From the IMG/VR virus record IMGVR_UViG_3300027753_000008: a stretch of DNA of 64,000 bases; one strand, written 5' to 3'. The position numbers were made by a program, and so were the translations under genes. This document shows, piece after piece, positions 1 through 64,000 of this stretch. Every line of letters begins with the position of its first letter. The first letter of the stretch is position 1. The stretch comes from an uncultured virus (IMG/VR IMGVR_UViG_3300027753_000008) (taxonomy: Duplodnaviria; Heunggongvirae; Uroviricota; Caudoviricetes). The notes beneath the pieces are model-generated. The model was not told the origin of the DNA. It saw only the letters and a program-made list of their open reading frames with translations, and did no database searches.

Positions 1-22
1 GATTTCGATCGGCGCTTTTTTG

Positions 23-51
23 TGTACATTGCTTTTAATATGCTGTAGGAT
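23..51 (+). promoter_or_regulatory. Phage early (sigma70-type) promoter
   Basis: TGTACA-N17-TAGGAT; same architecture recurs 12 times upstream of + strand gene starts. Confidence 0.8.
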
Positions 52-76
52 GGTATTATCAAATGGAGATAATAAC

Positions 77-478
77 ATGATTTTTACAGTTTGGCAAATT
101 CAATACTCTAAAGCAGATATCGCAGCCATCAATGCTGGCGAAACTAACGCTAAGCGTGAAGCTAAAACAGAGATGAACTTTGATTTTAGCGGAAATAACA
201 TTTCTGGTATCGCTGATCAAGCTCTTACAGATGGTCTTTATACTCATGTTTCTGACATTCGTGCTGAAACTCCTGAGCATTGCTTTGAAATCGGTAACAT
301 TGGCCCTGAGTCAGCGATTACGCGTTTCTCACGTATGTCTTCACTTTCAGTCGGTGATATCATCGTTGATGTAGAAGGTAATGTAATGGTTGTAGCTAAC
401 TATGGTTTTGTTGCAATCGGATTTAAGCCTGAAATGTCAGCCGCTAATTTAGTTTATAATATGGAGGAAGTAGCGTAA
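77..478 (+). CDS. Hypothetical early protein, YodL-like motif
   Basis: GGAGA RBS before ATG at 77; SLSVGDII resembles the YodL-like signature. Confidence 0.55.
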   Translation: MIFTVWQIQYSKADIAAINAGETNAKREAKTEMNFDFSGNNISGIADQALTDGLYTHVSDIRAETPEHCFEIGNIGPESAITRFSRMSSLSVGDIIVDVEGNVMVVANYGFVAIGFKPEMSAANLVYNMEEVA

Positions 479-708
479 TGATTATTGTAAATGATATTCA
501 AGATGCATTGATGATGAGAAAGAAATTGATGAGCATTGTTCGTCGTTCTCATAATTTTGGCCATAGTCGTGCCACTGTTTTAATTGAACTGCTTGATATT
601 GTTGACGATCTTCAGCAAAACATTGAAAGGATGGAAGCTGAGATGGAACTTCAACATGATCTCTGGAGGACTGAACTTACAATGGAGGAACCTTCTAATG
701 CAGCGTAA
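478..708 (+). CDS. Hypothetical protein
   Basis: GGAGG RBS, TAATG coupling to upstream gene. Confidence 0.65.
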   Translation: MIIVNDIQDALMMRKKLMSIVRRSHNFGHSRATVLIELLDIVDDLQQNIERMEAEMELQHDLWRTELTMEEPSNAA

Positions 709-913
709 AGGTAAATCACATAAAGCGGCCATGGGAAACGATGGCCGTGTTGCTCTGCGTGAAGTTATTGATTTCATGAGTGAATGCGCCGGAGTTTTAG
801 AACTTGAAGGCGAGGAAAAATCTGCGTTTTATTTCGAGCAGATTGCAGAGTTTTTAACTGAAAATCCCTATAAGGGTTTAAAAGAACACGCAGGTCGTGT
901 TCTAGGACTGTAA
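698..913 (+). CDS. Hypothetical protein
   Basis: GGAGG RBS before ATG 698, in frame with ORF 584..913. Confidence 0.6.
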   Translation: MQRKGKSHKAAMGNDGRVALREVIDFMSECAGVLELEGEEKSAFYFEQIAEFLTENPYKGLKEHAGRVLGL

Positions 914-917
914 GGTT

Positions 918-925
918 TATAAATA
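918..925 (+). promoter_or_regulatory. T4-type late promoter (gp55 sigma)
   Basis: TATAAATA just upstream of hydrolase gene. Confidence 0.7.
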
Positions 926-929
926 TCCT

Positions 930-1415
930 ATGTCAAGAACTTTAAACATAACAAGCGGATTATTAACTATGTCAGTACTAACTGGGGCACTTGTCATAAC
1001 TCTTTCTATGGGTGGTCAACCCGATATAGATCCTAAAAGCCAAAATTGTTTGGCGATGAATATATATCACGAGGCTCGCGGCGAGGTCATTGAAGGCCAA
1101 ATCGCTGTTGCCCATGTTACCATGAATAGAGTAGAGCATAAGGAATGGCCTAATAGTATATGCGATGTAGTCTACCAACCAAAGCAGTTTAGTTGGACGT
1201 TTATGATTAAAGATCAGACGCCCAAAGAAAACAAATCGTGGAAGCAAGCTCGGGCTATTGCCAGAGATGTGATGATAGGAAACGTAGATGATCCTACAAA
1301 GGGAGCTACATTTTATCACGCTACGTATGTGAATCCGGTGTGGGCAGATCAAATGGAAGTAAGTAAAATAATTGATAAACACGTGTTTTATGTGTGGGAC
1401 GGCACTTGGGATTAG
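930..1415 (+). CDS. Cell wall hydrolase, SleB/Hydrolase_2 family
   Basis: CLAMNIYHEARGE, AVAHVTMNRV, QFSW, DPTKGATFYHA motifs; N-terminal hydrophobic segment. Confidence 0.9.
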   Translation: MSRTLNITSGLLTMSVLTGALVITLSMGGQPDIDPKSQNCLAMNIYHEARGEVIEGQIAVAHVTMNRVEHKEWPNSICDVVYQPKQFSWTFMIKDQTPKENKSWKQARAIARDVMIGNVDDPTKGATFYHATYVNPVWADQMEVSKIIDKHVFYVWDGTWD

Positions 1416-1579
1416 TAAAAGCATCTAGTCCTTGTACTCAGATATGTAAAATTGATGCATTTACTGGTACGTGCATAGGGTGTAAACGCACTTCTCAGGA
1501 GATCACTGAGTGGTCTTCTTATAGTGAAGAACAAAGAATAAATATAATGGAGAAGCTTGAATTATGGCAAAAGAAATAA
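1394..1579 (+). CDS. DUF1289 family Cys-rich protein
   Basis: SPCxxICxxD...CxGCxRTxxEIxxW signature. Confidence 0.8.
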   Translation: MGRHLGLVKASSPCTQICKIDAFTGTCIGCKRTSQEITEWSSYSEEQRINIMEKLELWQKK

Positions 1580-1860
1580 GTAATGTAGAATATAAATTTA
1601 ACGAAGGCGCATTGATTAATGAGTTTCAAGCGTATATCGATGCTACATATGATGGGCATTACGCCACAAATAAATTTCAATCAACAGAAGTAATCATTGA
1701 ACGTGGTCATGGCACAGGTTTTTGCATGGGAAATGTCGACAAGTATTCAAATCGTTATGGGAAAAAAGGTAGTCGTGATGACGCCCGTAAAGATTTAATG
1801 AAAGTTCTCCACTATGCCCTCATCCAACTCTATATCCACGATAGTGAAAAGGAAGAATAA
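1564..1860 (+). CDS. DUF3310-like phage protein
   Basis: GFCMGNVDKYSNRYGKKG...DLMKVLHYA. Confidence 0.65.
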   Translation: MAKEISNVEYKFNEGALINEFQAYIDATYDGHYATNKFQSTEVIIERGHGTGFCMGNVDKYSNRYGKKGSRDDARKDLMKVLHYALIQLYIHDSEKEE

Positions 1861-1929
1861 GTATTACGCTTATACCGAGAACGGAAGTGTAATAATTATA
1901 TCACAGGACAGATACATTGTTGAAAGCTA

Positions 1930-1958
1930 TGTACAAAGTATTGGCTATAAAGTAATAT
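1930..1958 (+). promoter_or_regulatory. Early promoter driving tmRNA
   Basis: TGTACA-N17-TAATAT. Confidence 0.65.
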
Positions 1959-1964
1959 ATAAGA

Positions 1965-2180
1965 TGTAAGCGTTAATAACGGATGTATGGACCTCGGGGC
2001 AGTACCGAGCAGCTCCACCACAAGTACATAAGGTGTATTTCTGATGGGGCTGAACTAGGATCGACATGTATTCAAGTTTACAAACACAAATGCAAACGAC
2101 AATTTTGCACCATCTGGATTTGCCTTAGCGGCATGATCACAGGGGGTTGGCCACTTACCTAGCAACAGAAAAGTGGCAAC
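1965..2180 (+). ncRNA. ssrA: Circularly permuted two-piece tmRNA (alphaproteobacterial type)
   Basis: Piece ending T-arm CTCGG-GGCAGTA-CCGAG then CAGCTCC-ACCA (2020) precedes GGGGCTG (2046) with G3:U70; tag ORF 2092-2136 ANDNFAPSGFALAA-stop; terminal hairpin with GCAACAGAA; ends approximate. Confidence 0.93.
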
Positions 2181-2216
2181 TTTTATAATGTTTAATTTAA
2201 TCTAGGAAAAAAGAAA

Positions 2217-2609
2217 ATGAAAATCGCAGCAATCGCAGCAGCCGCTTTAGTAACGGCAACATCAGTCTCAGCCAATGAGATCGGTGGAACAGGCATCACT
2301 TGGGGTGTAACATCAGAAGCAGCATACACAATTAACGATGCTGCAGGTAACGCAGTAGATGATTTCGGTGTAAAGGTAACTCCTGAAATCGGTTATTCAA
2401 TGTTCGGTATTGGCTTGTCAGCTGATATGGACTTGCCAGTTTATAACAATGAAGAGTTTCAATTGAGCAACGCGTTTGACGACCCAAAAGTCAATCTTGG
2501 TGCCACATATGAAGTGTTTGGCGGCTTTGAGTTGTTCGGTGAAACAACTTGGGATTTTGACGCATCAGACAATGTAGCTACTAAAGTAGGTGCTACTTTC
2601 GCCTTCTGA
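2217..2609 (+). CDS. Small outer-membrane beta-barrel protein
   Basis: Sec signal peptide, alternating amphipathic strands, C-terminal VGATFAF BAM-type signal. Confidence 0.75.
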   Translation: MKIAAIAAAALVTATSVSANEIGGTGITWGVTSEAAYTINDAAGNAVDDFGVKVTPEIGYSMFGIGLSADMDLPVYNNEEFQLSNAFDDPKVNLGATYEVFGGFELFGETTWDFDASDNVATKVGATFAF

Positions 2610-2617
2610 TATAAATA
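2610..2617 (+). promoter_or_regulatory. Late promoter
   Basis: TATAAATA. Confidence 0.65.
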
Positions 2618-2646
2618 CCATAGGGTCACTTACTTAATAAGTGCGC

Positions 2647-2676
2647 GGGGGGCCATGGTGAGCCCCCCTTTTTTTT
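2647..2676 (+). terminator. Intrinsic terminator (possible 3' end of a small late RNA)
   Basis: GGGGGGC-catggtga-GCCCCCC then T8. Confidence 0.85.
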
Positions 2677-2694
2677 ATGAGAAAGGACTATACT

Positions 2695-3051
2695 ATGAAA
2701 AAACTATTATTGGCCTTAGGATTCATCACTGCTTGTGCTCCAGCGCACGCTGATATGTTACAAATAAATGTGCCATGCGATCCATCGCCCGAAGTAATGA
2801 GAATAATGATACAGTATAAGAACTCTTTATTGCTTAGTGGAACAGGTACAATATCTGCTAAAAATGGAAAGACATTTACTTCCGAAGCTGGAATATTCTT
2901 AAACCAAGACACTGGTACTTTAGCTGTTGTCTTATCTTTTCCCAATGGAGACAAGCCTCCAATGTCATGCTTAATTATTGCTGGAGCAGAGTGGGAGCCA
3001 TATGCTGGACCTCAGCCGTGGGATAAAATAAAAACAAAAGAAGATCTATAA
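2695..3051 (+). CDS. Secreted hypothetical protein
   Basis: AAGGA RBS; signal peptide MKKLLLALG...AHA. Confidence 0.7.
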   Translation: MKKLLLALGFITACAPAHADMLQINVPCDPSPEVMRIMIQYKNSLLLSGTGTISAKNGKTFTSEAGIFLNQDTGTLAVVLSFPNGDKPPMSCLIIAGAEWEPYAGPQPWDKIKTKEDL

Positions 3052-3055
3052 GGTA

Positions 3056-3063
3056 TATAAATA
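3056..3063 (+). promoter_or_regulatory. Late promoter
   Basis: TATAAATA upstream of the 3096-6769 operon. Confidence 0.7.
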
Positions 3064-3095
3064 CTGTATGACTTACAATGATTGGTGGTATTTAA

Positions 3096-3686
3096 ATGTA
3101 TAAAAAGTTGCATAGATTATTTTTGTTAATGGCATTAAGTTTGTTTACGCTATTGATAGTTGCTATTCAGGTTAAAGCCCAAGATGCAGCAGAATGTCCT
3201 GTCGGGTATGTCTGCACATTATCAGGGACTGATTCCAATATAACAACTGATGGTCAAATGACCACAACCATAAAACAACCTCCTCCTTCTGCGATTGCGC
3301 CACAATTTAGTGCAGGTAATAATTCTGATCTGTGTACTATCGGAGCTTCTGCTTCAGTACAAACTCAGATTTTAGGCATATCTGCAGGAGGCACTTATAC
3401 TGAAGAGAATTGTAAAAGATTAAAAAATGCAAAAGTCTTATATGATATGGGAATGAAAGTGGCTGCGGTATCAACTATGTGTCAAGATGAAAACGTGTTT
3501 AAGGCAATGATGAATGCTGGTACGCCATGCCCGTATAATGGTTTAATCGGTGATGCTGCTAAGTTGGGTTGGGAAACTCACGTTGAAGAAACTGAAAAAG
3601 AACTTAATTTGATGGGACCTATAGATGCTGAAAAAGCTGCTCCTGCCGTTAGCGCTGGTATTATCGCCCTCTTACTCTTACTCTGA
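3096..3686 (+). CDS. Secreted Cys-containing protein with amphipathic beta-hairpin and C-terminal hydrophobic tail
   Basis: Signal peptide ..VKA; PPPSAIAP..C-(hairpin)-NC motif. Confidence 0.7.
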   Translation: MYKKLHRLFLLMALSLFTLLIVAIQVKAQDAAECPVGYVCTLSGTDSNITTDGQMTTTIKQPPPSAIAPQFSAGNNSDLCTIGASASVQTQILGISAGGTYTEENCKRLKNAKVLYDMGMKVAAVSTMCQDENVFKAMMNAGTPCPYNGLIGDAAKLGWETHVEETEKELNLMGPIDAEKAAPAVSAGIIALLLLL

Positions 3687-4533
3687 AAGTATTGCTCCGT
3701 ACTTTGGGTATACTGGAAATGCTATAACGGACCAATCTCTCGCTTGGTCTATGCCAAACATATTGCCTGATCCATCTGGATTAGATATACAGAATGTAAT
3801 ATACAGTTATAAGATACAGAAAGAAACTGGTGAATGGGTAACAGTACATGTGCAGAATGAAAATGCTAATGCCACTGGTTATATTTTTAGAGAGACTGAC
3901 GAGTGGAAACCAGGATCAGTAGCCGGTACTGGAATTAGTAAAGCAGTTCCAGTAGGCAATTTACCCAGAGCATTATGGGGAGAGGGAAGCATAGATGTAG
4001 ATGGCAACGGATCAGTATACGATGCAAGTATAGTATATACGTATAGAGTCGATCCTTGTTTTAATCCGCAGTTTAATACTAACTGCCCAGGATATGTAGA
4101 GCCAATCCCTGACATACCAGAAGTTGGCTTAGAAGATGTTTATGATGTATTCGATGACGATAATGTTAACATGGAACGAAATAAAACAATCGAACAAGAT
4201 AAGATAAATAAGGCTAAAGCAAAAGAAGAAGATGAAGAAGAAGAGGAAGAGCGTAAAAGAAGGTACAGACTTGAAAAGGTTTTGTCAGATCTGCAAGCTT
4301 CTCAACTTTTAGCTGAGAATTCTATAATAGAACAAATGAATAACAATATGCAAAACGAGATAAATAAGACATATCTAGTAATGAAAATACCAGGCGGAGA
4401 ATATAAAGATAGCGTGGTACTGGCAGATTCAAAGTTGCCAGACTCAAAGAATGGATTACGTAATGGACTAGCCCAACAGTTATTGCACAACCAGATGGTT
4501 GAGATGCAATATCAAATAAACGAAGAGAACTAA
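3625..4533 (+). CDS. Secreted protein with acidic/coiled-coil C-terminus
   Basis: Signal peptide MLKKLLLPLALVL; DPCxxPxxxxxCPGY; E-rich tract. Confidence 0.7.
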   Translation: MLKKLLLPLALVLSPSYSYSESIAPYFGYTGNAITDQSLAWSMPNILPDPSGLDIQNVIYSYKIQKETGEWVTVHVQNENANATGYIFRETDEWKPGSVAGTGISKAVPVGNLPRALWGEGSIDVDGNGSVYDASIVYTYRVDPCFNPQFNTNCPGYVEPIPDIPEVGLEDVYDVFDDDNVNMERNKTIEQDKINKAKAKEEDEEEEEERKRRYRLEKVLSDLQASQLLAENSIIEQMNNNMQNEINKTYLVMKIPGGEYKDSVVLADSKLPDSKNGLRNGLAQQLLHNQMVEMQYQINEEN

Positions 4534-4544
4534 GGAAACATAAT

Positions 4545-5069
4545 ATGAATATGTTTAAAATTAAGACTAGTCTGTTTGCACTATCTACTATGGTTGTGGC
4601 AAGTCAGGCTTTAGCACAACAAGAAGGATCAGTTCCTATTAACGGCACTGTTCAATCGCGTTGTGTAATTCAAGCAGATACCGCAGGAACATACGGCAAC
4701 CCTAATGCGTATGAATTAAATACAGCCGCAACAGCTGGTGGGAACAACGCTGTAATTCGCGTTGATGTAACACTGGCCGATTCATATTATGTTAATATTA
4801 CTGCACCATCGTCATTTTCAAACAGCCCAACTTTACCTGACACTGTAACTTGGACTGGAGATACAACTGTTAAAACGCTATCAGATGCGACAGGAATGAG
4901 TGGGTACGAAACTGGTAAGCAGGAACTAGGAATGGTAGATAAGTATGACCTAACTGTTGTTGGTTCTACATGGTTTGAAACAGAGTCAAAAGCTACTCTT
5001 GGAGGTTCAAGAGCATTTCCCGGCGGAAACTACACTGCATTAGTAGAAGCTGAGTGTATTGCAAAGTAG
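4545..5069 (+). CDS. Fimbrial/pilin-like subunit (chaperone-usher/SCPU-like)
   Basis: Signal peptide ..ALA; N-terminal VPINGTVQSRC and C-terminal FPGGNYTALV pilin-like motifs. Confidence 0.65.
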   Translation: MNMFKIKTSLFALSTMVVASQALAQQEGSVPINGTVQSRCVIQADTAGTYGNPNAYELNTAATAGGNNAVIRVDVTLADSYYVNITAPSSFSNSPTLPDTVTWTGDTTVKTLSDATGMSGYETGKQELGMVDKYDLTVVGSTWFETESKATLGGSRAFPGGNYTALVEAECIAK

Positions 5070-5072
5070 GAA

Positions 5073-5480
5073 ATGACTATGCTACGTTATGGTTTATTCT
5101 CAGTCTTTATAGCTATTTTTTTAACATGCGCTTTAAGTGTTAAGGCCCATGAGATGGTTCCAACATACCCAAAATTGGAACCATCTCATATACAAGGGCT
5201 ATATAAAACAAAGGTAACAATATTCAATAAAAGACCAGAAGTTGAGTATTATGAAATTGGGGTATTTACAGAAGATTGGGAATCAATACCGTTTGTTTCT
5301 ACATACAAAATCTTTCCAGTCCCCTTTTTAAGCACAGTAACAAACGAGCTGTTTATACGTAATATTGATAGAAAAAAAGTAAGGTATATATGCTCTAAAT
5401 CGAAACTGCGTAGGTCATATGAAACGCGAACTATAGTGTCTTCTAGGATTTGCTCAAAGATAAAAAGGCTAGGTGAATGA
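5073..5480 (+). CDS. Periplasmic fimbrial chaperone-like protein
   Basis: Signal peptide; beta-rich Ig-like pattern MVPTY..VTIFNK..YYEIGVF, paired Cys near C-terminus; adjacent to pilin-like gene. Confidence 0.5.
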   Translation: MTMLRYGLFSVFIAIFLTCALSVKAHEMVPTYPKLEPSHIQGLYKTKVTIFNKRPEVEYYEIGVFTEDWESIPFVSTYKIFPVPFLSTVTNELFIRNIDRKKVRYICSKSKLRRSYETRTIVSSRICSKIKRLGE

Positions 5481-5902
5481 AAAAGTGTATTATATTATTA
5501 ACCTTATCAATGTTTCCTATTACAGCATTAGCAGATAACAGTGGGATTGGACTAACACTACCTGGAGCTTCTGTCTCATATGGTAGTGATAGCATCAAAG
5601 CTGGAGACTTAAACTGCTCAAATTCTATTGGCGGCGCCACAAATTTTGAGTTTGGTATAACAGGCGTTATCGATAACTATAGTAGTCCATTCAACTCTCC
5701 AGATTACGGTAACACTGAAAAGGATGTTGGAGTATATGCTAGAATAGTTATACCACTCGATAAGCCTAAAGAAAGAATTAATTGTAACAGCTTGTATCAA
5801 TTAGAGCTGAGAAAAAAAAGATTAGAAGTGCTAAAGCTGCAACAAGAACTGGAAGCGTTAAGACGTTTAAACAATTCTGAAGCAAGCACATTTGAGAACT
5901 AG
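5477..5902 (+). CDS. Secreted protein with Cys-flanked beta-hairpin and coiled coil
   Basis: Signal peptide ..ALA; NFEFGITG / DVGVYARIVIPL strands; C-terminal heptads. Confidence 0.7.
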   Translation: MKKCIILLTLSMFPITALADNSGIGLTLPGASVSYGSDSIKAGDLNCSNSIGGATNFEFGITGVIDNYSSPFNSPDYGNTEKDVGVYARIVIPLDKPKERINCNSLYQLELRKKRLEVLKLQQELEALRRLNNSEASTFEN

Positions 5903-5912
5903 GAGTTAATAA

Positions 5913-6491
5913 ATGTCAGAGCTAGAATTTGGAGGAGTTAAGTTTAAAGGCGGCAAGATGTTTGCTGTTCTTACGGCGCTATCAACGTTAGGTGGCGCAG
6001 CTTGGGGAGGCTTTGAGTTCTACAATGATTATAGAAATATGAAAGAGATTGTAGAAAATATTGATGTAGATTCTATTGCAGCCGAAAACGAAAAAGTTAT
6101 TCTTAGAATGGAAGAAAATATGGTTCGTATTAACGAGGCCATTGAATATACTCGTGATATTAAAACTGGTCTTAGAGATGATATACTTGGTATTGAAAAG
6201 CAAGTGGATCGCACAGAAGATGAGTTGCGGGAAAGCGAGCAAACGACAAGAGAGATTGTACAGAATGCAGAAGAGCGCTTTGAAAACAAGCGAGACGCAT
6301 TATCTAATGATTATGACACAAAGGCGAATAGTTTAAGAAACTCAAATAACAGTCGTATGAACGATCTAGAAACTAAAGTAGAACGCGACTTAGAATCACT
6401 GCGAGCGATGATCGAGAGAGACATGAGAGAGCTTGATACTCTATTAAATGATAAATTACAAAGAGCCCTAAATAATCCACTAGCAAACTAA
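5913..6491 (+). CDS. Membrane-anchored coiled-coil protein
   Basis: AGGAG RBS; N-terminal TM then long heptad region. Confidence 0.75.
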   Translation: MSELEFGGVKFKGGKMFAVLTALSTLGGAAWGGFEFYNDYRNMKEIVENIDVDSIAAENEKVILRMEENMVRINEAIEYTRDIKTGLRDDILGIEKQVDRTEDELRESEQTTREIVQNAEERFENKRDALSNDYDTKANSLRNSNNSRMNDLETKVERDLESLRAMIERDMRELDTLLNDKLQRALNNPLAN

Positions 6492-6502
6492 CGGAGATCT
6501 AA

Positions 6503-6769
6503 ATGGCCGAAGAAGAAAAAGTTAAAGCTAAACTAGTAGCTAAAGCGCCGCATGCAATTAGAGATGAAGATACACCAGAAGGTAAAATGGAACTTCAATT
6601 CCGAGTTTTAGGTAATGAAATGATCGGCATTAAGATGATAGTCGATGACATGAAAATGAAATGGGTTTTTATTGGATTACTTGCTATTTTAGTAATGACA
6701 TGGGCCGCTGCAGAATTCGGCAATGCTATTACTGGAACAAGTCCTGGAGATGAATGGTCAGAAGGCTAG
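6503..6769 (+). CDS. Small membrane protein
   Basis: GGAGA RBS; one TM segment. Confidence 0.65.
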   Translation: MAEEEKVKAKLVAKAPHAIRDEDTPEGKMELQFRVLGNEMIGIKMIVDDMKMKWVFIGLLAILVMTWAAAEFGNAITGTSPGDEWSEG

Positions 6770-7017
6770 TCATAGTGACCACCTAATACAGCAACCTTAG
6801 TTATTTCTCTATTATATACTTCTACTTCTCGTTGCTTGTAAGCTGTTTCAAATCCGATCGAACCGTATTCGCTTCTTTCAGTGTTATTCCAAAGTCTTTT
6901 AAAATATGAATCGTATAACTGTTCAACAGTGGCGTCTGATTCGTTTATGTTGATTAGTTGCCCCTTAACTAGCCAGTTAAGTCGATTGGCTTCTTTACGA
7001 ACGAATGGCGTACACAT
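6766..7017 (-). CDS. Hypothetical protein
   Basis: AAGGAG RBS on minus strand; TATAGATA late-promoter variant at 7043-7050. Confidence 0.7.
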   Translation of the reverse strand: MCTPFVRKEANRLNWLVKGQLININESDATVEQLYDSYFKRLWNNTERSEYGSIGFETAYKQREVEVYNREITKVAVLGGHYD

Positions 7018-7091
7018 AGCTACTCCTTTACATAAGATAACTTATCTATAAAATGGTAGTGCTAACTTTTGCGCTATTAAAAAAATAAACG

Positions 7092-7120
7092 TGTACATAT
7101 GGTTTGTAACAGTGTAGAGT
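7092..7120 (+). promoter_or_regulatory. Early promoter
   Basis: TGTACA-N17-TAGAGT. Confidence 0.75.
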
Positions 7121-7143
7121 ATACTTATCAATAGGAGATAAAC

Positions 7144-7359
7144 ATGACTTACACTATACAAACCGATATCGCACATACCGCAACACAATCCGAAATTAAA
7201 CAATTCGCTTCCGAACACAATTGTATTCTATCAAAATTCCAACCTCTCGGCCCTGCCGGCGGAAATCACTTATGCGATTTCACATCTAATTCTCTCGATT
7301 CTATTCAAAAATTGTGCGACCAACTTTCATATCCCCATAAAAACATCGAAAAAATTTAA
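7144..7359 (+). CDS. Hypothetical early protein
   Basis: AGGAG RBS after promoter; GPAGGN motif. Confidence 0.7.
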   Translation: MTYTIQTDIAHTATQSEIKQFASEHNCILSKFQPLGPAGGNHLCDFTSNSLDSIQKLCDQLSYPHKNIEKI

Positions 7360-7378
7360 AAAAAAGTGAAATTAACTG

Positions 7379-7407
7379 TGTACAAACAGTTTGTAATGTA
7401 GTAAGAT
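7379..7407 (+). promoter_or_regulatory. Early promoter
   Basis: TGTACA-N17-TAAGAT. Confidence 0.75.
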
Positions 7408-7435
7408 ATACTTATCAAATGATGGAGATTATATA

Positions 7436-8392
7436 ATGGCACACGAAGTAGAAATGATTAACGGTCAAGCTCAACTAGCATACGTTGGTGATGTACCTTG
7501 GCACGGTCTTGGTGTTGAAGTTCGGAACGATATGACACCTGAGCAGATTATGGTAAAAGCTGGCCTTGATTGGACAGTTGAAAAAGAAGAAGTACAAACA
7601 GTATCAGGTGTAAAAATTCCTGGTAAAAAAGCTTTGGTTCGTTCTTCTGACGGTTCAGTTTTAGATATGGTCGGTGACGACTGGAATCCTGTACAAAATA
7701 CACAAGCTTTCGAATTCTTCTCAGATTTCGTAATGGCAGGTGATATGGAAATGAATGTGGCAGGATCTTTAAAGGATGGAAAAAATGTATTCGCTCTCGC
7801 AAAAGTCAAAGAGTCTTTCACTATTCTCGGCGAAGACCAAGTTGACTCCTATCTTTTGTTTAGCAATCCTCACCAATATGGTAAAGCTGTTGATATTCGC
7901 TTTACTCCCATTCGTGTTGTATGCAATAACACGCTCACATTTTCTTTAAATTCAAAGTCTAAAAACTTTGTAAAAGTTGGCCATCGTTCAGTCTTCGATG
8001 CTGATATGGTTAAAGAGCAAATGGGACTTGCTTCTGAAAAGTTTGCACAGTATAAAGAGATGGCAGAATTCTTGTCAACTCGTCGTTATAACGCAGAATC
8101 GCTGATTCAATACTATAACGAAGTATTCCCACATCGTGAGCAGCGTACTGTTTCAGCGTTCGATGATTTATCACGTACAGCTCAGTTAGCAGCTTCCAAC
8201 ATCGAAACTCAGCCTGGTGCAGAGTTTGGTCAAGGAACTTGGTGGCAGGCATTTAACTCTGTTACATATATGACTGACCACATTCAAGGTCGTAGTGCAG
8301 AGAGTCGTTTGAATAACCAATGGTTTGGTTACAATCAAGGACGAAAAATTAATGCTGCTAACAAAGCAGTAGAATTTGCGACAGCAGCATGA
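7436..8392 (+). CDS. DUF932 family phage/plasmid protein
   Basis: PWHGLG, AGLDWTV, TPIRVVCNNTL, GTWWQAFNSVT motifs. Confidence 0.9.
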   Translation: MAHEVEMINGQAQLAYVGDVPWHGLGVEVRNDMTPEQIMVKAGLDWTVEKEEVQTVSGVKIPGKKALVRSSDGSVLDMVGDDWNPVQNTQAFEFFSDFVMAGDMEMNVAGSLKDGKNVFALAKVKESFTILGEDQVDSYLLFSNPHQYGKAVDIRFTPIRVVCNNTLTFSLNSKSKNFVKVGHRSVFDADMVKEQMGLASEKFAQYKEMAEFLSTRRYNAESLIQYYNEVFPHREQRTVSAFDDLSRTAQLAASNIETQPGAEFGQGTWWQAFNSVTYMTDHIQGRSAESRLNNQWFGYNQGRKINAANKAVEFATAA

Positions 8393-8571
8393 AAATTATA
8401 AATGATAAAAAGAACCCCTCGTTGTTAGGGGTTCTTGAACCTGCTGATCGCATTGATGAATACGAAAAATGGGTAGATAATCTTAATCAAGATCTAAAAG
8501 ATTCTGGTTACGATCAATATGAGTACAAAGTTGTAAAAAAGAGAGATAAGCTTTACATCAACCGTTTGTAG
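8389..8571 (+). CDS. Hypothetical protein
   Basis: ATGA overlap; contains a strong hairpin at 8410-8436. Confidence 0.5.
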   Translation: MKIINDKKNPSLLGVLEPADRIDEYEKWVDNLNQDLKDSGYDQYEYKVVKKRDKLYINRL

Positions 8572-8580
8572 ACTAAATTT

Positions 8581-8603
8581 AGAGGCTTTTGCCTCTTTTT
8601 TTT
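8581..8603 (+). terminator. Intrinsic terminator
   Basis: AGAGGC-tttt-GCCTCT followed by T-run. Confidence 0.7.
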
Positions 8604-8605
8604 AT

Positions 8606-8613
8606 TATAAATA
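8606..8613 (+). promoter_or_regulatory. Late promoter
   Basis: TATAAATA heading the 8639-16050 block. Confidence 0.75.
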
Positions 8614-8638
8614 CACTATATACTTTAGAGGTTCTAAC

Positions 8639-9634
8639 ATGCATTCTTTTATAAAATTTTTATCAGAAGGCTTTGGTAATAACGAAGCTGGTGTCTATCA
8701 TGAAATACTGGTGGGTAAGCATTTATCGAACGGTAAACATATGCACGATCCAAAGGGACGGCCAGGTGAATCATCTAAGGATGCACATGATAAATTAGAA
8801 AAAGCAGCTAAAGCACATGGCGGTGATGCACTGGTAAAAGATCATCTGGAAAAAGCTAAAGTAGCAGCTGAAGATATAAAAAGGCAGGTTAAAAAAGCAG
8901 GCCATACCATAAAACATGTACATTGGACTTCAAAACCAGGGGACGTAGAGAGAGTAACTGGAGTTAAGTCTTCTCAAAAAGAAGATCCTTCTGATATTAT
9001 GGTTACAACCCATAAAGGTAAACAGATAGGGATATCTTTGAAGGTATCTAAAAAAACATCTAAGGTTCCTGCTTCGAGTTTAGGGCAGACTTCAGGCGGA
9101 CGTAAGGCCGCAAGATTAGGAACTGCGCATAAGAAAGCTATTGCAGATAGACATAAAGGTTTAGCAACTACGTCTAATAAACAGAGTAGAAAAGATTGGG
9201 CAAAAGAAAATCCTAAAGCTCATGCTGATATCAAAGCCTCTAATAAAAAGTTTCTAGGAGACGTTGCTAAAAAGCAAGCGAGAGAGCTTAATGCTAGGAT
9301 TCGTGTTGGCCATGTAGACCACGTTATAGATCATATGCGTCAAGTTATGCATGCAAAATCTACTCCGATGCAATCAAAAGGACACGACCATATTAAGCAC
9401 ACGACATGGCGTTCTTCTAAAGGTGTTCAGACCAAATCAGCAAATCCAGGAAAAGATCATGAACATATATTTGCGGCCATTCGCAAAGAACCTCATAAGC
9501 TAAAGATTACTCACACTGCAGGAGGTTCAGTTAACTTTCATCATAACGGTAAAAAGGTAGTAACGCAATCGCACAAATTTGATTCGCAATCAGATCCCTT
9601 ATCCACGTTAAAAAGTGCTGGACACATAGCTTAA
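8639..9634 (+). CDS. Basic His/Lys-rich PD-(D/E)XK-like nuclease, probable internal head protein
   Basis: E helix then PSDIMV...IGISLK; N-terminus MHSFIKFLSE resembles T4 capsid targeting sequence. Confidence 0.55.
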   Translation: MHSFIKFLSEGFGNNEAGVYHEILVGKHLSNGKHMHDPKGRPGESSKDAHDKLEKAAKAHGGDALVKDHLEKAKVAAEDIKRQVKKAGHTIKHVHWTSKPGDVERVTGVKSSQKEDPSDIMVTTHKGKQIGISLKVSKKTSKVPASSLGQTSGGRKAARLGTAHKKAIADRHKGLATTSNKQSRKDWAKENPKAHADIKASNKKFLGDVAKKQARELNARIRVGHVDHVIDHMRQVMHAKSTPMQSKGHDHIKHTTWRSSKGVQTKSANPGKDHEHIFAAIRKEPHKLKITHTAGGSVNFHHNGKKVVTQSHKFDSQSDPLSTLKSAGHIA

Positions 9635-10335
9635 TGGCACGCAATCAATACTTAGAACTCATAACACTACAAATAGCAGCCGGCCAAGTACTTAAAACTT
9701 CTTCAATAGATAAGTTTGGATACAACAGTGCGCTTGGTAATACTTACGAAACTATTTGGAGTGGCAACAACCGTTACACTTATATAACTACTCCAGGAAC
9801 AGCTATTGTAACAAGTGGAGATTCAGATGATAATGGTGGAACAGTTCTTATCCAAGGATTAGATGCAGAATATAATGAAATTTCAGAAACTCTTACTGTA
9901 GGTGGGCCTGCAGGTTCTGCTGTATTTCACAGAGTGCATAGAGCATCGCTTGCGACAGCAAACACTGGTGATACAAACCAAGGGGCCATCACGGTAACTG
10001 TTGATTCAAAGTCAGTGGCAATCATACCAATTGGTTATGGTCAGACACTGATGTGTTTATACACTATCCCGAGAAGAAAAAGAGGTTATCTATTTCAACT
10101 AGATATTGGTTGTTCAAAGGATCAGGAGCTAGAAGCTAAAATAGTTGAAAGAAATGGTACAACTAATGTTTGGCAAACAAAGGCGTTTATTACAACCCGT
10201 GGTGGGTTTTTAGAAAAGAACTTTAATATTCCTATTGAGATAGATGAGAAACACGACGTCGAAGTTAGAGCAAAGGCAAGTGCCGGATCGGCTGCAGTTA
10301 GCGCAGGATTTGAACTTGTATTGGTGGACAAATGA
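9634..10335 (+). CDS. Hypothetical beta-rich (virion?) protein
   Basis: KFGYN..ETIW motif, G/T/S-rich, coupled in late operon. Confidence 0.7.
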   Translation: MARNQYLELITLQIAAGQVLKTSSIDKFGYNSALGNTYETIWSGNNRYTYITTPGTAIVTSGDSDDNGGTVLIQGLDAEYNEISETLTVGGPAGSAVFHRVHRASLATANTGDTNQGAITVTVDSKSVAIIPIGYGQTLMCLYTIPRRKRGYLFQLDIGCSKDQELEAKIVERNGTTNVWQTKAFITTRGGFLEKNFNIPIEIDEKHDVEVRAKASAGSAAVSAGFELVLVDK

Positions 10336-11558
10336 GTTTTAAAGAATACATAACTGAACAAAAGAATACGCATATGACCCACATAGAAGACAAAGTCATC
10401 TATGGCGGAGTTAAAGGTACGAGACAAGCAATTATGGCTTTACGTGAATTGAGAGATATGCTAAAAGGAGAACATAATGGATCTGTCAGTGTTAAGTGGG
10501 ACGGAGCACCTGCCATCTTTGCTGGCGTTGATCCCCGCGATGGCAATTTCTTTATTGCTAAGAAGGGAATCTTCAATAAGAATCCTAAGGTTTATAAGTC
10601 TGATGCTGACGTGGACGCTGACACTTCTGGTGATCTTGCAGTTAAACTTAAGCTGGCTCTTAAGCACCTTCCGTCTTTAGGAATTAAAGGTGTAATACAA
10701 GGTGACTTCTTATTTAGTCCAGGAGACGTAAAAACCAAAAAAATTAAAGGGCAAGCATACGTTACATTTCATCCTAATACTATAGTCTATGCTTTACCAG
10801 CCGATTCTGCAGGTGCAAAAGCTGTTAAGTCTTCTAAAATCGGAATTGTGTGGCATACAACTTATACTGGTAGAACTTTTGAAGCAATGAAAGCTTCTTA
10901 TGGAGTTGATGTTTCGAAGCTTAATTCATCTAAAACGGTGTGGTCACAAGACGCAATGCTTAGAGATCTAACAAAAGCCACAATGAGTAAGAAAGATACT
11001 GAATTGGTAAATGAGTACCTTTCTCAGGCTGGATTTATTTTTAACAAAATTGCGGGATCCACTTTACGTCAGCTGGAGTCTAATCAACAGCTAGCACAAC
11101 TTGTAGAACAATTTAATAATACTTATGTTAGAGATGGTAAAGTTATCACTGATACCAATAAGCATGTAGCACTTCTTATTTCTTGGATTAATAAGAGGTA
11201 TAAAAAAGAGATAGATAAGAGGAAGTCAGTTAAAGGTAAAGCAACTCAACAAGATAAATTAGATAGTATTCTATCGTTTTTCTCAGAAAAAAATAGAAAT
11301 AGTTTAAAATATATGTTCGATTTGCAAAAAGTCTTGGTTTTAGCAAAATTAAAACTTATAAATAACCTTAACAAACTTGGTAATATTGATACCTTCGTAA
11401 AAACAAGTAAAGGTTATAAAGTAACCGGAGCTGAAGGTTATGTAGCAATTGACAAAATAGGCGGTGATGCAGTGAAAATTGTTGATCGTATGGAATTTTC
11501 ATACAACAACTTTTCACCAGATATATTAAAAGGATGGGATAAGCCAGCAAGGAACTAA
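10332..11558 (+). CDS. DUF6267-like protein, ATP-dependent ligase-superfamily motifs
   Basis: HMTHIED; VKWDG (motif I), IQGDFLF, EGYV, VKIVDR; N-terminus MSFKEYITE. Confidence 0.7.
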   Translation: MSFKEYITEQKNTHMTHIEDKVIYGGVKGTRQAIMALRELRDMLKGEHNGSVSVKWDGAPAIFAGVDPRDGNFFIAKKGIFNKNPKVYKSDADVDADTSGDLAVKLKLALKHLPSLGIKGVIQGDFLFSPGDVKTKKIKGQAYVTFHPNTIVYALPADSAGAKAVKSSKIGIVWHTTYTGRTFEAMKASYGVDVSKLNSSKTVWSQDAMLRDLTKATMSKKDTELVNEYLSQAGFIFNKIAGSTLRQLESNQQLAQLVEQFNNTYVRDGKVITDTNKHVALLISWINKRYKKEIDKRKSVKGKATQQDKLDSILSFFSEKNRNSLKYMFDLQKVLVLAKLKLINNLNKLGNIDTFVKTSKGYKVTGAEGYVAIDKIGGDAVKIVDRMEFSYNNFSPDILKGWDKPARN

Positions 11559-11559
11559 A

Positions 11560-12009
11560 ATGGCAGTAGGATTTAAAGATTTTCTAACAGTTGATTATAC
11601 GCAAACTGGCGATGGGCAACTAGCACGTAATGCTAAAAAGCGTAAAATGGATACACCAACAGGTAATACAGCTGAAACTGTAGAGCCAGCTGATGAAGCA
11701 TTGAATATGCAGCAAAGGCGAAAAAGAGCTATTCAAATGAAGAAGTTTGCAGCACGACTTAAAATAGGTCGTAAAAAAGCTTCTATGAAAATAGCAACAG
11801 GCCCGGTTCTTGCAAGAAGAGCGCGTAAGGCTGCTAGAAATGCTATGGCCAAAAAGATGACTAAAGGTATAGCTAAAGTAGATCTTACCCCCGCAAGAAA
11901 GCAAGAGATTGAAAAAAGGTTGGATAAAATGCAGCCTAGAGTCAATCGTTTAGCCAAACGCTTGCTCCCAAAAATACGTAAAGCAGAAATATCTAAAAAG
12001 CGCGGGTGA
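11560..12009 (+). CDS. Highly basic hypothetical protein
   Basis: K/R-rich; AAGGA RBS. Confidence 0.7.
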   Translation: MAVGFKDFLTVDYTQTGDGQLARNAKKRKMDTPTGNTAETVEPADEALNMQQRRKRAIQMKKFAARLKIGRKKASMKIATGPVLARRARKAARNAMAKKMTKGIAKVDLTPARKQEIEKRLDKMQPRVNRLAKRLLPKIRKAEISKKRG

Positions 12010-12016
12010 CATCTAT

Positions 12017-13486
12017 ATGATTAATAAGTTTAGCCAATTTCTTGTTGAAGAAGAAAAGTCTATTTATTTTACGTTTGGTAGAATGAATCCTCCTACTATT
12101 GGCCATGGAAAATTACTAGATGCTCTTGCCTCGAAAGCAGGACGTAGTCCTTATCGTGTGTATGTATCTCAATCGCAAGATAAGAAAAAAAACCCATTAC
12201 AATATAAAGATAAAATAAAACATGCTAGAAAAATGTTTCCTAAGCATGCTAGATCTATTGTATCAAATAAAAAAGTAAAAACTATTATTGATGTTTTGGC
12301 AACACTTTATGATGAAGGCTACCGTAATGTTTCTGTCGTCGTTGGCGCAGATAGACTTTCAGAATTTGATATACTATTAAATAAGTATAACGGTAAAAAG
12401 GGTAGGCATGGTTTTTATAACTTCAATAAAATTGATATAGTATCGGCCGGACAAAGAGATCCAGACGCTGAAGGGGCAGAAGGCGCTTCTGCTACTAAGC
12501 AAAGGCATGCAGCAAGTGAAGATGATTTTGTTTCATTTGCGCAAGGTCTTCCAAAGGCTATGTCTAATCCAGAAGCTAAAAAGTTATTTAATGATGTACG
12601 TAAAGGGATGGGCTTAAAAGAGGCCAAAGAGTTTAAAAACCATATTCAGTTAGATCCTGTATCAGACATAAGAGAAGCATATCTTAGAGATGATATATTC
12701 AAAACTGGCGAAGAAGTGGTAATGACAAGAAACGGTATTGTTGGAAATATTAAGTATCTTGGCACTAATTATTTAATCATCGAATCGAAGGGTGAGACCT
12801 GGAGATGTTGGTTAAATGACGTATCTAAAGTTAACCCGAACGATATTCCCCCTAAACACGCTACTGCAGATTTTGGCGCGACACCCGAAGATGGTCCGTA
12901 CAGAAATATGATTAGTGAAGAACGTCAGCCAGATTGGGGGACACCCGAGTCTGTAACCAAAGCAAAAGCAATGACTCCAGGCCAAGCCGACGAAGCTTGT
13001 TGGGATACTCATAAACAAATTGGTACGAAGAAGAAGGGAAACAAGATGGTTCCTAATTGCGTACCAAAAGAGTCTCAAGACCAAGATATAAAAGATCGGC
13101 CAGGTTCTCAGCCTAAAAAATATCATGTAGGTTTGAGTAAAGCTCAAAAAATATCTAGAGACAGGCAGTTTAAAAAACAAGCTAATATGTCTGATAAAGA
13201 TCCAGGTGCATACAAACCTGCAGCAGGTGACGCCACAGCTAAAACAAAAACTTCAAAACACACTCTAAAATTTAGAAAAATGTTTGGTGAATCTTTAGCC
13301 ACTACAGCAGCTAAAGATAAGATAAGTAGAGAAAAAGAAGCTGATAAAAAGAAACACGATAGAATGCTAGACCGTGCACGCTTAAAAGATGTAAAGGTAG
13401 CTAATATGAAAGAATATGGCGGGCCTCCGATCTCTAGAGCAGAATACTTAAAGCAAAAGCCAATGAAAGGGCCTAAGAATGGTTAG
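12017..13486 (+). CDS. Cytidyltransferase-like (HIGH) nucleotidyltransferase with long C-terminal extension
   Basis: FGRMNPPTIGH, VVGADR, SAGQRDPDAEG..SATKQR motifs. Confidence 0.85.
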   Translation: MINKFSQFLVEEEKSIYFTFGRMNPPTIGHGKLLDALASKAGRSPYRVYVSQSQDKKKNPLQYKDKIKHARKMFPKHARSIVSNKKVKTIIDVLATLYDEGYRNVSVVVGADRLSEFDILLNKYNGKKGRHGFYNFNKIDIVSAGQRDPDAEGAEGASATKQRHAASEDDFVSFAQGLPKAMSNPEAKKLFNDVRKGMGLKEAKEFKNHIQLDPVSDIREAYLRDDIFKTGEEVVMTRNGIVGNIKYLGTNYLIIESKGETWRCWLNDVSKVNPNDIPPKHATADFGATPEDGPYRNMISEERQPDWGTPESVTKAKAMTPGQADEACWDTHKQIGTKKKGNKMVPNCVPKESQDQDIKDRPGSQPKKYHVGLSKAQKISRDRQFKKQANMSDKDPGAYKPAAGDATAKTKTSKHTLKFRKMFGESLATTAAKDKISREKEADKKKHDRMLDRARLKDVKVANMKEYGGPPISRAEYLKQKPMKGPKNG

Positions 13487-13733
13487 ATTCGGCGCATACA
13501 TTGCAGAAGATGCAACGGCTGGTTTAAAGAAAAAAGCCGAGAAATCAGGAATGCCATTGAGCGTTCTTCGTTCAGTTTATAATAGAGGTGTGGCCGCATG
13601 GAAAACCGGTCATAGACCTGGTACGACTCCACAGCAATGGGGTTTTGCAAGAGTAAATTCATTTGTTACCAAATCATCTGGTACATGGGGAAAAGCAGAC
13701 AAAGATCTAGCAGCGAAAGTAAGAGGCAAGTAA
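13479..13733 (+). CDS. DUF5824-like small basic protein
   Basis: VYNRGVAAWKTGHRPG..QQWGFARVNSF. Confidence 0.7.
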   Translation: MVRFGAYIAEDATAGLKKKAEKSGMPLSVLRSVYNRGVAAWKTGHRPGTTPQQWGFARVNSFVTKSSGTWGKADKDLAAKVRGK

Positions 13734-15320
13734 ATGACCGTAAAATCAGCAGATAAAAAACCTGAAAAATATGTAGGACCTGATGGAAAACCAAAGATTC
13801 GTATGGTTTCTGTAGATAAAGAAGTTGTGAAGAATGAAGCATACGATGAGCCACAAGGCCAAGCAAAACGTATAGCGTCTCCATTACAAAAGGCTCGCAT
13901 GGATAAAGAAAAAGCTGATCGCGATCGGGAGGGTAAACTAAAATCAGAAGGTAAAACTTTTGACCAAATTCGCAATGAAGCTTATTCTATGAAAGAAATG
14001 GTATGCGAATCTTGCGGTGATACATATGGTAAACCTACAAACGAAACCTGCATGTATGATGCTTATGATATGGCCGGAGAAAATTGGTGCAGCAGAAAAG
14101 AATATATTGCGGCTCAAAAGAAAAATGAAGCTAACACATATGTAGGTCAACGTGACAAAATGAAAATCATCGATCGTAAGCCTCACCCCGATGGTGGTCA
14201 TATTGTGACTCTGCAAACACAAGCTGGTAAAACTATTAAGCGCCATTTAAAGAATGGTAAAGTCAAAGACATGAACGAAGCAAAACTGATGTCGGATGAA
14301 GATGTTGCCAAAATGGTTGCTAAAAGATTAGATAATAGGAGAAATGCGGACAGCTATGACCAAATTGCAGTGATTAAAGATATTATGAATAAATCACCAA
14401 AGCAAAAAAGTCTTGCTACCGATAGAGAATTTATTGATGACGTCTTAGACATTCTATTCAAGAAATATAGATTCAGATCAAACCAGAGAAGAGAATCTGT
14501 TGAACTTGATGAAGCAAAGTTTTCGCCTAAACACGTCAAAATGGCAATAGGTATTGCATCCGATAAAAGATATAAGGGCGGCAATATGACTGGCGCTGTA
14601 AAAGCAATGGACAAAATGAAACCTGGCATTTCGAATCATCCACAAGTTTCTGCTGTTTTGAAAAGACAAAATGAAGATATGAATGAAGAAACTCTCGATG
14701 AGTTAACAGCAGCCGAAAAGAAACTTGTCAATCAAATGTATGACAAAAAAGGTAACCTTACTCCACTAGGTAAAAGGGTTATGGATCATGGCAAAAAAGC
14801 AGCAGGCATCAAAGAAACATTTGGTCGTGCACGGTTTGCTCAACAGCTAAAGAAAAAGGGCGTTGATGTAAGTAAGTTGCATAATCAAAATGTTAAAGAT
14901 GCTGCAGCGGCAAAAGAACGCCAAAAAGCAGCACAAACAGACTATGATAACTTTAAGAATAAAAAAGAATCGGTTGATGAAGTATTAGATACACCAAAAG
15001 CAATGGATAGTTATCATAACAAAGCTAAAGCTCAAAGTGATCGTGCACGTAACTCTGCAACTGCAAAGATTGTAAGAGGAAATAAAGACATCTCAAAAGA
15101 AAAAGATGTTATTCGCAAGCGCGAAAAAGGTATGGACATGGCTACGAACGTGAGAGCCAAGCAGTTTCGTAAATCAATTGGCAGAGGTTATAGCGGAGAA
15201 GCTACTATCCCTGATGGTCAGACAGCGCTTACTAAAAGAGACCCTATCAAGAAAAGTGATATGGATAAACTATCTGCAATTCGTAAAATGCTAGACAGAG
15301 AAAAGGCTATTAAGAAATAA
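13734..15320 (+). CDS. Large K/E-rich probable internal head polyprotein
   Basis: Repeated xxE sites (NEA, LDEA, LDEL, VDEV) like prohead protease cleavage sites. Confidence 0.65.
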   Translation: MTVKSADKKPEKYVGPDGKPKIRMVSVDKEVVKNEAYDEPQGQAKRIASPLQKARMDKEKADRDREGKLKSEGKTFDQIRNEAYSMKEMVCESCGDTYGKPTNETCMYDAYDMAGENWCSRKEYIAAQKKNEANTYVGQRDKMKIIDRKPHPDGGHIVTLQTQAGKTIKRHLKNGKVKDMNEAKLMSDEDVAKMVAKRLDNRRNADSYDQIAVIKDIMNKSPKQKSLATDREFIDDVLDILFKKYRFRSNQRRESVELDEAKFSPKHVKMAIGIASDKRYKGGNMTGAVKAMDKMKPGISNHPQVSAVLKRQNEDMNEETLDELTAAEKKLVNQMYDKKGNLTPLGKRVMDHGKKAAGIKETFGRARFAQQLKKKGVDVSKLHNQNVKDAAAAKERQKAAQTDYDNFKNKKESVDEVLDTPKAMDSYHNKAKAQSDRARNSATAKIVRGNKDISKEKDVIRKREKGMDMATNVRAKQFRKSIGRGYSGEATIPDGQTALTKRDPIKKSDMDKLSAIRKMLDREKAIKK

Positions 15321-15321
15321 A

Positions 15322-15519
15322 ATGATTAGTAAGAAATGTAAACTGCATCTAGAAGAAGCAAATATGACAAGATGGCAGCACTTTAAGCATGCTTGTCATA
15401 TTAGTTGGAGACTTGAAAAAGCAGCATGGGCTGTATTTTTGCATGCCTTTGTTCCTAGATGGTTTACATCTACTGCTACAGATACTTGCAAAGATATAGT
15501 TAAGAGTGCTAAAAAATGA
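15322..15519 (+). CDS. DUF6356-like protein
   Basis: HLxxxxMTxxQH...HAFVPxxFxxTA. Confidence 0.6.
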   Translation: MISKKCKLHLEEANMTRWQHFKHACHISWRLEKAAWAVFLHAFVPRWFTSTATDTCKDIVKSAKK

Positions 15520-15749
15520 TAGGTTTTAAGAGGTTCGTATCAGAAAAAAAATCTGAGACTTGGGAAGCCGGCTATAAGCGCCGTGTTATTAAGACTACAG
15601 ATGCCGACCATAAAGCTGACGGGTATAATTGGAGAATCAAAGGTAAGGAACGTCCTGAGATTTCTATCAAGTTATATAAGTCTAAGCCTGATCAGGCAGA
15701 ATTTAATAAGCAGATGCAAAGAGTAGCGGGGCACGAGTTCGGTGGATAA
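15516..15749 (+). CDS. Small basic protein with CTS-like N-terminus
   Basis: MIGFKRFVSE; ATGA coupling. Confidence 0.65.
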   Translation: MIGFKRFVSEKKSETWEAGYKRRVIKTTDADHKADGYNWRIKGKERPEISIKLYKSKPDQAEFNKQMQRVAGHEFGG

Positions 15750-16050
15750 ATTTAAGACATTCTACGAGAAAAAAGATCCTAGACTAGCAAAGGCTGGTGT
15801 ATCAGGTTTTAATAAAGCAAAGGGAACACCTAGCCATCCAACTAAATCTCATATTGTAGTAGCTAAAGATGGTGATAAAGTAAAAACAATTAGGTTTGGC
15901 CAACAGGGCGCTAGTACTGCAGGTGATCCAAAGGCTGGTGAATCGGCAAAAATGAAGGCAAAAAGAAAATCGTTTAAAGCACGTCATGGTAAAAACATTG
16001 CTAAAGGTAAAATGTCAGCAGCTTATTGGGCTGATAAAGTAAAGTGGTAA
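15742..16050 (+). CDS. Small basic conserved phage protein
   Basis: KSHIVVAK..KTIRFGQQG..RKSFKARH..SAAYWADKVKW. Confidence 0.75.
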   Translation: MDKFKTFYEKKDPRLAKAGVSGFNKAKGTPSHPTKSHIVVAKDGDKVKTIRFGQQGASTAGDPKAGESAKMKAKRKSFKARHGKNIAKGKMSAAYWADKVKW

Positions 16051-16054
16051 ATAG

Positions 16055-16062
16055 TATAAATA
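16055..16062 (+). promoter_or_regulatory. Late promoter
   Basis: TATAAATA. Confidence 0.7.
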
Positions 16063-16090
16063 GTGTAAATAAAAGAATTGGAGCGGGCTG

Positions 16091-16384
16091 ATGCCTACTA
16101 CAAAAAATACAGACGTCTCAGACGCGCGGCTCGAACGAATAGAGGATAAAATGGATAAGATGGCCGAAGCTTTGGTTAGTCTAGCCAGATTTGAAGAAAA
16201 GATGGAAGCGTATAATAAGTATCGCGAAGATTCTTGGGATAGAATGAATAAGTTCAGTGAAAAGCTTGATAGAATAGAAGATCAAGTAAAAGATAATGCA
16301 CACACTGTGCACGTAATTAACAAGTTGTTCTGGATAGCTATAGCTGTAGGCGCCAGTGCAATCGCAGCCCAGATATGGATGTAA
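16091..16384 (+). CDS. Coiled-coil protein with C-terminal TM (XhlA/holin-like)
   Basis: RLERIEDKMD heptads then LFWIAIAVGASAI. Confidence 0.6.
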   Translation: MPTTKNTDVSDARLERIEDKMDKMAEALVSLARFEEKMEAYNKYREDSWDRMNKFSEKLDRIEDQVKDNAHTVHVINKLFWIAIAVGASAIAAQIWM

Positions 16385-16393
16385 GGAAACACA

Positions 16394-17362
16394 ATGAATA
16401 AACACACAATTAGCAAAATGGCTGCGGCGTTGCAACAAGTCGCAGAAAGTAAACTTAACGAATTTGAGATCCCGGAAACTATTCAAGCTGCAGAACGCAC
16501 TGCGTTTCACGGCGCGGCCGCTGGTGCTCATAAAGCTGGTAAATCTCATTTTAATTTTTCTGGTAAAAAATACCCAGTTACTATGAAAAAAGATACAGCA
16601 AATGCTATTGCTGACCAAAAAGAAAACAAGGGCGAAGAAGAAGTGGTAATGAATCCTAAAAAGGATAAGAAAGATAAAAAAGATCCCAATGTAGAAGCTG
16701 AAATGGCTACTGAAGAAACAGTAAACGAGCTTGATAAAAAGACTCTAGGCTCTTATATTAAAAAAGCAGGAGTTGATAGAGAAGTCCAGAAAGCCAAAGC
16801 TGCTCGTCATGCGGATGCTGGTGATATGGCTGATAAAGATAAAGACATGTATAAGCATTATGCTAAGTCTCAACGTGCTACGGATAAATCTAACAATCGT
16901 GTAAAGGGTATTAACAAAGCTGTGGATAAGCTTACTGCTAGCTATAAGAGTGAAAATAGTAAGGCGTCTTTAATGAAGAAGATTGCAAAAGCAGCTGCCA
17001 CTACAGAAAAGGGTAAAGCTGCAGTAACACTTCCAAAGGCTCCTTTTGAAATTCCGAAAAAGGAATCAGTAGAATGGCCAGTATATTCTCGTATTATGGA
17101 AAAGCGTGCTGATCACTATAAGAGCGCCACAGCTCCTGAAGATTGGAACGAAAAAGAAAAAAATAATGCCGGTTCTATGAAAATGAAAGCTGATATGAAA
17201 GCGAATAGTCCAGACGTTATTGATATAGAAAAAGATGGACATGATGATGCATCTAAAGCAGCAAGATCAGGGCCTGCTACAAAGGCTAGATCTAATGATA
17301 ATAAAGCTGGTGATAAAAAAATAATCAATCCAGCTAAAGGTGTAGTAACTAAAGAAACCTAA
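16394..17362 (+). CDS. K/A/D-rich probable internal head protein
   Basis: VAE, LNE, VNELDKKTLGSYIKKA, IME sites. Confidence 0.65.
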   Translation: MNKHTISKMAAALQQVAESKLNEFEIPETIQAAERTAFHGAAAGAHKAGKSHFNFSGKKYPVTMKKDTANAIADQKENKGEEEVVMNPKKDKKDKKDPNVEAEMATEETVNELDKKTLGSYIKKAGVDREVQKAKAARHADAGDMADKDKDMYKHYAKSQRATDKSNNRVKGINKAVDKLTASYKSENSKASLMKKIAKAAATTEKGKAAVTLPKAPFEIPKKESVEWPVYSRIMEKRADHYKSATAPEDWNEKEKNNAGSMKMKADMKANSPDVIDIEKDGHDDASKAARSGPATKARSNDNKAGDKKIINPAKGVVTKET

Positions 17363-17374
17363 GGAGATTTATAT

Positions 17375-17755
17375 ATGGCTATGATTAAACCACCTGCATG
17401 GTGTGCTGACGCGATTCCAGGTAAAAACGGTTGGACTGATGCCAAAACTGGAGAAGTTTATCAGTCTAATCGTTTTACTAAAGCTCAGATTGATGAATTT
17501 ATGGGAGTATCTACACCTCCTGCTAAAGTTCAAAAGCCTGTACTAGAAGATTTAACAGATCTTATTACTGAAGGCAAAATTCGTGCAGCTGAAATTGAAA
17601 TGGAAAAAGACTTAGAGTATACTAAGGATCCAGATGATATATCTAATATGAATAAAAAAGAACTAGAAAAACTAGCTCGTGAGCATGGAGTTGAACTCGA
17701 TCGTCGTAAATCTAAAAAAGCACTACTTACACAGCTTCGATCTATTCTAAAATAA
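17375..17755 (+). CDS. Hypothetical protein with C-terminal Rho-N/HeH-like domain
   Basis: MNKKELEKLAREHGVELDRRKSKKALL. Confidence 0.65.
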   Translation: MAMIKPPAWCADAIPGKNGWTDAKTGEVYQSNRFTKAQIDEFMGVSTPPAKVQKPVLEDLTDLITEGKIRAAEIEMEKDLEYTKDPDDISNMNKKELEKLAREHGVELDRRKSKKALLTQLRSILK

Positions 17756-17761
17756 AGATTA

Positions 17762-18130
17762 ATGAAATTATTTGATAAACTGAGTGAGGACAATTTTGTC
17801 TTGTACGCAGCAAGACATTATTATAAACCCAATGTCATTGACGCTGAAGAATTCTATGATGATTTAAAAAGATTTATTTATCTTAGAAGATTGCTTAAAA
17901 AATATTATGGAGGCGGCGAGCTATCAGAAAGATTGATACTAAATCATATAATAGTTATTTTTAACTTATTTGATGTTGAGGCCTCGCTGAAAATGTTAGA
18001 CTATCAAATAGAAAATAAGTATTGGCCTATAGTAAAACCGTTTTTAGTATATTTAAGGCATATCCATAATAATCAGTATACGCAAATTGATATGGATAAA
18101 GAAGTAATAGAGAGACTAAGGAAAATATAA
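17762..18130 (+). CDS. Conserved T4-like phage hypothetical protein
   Basis: EFYDDLKRFIYLRRL..ELSERLILNHII motif. Confidence 0.75.
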   Translation: MKLFDKLSEDNFVLYAARHYYKPNVIDAEEFYDDLKRFIYLRRLLKKYYGGGELSERLILNHIIVIFNLFDVEASLKMLDYQIENKYWPIVKPFLVYLRHIHNNQYTQIDMDKEVIERLRKI

Positions 18131-18729
18131 TGGGTATTATAAAAAGAGCTGGTGACTTAGTTTACACCTTCAGGTTTCTTAGATTGCTGACAACTGCCTT
18201 CGAAGATACAGAAGCTTATAAGCTTGGTATTATAGATAAGGATGGTAAAAGAATTAAAAGCTATGATCTCGATAATATGGAAAAACGAGATGACTATAGA
18301 AACTACTTTACGCCGTTCCATCGATTAGTTTTTAATATTAAAAAGTTAATGGCCAAAGTACCAGGCGGAAAAACCAAGTTTGCATCATATGCAGCTGCTC
18401 TTTTTTTATTGAAAGAAAAGTATAGTATAACTGATAAACAAATTAAAGAGGGAATGCTTCATTTTGGTATCGACACTCTAGATTTTTTAGACGAGCAAAG
18501 TGACTGGTTTGTTCTGGAGGATACAAGTCTATCTCCTGGAATTTACAAAGTTTTAAACTCTAAAGTTTTAAATGATACTATGTCTGAAATGGTTATGCCA
18601 CGAGATAAAATACGAGTTAACGATAAATGCTATCCTATAGGTGAAATGTTTGGAATAAATATATACGAAGCTACTCATATAAGAACTAATTCTAAAATAT
18701 ATGTTTCAGTTGGTGAATTAGCCAGATGA
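18130..18729 (+). CDS. Conserved T4-like phage hypothetical protein
   Basis: AYKLGIIDKDG..TPFHRLVFNIKK..ASYAAALFLLKE. Confidence 0.75.
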   Translation: MGIIKRAGDLVYTFRFLRLLTTAFEDTEAYKLGIIDKDGKRIKSYDLDNMEKRDDYRNYFTPFHRLVFNIKKLMAKVPGGKTKFASYAAALFLLKEKYSITDKQIKEGMLHFGIDTLDFLDEQSDWFVLEDTSLSPGIYKVLNSKVLNDTMSEMVMPRDKIRVNDKCYPIGEMFGINIYEATHIRTNSKIYVSVGELAR

Positions 18730-19193
18730 CACCTAAATGGAAAAAAGCTGGGCCCAACGGTGAACAAGAAATAAAATTTCCTACCGGTCGTAAATTCCTT
18801 GTTGAAAAACAGTTGGACGCAAATTTGCGACATAGGGGAGAGTGGAAAGTAATGGAGTGGGATGCTCGTACTAATGATTGGGAATGGGGCGACACGTATA
18901 GTCCTAAAGGATATGCCAAAGAAATGGTAATGAAAATGGGTCAATACGATAAAAGAGGTAAAAAGGTGGCAGACTATTCAAAAACATTTAAGTTCGAATC
19001 TGTAGATGAAGAAGTCACTACTACAGCTGATGCTGGCATACCTCACGATACAAAGGATATGGGCCCAAGTAGATTACCTACGAATATATTGCGTAGGGAT
19101 ATTGGGCGGCCTATTAACGTTACTGATAGGCGGCGGAGAAAGGATAAGACTCCTAGAATATTAAAAAAGTTTAGGAAATATATAGATGGCTAA
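18726..19193 (+). CDS. Hypothetical protein
   Basis: ATGA coupled ORF. Confidence 0.65.
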   Translation: MTPKWKKAGPNGEQEIKFPTGRKFLVEKQLDANLRHRGEWKVMEWDARTNDWEWGDTYSPKGYAKEMVMKMGQYDKRGKKVADYSKTFKFESVDEEVTTTADAGIPHDTKDMGPSRLPTNILRRDIGRPINVTDRRRRKDKTPRILKKFRKYIDG

Positions 19194-19605
19194 ATTATAT
19201 TTAATTATTATTGTAGTAAGCTTATTAAGCGGCGTCGGTTATGGCGGATATAACTATTATATCTGGTCAGAAGCTACAATAGGGACTTTAAGAGAGAATA
19301 ATGTAAAACTTAAAACTGCAACAGAAACGCTACAAGATACTATTGTACAGATTGAAGCTAATGCAGAAAAAAATGAAGAACTAAATAAAAATTTAACAAA
19401 ACAACTGCAACAATCTCAGCAACACTTAGATAAACTCAGAGGTGTATTTGCTAAGATAGATTTGACTATGGAGGCGTTAACAAATGCACAAGGACTTGAA
19501 GACAGAGTTGACCGGGCGGTCGGCAGATTACTCGAAAAAATTGAATCTGAAACTACTCCTGCCAGCGATGAGCCTGATGCTCCTGACGGGGTGTCTGGGA
19601 GGTAG
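19186..19605 (+). CDS. Inner-membrane spanin (Rz-like)
   Basis: N-terminal TM plus coiled coil; 3' end overlapped by a lipoprotein gene. Confidence 0.7.
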   Translation: MAKLYLIIIVVSLLSGVGYGGYNYYIWSEATIGTLRENNVKLKTATETLQDTIVQIEANAEKNEELNKNLTKQLQQSQQHLDKLRGVFAKIDLTMEALTNAQGLEDRVDRAVGRLLEKIESETTPASDEPDAPDGVSGR

Positions 19606-19930
19606 AGCACCCGAGACTGAAGTAGTACTTCAAACAGAATATTCTAAACAAAACGTTCCTATTCAAGAACGTCCTAAAGCTGTACAGTTTCCTCCTGTCG
19701 ATTGGTATGTGGTAACTGAAGAAAATTTAGACGAAAAACTAGCAGAGCTTGAGGCCAAGACTGGCAATGTAGTGTTCTTTGCAATTACTCCGAAGGGGTA
19801 TGAAAACTTGGCGTTAGGTATTGCTGAAATGCGTAGATATATAAAAGATACTCAAGCTATTATTGGATATTATGAAGAAGCGCTGACTGAAGAAGCTCCA
19901 GAAGCACCTGTAAATCAAAATACAGAATAG
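19541..19930 (+). CDS. Outer-membrane spanin lipoprotein (Rz1-like)
   Basis: Lipobox LLTGC, Pro-rich linker; start (TTG 19541) uncertain. Confidence 0.7.
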   Translation: MNLKLLLPAMSLMLLTGCLGGRAPETEVVLQTEYSKQNVPIQERPKAVQFPPVDWYVVTEENLDEKLAELEAKTGNVVFFAITPKGYENLALGIAEMRRYIKDTQAIIGYYEEALTEEAPEAPVNQNTE

Positions 19931-20043
19931 ATCTATCCACTCCAAAAAACTCTTAATTTATTATACACGGATTTCCAGGTTTGTAAACCCATAAAACGCA
20001 TAAAAAAATAATATTTTTATTTTAAATATTACTCTTTTTGCCG

Positions 20044-20072
20044 TTTCCAATTCCGTGAAAATGATATATAAT
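20044..20072 (+). promoter_or_regulatory. Probable promoter for nrdJ
   Basis: TTTCCA-N17-TATAAT in AT-rich intergenic region. Confidence 0.5.
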
Positions 20073-20157
20073 CCTACCAATAAAATAAATTATTACACAC
20101 CCGTGCAAAGATACGCTTTGCGCGTACAATGTTTCTTTCCAAAACCGAGGTTATCAT

Positions 20158-22386
20158 ATGCTAAAAGTAGTTACTAATTCCCAAGATATTAATACCAGAC
20201 ATCTAATGTCACAAACAAAATTTTACGAAGGCTATAGTAGATGGAGTGATGATGAATCCAGATACGAAACTTGGGAAGAATCAGTATCGCGTGTTATGGA
20301 CATGCATAGAGACACTTACAGCGATAAGATGTCAGAGGATTTAGAACTACTAATTAATGAAGCAGAAGCGTCTTATAAACTTAAGTACGCGTTAGGAGCT
20401 CAACGTGCTTTACAGTTCGGTGGAGAGCAGCTTAAAAAGCACCAGATGAGAATGTACAACTGTACTTCTTCTTATGCAGATAGAGCAGCTTTTTTCGGTG
20501 AGTTGTTTTATATCTTGTTATGCGGCGCAGGTGCTGGTTTCTCAGTGCAAACTCACCACATTGATAAGCTGCCAAACGTTGCTGAAAGAAAGAAGCAAGC
20601 AAAAGGTTATGTGGTAGAAGATTCTATTGAAGGTTGGGCAGATTCATTAGCTGTTCTTATGTCTTCGTTCTTTGCAGACAAAAGCACTCATCCTGAGTTT
20701 GCAGGTCGTAAAGTTTATTTTGATCTAAGTCATGTTCGCCCTAAAGGAGCTAAAATTAACGGTGGTTTTAAAGCGCCTGGTCCAGAGCCACTACGGCGTG
20801 CACTCGATAAAATCGAACACATGTTACAAGGTATAGTTCTTACAGGCCGTGACCGCTTAAAACCTATTGAAGTATATGACATTTGTATGCATGCTGCGGA
20901 CGCTGTGTTAGCCGGTGGTGTACGTAGGTCTGCAACTATATGTTTGTTCTCATCTGATGATCAGGAGATGATTAATGCTAAAACAGGGAATTGGTTTATC
21001 GATAACCCTCAAAGGGGCAGAAGCAATAATTCAGCTGTTATCGTCAGATCCGAAATTACTCGTGAAGATTTTAAGAAAATCATGGGATCAATCAAAGAGT
21101 TCGGAGAGCCTGGATTCTACTTTGTCGAAAACAGAGACTTTACGACTAATCCGTGTGTTGAGATTGGTATGTATCCGCAAATTGATGGAGAGTCAGGTTG
21201 GCAGGGATGTAACCTCACAGAAATCAATGGAGGAAAATGCACATCGAAAGAGGAGTTCTTTAAAGCCTGCCGAGCAGGAGCAATTATGGGAACACTCCAA
21301 GCAGGATATACAAACTTTAAATATCTCGGAGAAACCAGCCAGCGTATCTTTGAAAGAGAAGCTTTACTTGGCGTCTCAGTCACAGGATGGATGAATAACC
21401 CTGAAGTTTTGCTTGATAGTGATATTCAGAAACAAGGCGCAGAGATAGTAAAAGCAGTTAATAAAGAAGTTGCTGATTTAATTGGTATTAATCCAGCAGC
21501 TAGAACAACCTGTGTTAAGCCCTCAGGTAATGCTTCAGTGCTGCTGCAGACTGCCTCAGGCATCCACGCTGAGCATGCACCAATGTATCTGCGCCACATT
21601 CAGTTAAATAAGGAATCCGAAGTTGCGCAGCTTATTGCTAAAACAAATCCATACATGGTTGAAGAGTCTGTATGGTCAGCTAGTAACACTGATTATTGTG
21701 TAGGTTTTCCTGTAATATCACCAGAAGGGTCTCTTTATAAAGAAGACTTGTACGGAACAGAGCTTCTCGAAAAAGTAAAAATGGTTCAGCAGAACTGGGT
21801 AGAAGCTGGAACAAATGAAGATCTATGTGCCGACTCTCGTATTAGGCATAACGTATCAAATACTGTAACCGTACTTCCGCACATGTGGCCGCAAGTAGAA
21901 GATTATGTTTTTGATAATAGAGACGCATTTGCTGGTATTAGCTTCTTGGCAGGGTCTGGCGATAAAGATTTTGCTCAAGCTCCTATGACAGAAGTATTAT
22001 CGCAGGATCAGATCGTAGAAAAATACGGTAAGGCTGCGCTGTTTGCTTCTGGATTAATTGTAGATACTCGTAAGTGTGGATTTAGAGATTTGTGGGAAGC
22101 TACCTCAACTGCTCAAATGCCAGAAGAGTACCTCGGTGAAGTATCAGATATTAGAGCGGAATGGATTCGGCGCTTTAATAAATTCGCTGATAACTATTTT
22201 ATGGGAGATCCTAAAGAAACTGAGTACTGCTTGAAAGATGTATTCCTTCTACACAAATGGACAAAAATTCAGCAGAACTTTGAAGGTGTTGATTTTGTAG
22301 CTCAGCTCAATGAGAAGAGATTTACGGATATCGACACAATGGGTGCTATTGCCTGTCAAGGTGGCGCATGTGAAATTTCTTTCTAG
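20158..22386 (+). CDS. nrdJ: Class II (adenosylcobalamin-dependent) ribonucleotide reductase, monomeric RTPR type
   Basis: NC, GGVRRSA, TNPCVEI, CNLTEIN, TCVKPSG, C-terminal CQGGACE; no nrdB adjacent. Confidence 0.88.
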   Translation: MLKVVTNSQDINTRHLMSQTKFYEGYSRWSDDESRYETWEESVSRVMDMHRDTYSDKMSEDLELLINEAEASYKLKYALGAQRALQFGGEQLKKHQMRMYNCTSSYADRAAFFGELFYILLCGAGAGFSVQTHHIDKLPNVAERKKQAKGYVVEDSIEGWADSLAVLMSSFFADKSTHPEFAGRKVYFDLSHVRPKGAKINGGFKAPGPEPLRRALDKIEHMLQGIVLTGRDRLKPIEVYDICMHAADAVLAGGVRRSATICLFSSDDQEMINAKTGNWFIDNPQRGRSNNSAVIVRSEITREDFKKIMGSIKEFGEPGFYFVENRDFTTNPCVEIGMYPQIDGESGWQGCNLTEINGGKCTSKEEFFKACRAGAIMGTLQAGYTNFKYLGETSQRIFEREALLGVSVTGWMNNPEVLLDSDIQKQGAEIVKAVNKEVADLIGINPAARTTCVKPSGNASVLLQTASGIHAEHAPMYLRHIQLNKESEVAQLIAKTNPYMVEESVWSASNTDYCVGFPVISPEGSLYKEDLYGTELLEKVKMVQQNWVEAGTNEDLCADSRIRHNVSNTVTVLPHMWPQVEDYVFDNRDAFAGISFLAGSGDKDFAQAPMTEVLSQDQIVEKYGKAALFASGLIVDTRKCGFRDLWEATSTAQMPEEYLGEVSDIRAEWIRRFNKFADNYFMGDPKETEYCLKDVFLLHKWTKIQQNFEGVDFVAQLNEKRFTDIDTMGAIACQGGACEISF

Positions 22387-22416
22387 TATAGATACTATCG
22401 ACTATAAGGAGAAAAA

Positions 22417-22554
22417 ATGGAAGAAGAGTATTGGACAGAATGTATAGCCTGCGACACTGAGTCCCAGGTCTTAGTAATCGATAGCGAGGAAACACCTCAG
22501 TATTGTCCTCTTTGCGGTTCTCCAATGGATTTTGAAACAGTTGAAGATGATTAA
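22417..22554 (+). CDS. Small zinc-ribbon protein (45 aa; not in ORF track)
   Basis: AAGGAG RBS; MEEEYWTECIACD...YCPLCGSP. Confidence 0.75.
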   Translation: MEEEYWTECIACDTESQVLVIDSEETPQYCPLCGSPMDFETVEDD

Positions 22555-22568
22555 GCGGAGACAACGCA

Positions 22569-23000
22569 ATCTGGTACTATAAAGAAAATGAATTTAACGA
22601 AACCCCTGAGGAATATCAGGGGTTCGTTTACCAAATAACAGAAAAAGATACCGGTATGAAATATATTGGAAAAAAGTTTTTCTGGAAACCTAAAACTTTA
22701 CCTAAAAACTCAAAGAGAAAACGCCGTGTTAGAACAAGAGTAGAATCTGACTGGCGTAAGTATTATGGATCGAGCAAAGAAGTAAAGCTTTTAGTAGAAG
22801 AAAAAGGACCTGATAATTACCACAGAGAAATATTAAAACTGTGTAAAACCAAGGGCCAGTGTAATTACTATGAGATGAGATACCAATTTAGATATGACGT
22901 TCTTCTTAAGCCAGAAGAATATTATAACGCTTTTATTGGAGGAAAAATTCATAGAAAGCATATTTTAAGTGTACATTGTGCAGAAGACGTGTTAGAATAG
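22569..23000 (+). CDS. GIY-YIG endonuclease (T4 endonuclease II-like), probable ATC start
   Basis: In-frame WYY..YQGFVYQIT upstream of MKYIGKK; ESDWRKYYGSS, YYN..IGG. Confidence 0.8.
   Translation: MWYYKENEFNETPEEYQGFVYQITEKDTGMKYIGKKFFWKPKTLPKNSKRKRRVRTRVESDWRKYYGSSKEVKLLVEEKGPDNYHREILKLCKTKGQCNYYEMRYQFRYDVLLKPEEYYNAFIGGKIHRKHILSVHCAEDVLE
22970..22998 (+). promoter_or_regulatory. Early promoter
   Basis: TGTACA-N17-TAGAAT. Confidence 0.75.
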
Positions 23001-23022
23001 TTTTATGTAACCGGAGATTATT

Positions 23023-23865
23023 ATGATTATTATTGATTATTCTGCAATTGCTATCAGCAACATTGTAACACAGAAATTAGACATTCAGGAGGATATGATT
23101 CGTCATATGATCCTTAATTCAATCCGCATGTATCGTGCAAAGTTTAAAGATAAATTTGGTGAAGTTATTATGACTGGTGATGCTGGTAATAACTGGAGAT
23201 ACAATGAGTTTCCTCAGTATAAAGCTGCACGTAAGAAAAATCGTAAAGAATCTAAAATGGATTGGCAAGAAGCCTTTCGGATTATCAATCTGGTTTGGGA
23301 AGAACTTGGTGAGCATTTCCCATATAAAACTATTAAGATTGATGGCTGTGAAGCTGATGATGTGATTGGAGTTCTTGTAGAACAGACACAAGAATTTGGC
23401 CAACACGAAGAGGTAATGATTATTTCTGCTGATAAAGATTTCGCTCAGCTTCAGAAATATGGAAACGTTTCTCAGTTTTCTCCAATGACAAAAAAGTTTA
23501 TTAAAGAAGACCATCCAAGAAAGCAGTTGCTTGAGCTTATACTAAAGGGCGATACGTCTGACGGCGTTCCAAATGTATTAAGCGATGACAACGTGTTCGT
23601 AAACGGTGTACGCCAGACCCCATTACGAAAACCTATTATTGAGGCACTTATGCAGGATCCAAATTCTCAAGGTGAAAATGTATTACGTAATATACAGCGT
23701 AATAGAATTCTTATTGATCTTGAATCTACACCTCAAGTACTAAAAGAAAAAATTATATATAGTTATGACAACCAAAATAAAGCAAACAATAGAGGAAAGG
23801 TATTCCCCTATCTTGTTGACAAACGATGTCGTAGATTATTAGAAGACGTAAAGGACTTCATTTGA
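23023..23865 (+). CDS. rnh: RNase H / 5'-3' exonuclease (T4 rnh)
   Basis: YKAAR, EADDVIG, ISADKDFAQL, KGDTSDGVPN. Confidence 0.92.
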   Translation: MIIIDYSAIAISNIVTQKLDIQEDMIRHMILNSIRMYRAKFKDKFGEVIMTGDAGNNWRYNEFPQYKAARKKNRKESKMDWQEAFRIINLVWEELGEHFPYKTIKIDGCEADDVIGVLVEQTQEFGQHEEVMIISADKDFAQLQKYGNVSQFSPMTKKFIKEDHPRKQLLELILKGDTSDGVPNVLSDDNVFVNGVRQTPLRKPIIEALMQDPNSQGENVLRNIQRNRILIDLESTPQVLKEKIIYSYDNQNKANNRGKVFPYLVDKRCRRLLEDVKDFI

Positions 23866-23866
23866 T

Positions 23867-24304
23867 ATGGTAAATAAACCACGCGTACCTTATTGCTTTG
23901 AAATTTTAGAAAAAGTTTCGAAAGCAAAATCTAAAATAGATAAAATTGCTATATTGCAAGAACAGCGAAACAACTGGCCTCTTCAAGATATTTTAAGAGG
24001 AACTTTTGATGATACTGTCCAATGGCTTCTGCCTTCTGGATCTGTACCATACGAACCAGCTGAAACTCTATCGCACGCATCTGATTGGACCTCAAATAAT
24101 AAGAAGCTGGCTTACTTTGTAAAAGGTGGCCCAGGCGAAAAAGTCATGCGGGCAAAAAGAGAAAAAATGTTTTTAGATATTCTCGAGACTATCCACCCTC
24201 GAGATGCAGAATTATTAGTCGGTATGATTAATAAGAAGATACCCTTAAAGGGTATAACTAAGAAATTAATACAGGAGGCATATCCGAAGTTAATTCTTAA
24301 ATAA
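23867..24304 (+). CDS. Conserved T4-like hypothetical protein
   Basis: W.LP.G.VPY..KREKMF..ILE.IHP.DAELL; usual neighbour of rnh. Confidence 0.75.
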   Translation: MVNKPRVPYCFEILEKVSKAKSKIDKIAILQEQRNNWPLQDILRGTFDDTVQWLLPSGSVPYEPAETLSHASDWTSNNKKLAYFVKGGPGEKVMRAKREKMFLDILETIHPRDAELLVGMINKKIPLKGITKKLIQEAYPKLILK

Positions 24305-24327
24305 CTAAACAGGAGAATTTAGAATTT

Positions 24328-24480
24328 ATGAGTAAAATCCAACTTGATAGACTACAAAACGATTTACTAGAATTAAATAACTATATAGAAAGGGTTAAAA
24401 TGAAGAACAATGAGGACCTATTATCTAAGTTAAAACGAAAACGTGAATTCTTAAAATCAAGATTGGAACCAGTTTCATAA
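24328..24480 (+). CDS. Small hypothetical protein (50 aa)
   Basis: AGGAG RBS; MSKIQLDRLQNDLLEL... Confidence 0.55.
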   Translation: MSKIQLDRLQNDLLELNNYIERVKMKNNEDLLSKLKRKREFLKSRLEPVS

Positions 24481-24489
24481 AAGAAAGGA

Positions 24490-24507
24490 TGGGGGCGAAA
24501 GCCCCCA
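24490..24507. terminator. GC hairpin with GAAA tetraloop
   Basis: TGGGGGC-GAAA-GCCCCCA; no T-run on +. Confidence 0.55.
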
Positions 24508-24516
24508 ATATCTAAG

Positions 24517-24744
24517 ATGCCATCATATACAATGATCAATAAAGAAACGGGTGAGGAACATGATATGGTTCTATCGCTCGCAGAACGAGAAGAGTTTCTA
24601 GCTGATGATAAGTGGGAGCAAAAGTTATCTACAGCAAAATTTGTAGCAGATACTACTAGCACTCTACGCAGAGCTGGAAGCGAATGGAACAACATGCTGG
24701 GTCGTATTAAATCAAACAATCCGAACAGCACAATTAATAATTAG
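24517..24744 (+). CDS. FmdB-like small protein
   Basis: MPSYT..NKETGE..E.E.FL..W..ML.RIK..P pattern. Confidence 0.65.
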   Translation: MPSYTMINKETGEEHDMVLSLAEREEFLADDKWEQKLSTAKFVADTTSTLRRAGSEWNNMLGRIKSNNPNSTINN

Positions 24745-24747
24745 GTT

Positions 24748-25443
24748 ATGCATCGTAAAAAAACAACAAATAATTCTATGACGGTCAGACTGGATGATCT
24801 TCTTCAGTTTGACCCTCTCACGCTAAATCAAGAAAAAACTTACAAATCATGGGACGACGGAGATAATTTAGTTCTTACTGGTTCTGCAGGAACTGGTAAA
24901 ACTTTCATGGCTCTTTATCTGGCATTAGAAGATGTCCTAGATAAAGAAACAGAGCATGACAAACTTGTAGTAATACGTTCTATGGTTCCTACCAGAGATA
25001 TGGGGTTTTTGCCTGGAACTAAACAAGAAAAAGAAGATGCTTTTACGTTGCCCTATAAAAATATATGTCACGAGTTATTTGGTGACAAATCTTCGTATAA
25101 TAAAATGATTAGCGCTAATCAAATGCAGTTTGATTCTACATCGTTTATAAGAGGAACTACATACGACAATACTGTTATTGTGGTTGATGAAATGCAAAAC
25201 TTAAATTTTCATGAACTAGACTCTGTGATTACTCGAGTAGGTAGACACAGCAAGATTATTTTCTGCGGAGACTATAAACAGAGCGATTTTAAATATGATG
25301 ATGAAAAAGCAGGAATTGTCAAGTTCTTACAAATTGTAGAACAACTCAAGAATTTCACTATAGTTAATTTTGGGTGGGAAGATATCGTAAGATCTGATTT
25401 TGTAAGAGACTACATAATGACAAAAGAAATGCTAGGTTATTGA
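24748..25443 (+). CDS. phoH: PhoH family ATPase
   Basis: GSAGTGKT, GFLPG, FIRGTT, VVDEMQN, GDYKQSD, DIVRS. Confidence 0.93.
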   Translation: MHRKKTTNNSMTVRLDDLLQFDPLTLNQEKTYKSWDDGDNLVLTGSAGTGKTFMALYLALEDVLDKETEHDKLVVIRSMVPTRDMGFLPGTKQEKEDAFTLPYKNICHELFGDKSSYNKMISANQMQFDSTSFIRGTTYDNTVIVVDEMQNLNFHELDSVITRVGRHSKIIFCGDYKQSDFKYDDEKAGIVKFLQIVEQLKNFTIVNFGWEDIVRSDFVRDYIMTKEMLGY

Positions 25444-25463
25444 TTTTAAACAAAACTTAAACG

Positions 25464-25492
25464 TGTACATTCCATTAGTTATAGTGTAGAAT
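25464..25492 (+). promoter_or_regulatory. Early promoter
   Basis: TGTACA-N17-TAGAAT. Confidence 0.78.
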
Positions 25493-25516
25493 AGCATTGT
25501 AATTAAGGAGAAATAT

Positions 25517-26101
25517 ATGATTGATAATTTGAATAAAGTAATCCTCACAGATTGTGATGGAGTCCTAATGAATTGGGAATATGCATTTAATACGTGGATG
25601 CAAGCTCATGGTTATGAAATGACTGCAAGCGGTCCAGGCCATTATGATATGGGTGATCGTTACGGACTAACTAACACTGAAAAGAAAGGACTAGTTAAGT
25701 TTTTTAATGAATCAGCTGCTATCGGTTTTCTTCCTCCGCTGCGTGATGCTATGTACTATGTCGACTTATTGCATCGTAAGCATGGATATGTCTTTCATAT
25801 GATTACTTCTCTATCGCTTGATCATAATGCTCAGGCTCTTCGTATTCAAAATACCAAGAAGTTATTTGGAGAAACAGTATTCGAGAAGTTTATATTCTGT
25901 GATACCGGTGCTGATAAAGACGAGGTTCTAGAACCTTACAGGGACTCTGGCCTTTTGTGGATAGAAGATAAATTAGAGAACGCTGAGCTAGGTGATAGCC
26001 TTGGTTTAGAAAGCATTTTGGTCGAGCATGGCCATAACATGAATAACGAGAAGTTTCCGTTAATGAAAAACTGGAAAGATATATACCATTATATAACTTA
26101 A
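25517..26101 (+). CDS. HAD-family phosphatase (T4 30.2-like 5'-nucleotidase)
   Basis: ILTDCDGVL, IEDK, HGHN. Confidence 0.8.
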   Translation: MIDNLNKVILTDCDGVLMNWEYAFNTWMQAHGYEMTASGPGHYDMGDRYGLTNTEKKGLVKFFNESAAIGFLPPLRDAMYYVDLLHRKHGYVFHMITSLSLDHNAQALRIQNTKKLFGETVFEKFIFCDTGADKDEVLEPYRDSGLLWIEDKLENAELGDSLGLESILVEHGHNMNNEKFPLMKNWKDIYHYIT

Positions 26102-26112
26102 GGAAAGGCAAG

Positions 26113-26298
26113 ATGGCAAAATATTCTAGATATGATCCTCGCAATAAAAAAAATGGTAGACACAAATCAATGTCTCTACAGAAAGATCCTCGAATAAAAG
26201 AATTTAGCGAAGGACCAAGCCGACACATGATTAATGAAGTAATGTTCGATAATGAAAGCGATAATGACGAGTATGAAAACCAAGATCTCAAAGGCTGA
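26113..26298 (+). CDS. Hypothetical protein
   Basis: MAKYSRYDPRNKK; RBS. Confidence 0.65.
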   Translation: MAKYSRYDPRNKKNGRHKSMSLQKDPRIKEFSEGPSRHMINEVMFDNESDNDEYENQDLKG

Positions 26299-26545
26299 TA
26301 TTTTTACTATTTTAAATCTTAGAACCCAGTGGGAAGCTATTGTTTATCAAAAAAACTATAGTATGCCAAGTTGCGATAGCGATGTACGTAGTTTAGAGAA
26401 TTTCGTGAAAGACGGCCATAAAAGTAATAGATTCAAAGAAGGCTTTAGTGAGGCTATGAGTCTAGCCAAAAAAATTTTAGAGAGTTATGAAAATGAAAAA
26501 ACTAATTTATCAAGTCTACATCGGAAAGCGCTCGAAACTCTATGA
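26252..26545 (+). CDS. Hypothetical protein
   Basis: Overlapping operonic ORF; start uncertain. Confidence 0.55.
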   Translation: MKAIMTSMKTKISKADIFTILNLRTQWEAIVYQKNYSMPSCDSDVRSLENFVKDGHKSNRFKEGFSEAMSLAKKILESYENEKTNLSSLHRKALETL

Positions 26546-27272
26546 TCATTGTGTTCAGTCAGTAGCAGAATACTGTAAGGCGCATGGTATTGCACATGAA
26601 GTGCAAAGAAACCCCATACTTATGATTAAGCCTGACGTGTTTTCTACGAATCGTAGTCGTGAGTCATATGAAAAATATGGTGGGTACCTACCGATTTATG
26701 AAAAAGAAAATGCATTTTCATATCTTAAGACTTATGACCAGGTGGCAATAGTAGATGCTGACGTGTGGATTCGTCCTGGTGCACCAAATATCTTTGATGA
26801 CTTAGAACCACAGTACGATTTTGGTGGCGTGGTTGAACGTGAGATGCCTATTACAAAACAGTACCAAGGTAAAATCACAAACTACTCACGCATGCAGTAT
26901 CAAACAATTAAGAAAGTAGATTGGAAGTGGAACAATCTTGGTGCCGAGTTCATGAACATGGGCATTATGGTTATGAATCAAAAAATCCAAGAATACCTAA
27001 GGGGTCAAACGCCGGCTCAGTTTCTTCGTCGTTCTGAGTTTAAACCTTTCGTTGATGGTATGGGCGCTTGGAAATGGTCTACTGACCAGACACTTTTAAA
27101 TACGTGGATCCGTGAAGAAAACATGAAGATTAAAAATATGGATTGGAAGTGGAACGGTTTGTTTACTGCAAATACACGTATTAAAGAATGTCACTTTGTT
27201 CACTTCTTTCTTAAGGATAAACTCCCAAATAGGGGTGAAGATGTGAATGAACTTATGAAAGCAATAGAATGA
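26487..27272 (+). CDS. GT-A glycosyltransferase (GT8/GT34-like)
   Basis: VDAD, MNMGIM, DQTLLN, WNG, FVHF. Confidence 0.75.
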   Translation: MKMKKLIYQVYIGKRSKLYDHCVQSVAEYCKAHGIAHEVQRNPILMIKPDVFSTNRSRESYEKYGGYLPIYEKENAFSYLKTYDQVAIVDADVWIRPGAPNIFDDLEPQYDFGGVVEREMPITKQYQGKITNYSRMQYQTIKKVDWKWNNLGAEFMNMGIMVMNQKIQEYLRGQTPAQFLRRSEFKPFVDGMGAWKWSTDQTLLNTWIREENMKIKNMDWKWNGLFTANTRIKECHFVHFFLKDKLPNRGEDVNELMKAIE

Positions 27273-28024
27273 ATGTCATTTTCCAATATTGGTTAGATAA
27301 AAATGACATGCATGTTGGTAAAAACCATGATTTTTATAATTATGTTGATAAAGTTGTTGATATAAGTAAAAACTATTTTAAAGAGTATGCTGATGTACAT
27401 AATGCAGAATATTTTTTTTCTAATGAAAGAACAGTAAAAACCAAATCTAATTACTTTGAAGCTTGTAGAATTTACTTAGACCCATATTTTGATAAATTTG
27501 ACAAATTGTTATTTGTTGATATCGATGTTATACCTAAAAATATGAAAGAAAATATTTTTAATTTAGATGTTAAAGATGTGGCAGGTTGGCCTGAACACAA
27601 TCACCCTGCCAGAAAAGATCCAAACGGATGGAGACTTTCCGTTCCATTAGAAAACCGTTTTAAAAAGTTTGGTGCTCCTATTATAAAACCTAAAACTGTA
27701 GAAAATAGTATTAGAATTATTAATACAGGCGTTATGATATGGTCTAGAGATGCCAGAATAAAAGCTAGAAAATTATTTGATAGTCATGAAGACTATTTTA
27801 ATTATAATAATCCATTTTTAGATAAAACTCTTAAAAATGTAGGACATTCTTCACATTGCTATGACCAACCATTCTTAAATGTAATGTTTAATAAGTATAA
27901 TTTTGATGTTAAAGAACTAGGAATAGAATGGAATAGAACACCAACAAGGGATGAAGATTATCCTTGTAATTTTGCTCATTATACGGGCAATAATAAGAAA
28001 AAAATTATAGAATTATACGGGTAA
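27269..28024 (+). CDS. GT-A glycosyltransferase (GT8-like)
   Basis: VDID, INTGVM, DQPFLN, WN, FAHY. Confidence 0.75.
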   Translation: MNVIFQYWLDKNDMHVGKNHDFYNYVDKVVDISKNYFKEYADVHNAEYFFSNERTVKTKSNYFEACRIYLDPYFDKFDKLLFVDIDVIPKNMKENIFNLDVKDVAGWPEHNHPARKDPNGWRLSVPLENRFKKFGAPIIKPKTVENSIRIINTGVMIWSRDARIKARKLFDSHEDYFNYNNPFLDKTLKNVGHSSHCYDQPFLNVMFNKYNFDVKELGIEWNRTPTRDEDYPCNFAHYTGNNKKKIIELYG

Positions 28025-28030
28025 TTAATT

Positions 28031-28816
28031 ATGAATCATGCAATAGTTTGTGTATCAATTGGTAAAAGACCTTGGACAAAATATACCTTTAGTGCAATGG
28101 AAAGATATGCTAAAAATATTAATAGCGATTTTATTGTAGAAAGTGAATGTAATTATGAATCTATAAATAATTTTGAAAATAAATTTATAAATGTGGGAAG
28201 ACCAAATAAAAAAGGTTATATTGCTAAAGCTTTAGTTGTAGAAAAATACTTAAAAAAATATGATAGAATAGCTGTTATAGATGATTCATATATAATTAAG
28301 TCTAAAGCAGATAATCTATTTCAATTAATACCAGAAGGTTACTTAGGATTTAATCCAGAATTACATATGAATCTAAAAAAAGGAATGCCAACGCCATCCA
28401 GTAATGTTTCATTTGAATCTATAAAAAAATATATAAAAGAAAATAATCTAATGGAGGTATATTATGATTGGACCAAATACGCGAATAGCAGTTTAGTTTT
28501 ATATGATAGATCACATATAGAATATTTTTCACAAGATCATATTTTTAATAATTTAAATCTTTTTAATTGTAGACAGCCACACCAAAGTTTTTTATATTAT
28601 ACGTGTGCAAAATTTAATATAAAACAAAAAGAAATACCTCAAAGCTTTCACGTTATACCCGGAATATGGGAAAAATTGCAAAGAGAAAGAAGTGGTTTTA
28701 CCTCAGGCAAATCTTATATAAATTTAGATGGAGTGAATGGTGTTCATTATACAGGAACTTATAGACATAGAGAATCATTACTTAAGGAGGCTCATGATTT
28801 ATGGATAAACAATTAA
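28031..28816 (+). CDS. GT-A glycosyltransferase-like (divergent)
   Basis: IDDS, ANSSLV, HQSFL, VHYTG. Confidence 0.6.
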   Translation: MNHAIVCVSIGKRPWTKYTFSAMERYAKNINSDFIVESECNYESINNFENKFINVGRPNKKGYIAKALVVEKYLKKYDRIAVIDDSYIIKSKADNLFQLIPEGYLGFNPELHMNLKKGMPTPSSNVSFESIKKYIKENNLMEVYYDWTKYANSSLVLYDRSHIEYFSQDHIFNNLNLFNCRQPHQSFLYYTCAKFNIKQKEIPQSFHVIPGIWEKLQRERSGFTSGKSYINLDGVNGVHYTGTYRHRESLLKEAHDLWINN

Positions 28817-29343
28817 TCTTAGATGCTATATCAAATAATAAGCAAATGGAAAGACACGAATACGAATTTATAGCTTCTCATTTAGGAAGTAAAAGTTTTC
28901 TTGTTTTTGGAACAGGCAAAGATACAGACTATTGGAGAATTTGTAATAATAGTGGAATAACTTACTTTCTTGAAGATGACGATAGATGGATGCAAAATGA
29001 AAAAGATGTAATTAAAGTAAATTATAAAACTAAAAGATTTGAATATCAACAGCTGTTGGATGAGTTTAAAGAGCATAACTATAAAAATTTAGAAATGATT
29101 CTTCCTAATAAAATAACTAAAACTGCATGGGATGTTATATTAGTAGATGCTCCACAAGGTTCTAAGGATAGCGCGCCAGGAAGAATGCAAAGTATATTCA
29201 CTGCTTGGAAATTAGCAGATAAATCTACTACTGTCTTTATACACGATTGTAATAGAGAAGTTGAAAAATTGTACACTAATGAATTATTTTCAGAATCTAA
29301 GTTCGTGAAAAATTCTAAAACATTGAAAGTTGCTAAAAAATGA
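28801..29343 (+). CDS. DUF579 (GXMT/IRX15-like) polysaccharide O-methyltransferase
   Basis: FLVFG.G.D..W, FLEDD..W, WDVILVDAP.G....PGRM.SIFTA, VFIHDCNR.VE. Confidence 0.75.
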   Translation: MDKQLILDAISNNKQMERHEYEFIASHLGSKSFLVFGTGKDTDYWRICNNSGITYFLEDDDRWMQNEKDVIKVNYKTKRFEYQQLLDEFKEHNYKNLEMILPNKITKTAWDVILVDAPQGSKDSAPGRMQSIFTAWKLADKSTTVFIHDCNREVEKLYTNELFSESKFVKNSKTLKVAKK

Positions 29344-29373
29344 TATTTTCAGAAATATTTTTAGAGTAAAAAA

Positions 29374-30066
29374 ATGAAAACATATGCTATAGTAATTAAA
29401 GACCACGATATTTCTGAATATGGGTTTAATGGATTGCTCGCAAGCTCTTTTAAAGTCGACAACAACTTTGAAATTAATAGGTTTGATGCTATTATTCCAA
29501 GCCAAGTTGATGCTCTTTTATTAAAACAAAAGTTACGGTGGAACTATCCTTGGAAAGGTGAAGTAACTGATTTCGCAACAGGTCTAACTAAAAGAGCATA
29601 TGTAACGGCCAGACCTAAAGCCAGGATAGCTACAGCGCTAAGTCACTACTCCTTATGGTTAGAAGCAGCCACGCTTAATGAAACAATACTAGTATTAGAG
29701 CATGACTCTTGTTTTATAAACAAATTAGATATTGATCCAAATGCATGTAAAGGTCAGATCATAGGAATTAATAATCCTCTTGGATGTACAAGAAAATCCA
29801 GAGTATATCATCATAAAATTACTAGTAACCAAAATATATTTCAGCTTGCTCCTAAAGTAGATAACGAGAATGTACCTCAGGGATTAGCTGGAAATAGTGC
29901 ATATATAATTAAACCAAGTGGAGCTATAAAGATGCTTAAGCTTGTAGAAGAATTTGGACTGTGGCCCAATGATGCTATAATGTGTAAACAGCTATTTCCT
30001 AATTTATACGTTACGCAGAAATTCTATACTACTATTCAAAATTTAAAGAGTACTACTACACAATGA
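29374..30066 (+). CDS. GT25-like glycosyltransferase
   Basis: RFDAI, ALSHYSLW, LVLEHD, AYIIKPSGA. Confidence 0.75.
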   Translation: MKTYAIVIKDHDISEYGFNGLLASSFKVDNNFEINRFDAIIPSQVDALLLKQKLRWNYPWKGEVTDFATGLTKRAYVTARPKARIATALSHYSLWLEAATLNETILVLEHDSCFINKLDIDPNACKGQIIGINNPLGCTRKSRVYHHKITSNQNIFQLAPKVDNENVPQGLAGNSAYIIKPSGAIKMLKLVEEFGLWPNDAIMCKQLFPNLYVTQKFYTTIQNLKSTTTQ

Positions 30067-30704
30067 AAAATTATGTTATTACAATACTTACGAATCGTAA
30101 ATCTGTTGAATCGGCTGAAAGATGTATAGAATCCGGTAAAAAAAGAGGAATCTCGATTACCAAATGGGGTGCTACTGTTCCTAATACTCTTTTGCCTAGT
30201 TTACTTGAAGCATCTGGCATTAAAGAAGAAGGCTTTAAAGAAAAATATTCTAGACTTGAAAATTGTATGGCAGCATTTCACTCTCATTGGTCTTTGTGGA
30301 AACACTGCACAGAGATAAAAGAAGAAATTACAATCTTTGAACACGATGCTGTAGTGGTTGATTACATTCCCAATATGGCATTTAATGGATGTATAAGTTT
30401 GGGCAAGCCTTCATACGGCAAATTTAATATTCCGCCTCTACTGGGTAAAAACAAGCTAGTTTCTAAAAGATACTTTCCTGGTGCTCACGCATACAGAATT
30501 AATCCTTGGGGAGCTCAGCAGCTTATAAATCAAGCTCAAAAGTATGCAAGACCTACCGATGTCTTTCTACACATAGACACCTTTCCCTGGCTTGAAGAAT
30601 ATTATCCCTGGCCTGTAGAAGCAAGAGATACCTTTACTACTATTCAAAAAGAACAAGGTTGCTACGCTAAACATTCATGGAATGAAAATTATGAAATTAT
30701 ATAA
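30063..30704 (+). CDS. GT25-like glycosyltransferase
   Basis: FHSHWSLW, IFEHDA, GAHAYRINPWGA, PTD. Confidence 0.75.
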   Translation: MKNYVITILTNRKSVESAERCIESGKKRGISITKWGATVPNTLLPSLLEASGIKEEGFKEKYSRLENCMAAFHSHWSLWKHCTEIKEEITIFEHDAVVVDYIPNMAFNGCISLGKPSYGKFNIPPLLGKNKLVSKRYFPGAHAYRINPWGAQQLINQAQKYARPTDVFLHIDTFPWLEEYYPWPVEARDTFTTIQKEQGCYAKHSWNENYEII

Positions 30705-31323
30705 TAAACTTTTTATAACTGGTTGCGATTCAAATACTAAGTGGATGCTACCATGGTTTAAAGAAAAATTCTATAAGCATATGCCAAATGCGCATCTCGA
30801 AGTGTTTGATTTTGACACCAGGTTTTTAGGATGCCAGACATGGTTTAAAAAGCCTTCATCCATGATTGCAGCTTCTGGTATGGCTCGTAGTGTTTGCTGG
30901 CTAGATACTGACTGCGAAATCAGATCTAACATTGAAGATATTTTTAACTATGCAGAACATAATAAATTAAGCTTAGTAGAAGATGTTCCGTGGACAAAAC
31001 GCAGAGGCGAAACGTGGCACAACAGCGGAGTGGTGGTATTTAAAGGACTACCTTCTATTTTAGCAAATTGGGCTAAAGTCTGTAAGATAAAAAGTAGTGA
31101 GTCGACTCACCCAATGTATGGTGACCAAGATATACTTCACGAACTAGTTGGCCAAAATTTAAATAGAATTGTAAGCATAATAGATATCCCAAGAGGTTAT
31201 AACGTACTACGCCTAGATCTATTAGATAATACCAACCCTCCAAATATAAAGGTTATGCACTGGACTGGAGCTAAAGGTAAAGCAGAAATTAAAAAGCAAA
31301 TGATTAGTGAGACAATTAAATGA
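30682..31323 (+). CDS. GT-A glycosyltransferase (GT8-like)
   Basis: WFKKP, WLDTD, HNSGVV, GDQDIL, HWTG. Confidence 0.75.
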   Translation: MKIMKLYNKLFITGCDSNTKWMLPWFKEKFYKHMPNAHLEVFDFDTRFLGCQTWFKKPSSMIAASGMARSVCWLDTDCEIRSNIEDIFNYAEHNKLSLVEDVPWTKRRGETWHNSGVVVFKGLPSILANWAKVCKIKSSESTHPMYGDQDILHELVGQNLNRIVSIIDIPRGYNVLRLDLLDNTNPPNIKVMHWTGAKGKAEIKKQMISETIK

Positions 31324-31919
31324 GTAAAGTAGCGCATCTTATAGGAAATGGTGATAATGCTTCAATGTATAAACCGGCCAAAGGAATAAAGATAACATGT
31401 AATTTGCCTCCGTTTACTGTGCGTAATACTTATGCCACTACAATTGTTGATTTTAAAATGTGTAAGGCTATTACTGAAGGTAGTGTTGTTATACCTGGAG
31501 ATTGGATTATGGGCTATAGGCCATCTATCTGGTATGATAAAAATGAAGGTAATTTTAAAATGAGATTTGGTTCTCAAATAAGAGAATTCTATAAGGTACT
31601 ACCTGAGTATGCTAAGAATTACACAAACCTAAATTGCGGCCATTTCGCAGCTCACTATATTGCAAATAAAATAAAAGCTACAGAGATCCATTTGTATGGT
31701 TTCGATTCGCTTTTTGATATGAACCTAAGAAGCAGTACAGATTTTGTTCTTAACTCAGACCGCGGTGCAACAAATAACGTCAGATTAAACGATAATTGGA
31801 GGCCAATCTGGCAAGGGATTTTTAATGAGTTTAGCGATACACAATTTGTTTTATATCACAAGCACAATAATATTAAATTTAGTGTTCCAAAAAATGTTGA
31901 AATAAGAACAAAAAGTTAA
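31320..31919 (+). CDS. GT29/Maf-like transferase domain protein
   Basis: LIGNG, TCN, NCGH.A, IHLYGFD. Confidence 0.55.
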   Translation: MSKVAHLIGNGDNASMYKPAKGIKITCNLPPFTVRNTYATTIVDFKMCKAITEGSVVIPGDWIMGYRPSIWYDKNEGNFKMRFGSQIREFYKVLPEYAKNYTNLNCGHFAAHYIANKIKATEIHLYGFDSLFDMNLRSSTDFVLNSDRGATNNVRLNDNWRPIWQGIFNEFSDTQFVLYHKHNNIKFSVPKNVEIRTKS

Positions 31920-31928
31920 AATTAACTG

Positions 31929-31957
31929 TGTACATTATCTTTCAGATGCTGTAGGAT
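31929..31957 (+). promoter_or_regulatory. Early promoter (probably leaderless transcript)
   Basis: TGTACA-N17-TAGGAT; ATG begins 7 nt after the -10 box. Confidence 0.75.
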
Positions 31958-31963
31958 CTGACT

Positions 31964-32332
31964 ATGATGATAGAGTTTGAAAATATACGATCCGTTAAGT
32001 TTCAAGATTTAATCTGTGACGTAATGGAGTTTGGACGTAAAAAATTATTTCCGCGCCATAAACACGTTTATATAAATATTATTGCAATGCGCAATAAAGG
32101 AGTATATGGCGACTGCATGTATGAAGACGATCGTGACTTCACGATCCGCTTTGATACAACCCTTTCCCAAAAAGAAATCGTAACCACACTTTTGCATGAA
32201 CTCGTTCATGTTAAACAGTATCTCTATAAAGAAGAGATGGATTATGATCTTCCGTATGAGAAAAGGCCGCATGAAATTGAAGCGCTTGTAAAGGAGAAAC
32301 AATTAACGGAGGCTTACTATGGCCAAACGTAA
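31964..32332 (+). CDS. Zincin-like metallopeptidase
   Basis: HELVHVKQ and PHEIEA. Confidence 0.75.
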   Translation: MMIEFENIRSVKFQDLICDVMEFGRKKLFPRHKHVYINIIAMRNKGVYGDCMYEDDRDFTIRFDTTLSQKEIVTTLLHELVHVKQYLYKEEMDYDLPYEKRPHEIEALVKEKQLTEAYYGQT

Positions 32333-32627
32333 AGAAGATCGAATATTTGACAAAGACTGTGGAGATCTAATTGACGACAATATTAATATGACAGTACCAT
32401 GGTATCTTATGGCTTCATATGCATATTATGAAGAAGATCGTCCTATACTGTCGGATAGCTATTTTGACAGACTAACAAAGAAAATGTTAGAATATTGGGA
32501 TAATATTGATCATTTCCATAAGGATTGTATAAGTAAAGATATGCTACAAGCTGGTACATTTTTAGGTGAGTACCCAAGTAGAGTAAAATATGGACTTCAA
32601 GCATTAAGAGGTAAAGATGGCAGATAG
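32319..32627 (+). CDS. Stand-alone NAD+-dependent DNA ligase domain Ia-like protein
   Basis: SYAYYEEDRPILSDSYFDRL. Confidence 0.7.
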   Translation: MAKRKEDRIFDKDCGDLIDDNINMTVPWYLMASYAYYEEDRPILSDSYFDRLTKKMLEYWDNIDHFHKDCISKDMLQAGTFLGEYPSRVKYGLQALRGKDGR

Positions 32628-32757
32628 CGATGATCCTTGTGATGACGTAACTGATAGTCCAGCAGAATGGTTAGGTTGGGTAAAAATTAACAAAGAATAT
32701 AAAAAAGAAGAAGTGGAAACAGTACCGCCTTCATATGCTCGTTTTGAACACGGATAA
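32617..32757 (+). CDS. Small hypothetical protein (46 aa)
   Basis: GAGG RBS; MADSDDPCDD... Confidence 0.45.
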   Translation: MADSDDPCDDVTDSPAEWLGWVKINKEYKKEEVETVPPSYARFEHG

Positions 32758-32760
32758 AAA

Positions 32761-32850
32761 AATTATAAGCCGTTGTTTCTAAACTAAACAAAAACGCATA
32801 AAAGCGAAAATAAACGTGTACATTGCTTTCAACATGCTGTATAAAGGTTA
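32761..32850 (+). repeat. 90 bp promoter-containing direct repeat, copy 1 (TGTACA-N17-TATAAA at 32817-32845)
   Basis: 81/90 identical to 40237-40326 by manual alignment. Confidence 0.85.
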
Positions 32851-32868
32851 TATCAAAAGGAGAAAACA

Positions 32869-33126
32869 ATGTCAAAATTCGGAATCAACTTTGTAAATGC
32901 TTGTAACGCTGGTCTTAGCTTTCGTATTCAAACCGCTGAAGGTGAAATCGAACGTCGTGCAGATGATACTGCTGATGGTGTATATTTGGTAGAGCGTTAC
33001 GGCATTGCTTCTGATTGCTATCTTTCTTCAGATATGGATTTCGCATCTGAAGAAGGTTTTGCTGATGACGATGGAGCTAAAAAGTTTTTTAACCGTATCA
33101 TGAACAACGTATGTGAGGCAGCTTAA
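32869..33126 (+). CDS. Hypothetical early protein
   Basis: AAGGAG RBS; SSDMDFASE motif. Confidence 0.7.
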   Translation: MSKFGINFVNACNAGLSFRIQTAEGEIERRADDTADGVYLVERYGIASDCYLSSDMDFASEEGFADDDGAKKFFNRIMNNVCEAA

Positions 33127-33326
33127 TGTTTGATTCTGAATTCGTAACCGCCTTTGAAAAAGCGTGCAATAACTATGTTAACCAAACTCCTGATGGCACA
33201 GTCATATGGAACTATGTTGAGTCTGATTTGGCTCTTGACGGTTGGATAGAAAAATTAGGTGAAAGCTTTAATTCGTTCTTTGACGATATGGCAGATCAAT
33301 TCTTAGCTGCTAAGAGGGCTGTGTAA
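33126..33326 (+). CDS. Hypothetical protein
   Basis: TAATG coupling; WNYVESD. Confidence 0.65.
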   Translation: MFDSEFVTAFEKACNNYVNQTPDGTVIWNYVESDLALDGWIEKLGESFNSFFDDMADQFLAAKRAV

Positions 33327-33565
33327 TGAAGCCTTGGATTCAATCAACTCGTAATGGATTTGAAATGTCTGTAGATGAAATCGAACGCATATATGCTGAG
33401 ACTGTTCAAGGTGAACAATCTATTATGGTTCAAAAAGACATGAAGCAGTGGGCTCTTAAAGAAGGTATGTGGCCTCATAGTCATTATGATAATATCAAAA
33501 GCGGGCATGCTGATGCTCGTGGCTGGACTCAAGAAGGATTCACCGGAATGGAGATATGCGAATGA
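33326..33565 (+). CDS. Hypothetical protein
   Basis: TAATG coupling. Confidence 0.6.
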   Translation: MKPWIQSTRNGFEMSVDEIERIYAETVQGEQSIMVQKDMKQWALKEGMWPHSHYDNIKSGHADARGWTQEGFTGMEICE

Positions 33566-33777
33566 AAATAACTGATTATTCAAGTATGGCCATGAATATT
33601 ATATCGAATGGTTGGCATTTGCCTTTAGTTAATGGCAAAGTTAACAGTAGTAATATTGAAGATAAAATTGTAATAGGCATATATAATAAAGATCTTGGCC
33701 CGATACTTGCTGAAGAGGCTGATTTAGTAATTCAGCTAGTGGAAGAATTAGTAGCCGAGTATGGAGAAAAAACATGA
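33556..33777 (+). CDS. Hypothetical protein
   Basis: GGAG RBS, operonic. Confidence 0.55.
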   Translation: MRMKITDYSSMAMNIISNGWHLPLVNGKVNSSNIEDKIVIGIYNKDLGPILAEEADLVIQLVEELVAEYGEKT

Positions 33778-34214
33778 AACTAATATTAGCCAGTGCGGCA
33801 CTGTTTGCCGCCACTTCTGTTTCTGCAGAAGTAACTAAGATCAAAATTTATGATCACACTAAAACCGTGACACAATCCGTGCCGGTATCCGAACGGAGAT
33901 GTCAAGACATTAAGGTTCCTATCTACCAACAAGGTGGCCAAGCATCTGGTGGTGACGTACTACTTGGTGCTATCCTCGGCGGTTTACTTGGCGGAGGAGT
34001 ATCTGGTAAAGACGAAGGTGCTGCTATTGGTGCTTTAGGTGGCGCAATCATTGCGAATGAATCTGCTAAAGGTCCTAAGGTAACTGGATATGAAATTCAG
34101 CGGCAATGCAGTGATGTAGTTGTATATCAGAATTCTAATGTAGAAATATATAGTCATTCTACCATCCGCTTCTTCGTAGACGGAAAACGGTATGTAGTAC
34201 CGTTTCAGAAATAA
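33774..34214 (+). CDS. Glycine-zipper 2TM secreted protein
   Basis: Signal peptide; GAILGGLLGG...AAIGALGGA. Confidence 0.8.
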   Translation: MKLILASAALFAATSVSAEVTKIKIYDHTKTVTQSVPVSERRCQDIKVPIYQQGGQASGGDVLLGAILGGLLGGGVSGKDEGAAIGALGGAIIANESAKGPKVTGYEIQRQCSDVVVYQNSNVEIYSHSTIRFFVDGKRYVVPFQK

Positions 34215-34222
34215 TTGAATAA

Positions 34223-34299
34223 GCTCCGATAGCTCAATTGGTTAGAGCGCCCCGCTCATAACGGGTCGGTTGCAGGTTCGAGTCCTGCTGGGAGCACCA
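34223..34299 (+). tRNA. tRNA with CAT anticodon, probably tRNA-Ile2 (lysidine)
   Basis: Cloverleaf with CTCATAA loop, TTCGAGT, encoded CCA; C4-G69/C5-G68. Confidence 0.85.
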
Positions 34300-34304
34300 T
34301 AAAT

Positions 34305-34381
34305 GAATACGTAGCTCAGCTGGATAGAGCAAGTGCCTTCTAAGCACTAGGTCGAGGGTTCGAATCCTTCCGTGTTCGCCA
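34305..34381 (+). tRNA. tRNA-Arg(TCT)
   Basis: Cloverleaf AGTGC-CTTCTAA-GCACT, CCA end. Confidence 0.95.
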
Positions 34382-34387
34382 AATAAA

Positions 34388-34464
34388 CTCGGTGTAGCGC
34401 AGTCTGGTAGCGCGCCTGCTTTGGGAGCAGGATGTCAGAGGTTCGAATCCTTTCATCGAGACCA
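34388..34464 (+). tRNA. tRNA-Pro(TGG)
   Basis: Cloverleaf CCTGC-TTTGGGA-GCAGG, CCA end. Confidence 0.95.
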
Positions 34465-34485
34465 ATCACAAACAGGAGAAATAAA

Positions 34486-34761
34486 TTGGAAATAATTGTA
34501 GTATGGTTCTTGTCAATGGCGGCAATGAACACAGAAATAGAAAAAAATAAAAGTAGTATTGAGAACTTAAATGCAGAGATAGTAATGCTTCAAGTTGAAA
34601 ATACCATTATTAATGAACAACTTGCTGATCACGAACAAACTATTATTAATACTGCTGCATCGCACTCTGCGTTCTATGCTCGTCAGCAAATTGATAATGA
34701 TGTGTTTGAGGATTCTATTGAAATCCTTAATCAAAGGTTAAATATGCTAGAAAAGCCCTAA
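34486..34761 (+). CDS. Coiled-coil hypothetical protein
   Basis: AGGAG RBS before TTG 34486. Confidence 0.6.
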   Translation: MEIIVVWFLSMAAMNTEIEKNKSSIENLNAEIVMLQVENTIINEQLADHEQTIINTAASHSAFYARQQIDNDVFEDSIEILNQRLNMLEKP

Positions 34762-34762
34762 T

Positions 34763-35365
34763 ATGAATTATTTTGAGCTATATGGATTACAGAGGTCTGG
34801 TACAACTTGGTTGAAATCTCTTCTTGAACTAAACTTTGATTGTTCCGAACTTAATTCATATCACAAGCATACGCTAGATCCTAAATCATTTTCTTATCCG
34901 ACTTGCGTGATATTTAAATCCCCATATACTTGGGTAGAGTCTATAGTTTATAGGGAACCAGCAGATCTTCCTGTTCGGTTCCCTAAAATTTTAGAGCCAG
35001 GTAATTTCATGATTGATAATTCTTATGGCGAATGTAATATCAACTTAGAAAATTTGGTGGATCTCTATTGTTCTTTTTATGATAATCATTCTTCAGTTGC
35101 TGATTATACATTTATATATGAAACGTTACTAGATGACATAGATCTACAGATTAAAGCTGGTGAGAATTTAGATTTGATAAGAAAAGATCAAGAGTGGCTA
35201 GAACCTCCACTAGGAGGATTTATGCAAGAAGCATTTACTAAAGATATGTACCCGTATTATAAAGCGCAAAAGCCTGAAAAACTTAGTAATTGCCATATTG
35301 AGATTATTAACAATTTAATACCTAAAGATTTTTGGCTACAAACTAATCTTAAATATTGTAGTTAA
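34763..35365 (+). CDS. Sulfotransferase-like protein
   Basis: GLQRSGTTWL PAPS-binding loop; KSPYTWVES; YE.L. Confidence 0.7.
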   Translation: MNYFELYGLQRSGTTWLKSLLELNFDCSELNSYHKHTLDPKSFSYPTCVIFKSPYTWVESIVYREPADLPVRFPKILEPGNFMIDNSYGECNINLENLVDLYCSFYDNHSSVADYTFIYETLLDDIDLQIKAGENLDLIRKDQEWLEPPLGGFMQEAFTKDMYPYYKAQKPEKLSNCHIEIINNLIPKDFWLQTNLKYCS

Positions 35366-35369
35366 AACC

Positions 35370-35377
35370 TATAAATA
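35370..35377 (+). promoter_or_regulatory. Late promoter
   Basis: TATAAATA. Confidence 0.65.
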
Positions 35378-35411
35378 TAGTTTAATCATAATAATAAAGA
35401 TAGGTTAAACT

Positions 35412-35906
35412 ATGTCAATGAATCAAAATAAGTACGATGTAATTGTAATAAAAGTAGTAGATGGCGATACTGTCGATGTAGATATCGATTTGGGTTTTGG
35501 CATATGTTTGAAAGACGAACGTGTAAGAGTGATGGGTATCGATACTCCAGAATCTCGAACGTCTGATAGAGTTGAAGACTTATTTGGCGAAGCTGCAAAA
35601 GCCCGTTTAAAGGAACTTATGAAACACGGTGGGAAACTTATCACCACAGAAAATAAGCATGGCGAAGATATGAAGGGTAAATTCGGACGTATTCTTGGAG
35701 ATTTTGAAGTAGATTACCACGGTGAAATGAAAAGAGTCACTGAAATTATGACTCTTGAAGGTCACTGTGTACCATATTTCGGTGGTAGTAAAGAAGAAAC
35801 CCAAGCAGCTCATATGGTAAACAGAGCACGCCTCATTGCTGAAGGCATAGTCTCTCAAGACGATGTTGATGCTGCTCAGGCTAAAATGGATAAAAAGAAG
35901 AAATAA
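35412..35906 (+). CDS. Thermonuclease (SNase) family nuclease
   Basis: VVDGDT, RVRVMGIDTPE, GKFGRILG. Confidence 0.9.
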   Translation: MSMNQNKYDVIVIKVVDGDTVDVDIDLGFGICLKDERVRVMGIDTPESRTSDRVEDLFGEAAKARLKELMKHGGKLITTENKHGEDMKGKFGRILGDFEVDYHGEMKRVTEIMTLEGHCVPYFGGSKEETQAAHMVNRARLIAEGIVSQDDVDAAQAKMDKKKK

Positions 35907-36281
35907 TTACTTCTTATCTTCTTTAGGACTTTTTCCCTTTGAATAGGCTTGGGCTCCAAAGAATGCTGCTACTAGGCCGGCGATTGCTACAAAGTATGTA
36001 GGAGCAATATCACCTACTATTTTAGCAGCGCTGTCTACGCCTAATATACTAGTAAGTAGAATAAGTACAGGATAAAGAAGCATGCCCCATAGAGCAAACC
36101 ATGCCATAGACCTTATCTGGTCTTCCTTAGCATCTTCGTTCTCTTGCATTTTCTTTTTATGTTCCCATTCTGCTATTTCTTTAGCGCGGGACATTTCTTC
36201 GTCAGTAATAATTCCGTCGCCATCAGTATCGAGGTGGGCGTAGATGGAATCAGCTTCCATTACTTTAGCTTTTTTAGCCAT
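35907..36281 (-). CDS. EF-hand plus two-TM membrane protein (holin-like)
   Basis: DTDGDGIITDEE; two TMs; AGGAG RBS; late promoter upstream. Confidence 0.75.
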   Translation of the reverse strand: MAKKAKVMEADSIYAHLDTDGDGIITDEEMSRAKEIAEWEHKKKMQENEDAKEDQIRSMAWFALWGMLLYPVLILLTSILGVDSAAKIVGDIAPTYFVAIAGLVAAFFGAQAYSKGKSPKEDKK

Positions 36282-36307
36282 ATTATTCTCCTATTCCTTT
36301 TCAATTG

Positions 36308-36315
36308 TATTTATA
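36308..36315 (-). promoter_or_regulatory. Late promoter (minus strand)
   Basis: TATTTATA on + = TATAAATA on -. Confidence 0.7.
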
Positions 36316-36344
36316 AGAAAGTAACATTATGCAGGAAAGATACC

Positions 36345-36566
36345 ATGAGTATATCAAAAGAAAATTCAAAGAAGAGCGTGAAAGATTGGAACTGGCTGCA
36401 GATAGATCGTTATCTGTGGGAGCTGATATCGAAGTGGAACGGGAAACCTACTACCAAAAAGAAGATACTTGAAGTAGTAATGAAGAAATTTTCGTGGACA
36501 GAAAAACAAACAAAAATAGCATGCGCTATGCATTTTAAGGTGTACAATAGTCGTAAAACAAAGTAG
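36345..36566 (+). CDS. Hypothetical protein
   Basis: AGGA RBS before ATG 36345. Confidence 0.5.
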   Translation: MSISKENSKKSVKDWNWLQIDRYLWELISKWNGKPTTKKKILEVVMKKFSWTEKQTKIACAMHFKVYNSRKTK

Positions 36567-36569
36567 AAT
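36541..36569 (+). promoter_or_regulatory. Early promoter
   Basis: TGTACA-N17-TAGAAT. Confidence 0.75.
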
Positions 36570-36592
36570 AATCCCAGTGAAAAGGAGTTATC

Positions 36593-37162
36593 ATGAATAT
36601 ATTTGTACTACACGAAGACCCAAGAATTGCTGCCGAATTACAGTGTGATAAACACGTAGTAAAGATGATCGTAGAATCTGCTCAGATGTTATCCACGGCG
36701 CACCGTATGCTTGATGGCTATATGGAAATGCGACCATCTAAATCTGGTAAGCGCATGGTCAAATACTGGGTTCATAAAAATAGTAATCTTGAAAACGTGT
36801 TATATCGAGCTGTTCATCATGGGCATCCTTGTACCGTATGGACAATGAAAACAAATGCTAACTATGAATGGCATTACAAACACTTTGTATCCTTATGTGA
36901 CGAATATCAGCATCGCTATAATAAAGTGCATTCAACTGATACTCTTCTTCGAGAAGTATTACGTCGAGCACCTACAAATACTAATTGGTCAAATCAATAC
37001 ACGCCATTTGCTCTTGCTATGCAACACGAACCACAATGCATTCACGAAGATGATCCGGTTCGTTCATATCAAGAGTATTATCAAACCAAACAAGATCGAT
37101 TCAAAATGGTTTGGACAAATCGCAACGTACCTAAATGGTTTAATTTTGCTGTAAGTGCTTGA
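36593..37162 (+). CDS. Pyrimidine-dimer DNA glycosylase-like (DenV-related) protein
   Basis: MNIF.L..DP..AA...CDKHVVKM..ESAQMLST, HPCTVW. Confidence 0.75.
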   Translation: MNIFVLHEDPRIAAELQCDKHVVKMIVESAQMLSTAHRMLDGYMEMRPSKSGKRMVKYWVHKNSNLENVLYRAVHHGHPCTVWTMKTNANYEWHYKHFVSLCDEYQHRYNKVHSTDTLLREVLRRAPTNTNWSNQYTPFALAMQHEPQCIHEDDPVRSYQEYYQTKQDRFKMVWTNRNVPKWFNFAVSA

Positions 37163-37184
37163 AAACAAACGAGGAGGAGAGTTT

Positions 37185-37883
37185 GTGAATAAATTTGTAT
37201 TTGATGTAGACGGTACACTTACACCAAGCAGACAATCTATTGATCCAAAGTTTAGTGAATTCTTTCTTGAATTCTGTAATACACATGATGTATACTTAGT
37301 TACGGGTTCTGATAAAGATAAAACTGTCGAACAGTTAGGAGAAGAGTTATACAATATAGTAAAGGTTGCGTATAACTGTTCCGGTAATGATGTTTACAGT
37401 CACGGCGTTAATATACGCTCTAATAACTGGACTGCACCAGAAAGTTTAATAACATTTTTGCAAGGTCGGTTGCAAACTAGTAGCTTTCCATTAAGGACAG
37501 GCAACCATATCGAACAACGTCCTGGATGTTTGAATTTTAGTATTATAGGACGTAACTGTACATTAGAACAACGAAAAGATTATATTAAGCATGACTTATC
37601 ATACAAAGAACGTGAAAGTATTGCATTTCACGTTAATTTTGATTATGAAGACTTAACAGCAGCAGTCGGAGGCGAGACTGGTATTGATATCTATCCTACC
37701 GGATTTGATAAATCGCAAATTATAAAAGATTTTAATTCTTTCGATCGAATCATATTCTTTGGTGATAAAATAGAACAAGGCGGAAATGATTATCCGCTGG
37801 CTAAAATATTAAAGCACCCAAGTAGGTCGCACACTGTAAAGGACTGGCAAGATACGTGGAGGATTTTAAAAGAAAATTACTAA
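37185..37883 (+). CDS. HAD-IIB phosphomannomutase-like protein
   Basis: FDVDGTLT, TGSD, GGETGIDI.P.G.DK, FFGDK...GGNDY. Confidence 0.82.
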   Translation: MNKFVFDVDGTLTPSRQSIDPKFSEFFLEFCNTHDVYLVTGSDKDKTVEQLGEELYNIVKVAYNCSGNDVYSHGVNIRSNNWTAPESLITFLQGRLQTSSFPLRTGNHIEQRPGCLNFSIIGRNCTLEQRKDYIKHDLSYKERESIAFHVNFDYEDLTAAVGGETGIDIYPTGFDKSQIIKDFNSFDRIIFFGDKIEQGGNDYPLAKILKHPSRSHTVKDWQDTWRILKENY

Positions 37884-37899
37884 GTTCGGCGCTTTTTTG

Positions 37900-37928
37900 T
37901 GTACATTCACTTCGTAATAGTGTAAGAT
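37900..37928 (+). promoter_or_regulatory. Early promoter
   Basis: TGTACA-N17-TAAGAT; 37886-37907 identical to 9-30. Confidence 0.78.
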
Positions 37929-37952
37929 GTATATATGAAAAGGAGAAATACT

Positions 37953-38360
37953 ATGGAATTTACTTACTCAGATGATCTTTGGTCAGACCTTCACAAAGAC
38001 GTTCATGGCTTCCGGCCTTCTGAAATTTTCATGAAAAACCTTTTAGCGTTTGACGATGAAACAAAGCAAAATCTTTGGGATGCTCTGTGTGAGCAACTCG
38101 AAGAAAATACTAAAGCTAAGAAAGCAGCTGAAGTAGTTGCTGTCGAGAAGTTCGAAGCTCGTATCCAAGATATTATTAAGCTTGGTGCTGGTAATCGTAC
38201 TAACGCTCTTTTGTGGATGTCTGGTACGGAGACTTTCTATCACATTCAAGATGTAGAGCATTTTGTCTGGGAACAAGGTATCTTGTTTACTAATTATGGT
38301 AAGCAGCTAGTTAAAGATCTTGCAGCGATCGTAGATTATAAGGAGTATGACTATGCGTGA
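37953..38360 (+). CDS. Hypothetical early protein
   Basis: SDLHKDVHGFRP motif; AAGGAG RBS. Confidence 0.75.
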   Translation: MEFTYSDDLWSDLHKDVHGFRPSEIFMKNLLAFDDETKQNLWDALCEQLEENTKAKKAAEVVAVEKFEARIQDIIKLGAGNRTNALLWMSGTETFYHIQDVEHFVWEQGILFTNYGKQLVKDLAAIVDYKEYDYA

Positions 38361-38538
38361 TAAGAATGAGAATAAGTACTGGACTGTAAAGGCTTTCTTT
38401 TTCAAAAACGGAAAGTATGAATTACAAGAGTTCGCAGCTGGTCTTGCTCATAAGCAGGCTGGTGATTACTTTCGTAGGCTGCATGATACTAATGAGTATG
38501 CTAAGCTTACTATGAGACCTACAGGAGGGGTAGCGTAA
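38347..38538 (+). CDS. Hypothetical protein
   Basis: AAGGAG RBS. Confidence 0.6.
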   Translation: MTMRDKNENKYWTVKAFFFKNGKYELQEFAAGLAHKQAGDYFRRLHDTNEYAKLTMRPTGGVA

Positions 38539-38539
38539 T

Positions 38540-38701
38540 ATGCAAATTAAAGGTGCAATGACTGTTTTAAATAAACAGTGCAATTTTCTAGGAATGGACT
38601 TTGATCAACTCATCGAGTTCATTCAACGTGCCCCTTTGGCACAAACTGATTTAACTATCAGGGCTTATAAAGTTTGGAGAATTAATAATGGCAGATCCTG
38701 A
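38540..38701 (+). CDS. Small hypothetical protein (53 aa)
   Basis: GGAGG RBS; MQIKGAMTVLNKQCNFLG... Confidence 0.55.
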   Translation: MQIKGAMTVLNKQCNFLGMDFDQLIEFIQRAPLAQTDLTIRAYKVWRINNGRS

Positions 38702-38957
38702 ATACTTCGAATATCAAGGTAAAACATATGATGTTACCTTTAATGAATCAGAAACGGTCCGCCATGGTGGTCCATTCGATCGTGGATCTGCTGACAGTTA
38801 TTACGGTCGTGAGATATGCCCTCATTATTTCGTTGGCGATACATTTAGATCTCATCGTATAGAAAAAAGTGAGATGACTAAGCGAGAATTGGGTGAGTAT
38901 TATGCTGGATACGAGTATAATGAAACTGTTAACAAAGATTTTAAGGATTGGGGATGA
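38688..38957 (+). CDS. Conserved phage hypothetical protein
   Basis: RHGGPFDRGSADSYYGR..PHY..EYYAGY..KDWG. Confidence 0.75.
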   Translation: MADPEYFEYQGKTYDVTFNESETVRHGGPFDRGSADSYYGREICPHYFVGDTFRSHRIEKSEMTKRELGEYYAGYEYNETVNKDFKDWG

Positions 38958-39042
38958 TAGAAGTCAACGGAGTAAGATTTGAATGTGTGTTTGACGCTAT
39001 AGAATTTAGAGATATTCTTGATGCGCATTATATAAAAGTGAC

Positions 39043-39285
39043 ATGGAAATGTTTACAGTAGAGTTTGAAGAAGATGAGACGTGTATTACTGTACTAGATA
39101 ACACAGGAGAATTAGAAGATGTTGTAGCTCTTCTTTACGATGATTACTGTCATTTTAGACAGTGGAATGCAAAAGCAAACAAATTCGAAGTGATAACTCT
39201 AAAACCAGAAATGTATTTAAAGTTAATGAAAGCGTGGGACCTACAGGAAGGAGCCTACGATATTGTAACAGTGGAGAGAAACTAA
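39043..39285 (+). CDS. Hypothetical protein
   Basis: MFTVEFEEDET.ITVLD. Confidence 0.65.
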   Translation: MEMFTVEFEEDETCITVLDNTGELEDVVALLYDDYCHFRQWNAKANKFEVITLKPEMYLKLMKAWDLQEGAYDIVTVERN

Positions 39286-39287
39286 AT

Positions 39288-39929
39288 ATGATACAATTAC
39301 AGCCGCTATTTCCTAACGCAATTGGGTTCGAAAGCGCACCAGACTTGGTAACTTATGATCTGGTTAATGATGTTAAATCTTTATCCCAAGGTCAAAATAC
39401 TCACAACAGGGTAAGCATTGAAAACAGGATTTTAACTACCGATCAAAACGAATTTAAAACTAAGCATTCTCAGCTAGTTAAGTTTTTAGAAGATTCTCTC
39501 GAAAACTTCTACTATCATGCTTTAGGAGTTCCATTTGAAGATGGCAACATCAAATCAGTAATAACACAAAGCTGGTTTACTTATTCTGTTAAGGGAGAAA
39601 GTATGCATGGGCATAAGCATCCCAATAGTATTGTTAGTGGTGTTTTTTATATTAATGCTAAAAATGAAGATCAAATTATTTTTACGAAACAGCATGAATA
39701 TAAGAACCTTGAGTGGTATGCAAAAGAAAGAAATGAATACACAGGTAAAGAGTTTATAGTCCCAGTTAAAACCGGAGATTTAATTTTATTTAACTCTAAT
39801 CAACATCACCATTTTAATGATATAGAGCACGATGAGGAAAGAATTAGCTTGGCCTTTAATTCGTGGCTTGGTGGAGAATTTGGTACAAAAGATGCACTAA
39901 CGCATCTTGTTAGTAATAACACATATTAA
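39288..39929 (+). CDS. 2OG-Fe(II) oxygenase (TIGR02466-like)
   Basis: SW, HxHPNS.VSGVFY, GDLILFNS..H, RISLAFN. Confidence 0.85.
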   Translation: MIQLQPLFPNAIGFESAPDLVTYDLVNDVKSLSQGQNTHNRVSIENRILTTDQNEFKTKHSQLVKFLEDSLENFYYHALGVPFEDGNIKSVITQSWFTYSVKGESMHGHKHPNSIVSGVFYINAKNEDQIIFTKQHEYKNLEWYAKERNEYTGKEFIVPVKTGDLILFNSNQHHHFNDIEHDEERISLAFNSWLGGEFGTKDALTHLVSNNTY

Positions 39930-39938
39930 GGAAGTAAA

Positions 39939-40244
39939 ATGTTTAATAAAGATGATATCGTTTCTGCAGTAACTCCTGTAGGCGAATTTGTAGGTAAATT
40001 TGTAAGTTTTGAAAATAATATTCTTACACTAGCAAAGCCAAAAGGAGTAGGGCAATCACAAGAAGGTATTGGATTAATGGATGGAGTATGCATCTCTGGT
40101 ACACGTAATCCGGAAGAAGTAAAGATACTAAATGTTGTTTTAGTGGCTCAAACAAATCTTGAACTAGCTAATGGGTATAGACAGGCTATTGGTTCAGTAC
40201 TAGCTCCTATGACAAATATCGACATGTCTAAATTTAAATTATAA
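39939..40244 (+). CDS. Hypothetical protein
   Basis: AAGGA RBS; GEFVGK. Confidence 0.7.
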   Translation: MFNKDDIVSAVTPVGEFVGKFVSFENNILTLAKPKGVGQSQEGIGLMDGVCISGTRNPEEVKILNVVLVAQTNLELANGYRQAIGSVLAPMTNIDMSKFKL

Positions 40245-40326
40245 GCCGTTGTTTTTAAACAAAACAAAAACGCATAAAAATGAAATTAAACGTGTACATT
40301 GCTTTCTACATGCTGTAGGATGGTTA
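40237..40326 (+). repeat. 90 bp promoter-containing direct repeat, copy 2 (TGTACA-N17-TAGGAT at 40293-40321)
   Basis: 81/90 identical to 32761-32850. Confidence 0.85.
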
Positions 40327-40351
40327 TAGAAACAAAGAGAAAGATTATATT

Positions 40352-40606
40352 ATGACACCTTCACAAAAAGCTGACCGTTTAGCTCTTATCAAAGAAATCG
40401 CTGAGCGCAAGAAGAAAATGTCTAAGATCCGTAAACGGACTGCATCGGTTATCTCTCGTGCTAAGACTGCTTCACGTAAAGCCAAAGAAATTAAAATTCC
40501 TAAGGAGTCTAATATCTATCAGTGGACTGATGCTTCTAAATATGCTCAAGAGTATTATGGCGAAACGCTCCACTATACAACGAAATTCGATAACGATTGG
40601 GATTAA
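40352..40606 (+). CDS. Basic hypothetical early protein
   Basis: Directly after early promoter. Confidence 0.7.
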   Translation: MTPSQKADRLALIKEIAERKKKMSKIRKRTASVISRAKTASRKAKEIKIPKESNIYQWTDASKYAQEYYGETLHYTTKFDNDWD

Positions 40607-40881
40607 TCTTAGTTGTTATCGAAAAACCCTGTTTGCTTTAAACCCTCGAGGTGCATTACAGGTCGGTATAGGCACTGGTACCGAATTAAACCCAGTCGGT
40701 TGCTGCATACGTGAAATGCAGATAAGGGGAGAGCCACTGCAGAAAGGCTCTCCCACGAAAACTTCTTAATACTGCATAGTACGAGCAAAGAAACGTAACA
40801 GGTAGGTAGGTGCTAGCAACCGAACCCGTAAAATCCTGGTGAGGGACTAAGTTAAGACTACTATTCAGTATTAAGGAGTTT
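40586..40881 (+). ncRNA. Candidate structured non-coding RNA
   Basis: Several hairpins with G-U pairs, a 22-bp closing stem and three long-range complementarities. Confidence 0.6.
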
Positions 40882-40891
40882 GGAGGATGTT

Positions 40892-41101
40892 ATGAGGACT
40901 GTACACTATGTAGGATTTAGAGGCGACGAGTACGTCCGCGCTCATAGGATCTTCGGTGGACCGGTTTATATCCACCGCGATTATGATGATCGTGTGTTTA
41001 GTGAAGTTGGCGATGATGATGTCGTTATCTTTGGACCAAAGTATAAGAAGCTGCCATATGTGTGGGATGCATCTGCAGTTGATAGGAGATACACAGAATG
41101 A
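40892..41101 (+). CDS. Hypothetical protein
   Basis: GGAGG RBS; VHYVGFRGDEY.RA.RIFG.P..IH...D.R. Confidence 0.7.
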   Translation: MRTVHYVGFRGDEYVRAHRIFGGPVYIHRDYDDRVFSEVGDDDVVIFGPKYKKLPYVWDASAVDRRYTE

Positions 41102-41304
41102 TTTTTAGTACCAGTCTCATCGATACTAAGGGCCATTGGATGGTAGGCACCGAGTGGCAATATGCCAAAGGTATTGTCACCATGCATCCTGAAGGTTTCA
41201 GCTGTTCTTGTAAAAAAGCACCGCGCAAACCATGTAACCATATTCGTAATGTTAAGTTACGTATCTATGGCACATTTGATCAGTATTATAAGGATGCAGC
41301 GTAA
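41098..41304 (+). CDS. SWIM-type zinc finger protein
   Basis: CSC...PCNH. Confidence 0.65.
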   Translation: MIFSTSLIDTKGHWMVGTEWQYAKGIVTMHPEGFSCSCKKAPRKPCNHIRNVKLRIYGTFDQYYKDAA

Positions 41305-41645
41305 TGTCTATGCATATGATTAGAGGAGTTCAGGTCCATGGTGTAGGGAAACGCCGTAAGGCGAAACGAAAATCGAATAAATTATTGAAGGCGGAAGCCG
41401 AACATCAAAAGTTTTTAGATAAACTTATTTCAGGTAAGTCAAATTATAGACCTGACTTACCTGACTATAATTGCGGTCCTAGTATGACGAGTGATCGTAT
41501 AGCAGGCAATGGTCTTGCAAAAGAACGTAAGCAATATACTGGTACCGAGATTGCTGGAATTGTTACTACACACAAATCAAACCTTATGCCAGTACGTAGA
41601 GATAACAAACAAGCAGCTATAGATGCTGCATCAATGAGGAGATAA
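41304..41645 (+). CDS. Conserved T4-like hypothetical protein
   Basis: YTG...GI.T.HKSN..PV...A.D...MRR. Confidence 0.7.
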   Translation: MSMHMIRGVQVHGVGKRRKAKRKSNKLLKAEAEHQKFLDKLISGKSNYRPDLPDYNCGPSMTSDRIAGNGLAKERKQYTGTEIAGIVTTHKSNLMPVRRDNKQAAIDAASMRR

Positions 41646-41647
41646 TA

Positions 41648-41782
41648 ATGTGGGCACTTAAATTAAATGCACAGGGTCAGCCAGGGCCTGCAGTTGCTCG
41701 TAGGCTTAAACAAGTCAAGATCGAGCTAGACTCTCACTCGTCTCGGTTAGAGTTCGGCTATTGCTATCTGGAAATGGTGTAA
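41648..41782 (+). CDS. Small hypothetical protein (44 aa)
   Basis: GAGGAG RBS; MWALKLNAQG... Confidence 0.45.
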   Translation: MWALKLNAQGQPGPAVARRLKQVKIELDSHSSRLEFGYCYLEMV

Positions 41783-41940
41783 TGGCTAAAAGAATCCCCA
41801 TGAAGGGAGGAGATGAATACGATGCTCTAACTAAACGTTCACGTAAATTTTTTATGTGGAGCAGAGGGCAAATTAAAAAAATTAAACGCGGATATAATAA
41901 ACGATTCCGCAAAGCAGGAAAGATTATAGATAATGAATGA
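41782..41940 (+). CDS. Small basic protein (52 aa)
   Basis: TAATG coupling; MAKRIPMKGGDEYDALT... Confidence 0.6.
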   Translation: MAKRIPMKGGDEYDALTKRSRKFFMWSRGQIKKIKRGYNKRFRKAGKIIDNE

Positions 41941-42199
41941 AATTGATTCAAGTTCTCGTGAATACATGGTTGCTCAGCTCAAAGAGCGAGTTTGCCGTGT
42001 CATATTTAAAAAAGTAAACGGTGAAGAGCGTGATATGACTTGCACTCTTATGGCAGATGTTTTGCCAGATGCTAAGAAAGATGAGCCACTTACTCAGAAA
42101 AAAGTTAGAGCTATTAATGAAGAAGTAATAGTAGCATTTGATCAAGAAAAATCTGAGTATCGCTCTTTCCGTGTGGCAAATGTTATCTCTTTTACCTAG
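41933..42199 (+). CDS. WYL_2/Sm-like small protein
   Basis: FKKVNGEERDMTCTL...FD......RSFR. Confidence 0.7.
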   Translation: MNEIDSSSREYMVAQLKERVCRVIFKKVNGEERDMTCTLMADVLPDAKKDEPLTQKKVRAINEEVIVAFDQEKSEYRSFRVANVISFT

Positions 42200-42207
42200 T
42201 ATAAATA
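42200..42207 (+). promoter_or_regulatory. Late promoter
   Basis: TATAAATA. Confidence 0.6.
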
Positions 42208-42227
42208 TACCGTACAAAGGAGTTTTT

Positions 42228-42449
42228 ATGTATCAAGATTATATTTCCTCTGAAACTGGCCTATGGCTAACACTACTCGGGTCTTGCATATGCTGGTACG
42301 CTATAGGTAAGATAAGAGGAAGTAAGTCTCAAGAAGAAGTAATAGACAGTACTATAACTTATCTTATACACGAAAACTTCATTCGATGGAAGCGTGACGA
42401 AAACGGTGATATAGAAATATTGACCATCGATGAAAAAAATCATAACTAA
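42228..42449 (+). CDS. Small membrane protein
   Basis: AAGGAG RBS; one TM. Confidence 0.65.
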   Translation: MYQDYISSETGLWLTLLGSCICWYAIGKIRGSKSQEEVIDSTITYLIHENFIRWKRDENGDIEILTIDEKNHN

Positions 42450-42473
42450 TTGATATCTAACAAAAAGAAAACG

Positions 42474-42502
42474 TGTACATTACTATCACGATGTGGTAGA
42501 AT
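42474..42502 (+). promoter_or_regulatory. Early promoter
   Basis: TGTACA-N17-TAGAAT. Confidence 0.78.
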
Positions 42503-42528
42503 AGTAGTATATTATGAAGGAGATCAAT

Positions 42529-43131
42529 GTGGCCCGTAAATCTAAACTGAATCAAATGCGCGAAGAATTCTCTAAAACCTCAACTGTCAAGCCGGTTAAA
42601 AAAACGCGTAAAAAGCGTACTCTTACACCAGAGCAAAAAGCAGTATTAGTTGATCGTATGGCTAAAGCAAGAGAAGCTCGTGGTCCTGCTAAGCACCTTT
42701 CGATACACGAATCAATCCGCAACTTGCCAGATAGTGACAAGTTATCACCTACTAAAGTTAAAGAGTGGCTAAAAGAACAAAAGGATATGCTGAGGTCTAT
42801 AAAGCCCCAGAAAGACAGTAAAGATTCTGCTCTACGACAGCAGTATTGGGATACTGAGGCATATGTTTTTAACTTGCAAAAGTATCTCAATGATGGGATA
42901 TACCGCGATCATCGCTTTGGCAATGAAAAACAAGGCAAAATCCGTTACCGTTCTGTAGCTATGGCATACCACGCAGACGGCACACCTAAACGAACAGTTG
43001 GAGTATTTTATGCTGATATTGGAGAAGAGTATACAAACGAAATGGCAGATCAAGACTATGGAACAGCAAAAGCAACCAGCCCAATTCCTAACAAAAAGCG
43101 AGTTCGGAAGACTAATAGAAAAGACAGTTAA
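42529..43131 (+). CDS. Conserved hypothetical protein upstream of gp33
   Basis: AAGGAG RBS before GTG; basic N-terminus. Confidence 0.7.
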   Translation: MARKSKLNQMREEFSKTSTVKPVKKTRKKRTLTPEQKAVLVDRMAKAREARGPAKHLSIHESIRNLPDSDKLSPTKVKEWLKEQKDMLRSIKPQKDSKDSALRQQYWDTEAYVFNLQKYLNDGIYRDHRFGNEKQGKIRYRSVAMAYHADGTPKRTVGVFYADIGEEYTNEMADQDYGTAKATSPIPNKKRVRKTNRKDS

Positions 43132-43300
43132 GTCTCATAAGTCTTCCTACATGGACGCAATCATTTGGTTGTGTGACAAAAACGATGTCGATTTAGAGGA
43201 CGTGAAGAAATTCATATCTCCTATCATAAAGACAAAGTTAGAGGCAGAAGCAATGAATTTAAACTACTTGCCTCGACAAAACAGTTTACCTTTTGAGTAA
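43058..43300 (+). CDS. gp33: Late promoter transcription co-activator gp33
   Basis: F...IE......SYMDAI...C......E.V...IS..IK.KLEAEA..LN.L. Confidence 0.88.
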   Translation: MEQQKQPAQFLTKSEFGRLIEKTVKSHKSSYMDAIIWLCDKNDVDLEDVKKFISPIIKTKLEAEAMNLNYLPRQNSLPFE

Positions 43301-43313
43301 ATTGTGGTAGAAT
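43284..43313 (+). promoter_or_regulatory. T4-consensus early promoter for gp32
   Basis: GTTTACC-N17-TAGAAT with TGTGG extension. Confidence 0.7.
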
Positions 43314-43368
43314 ATTATTATGAATACAGTGGATAAAAAATACATATTAACATATAAGGAAAATACAT

Positions 43369-44289
43369 ATGTCGTTCGCAGCACTAAAACGTAACCGTAC
43401 AGATCTCAGCAGCTTGATTAGTCAGGCCCAAGAGAATAATACCCAACAAAGCACAAAAATGTCAGAGGATCCTCGGTTCTGGACACCTACTCGTGATAAG
43501 GCTGGTAATGGTTATGCTGTAATTCGTTTCCTACCAGGAGACGCAGAAGCCCCAACACCATGGGTTCGGTATTGGGATCACTTCTTCAAAGGCCCAACAG
43601 GTCAATGGTACATTGAGAAATCTCTTACATCTATTGGTCAACAGGATCCACTATCCGAAAGTAATAGCAAGCTATGGAATGAAGATGGCTCTGACGAAGC
43701 CAAACGTACCGTACGTGAGCGTAAGCGTAATCTACGTTATATTGCAAACGTACTTGTTATTGCAGATCCTGCAAATCCGGAGAATGAAGGTCAAGTTAAA
43801 CTTTATCGCTTTGGTAAGAAAATCTTTGATAAGATTATGGATAGCATGCAACCTCAGTTTCCTGACGAAGCACCAGTCAACCCATTCGATATGTGGGAAG
43901 GTGCAGACTTTACATTAAAGATTCGTAAGGTTGAAGGTTATCCAAACTATGATGCTTCATCTTTTAAACCATCAACAGAACTATGTGCTGGAGATGATAA
44001 AAAGAAAGAAACCATCTATGAGAAGCAACACGAAATGACTGAATGGACTGATGCTAAAAACTTTAAATCGTATGACGAACTTAAGTCACGTCTCGCTTTG
44101 GTTCTTGGCGAGTCTTCAATGCCTATGAATGCAAAGGTAATGGAGTCTCTTGATAATAGTATGCCAATCAGTGATTTTAAATCTCATACTCCGCCTAGTG
44201 CTCCTAGCGCGCCACCTCCTTCTGCAGCTGAAGTTGCTGAAAGTGATGATACTTTATCGTATTTCGCTAAGCTTGCAGCAGAAGATTAA
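43369..44289 (+). CDS. gp32: Single-stranded DNA binding protein gp32
   Basis: DKAGNGYAVIRFLP, WYIE.SL, FGKKIFDKI, acidic tail LSYFAKLA. Confidence 0.96.
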   Translation: MSFAALKRNRTDLSSLISQAQENNTQQSTKMSEDPRFWTPTRDKAGNGYAVIRFLPGDAEAPTPWVRYWDHFFKGPTGQWYIEKSLTSIGQQDPLSESNSKLWNEDGSDEAKRTVRERKRNLRYIANVLVIADPANPENEGQVKLYRFGKKIFDKIMDSMQPQFPDEAPVNPFDMWEGADFTLKIRKVEGYPNYDASSFKPSTELCAGDDKKKETIYEKQHEMTEWTDAKNFKSYDELKSRLALVLGESSMPMNAKVMESLDNSMPISDFKSHTPPSAPSAPPPSAAEVAESDDTLSYFAKLAAED

Positions 44290-44296
44290 CTAATAA

Positions 44297-44330
44297 CTGA
44301 GGGCGGCTAATGCTGCCCTCAGCCACTTTT
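44297..44330. terminator. Terminator between convergent genes
   Basis: CTGAGGGCGGC-taat-GCTGCCCTCAG hairpin then T-run. Confidence 0.8.
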
Positions 44331-44332
44331 TA

Positions 44333-46192
44333 TTATTGTATAAGACCGTTGCCTACAATAAAATCACGCATCGTAAGTTTTTTAGCACTATGTTCATCAA
44401 TAGAGCCAGTGGCCTCAACAGAAAAGGGCGCTGCTTGTGCTGTAGCTGGAGCAGTTTGTATACTAGAGTTATCAACATTGTTTATTGTCAGCGAGTAACC
44501 TTGCATTAGATTTCCGGCCTGCCCGATCGTTCCGCCTCTCAGTTTATCTAATTCATTTATATTCTTAGCAAGTTCAGAGTTTTTTCCCATTCCAAACTTG
44601 TCAAAACTTAAAGCTTCTTTTTTTGTTAATATCCCATCACCATTTGCATCTGCTTTTAATATAGCTTGTATTAGGTCGCTTTCTCTCGTAGATTTTTTAT
44701 TAGCGGCCGCAGCTATTTCTTCTACAGATGCATTTGACCTTGCAAGACCTAAACTTTCTACCAGCCAATCAGGTAACAAGCCAGTAATAGATGCAGTTAA
44801 ATCTGATGCTAGCTTTGAAATATTTGGTAAAAAGCCTCCTAACCAATTAAAGAAATCACTCACCCAACCTGTGATTGTTTCTCTTAAGTTAAACTCCTCC
44901 AATTCTTTATCATCCCAACCAAACATTTTACTGGCCCATCGCACAACTGCGTTGATTGGAAAAAACAAAATATCTAAGTAAGTTTTTCCAGCAAAACCTA
45001 ACGCGGATAGCAAATTAGTGAAAGCAGTTGTAAGAGCCTCTTTTGGATCTGAGAATAAAAGTTTAACCCACTCTATGGCACCTTCAACAACACCAAATAT
45101 TCCGCTGGTTATCTTTTTTATAGTTTCTTCAAAGCTAAATGATTCGAGTTGTTTTACGACCCAACCAGCCATACCCTGACCTTCTTTCACCTTACCATCA
45201 GCATCAGTTTCTACACCAAATAGCTTTTTGATTACCCATGAGATCCCCTTCTTGAGCAAATCGAATGGAGCACCAATCAATGAACCTAAGAAACCGCCAA
45301 CACCATCTCCAAGTTTTCCTATAAGGCCATCCGCATCTGATTCTTGGTAAGCTTTTACGCCATCAAATAAACTTACGATAAATCCAATAGGCCATAGGAT
45401 CTTTGCGAATAATGCGCCAAACTTTCCGCCAAATGATGTTATTGTTTTTAAGAAAGCCCCTGCCTTACTAGTAGCAAACTTCGCCACGCCCTCTGAAACG
45501 GCAACAAGTGGTCTTAAGATTCTGCCAATTTGAAATGTTACTCTACCAATTATATTCTTTTTAAATAGGCCATCACCGCCTTTAATTGCTAGTAACTTCC
45601 CATCCGCACCAATACCAAACATTCTTAATGCCCTAATTCTTAGAGCATTCATTCTCATTCCAATTTGAGTTGTTATAGGTGCGGCTTTTTGAAACCTTCC
45701 CTTTGCATCGCGTGTTAAAAGACCTTCAGGAGTCAGCCCAAACATGGCAAAAGCTGCATTCCTCATTCTTATGAGGCCATTACTCATAGTTAATGGTACT
45801 TTTACCATGCTATTTATTTTTTTAATGGCAGAGAGTTCCCATCCTCTAAGACCAGCAAAAGCTGCCGCTACTGCCGCAATTCCTGCAGTGAGAGGAAGGA
45901 GCATTGCTCCTATGCCTTTCATTCCTCCAAAAAGACCTAATAAGCCAATCTTACTATTATTGTTTGTAACGCTTCCACCAGCCTGCTGCTGTTGCTGATT
46001 TTTAGCTTTACTAGTCTCTAGCTTTTCTTCTCGTTTATCTTTCTCTTGCCGTTTAAGATATTCGAAATGATTTGCCATAGTAGCGTTAAGCTTTTCTATA
46101 GCATCAGTCGTTTCTTCTTGCGCTAAAAGCAAATCTCTATTACCGGCCAAAGCCTTAATAATCTTTTGGAAATCTTTAAAATCATCTGCCAT
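44333..46192 (-). CDS. Tape-measure / baseplate hub (gp29-like) protein
   Basis: G/A-rich helical repeats, RDAKGRF, position after gp51. Confidence 0.6.
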   Translation of the reverse strand: MADDFKDFQKIIKALAGNRDLLLAQEETTDAIEKLNATMANHFEYLKRQEKDKREEKLETSKAKNQQQQQAGGSVTNNNSKIGLLGLFGGMKGIGAMLLPLTAGIAAVAAAFAGLRGWELSAIKKINSMVKVPLTMSNGLIRMRNAAFAMFGLTPEGLLTRDAKGRFQKAAPITTQIGMRMNALRIRALRMFGIGADGKLLAIKGGDGLFKKNIIGRVTFQIGRILRPLVAVSEGVAKFATSKAGAFLKTITSFGGKFGALFAKILWPIGFIVSLFDGVKAYQESDADGLIGKLGDGVGGFLGSLIGAPFDLLKKGISWVIKKLFGVETDADGKVKEGQGMAGWVVKQLESFSFEETIKKITSGIFGVVEGAIEWVKLLFSDPKEALTTAFTNLLSALGFAGKTYLDILFFPINAVVRWASKMFGWDDKELEEFNLRETITGWVSDFFNWLGGFLPNISKLASDLTASITGLLPDWLVESLGLARSNASVEEIAAAANKKSTRESDLIQAILKADANGDGILTKKEALSFDKFGMGKNSELAKNINELDKLRGGTIGQAGNLMQGYSLTINNVDNSSIQTAPATAQAAPFSVEATGSIDEHSAKKLTMRDFIVGNGLIQ

Positions 46193-46376
46193 TTGACATC
46201 TTTTGCCTTTCAGCTTCTTTTTGTTGTTCTTTTATCTGATCCAGTAACATAGATAAGTATATTTCTCTCTCCCACGGTATCATATTTTCAACTTCAGCTA
46301 AAGAATAATTATGGTTTTGTATCAGCTGAAAATTCACTTGGTAATAATTAACGAGTGTATCATGAGAAAGAGACAC
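46182..46376 (-). CDS. gp51: Baseplate hub assembly protein gp51
   Basis: NF.L.Q.H.YSL.E.ENMIPWEREIY. Confidence 0.88.
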   Translation of the reverse strand: MSLSHDTLVNYYQVNFQLIQNHNYSLAEVENMIPWEREIYLSMLLDQIKEQQKEAERQKMSNGR

Positions 46377-47083
46377 TAAAAAAAATCAGACATGCCTTTT
46401 AGTAATAAATCATTTTTGTGGCCACAGCTCTTACAGGTGTAAGAGGCATCATGTGATATTTGAGGCATAGATTCAATGAACTTACGAATCGAATCAAATT
46501 GTTCTGAGCTTAATGATTCAATAAACTCCATTTGTGATTCGCGAGTCTCATCTTTAAATGCCATATTTTCGTCTTCGGTCATTACACTTTCAATACACTT
46601 TAAAATCATAGCAAATGTCTGGTGAGTAGTAGACTTAGATTCTAAGATATCCTTATCTAACATACTAAGGTATGACGGATATTTCATTTGAATACTAATA
46701 TCTTCATTCAATTCAATGATGCTAGCTGCATCTGGTTTTTTTACATCTAGTGTATCTAGACTTATTTTTAATTCATTTCTTTCTTCACACTGGTTGCATT
46801 CTGGAGAAATAGTTATACTTTCTCCTACAGACTTTGATCTAATCTTAACGAACATATATTCTACGTCAAAACTAGCGAGAGCTTGCTTGTTGATATCTCC
46901 ATCAACACAAGCCTCGATTGTGTCAACAATGGCAGAGAACATAGATACCTGATCTTCGCTTTCCATTGCCATCATTAGTACCTTTTCTTCTTTTACAAGA
47001 TAAGGCCTAAATCTTACGGTCTGTCCTGTTGAAGGTATTACAAGTTCATATTTTGGTTTATCATTTAGTTTAGGTAGTGCCAT
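46376..47083 (-). CDS. gp26: Baseplate hub subunit gp26
   Basis: MALPKL, RPYLVKEEK.L, FD.EY.F..IRSKSVGE, G..DFF. Confidence 0.9.
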   Translation of the reverse strand: MALPKLNDKPKYELVIPSTGQTVRFRPYLVKEEKVLMMAMESEDQVSMFSAIVDTIEACVDGDINKQALASFDVEYMFVKIRSKSVGESITISPECNQCEERNELKISLDTLDVKKPDAASIIELNEDISIQMKYPSYLSMLDKDILESKSTTHQTFAMILKCIESVMTEDENMAFKDETRESQMEFIESLSSEQFDSIRKFIESMPQISHDASYTCKSCGHKNDLLLKGMSDFF

Positions 47084-47096
47084 TTCAATTCATCCT

Positions 47097-47816
47097 TTAA
47101 TTAAATATTTTTCCTAAGGCTGTTCCAATTTGCGTTTGAACGAATCTATCTGCATTACTAGTAGCTTCGGCCTCGTTTGCAACCCATTTTGTATACGACA
47201 TCTGTACGTTTAGTTCTACAGTACCGTTTTGTTCGTTATTAAGGCTTATATCATTCATCGTAGTAGGAAATGCATCTTGAAGTGTGCACGAATAAACAAC
47301 ATCAGCGCTCGTAATAAAATCTAAGTCTAGTTGACCTTGAGCAAAATCAAATGGACCTAGTTTAGGTAAGCGACTCTGAATCTCCGCTGGTAAAGTAGGA
47401 ATACCAAGAGGAGTAGAATATACAGGAAGCCCTATTCCCTTTCTAAGTTGTTCTATTACAATTTGCTTTCCATACCCCGATTGACCTCTTAAATAACCAC
47501 TTGATTGACCATTTTGGTCTATGGCTAATCTTTGCCAAGTATCAAAATATTTTCTAATACCATAATCGTTAAGAACGTGGAATGTCATAGAAATATCTGT
47601 AACAGCATAGCCGTACGGAACTTTCTGTATTTGCATTCCTATTCTTCTTTCAGTAGTAAGAATCTGCTTTCCAGGAAGAACTATATCCTTGCACAGTAAA
47701 TTTACATCAGATGAAGAAGCACCAGGTATAGATGGCATCTTTACTCTAAAGATGTTATTTCTGGCAGCACCACCTTTTTGTGAAACTAAGCTTTTAAATT
47801 GGTCGAGACTAGCCAT
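47097..47816 (-). CDS. gp54: Baseplate-tail tube initiator (gp54-like)
   Basis: GG.AR.N.F.V, LPGK, PY, L.DAFP; synteny. Confidence 0.65.
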   Translation of the reverse strand: MASLDQFKSLVSQKGGAARNNIFRVKMPSIPGASSSDVNLLCKDIVLPGKQILTTERRIGMQIQKVPYGYAVTDISMTFHVLNDYGIRKYFDTWQRLAIDQNGQSSGYLRGQSGYGKQIVIEQLRKGIGLPVYSTPLGIPTLPAEIQSRLPKLGPFDFAQGQLDLDFITSADVVYSCTLQDAFPTTMNDISLNNEQNGTVELNVQMSYTKWVANEAEATSNADRFVQTQIGTALGKIFN

Positions 47817-48400
47817 TAAATCATTCCTCTAGAGTCTTTATATACTTGAGTACCATTACCCTTTTGCCAGCTAGCCGTAGGTAGAAACGTTGCAATTTCC
47901 CATTCCGGTGCTGGCACTCTTGCGAATCTACTTCTTACTTGCTGTGATAGGTAATGTTTTACACAAGGCTTAAAATACTTATATTTTGCAGCTCTTTTTA
48001 AAGTGTTATATGTTACACTAAATCTTGTTGAGTCATCATATTTTTTATTATTTGTAATGTCCATTAGCGCATCTAAAAACTTAGCTCTAAGAGCAGGAGG
48101 CAAATAATGTAGGTTTAATCCTAAGAATCCTCCTTCTGCCGGACCTATAACAATTGTCAAAGGAAACGCGTCATAGTACGGCAAAGTTTTTTTGTTCTTA
48201 GCGTCGTAGAAAAACATCTGCATAGATCCTACTAATTGACGGTTAGCCAAATTAAGAGAATCATCTTTCAATATTTCATTACGATTAACCCTACGAATAC
48301 GCGTAAGTTTTTTACGGAACCACTCTCTAGACTCTTGCGTTCTAGGTGTAATTCCAGCTCTAAAAGCTTCTATTTCTAAATTCTTAAATAAATCTGCCAT
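47816..48400 (-). CDS. gp2: DNA end protector protein gp2
   Basis: LPYYDAFPL, GFLGLNLHYLP, CVKHYL, EWEIA.FLP. Confidence 0.92.
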   Translation of the reverse strand: MADLFKNLEIEAFRAGITPRTQESREWFRKKLTRIRRVNRNEILKDDSLNLANRQLVGSMQMFFYDAKNKKTLPYYDAFPLTIVIGPAEGGFLGLNLHYLPPALRAKFLDALMDITNNKKYDDSTRFSVTYNTLKRAAKYKYFKPCVKHYLSQQVRSRFARVPAPEWEIATFLPTASWQKGNGTQVYKDSRGMI

Positions 48401-48404
48401 ATCG

Positions 48405-48902
48405 TTATTTATATGTGTTTTTGGGCTTCCGAAGTGGCTTTAACGGTTTAATCTTTTTCTTAGGCTGAGGTAGTATGCCCATAGCTCCTAATTCATTTTC
48501 AGTCCATATCTGAAATGCCCAACCTCTATCAGCAGCATAGCTTTGCGCTGCTTTCCACTTATTTACGTTTTTAACATACGTCATGCCTTCATTGATATAT
48601 CTCTTGGTTTTTCGTCCACTAAACTTAGGAGGAGCTGTTTCTTTATTTGGTTTTATTTCAACCAGCACAGTCTTACCGTTGTTATAGGTCAATTTAAGGT
48701 CCATAAAGTATCTATGGTACTTTTTATCAACTTCATAGAAATACGGTATTACAACCTCTTCACTTGACCAATACTTTATATCACGCGAATCATCGCACCA
48801 TTTAAAGGCATTTCTTTCCCATAATGACCTAAATACTACACCATCGGGGTTACCTTTGTATTTAGATCTGTTTTTAACCTTATACTTACCTGAATATGCC
48901 AT
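48405..48902 (-). CDS. gp4: Head completion nuclease gp4
   Basis: MAYSGKY, RSLWE, WSSEE, HRYF.D, EIKP, N..KW.AA. Confidence 0.93.
   Translation of the reverse strand: MAYSGKYKVKNRSKYKGNPDGVVFRSLWERNAFKWCDDSRDIKYWSSEEVVIPYFYEVDKKYHRYFMDLKLTYNNGKTVLVEIKPNKETAPPKFSGRKTKRYINEGMTYVKNVNKWKAAQSYAADRGWAFQIWTENELGAMGILPQPKKKIKPLKPLRKPKNTYK
48406..48413 (-). promoter_or_regulatory. Late promoter (minus strand)
   Basis: TATTTATA on + just upstream of gp2. Confidence 0.7.
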
Positions 48903-48911
48903 AGATACCTT

Positions 48912-48919
48912 TATAAATA
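48912..48919 (+). promoter_or_regulatory. Late promoter (divergent with GATAAATA on minus at 48934-48941)
   Basis: TATAAATA. Confidence 0.75.
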
Positions 48920-48952
48920 ATGTAAACTTTATATATTTATCAAGGACTCCTT

Positions 48953-49987
48953 ATGTCATATAAAAATAAAAGAAACTTTAAGTTTCCCATCGAGGACGAA
49001 GGCTATCAGGGTAGAATAGTTTTTGAAGCCTTCGGTGAAAACTACAAGACTTTACCTCAAACGGCCTTTAACGCATTCGTCGATGGTACGTCAGCAGCAG
49101 CTAAGATTATTAGTGATAATAGCAATGGAGTAGTAGAAGACGCAGCGGGTTTACTTAGTGGTTTAATAGGAAATGACGGTTCTAATAAAGCCAAAGAGGC
49201 TAAGGAAGCTCTTGTAAATTTTAGAGGAACGAACGAACCGAGACGCGGGTCTGCTGCTGCTAGAGTGGCAAGCGGAAGAAAGGCTACGCTATATCTTCCT
49301 TCTGCCTTACAGTTTCAAGATAATATAGAATATACAAACGTAGATTTAGGGGCTCTTGGTTCAGGCGCCGCAAGGTTAATAAGCGATCCGAATGCTGCTA
49401 TGAAAGACACTATTTCTCAAGCTACTGGTCTTGGTGGTTTGTCAGATTTAGCGGGTAGAGGTCTTAGATCAGAAGCTGCTCAAATTGCATCCTTAAGACT
49501 TGCAAAAGGACTGAGCCCAGAGCTTCAAGGCGCTGTTGAAACATCGACAGGAATTTCGATGAATCCCAACAGAAGATCATCTCTACGAGGGGTTGGAGTT
49601 AGACAATTTAGATTTGCTTTTAAAATGATTCCAACATCACAAAGAGAAGCCGAAGAAGTTAAAAGCATAGTTCAGTTTTTTAGAGAAGAAATGTATCCAG
49701 ATACTTCAAACGAAGGAATCGATTTAGCTCTAAGATTTCCTAGCAAGTTTAGAATTAAAATGTTTTATGCTAATAAGAGAATCGCAACAAAAATACTTCC
49801 TTCGTTTCTGGCTAATGTTGATGTTAGTTATAACTCTACTGGTATGTCATTTCACTCAGATGGTAATTTTCAAGAAACAGATATTTCTCTTTCCTTCATA
49901 GAAGAAAGAGCTCTTACTAAAAAGGATATTTTAAACGAAGTGGATGAGCTATCAAACGATTACCTAATATCAGCAGGAGCCGGATAA
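48953..49987 (+). CDS. gp48: Baseplate tail tube cap gp48
   Basis: LYLP, NPN....GV..R.F.F.FKMIP.S..EA, FRE.MYP. Confidence 0.85.
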   Translation: MSYKNKRNFKFPIEDEGYQGRIVFEAFGENYKTLPQTAFNAFVDGTSAAAKIISDNSNGVVEDAAGLLSGLIGNDGSNKAKEAKEALVNFRGTNEPRRGSAAARVASGRKATLYLPSALQFQDNIEYTNVDLGALGSGAARLISDPNAAMKDTISQATGLGGLSDLAGRGLRSEAAQIASLRLAKGLSPELQGAVETSTGISMNPNRRSSLRGVGVRQFRFAFKMIPTSQREAEEVKSIVQFFREEMYPDTSNEGIDLALRFPSKFRIKMFYANKRIATKILPSFLANVDVSYNSTGMSFHSDGNFQETDISLSFIEERALTKKDILNEVDELSNDYLISAGAG

Positions 49988-49988
49988 T

Positions 49989-51047
49989 ATGCCATTCTTT
50001 AGAAATTTTCCAATTACAAACTACCGATTCGGTGAAGAAAATGCTTCAGCTTTATTTCAGGATTTAACCACATACATAGATATCATCGATCAAATAGCTA
50101 ACGACGGTTCTTTTTATGAAACGACTTTTATTCAAGACGGAGTAAGACCAGACGTCCTTTCATACGAACTATATCAAACAGCTAATTTGTATTGGACTTT
50201 CTTTCTACTTAATCATACTTTAAGATACCAAGGTTGGCCTATGAGTAGTGCTGAAGTATATGATTACGCTAAAGTATACTATCCCAACACAGTTATTAGA
50301 TCAGACGCTACTATGCACGGTGAATTTTATATTGGAGATATAGTAGCTGACCGAGTAAATTTTGATGAATTCGGAACGCTCTTTAAAGGTAGAATTCTAG
50401 AAAAAAGCTATGACCTAGGTCAGATAGTTATAAAACCTATTATAGACGTAAAGGTTATTAATATAACAAATCCAGGTAGCGGATATACATCTCCGCCAAC
50501 AATAACTATTTCCGGTGGAGGAGGTAGCGGTGCAACTGGTCAGGCCGTAATGACTTACATTGATGGAACTGAAGTAGTTACTTCTGAATCATTGCAGTCT
50601 ATAGCTGTTCTCACTGGCGGAGAAGGTTATACATCAGCACCAACTATAACTATTTCAGAGCCTAATATTCCTAATGGTGTTCAAGCTACTGCTACTTCTA
50701 CACTTTCTAGCTTTAACGTCCCAATAAATACTACTATATATTCTCAGAAAGATCAACCGGATGTGAAGCAATGGGACGACGATTTAGTAAGATCGCTTAT
50801 TACTCATAATAATATTGTACAGTATAATGCGCCGCAAAGGTATATAGATGGTAGTGGTAGAGATATAGATTTAGTAATTAATGCTTCCGGTGGCGTAAAA
50901 AACAGACCAGATACAGAATCTGGAACTCCGGTTTCATATTTAGATAGGCTTATAGAAGAGAATAACAAATTAAGAAGTATAAAAATTCTTAAACCACAAG
51001 TGGCTAATCAAGTAAATAATGAATTCCAAAAACTACTGAGAACTTAA
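49989..51047 (+). CDS. gp53: Baseplate wedge gp53 with inserted GxGYT repeats
   Basis: FF..FP...Y, RPD.LSY.LY....LYW..., WP, N..LR.IKILKP. Confidence 0.85.
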   Translation: MPFFRNFPITNYRFGEENASALFQDLTTYIDIIDQIANDGSFYETTFIQDGVRPDVLSYELYQTANLYWTFFLLNHTLRYQGWPMSSAEVYDYAKVYYPNTVIRSDATMHGEFYIGDIVADRVNFDEFGTLFKGRILEKSYDLGQIVIKPIIDVKVINITNPGSGYTSPPTITISGGGGSGATGQAVMTYIDGTEVVTSESLQSIAVLTGGEGYTSAPTITISEPNIPNGVQATATSTLSSFNVPINTTIYSQKDQPDVKQWDDDLVRSLITHNNIVQYNAPQRYIDGSGRDIDLVINASGGVKNRPDTESGTPVSYLDRLIEENNKLRSIKILKPQVANQVNNEFQKLLRT

Positions 51048-51048
51048 A

Positions 51049-52416
51049 ATGAGAGAAAATATTGAAAAAAAGCAAAAGCCTCCTATTACGTCTAGTGAGC
51101 AGCTCGATTTAATCGGTATAACTATGGATTCAGAAAGGTTCAACAAGCCTTTGTCTATAGCTGGTATTGTTGCAGAAATTAATGTTTATGAAGATCTTTC
51201 AAAGGGATACTTGACTGCTGATATGGTACTACAAGACGATCAAGATTTCTATAGAATGGTCGATATAGTAGGAACTGAAAAAGTTACTTTAGAATTTACA
51301 TGTCCGGACGAAGAATCAGCCGGATCTATAGAATTAAATTTTGTTGTAGAAGAAATTATTAGTAACGCAAGAAATTCTAATAATATTTCTATAATATCTT
51401 TTCATTTAATAGAAGATATAAAGTTTTATAGTGATTTAACTAGATTCAGTAAAGCCTATACTGGCACTGGAGAACAAATAATTGCTAGTATCGTAAAAGA
51501 TAAGCTTGGTAGAGAACTTGTTATTGAAAGCGAATCTAGATCAACGCAATCGGTTTTTAGATATATTGTACCGTACCAAACTCCTCTTAACGCAATTAAG
51601 ACGGTGTTATCTAAAATGACAACTGAATCAGGTATGCCTTTCTTTTTTTATTCTTCAATTATTGATAATAAGTTTTATCTTACAGATCTAGAAACTATTT
51701 TAAAAACGGAATCTTTTAATGTTAATAGACCGTTTGTATATGATCAGTCTAATACAGTAAGAGACGATTTAGAATCTCAGATAGTGAACATTGCAGCTAT
51801 TAAGTCTACACTGTCAGAAAATACACATGAAATAGCACAAAATGGAGCTATAGGGTCAAATTACGAATCCGTTAATGCAACTACAGGACAAAACTTTGGT
51901 CCTTACCACATAGATATGCAGGAACACTTCGAACTTTTAAAAGATCTACAAATACTTCCTAAAGAACAAAATTTTGTTGCCATAGATAAAGAGTTCGTAG
52001 CAGACCCAGCAGGAATTGACCGATCTCCTATAACTAGTTATAATTCTAAAATAACTACAAAAATAATAACACAACCATATAAAGATGCATATGGCTTTAA
52101 TCAAGAAGCATTCCCTGGCCAGGAAAAATTGTCTGCGCTTCGGCAGTCAATTTTTAATCATCTTCTAAAGAACATGTACACTATTAATATGCCTGGACTT
52201 CTCTTTACTGTAAAAAATATAAAGTCCTGTGTAGGACATCAAGTTGCGATGGATATAAAAAGAAACGATACAGATTTTGGTGCTGTGACAATAGACGAAA
52301 AAAGGTCTGGACATTTTGTCATATTAAGTAAGAGACATAATTTTAATATTCCAAGTGAGACTCACAATATATCTTTAGGTTTAAGCAAATTGGCCAATCG
52401 GAGTAGTATAGCATGA
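51049..52416 (+). CDS. Baseplate hub protein (gp27-like)
   Basis: INVYEDL, S.AY.G, P...P, FFFY, SGHF.I; synteny. Confidence 0.65.
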   Translation: MRENIEKKQKPPITSSEQLDLIGITMDSERFNKPLSIAGIVAEINVYEDLSKGYLTADMVLQDDQDFYRMVDIVGTEKVTLEFTCPDEESAGSIELNFVVEEIISNARNSNNISIISFHLIEDIKFYSDLTRFSKAYTGTGEQIIASIVKDKLGRELVIESESRSTQSVFRYIVPYQTPLNAIKTVLSKMTTESGMPFFFYSSIIDNKFYLTDLETILKTESFNVNRPFVYDQSNTVRDDLESQIVNIAAIKSTLSENTHEIAQNGAIGSNYESVNATTGQNFGPYHIDMQEHFELLKDLQILPKEQNFVAIDKEFVADPAGIDRSPITSYNSKITTKIITQPYKDAYGFNQEAFPGQEKLSALRQSIFNHLLKNMYTINMPGLLFTVKNIKSCVGHQVAMDIKRNDTDFGAVTIDEKRSGHFVILSKRHNFNIPSETHNISLGLSKLANRSSIA

Positions 52417-53354
52417 ATGAGTATTATGGCGACAATATTAGATGGTTTGTTGGTAGAATTATTAGTGACTCGGATCCAGATGAAGCTGGTAGGTTTCAGG
52501 TAAGAATATACGGTATACATTCAAATGAGGTAAAAGACAAGTACCTTCCTTGGGCTGAAACAGTATTGCCTACAACTGAAGGTGGTGTTTCTGGAATAGG
52601 CAAAATACCTCAAATGAAAAAGAGCGCACTAGTATTTGGGTTTTTTATGGATGGAGCACTATCTCAAAATCCTATTATAGTCGGATCTATGAGTCATATT
52701 GAACAACCTTCTAGCACTCAAGTAACTGCAGCTGCACAAGCTGGCAGAATTAATCTCTTAGATAAAAGAAATATCGGTAAAGAAGGCGTTGTAATAAGCC
52801 AACAGCAAAGACAGATATATGAAAACGGTACTGAAGATATAGATCAGTTAAGAATCTTAGTTATGGACTTTTTAATTTCGAATGGCCTTCCAATTAAATC
52901 TGCTGCAGGTGTTTGCGGTAATCTCGAAATAGAAAGTAACTTTAATCCGAATGCTAAAAACCAAGATGGTATAGAAGATTCTAGAGGTATAGCTCAGTGG
53001 AACTCTAGGTGGGGAAGGTGGCAAAGAGTGGAAGCATATGCTTCAGAACTAAATGAAGATCCTTATGACATTTTCTTACAATTAAAATTTTTAGTGTATG
53101 ATATGAAAACAGGCGGTATTCACAAATGCTGGAATCATTTAAAAGAAGCATCTAATATAACTAACTTTGATGGTCCAAAAGATGATACTAACTCAACCTT
53201 TCATTTTTTTGACGTATTTGAAAAAGCAGATCCCTTATACTACACACACAACGGAAGGTCTCGTCCTGCTGCAGCACGAAAAGCATATGATACATATAAA
53301 GCATCTTTAGTGTTAAGCGCTGAAACCAATCTAATATCATCAGGAGCTAGATAA
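52413..53354 (+). CDS. gp5: gp5 N-terminal OB-fold fused to tail lysozyme domain
   Basis: WFVG....DP...GR..VRI.G.H, LPWA, V.GFFMDG..Q.P; AAGVCGNLEIES, GIAQW. Confidence 0.85.
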   Translation: MNEYYGDNIRWFVGRIISDSDPDEAGRFQVRIYGIHSNEVKDKYLPWAETVLPTTEGGVSGIGKIPQMKKSALVFGFFMDGALSQNPIIVGSMSHIEQPSSTQVTAAAQAGRINLLDKRNIGKEGVVISQQQRQIYENGTEDIDQLRILVMDFLISNGLPIKSAAGVCGNLEIESNFNPNAKNQDGIEDSRGIAQWNSRWGRWQRVEAYASELNEDPYDIFLQLKFLVYDMKTGGIHKCWNHLKEASNITNFDGPKDDTNSTFHFFDVFEKADPLYYTHNGRSRPAAARKAYDTYKASLVLSAETNLISSGAR

Positions 53355-54853
53355 TGTCGGCAAAAGATCTTTTAGAAGGTAGCCTTAAGACTGTAGAGTC
53401 GTTTCTTAATTTGTCAAAAGCTTCTTCTGATGTTAGCGATTTGGTAGAGTTACAGAGCGCAGCACTAAGTTTTAAGTATAAGTCTGATGCGGCTGTGTCA
53501 GGAGGATTTAAATCTGTTGCCAGTACTGATAGAGATATTATCTCAAATGCTACTGGTTCTGTTCCTGAACAAGTAACAAAACAATTAGGTCTAGTCCAAT
53601 TAGATCCTTCTGCAAGCACACCAGATCTTGTTAAAGTTGTTGAAGCAGCTGATAAGATTGATTTAACTGCTATTGCTGGAGATGCTAGACTTGCGGCCGA
53701 TGGTTTTTTGGATGTAGCCATTAGCGCACCGTTTCCTGAAGCGCTAGCCCAAGTTATAAAAGATACCACTGATATAAATTCTAGTGGAATAAAAGATATC
53801 GTAAATAATAATGTTTCTTCTGAACTTTTTAAAGATAATATACTCGATACAGTACTTGGTGATGTTTTACAGAATACCGATTTATCTATTAGCAGCGTGT
53901 CAAATAATGCTATTAACGCGCAATTAAAATCCTTTAATAATATTTTAAATAAAGTTTCCTTTGGTTTTGATGATCTTATAGGCAATTTAGTTGAAGAATC
54001 TTTTAGATCAACTGAAAACACATTAGGCAAAGTAGCTATAAAGAATAATGTAGTTAGCAATGTTTCACCTGAAGATATTACTAGAATTGTAAATCTAAAG
54101 AAAGAAGGCAATATTGCAGAAGGCGTCAAAGTACTTAAAAAGTATTCTGATCGACCAGATGCTGAATTAGAAAATGCTATTAGGCAAATAGATAATAGAG
54201 CATCAAAAGCGCTAGAGCCTAAAGCAGCTGCTATAGATATACCTACAAAAAGAACTGACGATTATACAAATGTTTGGAGAGAAGCTAACACCAATCCTAA
54301 TTCTAAAATATTTGATTCTATTGTGGACTATGCCGAAGTTAGTACTGAAATAGCTAATTTAAAAAGAGATGTCACGCAGGTAGTAATAGAAGCATGGAAT
54401 GTATTTGCTTCTGATGGAAAAGGAAAGGTTGAAGAATATCACCAGGTATTTGTAGATGAATATAATCAAGGACTAGAACCACACCTATTCGTTGATCAAT
54501 CCGGTGTTGTGCATAGAGGTAGACCATTAGAAATAAAGGGTACGGGTATTTATTATGATGGTCTTCCAGATCATTCTGAAAGAACTATATTGATTGCGCT
54601 TGAGCAACTTGAATGGAACGCTAGCGCAGCACAAATTAAAACTATGCGCAATCTTTTGCAAGCAATATATGAAGTTAAGCCTGGCATACAAGCATTGGCG
54701 CTGTATGATATTCTTGCTACTACAGAAGCACCATGGTGGGATGTTCAGAATACTGTAAAAGTCTGGTATGGTAAAGAAAATGTAAAAGGATATAATCCTC
54801 GAAAGTCACTGCCATTAACGCAGAAACAAATAATAGATGGCGTAGGAAATTAA
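53354..54853 (+). CDS. Baseplate-associated protein with degenerate amidase_2-like C-terminal domain
   Basis: HLFVDQSGVVHRGRP..AQ...L..L...PG..P.WDV. Confidence 0.65.
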   Translation: MSAKDLLEGSLKTVESFLNLSKASSDVSDLVELQSAALSFKYKSDAAVSGGFKSVASTDRDIISNATGSVPEQVTKQLGLVQLDPSASTPDLVKVVEAADKIDLTAIAGDARLAADGFLDVAISAPFPEALAQVIKDTTDINSSGIKDIVNNNVSSELFKDNILDTVLGDVLQNTDLSISSVSNNAINAQLKSFNNILNKVSFGFDDLIGNLVEESFRSTENTLGKVAIKNNVVSNVSPEDITRIVNLKKEGNIAEGVKVLKKYSDRPDAELENAIRQIDNRASKALEPKAAAIDIPTKRTDDYTNVWREANTNPNSKIFDSIVDYAEVSTEIANLKRDVTQVVIEAWNVFASDGKGKVEEYHQVFVDEYNQGLEPHLFVDQSGVVHRGRPLEIKGTGIYYDGLPDHSERTILIALEQLEWNASAAQIKTMRNLLQAIYEVKPGIQALALYDILATTEAPWWDVQNTVKVWYGKENVKGYNPRKSLPLTQKQIIDGVGN

Positions 54854-54854
54854 T

Positions 54855-57335
54855 ATGGCCGAACAATATGAAAACAATCTATCATCACTTACGCAGCAAG
54901 CTATTGATTCAAGAGCATCTGATAAATCTAAAAATCTTCCAGAAGATCCCACTGGTGAGTATCCAAAAACAAGCTATTTCTTTTCAAGTAATATTGCAAA
55001 AGAAGCACGAGGCGTTGCGAGAAATGATCTAGAACTTTTCTCACAGTTTGAAGACATAGAATTATCTACTGGAGTTAAAGTTCCTTCACAGTATGGTAAA
55101 AATCAGGTATCTAAATCTGAAAAGGGTCACGTGTGGGAAATAGATGATACTGATGGAAACGAGCGTATTCTTATAAAACATTCTGAAGGTAGCGGCATAG
55201 AATTAACTCCAGACGGAAGCATAGTAGTTAGCACTAAAAAGCGTAAAGTTGAAATAATCGGTGGTACTAATGATGTTATCGTTGAAGGTGATGCACAGCT
55301 AGTATATAAAGGCAACCTAAATATAAAGGTTGTAGGCGAGTTTAATGTCGATTGTTTAGATTACAATGTTACAGTGAATGGTAATAAAGTAGAGACTGTA
55401 AAGGGATCAGAAGAAAAGAATGTTGGCAACGGATTACAAACTTCTGTTACAGGTCCGATAACGACCTACTCAACTGGTTTAGTCACAGATATGTTCTTAG
55501 GTGGGCATCAACACAATGTCAAAGGTAATCTTGATTATAACGTTAACGGTAATGTTGGTTTATTCTCTAGTGGTGAAATGAACATCACCTCACAGGACTA
55601 CATTAATATTGCTTCAGATAACGTGACTGCTTCAGCACAAAATATGACTGTACAAGGTGGTAGTGGAGTCATAGGTGGCACTGCCGTTAACTTTGTGGGT
55701 AACGGCGCTGTGTTTGATAAGGGTATCACTGCCCCGACATTCCATGGAGACCTAGATGGAACTGCGACTACTTCAACAGTAACTCAGTCTCAAGACTATG
55801 GAGAAGCAGTTACAGGAACTGCAGGTAGTATTACTAATACTGCGACTCCTACTATCACTACGCCAACTTCGACAAATGTTCTTACATACTTGCTTAAGGC
55901 CGCAGGTGGTATTCGTAAGGTGATCATTGACAAGGGCGACTACTTAAAGAACTTTATCGACAAGTCACAGGGTTATGGTGGTATTTCTACAGGAGAGATG
56001 ACTACAGGAAAGGCTAGATCAAAACTGAGAGATGCTGCTAATTCGGGAAACACACAGTTTGTAGCGCAGCTACTTAAAGAAAATATTATATGTTCTGAAT
56101 ATAATAATCCTACACCAAAAAGAATAGGTAGGACTATTAAGCAGGAATCGACTCCTGTCATTAGCAACGTGCCAGCAAACATATATTCGCCTCAAATTGC
56201 AGCTACTTATATACCTAAAAATAAAGTGGTAAGTATTATTCCTGAGGATAAGTATAATCCTCTTAGACAGGATGATATTACAATTAAGACTAAATTGTCT
56301 GAAGATACTACTATATCTAAGTTCTTGGGAACTGATGACGCCACTAATCTTAAATACATAAAAGCTTTAAGCGTTAAAAGAAACATAGCTAAAAATCTTT
56401 ATATTCAAAATCTTATTATTAAAAAGATCCAAGACAATACTGATAAGTTTAAAGGAGTAAATCTTATTGTTTCAGAGGGGATCTATAAACCTGGTCCTTC
56501 AGAAGTAATAACTCCTGGAAGTATTAATGATTTAAAGTCAAGTGGTAGAGCAGTTATCTACAAATCTATTGATAAAACCGGCAAACCAAATAATTTAGAT
56601 TTATTTGATATAGCCGAATATCTAAAAGATGTAGCATTTTTTGATAAGATGATTCTTTCATATGATACCTTAGAATGTACATCAGACAATCCTGTATTAA
56701 ATTCCAGACTCATAATGATCTTGCCACTAATCGATGATAATTGGAGCGGAACGTTTAGAAGAAAAGTATCTACCGAGTATAATAGACAGCTATTAGCAGA
56801 AGGAGAGTTAATAGAGTGTTTACTCGAAGATAATTCAGTTCTTGAGGAAAGAGCTATAGCTAAAAGAGCGGTTCCTCCAGCTGATGGAGCTGTAACTCAC
56901 GAACGAGGTAGCAACAGAATATACTGGCCTAATCAAAATATTGTTGATGCGATTGCGGCTGCTGTTCGTGAACTTGGGCCAGAATATACCGCTCAAATTA
57001 CATCAAACGGCGGTAGAGCTAGAAGAGCCACAGGAACTAAAAATCATCCAACTGGAGAAGCAGCTGATCATTATTTAATGCTAAATGGCGTCAGAATAAT
57101 GCCGTCAGAAAACGCATCCCTCTACCAACGGTATATTCGTATTTTAGTTAAGAACGCAAAGGCACGTGGAGTTCGTCCCGGTATTGGCGGTTATTCTTCA
57201 GAAAGGACCGTTGAGGGAGTGACCGAGAGGACTGGGTTTATTCATTATGATGAGAGTGCATGGAGACAGGGCGGTGCAGGATCTGCTGGAACTTGGAGTA
57301 AAGGTTTTGATGTTTCTTTTGCTAAAGCCTTATAA
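54855..57335 (+). CDS. gp5 C-terminal beta-helix spike fused to peptidase M15-like domain
   Basis: GHVWEIDDT.G.ERI...H..G, VxG repeats; HPTGEAAD and FIHYD. Confidence 0.8.
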   Translation: MAEQYENNLSSLTQQAIDSRASDKSKNLPEDPTGEYPKTSYFFSSNIAKEARGVARNDLELFSQFEDIELSTGVKVPSQYGKNQVSKSEKGHVWEIDDTDGNERILIKHSEGSGIELTPDGSIVVSTKKRKVEIIGGTNDVIVEGDAQLVYKGNLNIKVVGEFNVDCLDYNVTVNGNKVETVKGSEEKNVGNGLQTSVTGPITTYSTGLVTDMFLGGHQHNVKGNLDYNVNGNVGLFSSGEMNITSQDYINIASDNVTASAQNMTVQGGSGVIGGTAVNFVGNGAVFDKGITAPTFHGDLDGTATTSTVTQSQDYGEAVTGTAGSITNTATPTITTPTSTNVLTYLLKAAGGIRKVIIDKGDYLKNFIDKSQGYGGISTGEMTTGKARSKLRDAANSGNTQFVAQLLKENIICSEYNNPTPKRIGRTIKQESTPVISNVPANIYSPQIAATYIPKNKVVSIIPEDKYNPLRQDDITIKTKLSEDTTISKFLGTDDATNLKYIKALSVKRNIAKNLYIQNLIIKKIQDNTDKFKGVNLIVSEGIYKPGPSEVITPGSINDLKSSGRAVIYKSIDKTGKPNNLDLFDIAEYLKDVAFFDKMILSYDTLECTSDNPVLNSRLIMILPLIDDNWSGTFRRKVSTEYNRQLLAEGELIECLLEDNSVLEERAIAKRAVPPADGAVTHERGSNRIYWPNQNIVDAIAAAVRELGPEYTAQITSNGGRARRATGTKNHPTGEAADHYLMLNGVRIMPSENASLYQRYIRILVKNAKARGVRPGIGGYSSERTVEGVTERTGFIHYDESAWRQGGAGSAGTWSKGFDVSFAKAL

Positions 57336-57338
57336 ATA
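57331..57338 (+). promoter_or_regulatory. Late promoter
   Basis: TATAAATA. Confidence 0.75.
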
Positions 57339-57363
57339 ACACTAAATAAAACAGAGAACTTTT

Positions 57364-57810
57364 ATGGCTACTGCAAGAATATTATCAAGAGAAGACGGAG
57401 ATCTTAGCAGGTCTACTATCAATGCAAGTAGAAGCGTAGAATATAGAGATATAGATCTTTCGTTTACTGCAAAGGCGAATGGTGAGATATTTGTTAAAAA
57501 AGAAGCTGCAGCCGTTAAACAGGCTGTAAAAAATCTTATTCTTACTAATTTCTATGAAAAACCCTTTGAGCTTTTTTATGGCGGTGATATTACAAGCCTC
57601 TTATTTGAACTTGTAGATGAAGATGTTGAAGATGAAATAAAAGAAAATATATTTAATGCTATTCAAATATACGAGCCTAGAGCCATAGTTAGAGATGTAC
57701 AGGTAAGTTATAAAGAATCACAAAATTCTATAAACGTTATGATAGAATTTCAAATTATAAACTCAGAAGAAGTTGTGGTATTTACGACTTCGCTATCAAG
57801 GTTAAGGTAA
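57364..57810 (+). CDS. gp25: Baseplate wedge gp25
   Basis: Y.DIDLSF, AVKQAVKNL.LT..YE.PF, YEPR. Confidence 0.92.
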   Translation: MATARILSREDGDLSRSTINASRSVEYRDIDLSFTAKANGEIFVKKEAAAVKQAVKNLILTNFYEKPFELFYGGDITSLLFELVDEDVEDEIKENIFNAIQIYEPRAIVRDVQVSYKESQNSINVMIEFQIINSEEVVVFTTSLSRLR

Positions 57811-57811
57811 T

Positions 57812-59839
57812 ATGGCCACAACTATAAAATCATCAGCTTTAGACTTTAATAATATTAAAAGCAATTTAAAGGACTATCTTGCTAATAAAGATGAGTTTAG
57901 AGACTACAATTTTGAGGCATCTGGCCTTTCTAATATTCTTGATGTATTAGCATATAATACTCATCTTAATGCTTTAATAGCAAATTTTGCTCTTAACGAA
58001 TCTTACCTACCAACAGCACAATTAAGAAGTTCAGTGGTATCATTATCTGAAGGAATCGGTTATGTTCCAGATACTGATACTGCTGCACAAGCGAAGGTAA
58101 GGTTAACATTTAATTCGAGTGCTGCAGGAAGAGAAGAAACAGTATCCTTACCAGCCTATACTAAATTTACTACAAGCGTAGATGATACCTCTTATTCGTT
58201 TCAAACTGTACAACCTTTTGAAGCTATTGATGACGGAACAGGGTTTTATGAGTTTAAAACTAATGATGGTTCTAATAGGATTTCTATTTTTGAAGGTTCT
58301 TTGAGAACTAAAACATTTTTAGTAGGTGAATATCAAGACAACCCAGTGTATGTTATACCTGATACAACTATTGATGCCGATACTGTCACCGTAAAGGTAT
58401 ATGCTTCTGGAGTATCTTCAGATTTTACTCAGTACCAAAATATTTCAGGCGCTACTTCGATTAGCGCTAACTCGACGATATATATTTTAAAAGAATCGCC
58501 AAATGGGTATTTTGATCTATCGTTTGGTGATGGCGAAACGTTTGGTATCGCTCCAACTACAGGTAGCAGAATTGAAATTAGCTATCTTTCAGTAAAAGGC
58601 GCTACTGCAAATGGAGCCTCAGATTTTACTCCTGCATCTCAGTTTTCTCAGGGTAATATATCAGCAGACTTAAACGTAGTAACATACGTAAATTCTATAG
58701 GTGGTGATAATAAAGAATCAATAGAGTCAATTAGGAAAAACGCTCCGTTTCAATACGCTACTCAGAATAGGATGGTTACTGCCGGAGACTATTCTTCACT
58801 TATCTTACAAAGCTATTCTACACTCATTGAAGATATAGCTTCATGGGGTGGCGAAGAAGCTGTTAATCCAGAATTTGGTGCGGTATATATTTCTATCCTG
58901 TTTGAAAATGGAGTAACTGCAGATACTATCTCTACTACTAAACAGGCTATAAGAAATTTAGCTGCACAATTATCAATAGTTTCATTTAATATTAGATTCA
59001 TAGATCCTATTGAGACTTTTATTGAAACTGATACATTCTTTCAATTTAACCCTAAGCTTACCGACTTAACTTTAAATGCCGTACAAAATAATGTAAACAA
59101 TATTATTGCGGGGTACTTTACAGACAACACTGGTGGCTTTAAGCAAGCATTTAGGAGATCAAACGTACTAACAGAAGTCGATGCTTCTTCTCCAGCTATT
59201 CTTTCATCTAGATCTAATATAAGAATGCAGCAAAGGTTTACTCCTACCTCACCAAACTTAATATTGGTCATTAATTCTCTTTTAATAGCTCCTGCGGCTA
59301 GATCTGTTTTAATAGGAAATAGAGTAGAATCATCGTTTGATACTATAGTTAATAATGTTGTTGAAGGCAGATATGAAGATGCTGCTAACCTAATGATCCA
59401 ACTAGATATTAGCAACGAGAATTTTGCATATATTGTTGATACATTAAAAGCCGTTGCAGTGAATAAGAGTGTAAACCTTCAATTTCCAGTTCCTATTGCT
59501 ATACCAGATGACAACGAATATATCATTACGAGTAATGCTTTTACTTATCAAGGTACAACATGCTTGCTACGAAATAAGTTGTCTACAAATATTATACAGA
59601 TTGTAGCTTCTGCTGGTGACGATATACTAGTTGACAATATAGGTAACTTTAATGCAGTTGATGGAATAGTTACTATCAACAATTTTAATCCTACTAGTAT
59701 ATCGGCTGGACTTAACCTTATAAAACTGGCGGCGGTACCATCTAACCAAAGTGCAATAGCTCCTACGCGAAATGAAATATTAAATTTTGATAAAGATAGG
59801 TCAACCACAACTGCAGTAACAGTAAGTGCAATCAACTAA
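57812..59839 (+). CDS. gp6: Baseplate wedge gp6
   Basis: LDF..IK.NL, DYNFE.SGL..LDVLAYNTH, QNRMVT..DY, WGGE. Confidence 0.93.
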   Translation: MATTIKSSALDFNNIKSNLKDYLANKDEFRDYNFEASGLSNILDVLAYNTHLNALIANFALNESYLPTAQLRSSVVSLSEGIGYVPDTDTAAQAKVRLTFNSSAAGREETVSLPAYTKFTTSVDDTSYSFQTVQPFEAIDDGTGFYEFKTNDGSNRISIFEGSLRTKTFLVGEYQDNPVYVIPDTTIDADTVTVKVYASGVSSDFTQYQNISGATSISANSTIYILKESPNGYFDLSFGDGETFGIAPTTGSRIEISYLSVKGATANGASDFTPASQFSQGNISADLNVVTYVNSIGGDNKESIESIRKNAPFQYATQNRMVTAGDYSSLILQSYSTLIEDIASWGGEEAVNPEFGAVYISILFENGVTADTISTTKQAIRNLAAQLSIVSFNIRFIDPIETFIETDTFFQFNPKLTDLTLNAVQNNVNNIIAGYFTDNTGGFKQAFRRSNVLTEVDASSPAILSSRSNIRMQQRFTPTSPNLILVINSLLIAPAARSVLIGNRVESSFDTIVNNVVEGRYEDAANLMIQLDISNENFAYIVDTLKAVAVNKSVNLQFPVPIAIPDDNEYIITSNAFTYQGTTCLLRNKLSTNIIQIVASAGDDILVDNIGNFNAVDGIVTINNFNPTSISAGLNLIKLAAVPSNQSAIAPTRNEILNFDKDRSTTTAVTVSAIN

Positions 59840-60894
59840 TGTCTACTAATGATAAAACCCTTCTCGATAATAATCGAACAGACTTAAGCTTCTTAAGAAG
59901 TGATATTGGAAATGTTTTACCAGATCATTTTAAAACGGATTATCCAAACTTAATAAAGTTATTTGAAGCTTATTATGAATGGATGGAATCAGCTGATAAC
60001 CCTTCTGGTAAAATTAAAAGACTAAACTCTTCTCGAGACGCTACTCAAGTACCAGTTGATTTATTACAGTATCTTGAAGACGAGCTTCTATTGGGTCAAG
60101 CGTATTTTGGCGGGTTCATTAATAAAAGAGAAGCTATAAAGTTTTCTAATACTCTGTACAGGTCAAAGGGTACTAAATATAGCATTGAGCAGTTCTTTAG
60201 AGGATTTTTTGGTGAAGACCCGCAAATTATATATCCAAAAGATAATGTATTTAAAGTTGGGCCAGCTATAGACTATGATCTAAGTGATGTTAATGGTAAT
60301 GGCCAACAGATAAAGACCCAGGCTTCTGTAATAGGCCCAGAGTCGCGTAAGTTTATTACAGATGATAAACTTTATCAAGTATTGTCTGTACTTATTCGAA
60401 TAGGCATACCTTTAAATGAGTGGGTAGATACCTATAAATTGTTTGTACATCCTGCAGGAGTTTTTCTTGGAGCTGAACTTTTATTAGAACTTGTTAATAC
60501 TGATGGACTTCAGATACAGCAATCTGAAATTATAGATGAACCTGATGAGTTATTACTAGTTGAACTTGAAGCAGAGCTAGGTGTTACAGCAGATACTTCA
60601 GAAACACTGCTTTTACATGATAGCGATTTAGGTATAGTTAGAATTACAACAGAAGCTACAGTTTCTAATACTTCAGATATTCAAATCGGAAATATGGATG
60701 CAGATAGATCTGTGTTTGATATTACTGGATTTGCAGGTACCTTGATGGATGATTCTGGAGATACTTCAGAACTTATACTTACAGTGGATCAAGACTCTGC
60801 CGAAACAGCCATATTTGCTACAATGGATATGGGCAAATTCTCAACCGTATTTGACGCTGTTAATAGTGCTGATTCAGCGGATTATCCACTTTAG
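59839..60894 (+). CDS. Baseplate wedge protein (gp7-like)
   Basis: F.AYYEWME, YRSKGT..S...FFR, HPAG. Confidence 0.7.
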   Translation: MSTNDKTLLDNNRTDLSFLRSDIGNVLPDHFKTDYPNLIKLFEAYYEWMESADNPSGKIKRLNSSRDATQVPVDLLQYLEDELLLGQAYFGGFINKREAIKFSNTLYRSKGTKYSIEQFFRGFFGEDPQIIYPKDNVFKVGPAIDYDLSDVNGNGQQIKTQASVIGPESRKFITDDKLYQVLSVLIRIGIPLNEWVDTYKLFVHPAGVFLGAELLLELVNTDGLQIQQSEIIDEPDELLLVELEAELGVTADTSETLLLHDSDLGIVRITTEATVSNTSDIQIGNMDADRSVFDITGFAGTLMDDSGDTSELILTVDQDSAETAIFATMDMGKFSTVFDAVNSADSADYPL

Positions 60895-60898
60895 CATG

Positions 60899-60906
60899 TA
60901 TAAATA
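60899..60906 (+). promoter_or_regulatory. Late promoter
   Basis: TATAAATA. Confidence 0.75.
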
Positions 60907-60932
60907 CTATAAACCAAATTAGAGAGTAAGTT

Positions 60933-61934
60933 ATGGCGAGACAGACAATCAATGTAGGCGCAGCGGCAAATGATAGGACCGGAGATACCTTACGTGCTGC
61001 AGGCTTAAAAATGAATGCCAATTTTACAGAATTATACAACATTTTAGGCGGTGAGGTAGTAGGTCCTAATACGACTTCTCTTACAGACAGTGGTTTTGAT
61101 ATAATTGGTGTTACTGCTAGAACTAAAATAGGAGCAGCAGATCCTACACAAGAAATTAGTATTGATTTTCCAGATTCGGCTGGTAACATAGTAGTTGATG
61201 TTGCGACACAAACCTTAAGAAATAAAACCGTAGATAGTGCTGATTTAAATAATCCTTCTATACTTAATTTAAGTATAAAAGATAATGACCTCAGTCACGC
61301 TTACAATTTTGTTGCGGGTGCATTAACTGCAAATCAAGACGTTGGTATTCCATCTTTAACAGCAGATGATACTTTAGTTTTAAATGATGCTGCAGGTACT
61401 CTTACGAATAAAACACTGTTTGATCCAATCATACAGCAAGCAAGAGTTCACCAATATTTAGCAGATTCTATTGGGAACTCAGTAATATCTTTTACTGATG
61501 ACTTTACTTCTTCGAGAAATAACATTAAAGTATCAGATACAGCTACCGGTTCTTCTCCGATTATCGAAGCTATTGGGGCTGATAATAACGTAAACCTGAT
61601 TTTAAGGCCTAAGGGAATTGGTGTTGTAGTAGCAGATAAAGTTGGTGTACAATCGGCTACTGCAGCAAATGGAACCGCAGCAGACCAAGAATACGGATAT
61701 ATAGTTCTTACAGGAACATCTTCTGGCACAGTACAACTAGCAGATGGAACCTTTCAGGGCGAAACAAAAATATTCACGAGAGTCGCTGGAGGAACTGGAA
61801 CAGTAAGTTTAACACCCGACACACTCGCTCACGGAACAAGCATAAATTTTGATCCTCTCGATTCAGTTCATCTTATATGGAATACTACAAGTGGATGGAT
61901 TATAGTAGGTGGTTATGGATACGCAGTCGTATAG
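60933..61934 (+). CDS. Baseplate/tail fibre connector (gp9/gp10-like N-terminus)
   Basis: INVG..ANDRTGDTLR.A..K.N.NF.ELY; TL.NKT repeats. Confidence 0.7.
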   Translation: MARQTINVGAAANDRTGDTLRAAGLKMNANFTELYNILGGEVVGPNTTSLTDSGFDIIGVTARTKIGAADPTQEISIDFPDSAGNIVVDVATQTLRNKTVDSADLNNPSILNLSIKDNDLSHAYNFVAGALTANQDVGIPSLTADDTLVLNDAAGTLTNKTLFDPIIQQARVHQYLADSIGNSVISFTDDFTSSRNNIKVSDTATGSSPIIEAIGADNNVNLILRPKGIGVVVADKVGVQSATAANGTAADQEYGYIVLTGTSSGTVQLADGTFQGETKIFTRVAGGTGTVSLTPDTLAHGTSINFDPLDSVHLIWNTTSGWIIVGGYGYAVV

Positions 61935-61944
61935 GAAATAGACA

Positions 61945-63330
61945 ATGCCAGCAATTATTACAGACAGAATAAAAAGACAATTTACACAACAGGTATTCGA
62001 TGAAAATGAGGGCATAAACCTTGGTGATTCCGATAACTATTTCTATATCGGCGTAGGGCACTCTCAAATTTGGCAGCCAGCACTGGGCACTGATGTCACG
62101 CCTGATCCCAGCAATACTGAAAGAGATAGAAGACTATTTAGATATAATATGCAATCTGTAAAAGCAGTTGAAGCTTTTTCTTTCGTTGTACCTTTAACTG
62201 ATTGGACAACCAATACCGTTTACCCTTCTTTTAATGACAACCAAGTTGGTCAGCCAACTCCTGGTTACTACGTTAAAACAGCTGATAACCATGTTTATGT
62301 TTGTATTCGTCAAGGTAAAAATAGTTTTGGATCTCCGGTCGTATCTAATTTCCTTCCAGACCATACAGATACTACTTTGCCGGTTGAAAATGATGGATAT
62401 ATATGGAAGTACATGTATACTATTACTACTGCTGATGCAAATAGATTTTTAACTTCTAACTTTATGCCTGTCAAGTTCGTAATTGATGCTGCGCCAACTG
62501 ATCCTGAAGCTCCTCAAAAAGCTGTGCAGGATGCATCAATTGATGGACAAATTATAGGTTATAGAGTTAAAAGTAACAGCGGTGTTTACTCGGCAGCTCC
62601 TAGCCTTACAGTAGTTGGTGACGGTACTGGAGCAAATGCACACGCTATTTTAGATAATACCGGAAAGCTTGCTGCAGTTCAAGTTGGAACAAGTTCGGCC
62701 GTTACTAATATTGTATCAGATTTAGGATCAGGGTATAATCAAGCCTCAATAACAGTAGATCAAACTAATTTAACAAGTGGAGCAAGTGCAGAGGTATTTC
62801 CCATTTTTGCTGTTGAAGGAGGAATTGGTGCAGATGCTAGATCGGATCTACGATCTACAAGCATAATGTTTAATATCAAACCCGAAGGCGACGTATCTGG
62901 TGATTGGATAGTTGATAACGAGTATAGACAGATAGGCTTATTAAAAAATATTAAGCAACCTGGCGGTGCGTTATTTACTGAAACACAAGGTAGAGCAGTT
63001 AAGCAGATAGTATTAAGTGAAACCATATCTGAGCTTTCTTGGGCCAACGACGTAACAATTAATGGAGCGGGTAGTGCCAGCGGATATATAGACTATTTTG
63101 ATGGTATTTCTACAATTTGGTATCATCAAAATGAAGAAACTGGATTTTCGAACTTTACTATCGGAGAAACCGTAACTATAACAGGTAAAGCTGGAACATT
63201 TACTATATCTGATATTGTCGCTGGAGAGATTGATATATATTCTGGAGAGTTACTCTTTTTAAATAACAGACAAAAACTCCCACGAGATGCAGCTCAAACT
63301 GAAGATATTAAAGTAGTTATTAAACTCTAA
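61945..63330 (+). CDS. gp8: Baseplate wedge gp8
   Basis: VY.C, DGYIWKYMYTI, F....FMPV, YRQIGL..N, Q.EDIK.VI. Confidence 0.88.
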   Translation: MPAIITDRIKRQFTQQVFDENEGINLGDSDNYFYIGVGHSQIWQPALGTDVTPDPSNTERDRRLFRYNMQSVKAVEAFSFVVPLTDWTTNTVYPSFNDNQVGQPTPGYYVKTADNHVYVCIRQGKNSFGSPVVSNFLPDHTDTTLPVENDGYIWKYMYTITTADANRFLTSNFMPVKFVIDAAPTDPEAPQKAVQDASIDGQIIGYRVKSNSGVYSAAPSLTVVGDGTGANAHAILDNTGKLAAVQVGTSSAVTNIVSDLGSGYNQASITVDQTNLTSGASAEVFPIFAVEGGIGADARSDLRSTSIMFNIKPEGDVSGDWIVDNEYRQIGLLKNIKQPGGALFTETQGRAVKQIVLSETISELSWANDVTINGAGSASGYIDYFDGISTIWYHQNEETGFSNFTIGETVTITGKAGTFTISDIVAGEIDIYSGELLFLNNRQKLPRDAAQTEDIKVVIKL

Positions 63331-63339
63331 GGATAAACA

Positions 63340-64000
63340 ATGGCAACTAATCTTACTAACACCACGTTCTTGAGTGAATATAATGATGACTTCAGAGATA
63401 GTGATCACTACCATCGTATTCTTTTTAATAACGGTCGTGCTCTTCAAGCTAGAGAGCTAACGCAATCACAATCTATTATACAAGCAGAACTAGCCAGGCT
63501 TTCACGGTTTATAGTAAATGAAGGCGCAATATTTAATAATTCAGCAAGCCTTGCTTCAGGTGTCAATGCCTTTTCTTACACGTACTTGAAAGTCAGTTCT
63601 TTACCTATAGGTTATGCAGCTTTAAAGGGTACTAAAATAAATGATGGTGATTTGTTTGCTATAGTAAAAGATGTCTTACCGGCTGCAAATGGAGATCCTG
63701 ATACGCTATTCGTAAAGATGTCAGAGGGTAAAGTTGGAGGAGCAGACGAAGCTGAAGTTACTACAGTTTCTAAGCCATTTGTTGCAGGAGCTACTCTTAC
63801 AACTGATTTAGGTAATATTACCATTCAGTCAGTGAATGACGCGGTTGGAAAATGTTCTATTGTTGATATTCCTCAGTTTGATACATATGCTGGAAACCAT
63901 CTTGTAATGGTTGACGCTCAATCATTAGTTCTTTCTAAATACACTCCTACCTTTACAGGCACTGTTGGTTTTAAAGTAGTAGAAGAAATTATTACTACAG
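63340..64000 (+). CDS. Large virion structural protein (DUF4815/VrlC-like), truncated by window end
   Basis: YNDDF....HYHRILF..GRALQARELTQSQSI.Q; open to end. Confidence 0.8.
   Translation, partial: MATNLTNTTFLSEYNDDFRDSDHYHRILFNNGRALQARELTQSQSIIQAELARLSRFIVNEGAIFNNSASLASGVNAFSYTYLKVSSLPIGYAALKGTKINDGDLFAIVKDVLPAANGDPDTLFVKMSEGKVGGADEAEVTTVSKPFVAGATLTTDLGNITIQSVNDAVGKCSIVDIPQFDTYAGNHLVMVDAQSLVLSKYTPTFTGTVGFKVVEEIITT

Follow-up and report, generated by a model that had tools for sequence, protein, structure and literature searches.

That phage RNAs can assemble with themselves without protein, as reported for ROOL, GOLLD and, in a 2026 preprint, manA, has come as a recent surprise, and the function of these molecules is still unknown. 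ROOL and GOLLD are described as phage RNAs that are often encoded near tRNA islands (PMC12286853). In the same account (Kretsch et al. 2025; PMC12286853), loops that switch from one palindrome to another serve as evidence for the intermolecular kissing loops that cryo-EM shows in OLE and GOLLD. The manA RNA of cyanophages, which is shorter than 200 nt, is reported to form closed oligomers or cages via kissing loops (bioRxiv 10.64898/2026.07.01.735769). Small RNAs also accompany the tRNA genes of T4, where RNAC and RNAD (species 1 and 2), with lengths of 139 and 119 nt, are annotated adjoining tRNA-Arg; one source states that their 'biological roles are unknown' (PMC3014915). In addition, T4-type phages have been described to carry PeSL cassettes, which combine an early promoter with a simple stem-loop (PMC2839356, PMC4122927).

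The locus considered here lies in a stretch of 64,000 nt, hereafter called the window, which belongs to an uncultured marine T4-like myovirus and carries genes for ribonucleotide reductase, baseplate and tail proteins and a single-strand DNA-binding protein of the gp32 type. The gp32 protein shares at most 51.9% identity with its counterparts in cultured phages, the nearest of which are Phage C48C1, Methylophilales phage Melnitz and the S-RIM12 cyanophages, with C48C1 and Melnitz-3 classified in the Kyanoviridae. In the window, the Rfam models also detect a permuted (two-piece) tmRNA (tmRNA_permuted, 83 bits; alpha_tmRNA, 74.7 bits), which is absent from the ARAGORN output, and a tmRNA is likewise annotated in the related cultured phage Melnitz-3.

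Structured modules between two small genes

The interval of interest (40586-40881, 296 nt) separates two small genes on the same strand, encoding proteins of 84 and 69 aa, whose relatives were found in viral contigs at 66 and 161 loci, respectively. The GC content at 40600-40899 is 0.445, compared with ~0.31-0.40 upstream. Just 5' of the locus, there is a gene for a 2OG-Fe(II) oxygenase (phrog_81, E 2.4e-29), a typical auxiliary gene in marine T4-like phages.

On the plus strand, the whole interval is predicted to fold with an energy of -99.2 kcal/mol, compared with -71.6 ± 4.95 kcal/mol for 200 dinucleotide shuffles (z -5.58), none of which folded as well, and the minus strand reaches a z of -3.04. 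Its two larger parts, modules 1 and 2 (Table 1), give z values of -2.92 and -2.84 when folded alone, with one and none of the 200 shuffles, respectively, being as good. These parts also differ in their distribution. In a blastn comparison of the 296 nt with the first 151 loci, bases 1-178 recur in many contigs at 72-76% identity, whereas bases 174-296 recur in close relatives only; elsewhere, their place is taken by a different long-stem hairpin, by a minimal hairpin with UUUU behind it, by a tRNA or by nothing. Two loci (L003 and L005) match the middle part of the interval alone (query 75-176), 58 nt after a tRNA-Pro gene, and in their contig the gap between the homologs of the two genes that flank the interval in the window holds a long-stem cassette without the core. 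Given this split and the separate occurrence of the parts, the interval is not the single unit of ~300 nt proposed in a preliminary description of the locus but comprises, in a row on the plus strand, three RNA structure modules that are independent of each other: the hairpin P0, module 1 and module 2.

Table 1. Positions of the modules, their parts and other features of the window.
Feature	Coordinates	Strand	Details
Permuted tmRNA	1926-2181	+	
tRNA genes (Met-cat, Arg-tct, Pro-tgg)	34223-34464	+	nearest end to the core 34464, 6 kb off
91-aa gene	34486-34761		directly follows tRNA-Pro, no core between
2OG-Fe(II) oxygenase gene	39285-39929	+	
Upstream 84-aa gene	40352-40606	+	TAA stop 40604-40606
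P0	40586-40623	+	17-bp hairpin, 17/17 pairs, 4 of them G-U; 5' arm formed by the last codons and the TAA stop (40604) of the 84-aa gene
Module 1	40628-40762	+	
Module 1, P1 hairpin	40628-40662	+	closing stem CCUGU/ACAGG; apex palindrome CCUCGAGG (CUCGAG at 40645)
Module 1, pseudoknot 1	40663-40696	+	P2 UCGGUA 40663 / UACCGA 40679; loop ACUGG 40674 pairs with CCAGU 40692
Module 1, pseudoknot 2	40697-40721	+	S1 CG 40697-98 / CG 40710-11, interleaved with S2 CUGCAU 40703 / AUGCAG 40716
Module 1, junction AUAAG, P4 and tail	40722-40762	+	P4 GGGAGAGCC 40727 / GGCUCUCCC 40746; loop A-CUGCAG-AAA (CUGCAG at 40737); tail ACGAAAAC 40755-40762
Module 2	40759-40881	+	interchangeable long-stem cassette; stem 40759-40781 / 40859-40881 with 22/23 positions paired; conserved ~77-nt interior
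RBS and start of 69-aa gene	40882-40894	+	GGAGG (40882-40886), ATG (40892); just outside and directly 3' of the module 2 stem

All 13 motifs named in the preliminary description were located exactly at the coordinates it had assigned to them, and both of the long stems it had drawn, one over the upstream stop codon and one ahead of the downstream RBS, were borne out. Three long-range pairings that it had proposed between the first part of the interval and the large loop of module 2 fared differently, being present in the window sequence but not conserved. Among nine distinct combinations of module 1 and module 2 that share the module 2 type of the window, the 9-bp pairing is complete in two (the window type and L234), with the other seven keeping 5-7 of the 9 pairs, and the 7-bp and 6-bp pairings are each complete in one, the window type. 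With at most two complete cases in nine, these pairings are best seen as chance and were rejected as conserved structure.

Fold and palindromic loops of module 1

Module 1 belongs to an uncatalogued family of phage RNAs with a length of ~135 nt. In these RNAs, the P1 hairpin is followed by two H-type pseudoknots (1 and 2), the AGAUAA junction, the P4 hairpin and a tail. Pseudoknot 2 is built from two helices, S1 and S2, which generally comprise 4 bp each; the subtype of the window has only the two invariant G-C pairs of S1, compared with four pairs in most relatives, and a longer S2 of 6 bp. Members of the family were collected with three pattern scans, two in viral contigs and one in metagenome contigs, and a covariance model (R1), based on 28 distinct sequences, served as the filter for the resulting loci. 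Of the first 80 loci from metagenomes, 37 were true members, and a stricter parse gave 54 distinct full elements, distributed over uncultured viral and metagenome contigs.

The proposed fold was evaluated in two alignments, a MAFFT-only alignment of 28 distinct sequences (A1) and a larger, model-fitted alignment of 60 hits, 48 of them distinct (A2). The fraction of paired cells amounts to 92.0% in A1 and 93.4% in A2, compared with 34-47.5% and 35-47%, respectively, when the partners are slid by 1-3 columns in A1 or slid in A2. Changes on both sides of a pair are seen at 15 of the 38 pairs in A1 and at 17 of the 38 in A2, and the covariation scores, 0.247 in A1 (0.02-0.09 slid) and 0.273 in A2 (0.02-0.08 slid), were reached by none of 500 shuffles in either case. 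RNAalifold, run unaided, recovers the four nested helices P1, P2, S2 and P4.

In A2, the outer pairs of P1 are 98% paired, with four of the six changed on both sides, and P4 is 99.3% paired, with three pairs changed on both sides, while the core of P2 is invariant. Both pseudoknots consist of two interleaved helices, each of them with compensatory change. In pseudoknot 1, a pair of the crossing helix ACUGG/CCAGU (columns 82-101) is UA in 27 sequences and CG in 21, with no unpaired case, and the same holds for A1. In pseudoknot 2, S1 varies at columns 106-116 (UA:24, CG:9) and 107-115 (UA:28, UG:6, CG:5), and S2, which is 100% paired, alternates between AU and GC (34/14) at one pair and between CG and UA (44/4) at another. 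Of the 1808 cells, 96 are G-U and only 17 are A-C, indicating that the plus-strand RNA is the selected molecule. The sequence AGAUAAGGGGAG is invariant in A1; since AGAUAAGGGGAG and GGUACC were prescribed by two of the patterns used for collection, the invariance of these letters is in part due to selection of the sequences.

The preliminary description had regarded the interval as a folded non-coding RNA without a known family and had named, in advance, three observations on which this reading would depend: covariation among homologs, folding relative to dinucleotide shuffles and the lack of coding conservation in the open reading frame 40458-40769. All three came out in its favor, with covariation in both alignments, an energy of the 296 nt better than that of all 200 shuffles and a frame that is open across the element in just one of 54 distinct relatives. 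More generally, whichever strand is read, each frame is open across the element in at most 10 of the 54 distinct members, and a coding role of module 1 was therefore rejected. Its list of local helices, including pseudoknot 1, also stood, but the second pseudoknot and the self-complementary loops described below had been overlooked. It is almost certain that module 1 represents a new family of conserved, structured non-coding RNAs.

A further characteristic of this RNA is the palindromic nature of two of its loops. The P4 loop contains a palindrome in all 54 distinct elements, which is CUGCAG in 42, CCUAGG in five, CUCGAG in four and GCUGCAGC in three of them. This loop was left free in the metagenome scan and in one of the viral-contig scans and fixed in the other viral-contig scan. 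Among 35 loci without CTGCAG in P4 that were fetched later (after L279), comprising the late rows of the metagenome scan and the whole loop-free viral-contig scan, there were six true full-length members, all of which carry CCUAGG or CUCGAG. Sequences that share a loop are related, and few switches are involved: a single change to CUCGAG, one or two changes to CCUAGG and one lengthening to 8 nt. CCUAGG is combined with two P4 stems and with several upstream halves that differ from each other. Within a single chain, self-pairing of a hexamer is precluded in a loop of 10 nt, and a second copy of the P4 hexamer is not kept elsewhere in the molecule. At the apex of P1, a palindrome of at least 6 nt is present in 30 of 35 distinct hairpins, mostly as UGUACA and otherwise as GGAUCC or, in the window, as CCUCGAGG; the five hairpins without a 6-nt palindrome are four of the GGCC type and that of L301. 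The evidence from P1 is thus weaker than that from P4. The mere number of palindromic hexamers in the 296 nt, six compared with 5.2 expected, is not above chance and means nothing by itself. The pattern characteristic of symmetric kissing loops, palindromes switching to other palindromes, is found at P4 at the level of sequence. By analogy with OLE, GOLLD and manA, the palindromes of P1 and P4 suggest that module 1 may associate with itself through its loops, a proposition for which we consider the odds to be even.

Distribution, setting and alternative explanations

The family is restricted to contigs of uncultured marine T4-like phages, with a single copy in the window and likewise in each of three other contigs (71, 151 and 82 kb). 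No match to 40586-40881 was obtained with the 4227 models of Rfam 15 at gathering scores, and raising the E value limit to 10 gave only five weak matches, the best with an E value of 1.6. Similarly, blastn of 40300-41150 against 50,697 phage records gave no match, and R1 did not match Phage C48C1, Melnitz-3 or the tRNA/rnaC/rnaD region of T4. No match was found in six files of a catalogue of 8,495 viral RNA candidates (PMC10690425), whose alignment files may list part of the motif, and we found no description of the module 1 motif in the literature. Among the genomes of 185,579 bacterial and archaeal species, the search pattern gave 68 matches, three of which are real (L397, L412 and L433). 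All three lie in small contigs of one metagenome-assembled genome, Rhodobacteraceae bacterium Water_Bin34, which have very different coverages and are probably binned phage; as evidence for a host they were set aside, and they provide at most a faint hint. A weak, distant relative of the core (L104:664-807, 21 bits) directly follows a tRNA gene and has, as judged by eye, the loop CUGCAG in its first and CCUAGG in its last hairpin. A pattern scan for kin of this element gave eight hits, the one relevant hit being the same contig, so that it stands as a singleton.

In the family as a whole, the core is frequently located within tRNA clusters on its own strand. Of 85 distinct contexts, 24 contain a tRNA gene in the available flank, which covers ~460 nt on the upstream and 500 nt on the downstream side, and all 34 tRNAs in these flanks are on the strand of the element. 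In L184, the core begins ~9 nt after tRNA-Arg, counted from the estimated start of P1, and ends 12 nt before tRNA-Gln, a spacing that defines the stretch from P1 to P4 as the minimal unit. In L003, the order is tRNA-Arg, tRNA-Pro, module 1 and 91-aa gene. The 91-aa gene of the window is homologous to that of L003 (28% identity, E 6e-11), and the core site thus differs between related genomes. The corresponding stretch of the window (34465-34762) is not unusually structured (z -0.41). As to expression, contigs with relatives of the 3' part of the core and of module 2 were found in four RNA-library runs from four studies, in which DNA was possibly present, and one of these contigs, 555 nt long, continues from the relatives into a tRNA. 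The contigs do not cover the flanking genes and show neither ends, strand nor level, and thus give a weak hint of expression.

The flanking modules are dominated by long stems. In all 23 distinct variants of P0, the stop codon of the upstream gene is enclosed by a hairpin; the apexes vary, and the arms remain matched in spite of the coding function of the 5' arm. The pairing of the outer stem of module 2 is kept by several compensatory changes in L258 and by a single one in L234, and the ~77-nt interior hardly changes in these two loci. This interior contains a small hairpin, GGU-GCUAGCA-ACC, whose loop carries GCUAGC (at 40812) in the window type but has a different sequence in L258. In other relatives, the position of module 2 is occupied by different long-stem cassettes or by none, and long-stem cassettes also occur without module 1; a search of L088 and L074 with R1 gave no module 1 match. 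The two long stems on either side of the core suggest putative sites for a double-strand RNase or putative 3'-end hairpins.

The cassettes that substitute for module 2 (e.g. in L010, L118, L171, L020 and L088:1760-1960) are structures of their own, with long AU-rich stems that enclose the recurring motif GAGGG - small hairpin - CCUAAA(A). Two such cassettes follow each other in tandem in L020, and they may represent a second uncatalogued RNA family. Downstream of module 1 in L223, L256, L287, L308 and L235, there is instead a cassette with a tRNA-like T arm, recognized by eye, in which GGUUCAAUUCC or GGUUCAAAUCC lies between matched stems, with a closing stem of ~18 bp and without a CCA end. 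In L156, the core and the next cassette are separated by a near-consensus promoter-like stretch (TTGACA, 17 nt, TATATT; by eye), suggesting that the two can be separate transcription units.

The arrangement in the window would also suit a cis-acting mRNA element, in which the string of hairpins provides processing, terminator or stability signals for a polycistronic transcript and module 1, by means of a fold that resists nucleases or binds protein, protects or regulates the neighboring messages without existing as a separate RNA. This interpretation is consistent with the position of the locus between two small genes on the same strand, with the enclosure of the upstream stop codon by P0 in 23 of 23 variants, with the end of module 2 at 1 nt before the RBS, with the minimal long hairpin followed by UUUU that takes the place of module 2 in some relatives and with the length and near-perfect pairing of both stems. 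However, the RBS itself is unsequestered, and the core does without a flanking protein gene in L184, where it lies directly between two tRNAs, follows tRNA-Pro in L003 and L156 and has varying downstream partners, including the 69-aa gene, genes of the 113-aa type, the 91-aa gene and tRNAs. Moreover, two pseudoknots, invariant junctions and covarying palindromic loops exceed the needs of a processing site. We therefore regard a cis-acting element as unlikely, if still a serious candidate.

Less probable still is a new self-cleaving ribozyme or a ligand-sensing riboswitch, with the invariant junction letters forming an active site or a binding pocket. The compact double-pseudoknot topology, the many invariant unpaired letters (GGUACCGA, AAACCC, AGAUAAGGGGAG and ACGAAAAC) and the location in transcripts with multiple RNAs, where ribozymes sometimes cut, would all be in line with such an activity. 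Yet, this invariance is partly due to the search patterns, and there is no match to a known model, the best candidate being a CPEB3/HDV-like hit that is limited to 40718-40766 and scores 13.6 bits (E 1.6), compared with a gathering score of 35. In addition, the two pseudoknots are consecutive rather than nested as in an HDV-like fold. A riboswitch, in turn, is difficult to reconcile with the lack of a constant class of downstream genes and of an expression platform, with the RBS lying free outside the structure and module 2 or a promoter-like stretch able to intervene. Finally, it is very improbable that the interval is a PeSL-like recombination cassette acting at the DNA level, a crossover point for gene shuffling with an incidental RNA fold, because, even though modules have been swapped independently between related contigs, the core is found at different sites and PeSL-mediated shuffling is documented in T4-like phages (PMC2839356, PMC4122927), the compensatory changes, the 96 G-U compared with 17 A-C cells and the crossing helices point to selection on the plus-strand fold, no sigma-70-like promoter was detected on the plus strand of 39800-41800 (a weak negative, since it comes from a simple consensus scan), and mobility would be compatible with an RNA function.

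A proposed self-associating RNA and its described counterparts

The reading that we favor, with a probability of about 0.5 for the whole of it, is that module 1 is a non-coding phage RNA of a new family that is released from its transcript and associates with itself through its loops. It would be made within transcripts of tRNAs or early genes and set free from them as a small, stable RNA. Where the core lies among tRNAs, release could occur through tRNA processing; in the window, it could proceed via cuts in the stems of P0 and module 2, which have the look of sites for a double-strand-specific RNase, although such cutting is purely conjectural. The hexamer palindromes at the P1 apex and in the P4 loop would then pair with the same loops of other copies, and the resulting symmetric kissing loops might give rise to dimers, rings or head-to-head/tail-to-tail chains, in a manner resembling ROOL and GOLLD. 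It is tempting to speculate, although we think the balance tips somewhat against it, that module 1 represents a minimal natural 'RNA brick' made alongside phage tRNAs, a rigid double-pseudoknot rod whose two ends, P1 and P4, bear different self-complementary kissing loops and which polymerizes head-to-head and tail-to-tail into rings or filaments in infected cells. On the same tentative view, it would be a counterpart of ROOL and GOLLD on a miniature scale, and a widespread one among uncultured marine T4-like phages.

The comparison with described systems places these ideas in context. Module 1 shares with the PeSL cassettes, as far as these are described in the sources cited above, the nature of a short conserved intergenic module at sites where the neighboring genes differ between related T4-like phages, but it differs from them in that no plus-strand promoter was detected in 39800-41800 and that its core is a covarying double pseudoknot. 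An example of a palindromic kissing loop outside the phages is the retroviral dimerization initiation site (HIV-1 DIS), where a loop of 9 nt contains a palindrome of 6 nt between purines. Among the P1 loops, the most common one, A-A-UGUACA-A, shows the same layout; the HIV-1 element is an unrelated molecule with a different biology, however, whereas module 1 has two different palindromic loops per RNA.

The T4 RNAs RNAC and RNAD are comparable in that they are small non-tRNA RNAs of a T4-type phage with a similar size, located in a tRNA cluster and encoded on the strand of the tRNAs. Nevertheless, a search of T4 69500-73500 with R1 and filters off gave no significant match over rnaC or rnaD, the best overlap with rnaC scoring 5.2 bits (E 0.78). 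Furthermore, rnaC folds with a tRNA-like T arm, unlike module 1, and the T4 RNAs sit in the tRNA cluster, whereas the core in the window is 6 kb away from the tRNA genes.

The manA RNA is also a short marine phage RNA and, as described in the preprint, shows that small phage RNAs can self-assemble. Module 1 has no match to the manA model of Rfam. In manA, the reported contacts are between pairs of different loops (L5-L7', L8-L9') and lead to pentamer-based cages (bioRxiv 10.64898/2026.07.01.735769), whereas the loops of module 1 are self-complementary and imply two-fold contacts.

Several parallels exist with ROOL and GOLLD. Like module 1, these RNAs are phage-encoded, contain several pseudoknots and have no known protein partner or function, and in both cases loop palindromes switch to other palindromes. 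They are often found beside tRNAs on the same strand, a feature shared by the family (24 of 85 contexts) but not by the copy in the window. On the other hand, there is no similarity in sequence or to their models, even at E values up to 10, and they are ~600-800 nt or more in length, compared with a core of ~135 nt. Module 1 is further set apart by its occurrence in marine T4-like phage contigs. ROOL and GOLLD are described as forming RNA-only cages (PMC12286853), whereas for module 1 we infer assembly from its loops. An uncatalogued family, together with its alignment, model and structure, is thus added to the annotation of phage RNAs, and its source are abundant marine T4-like phages. Module 1 is small enough for direct tests and, therefore, offers a tractable route to the role of RNAs encoded beside tRNAs. 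If our reading is true, it would represent a much smaller, separate family that bears the hallmarks of ROOL and GOLLD, namely phage origin, a tRNA neighborhood, pseudoknots and covarying palindromic loops.
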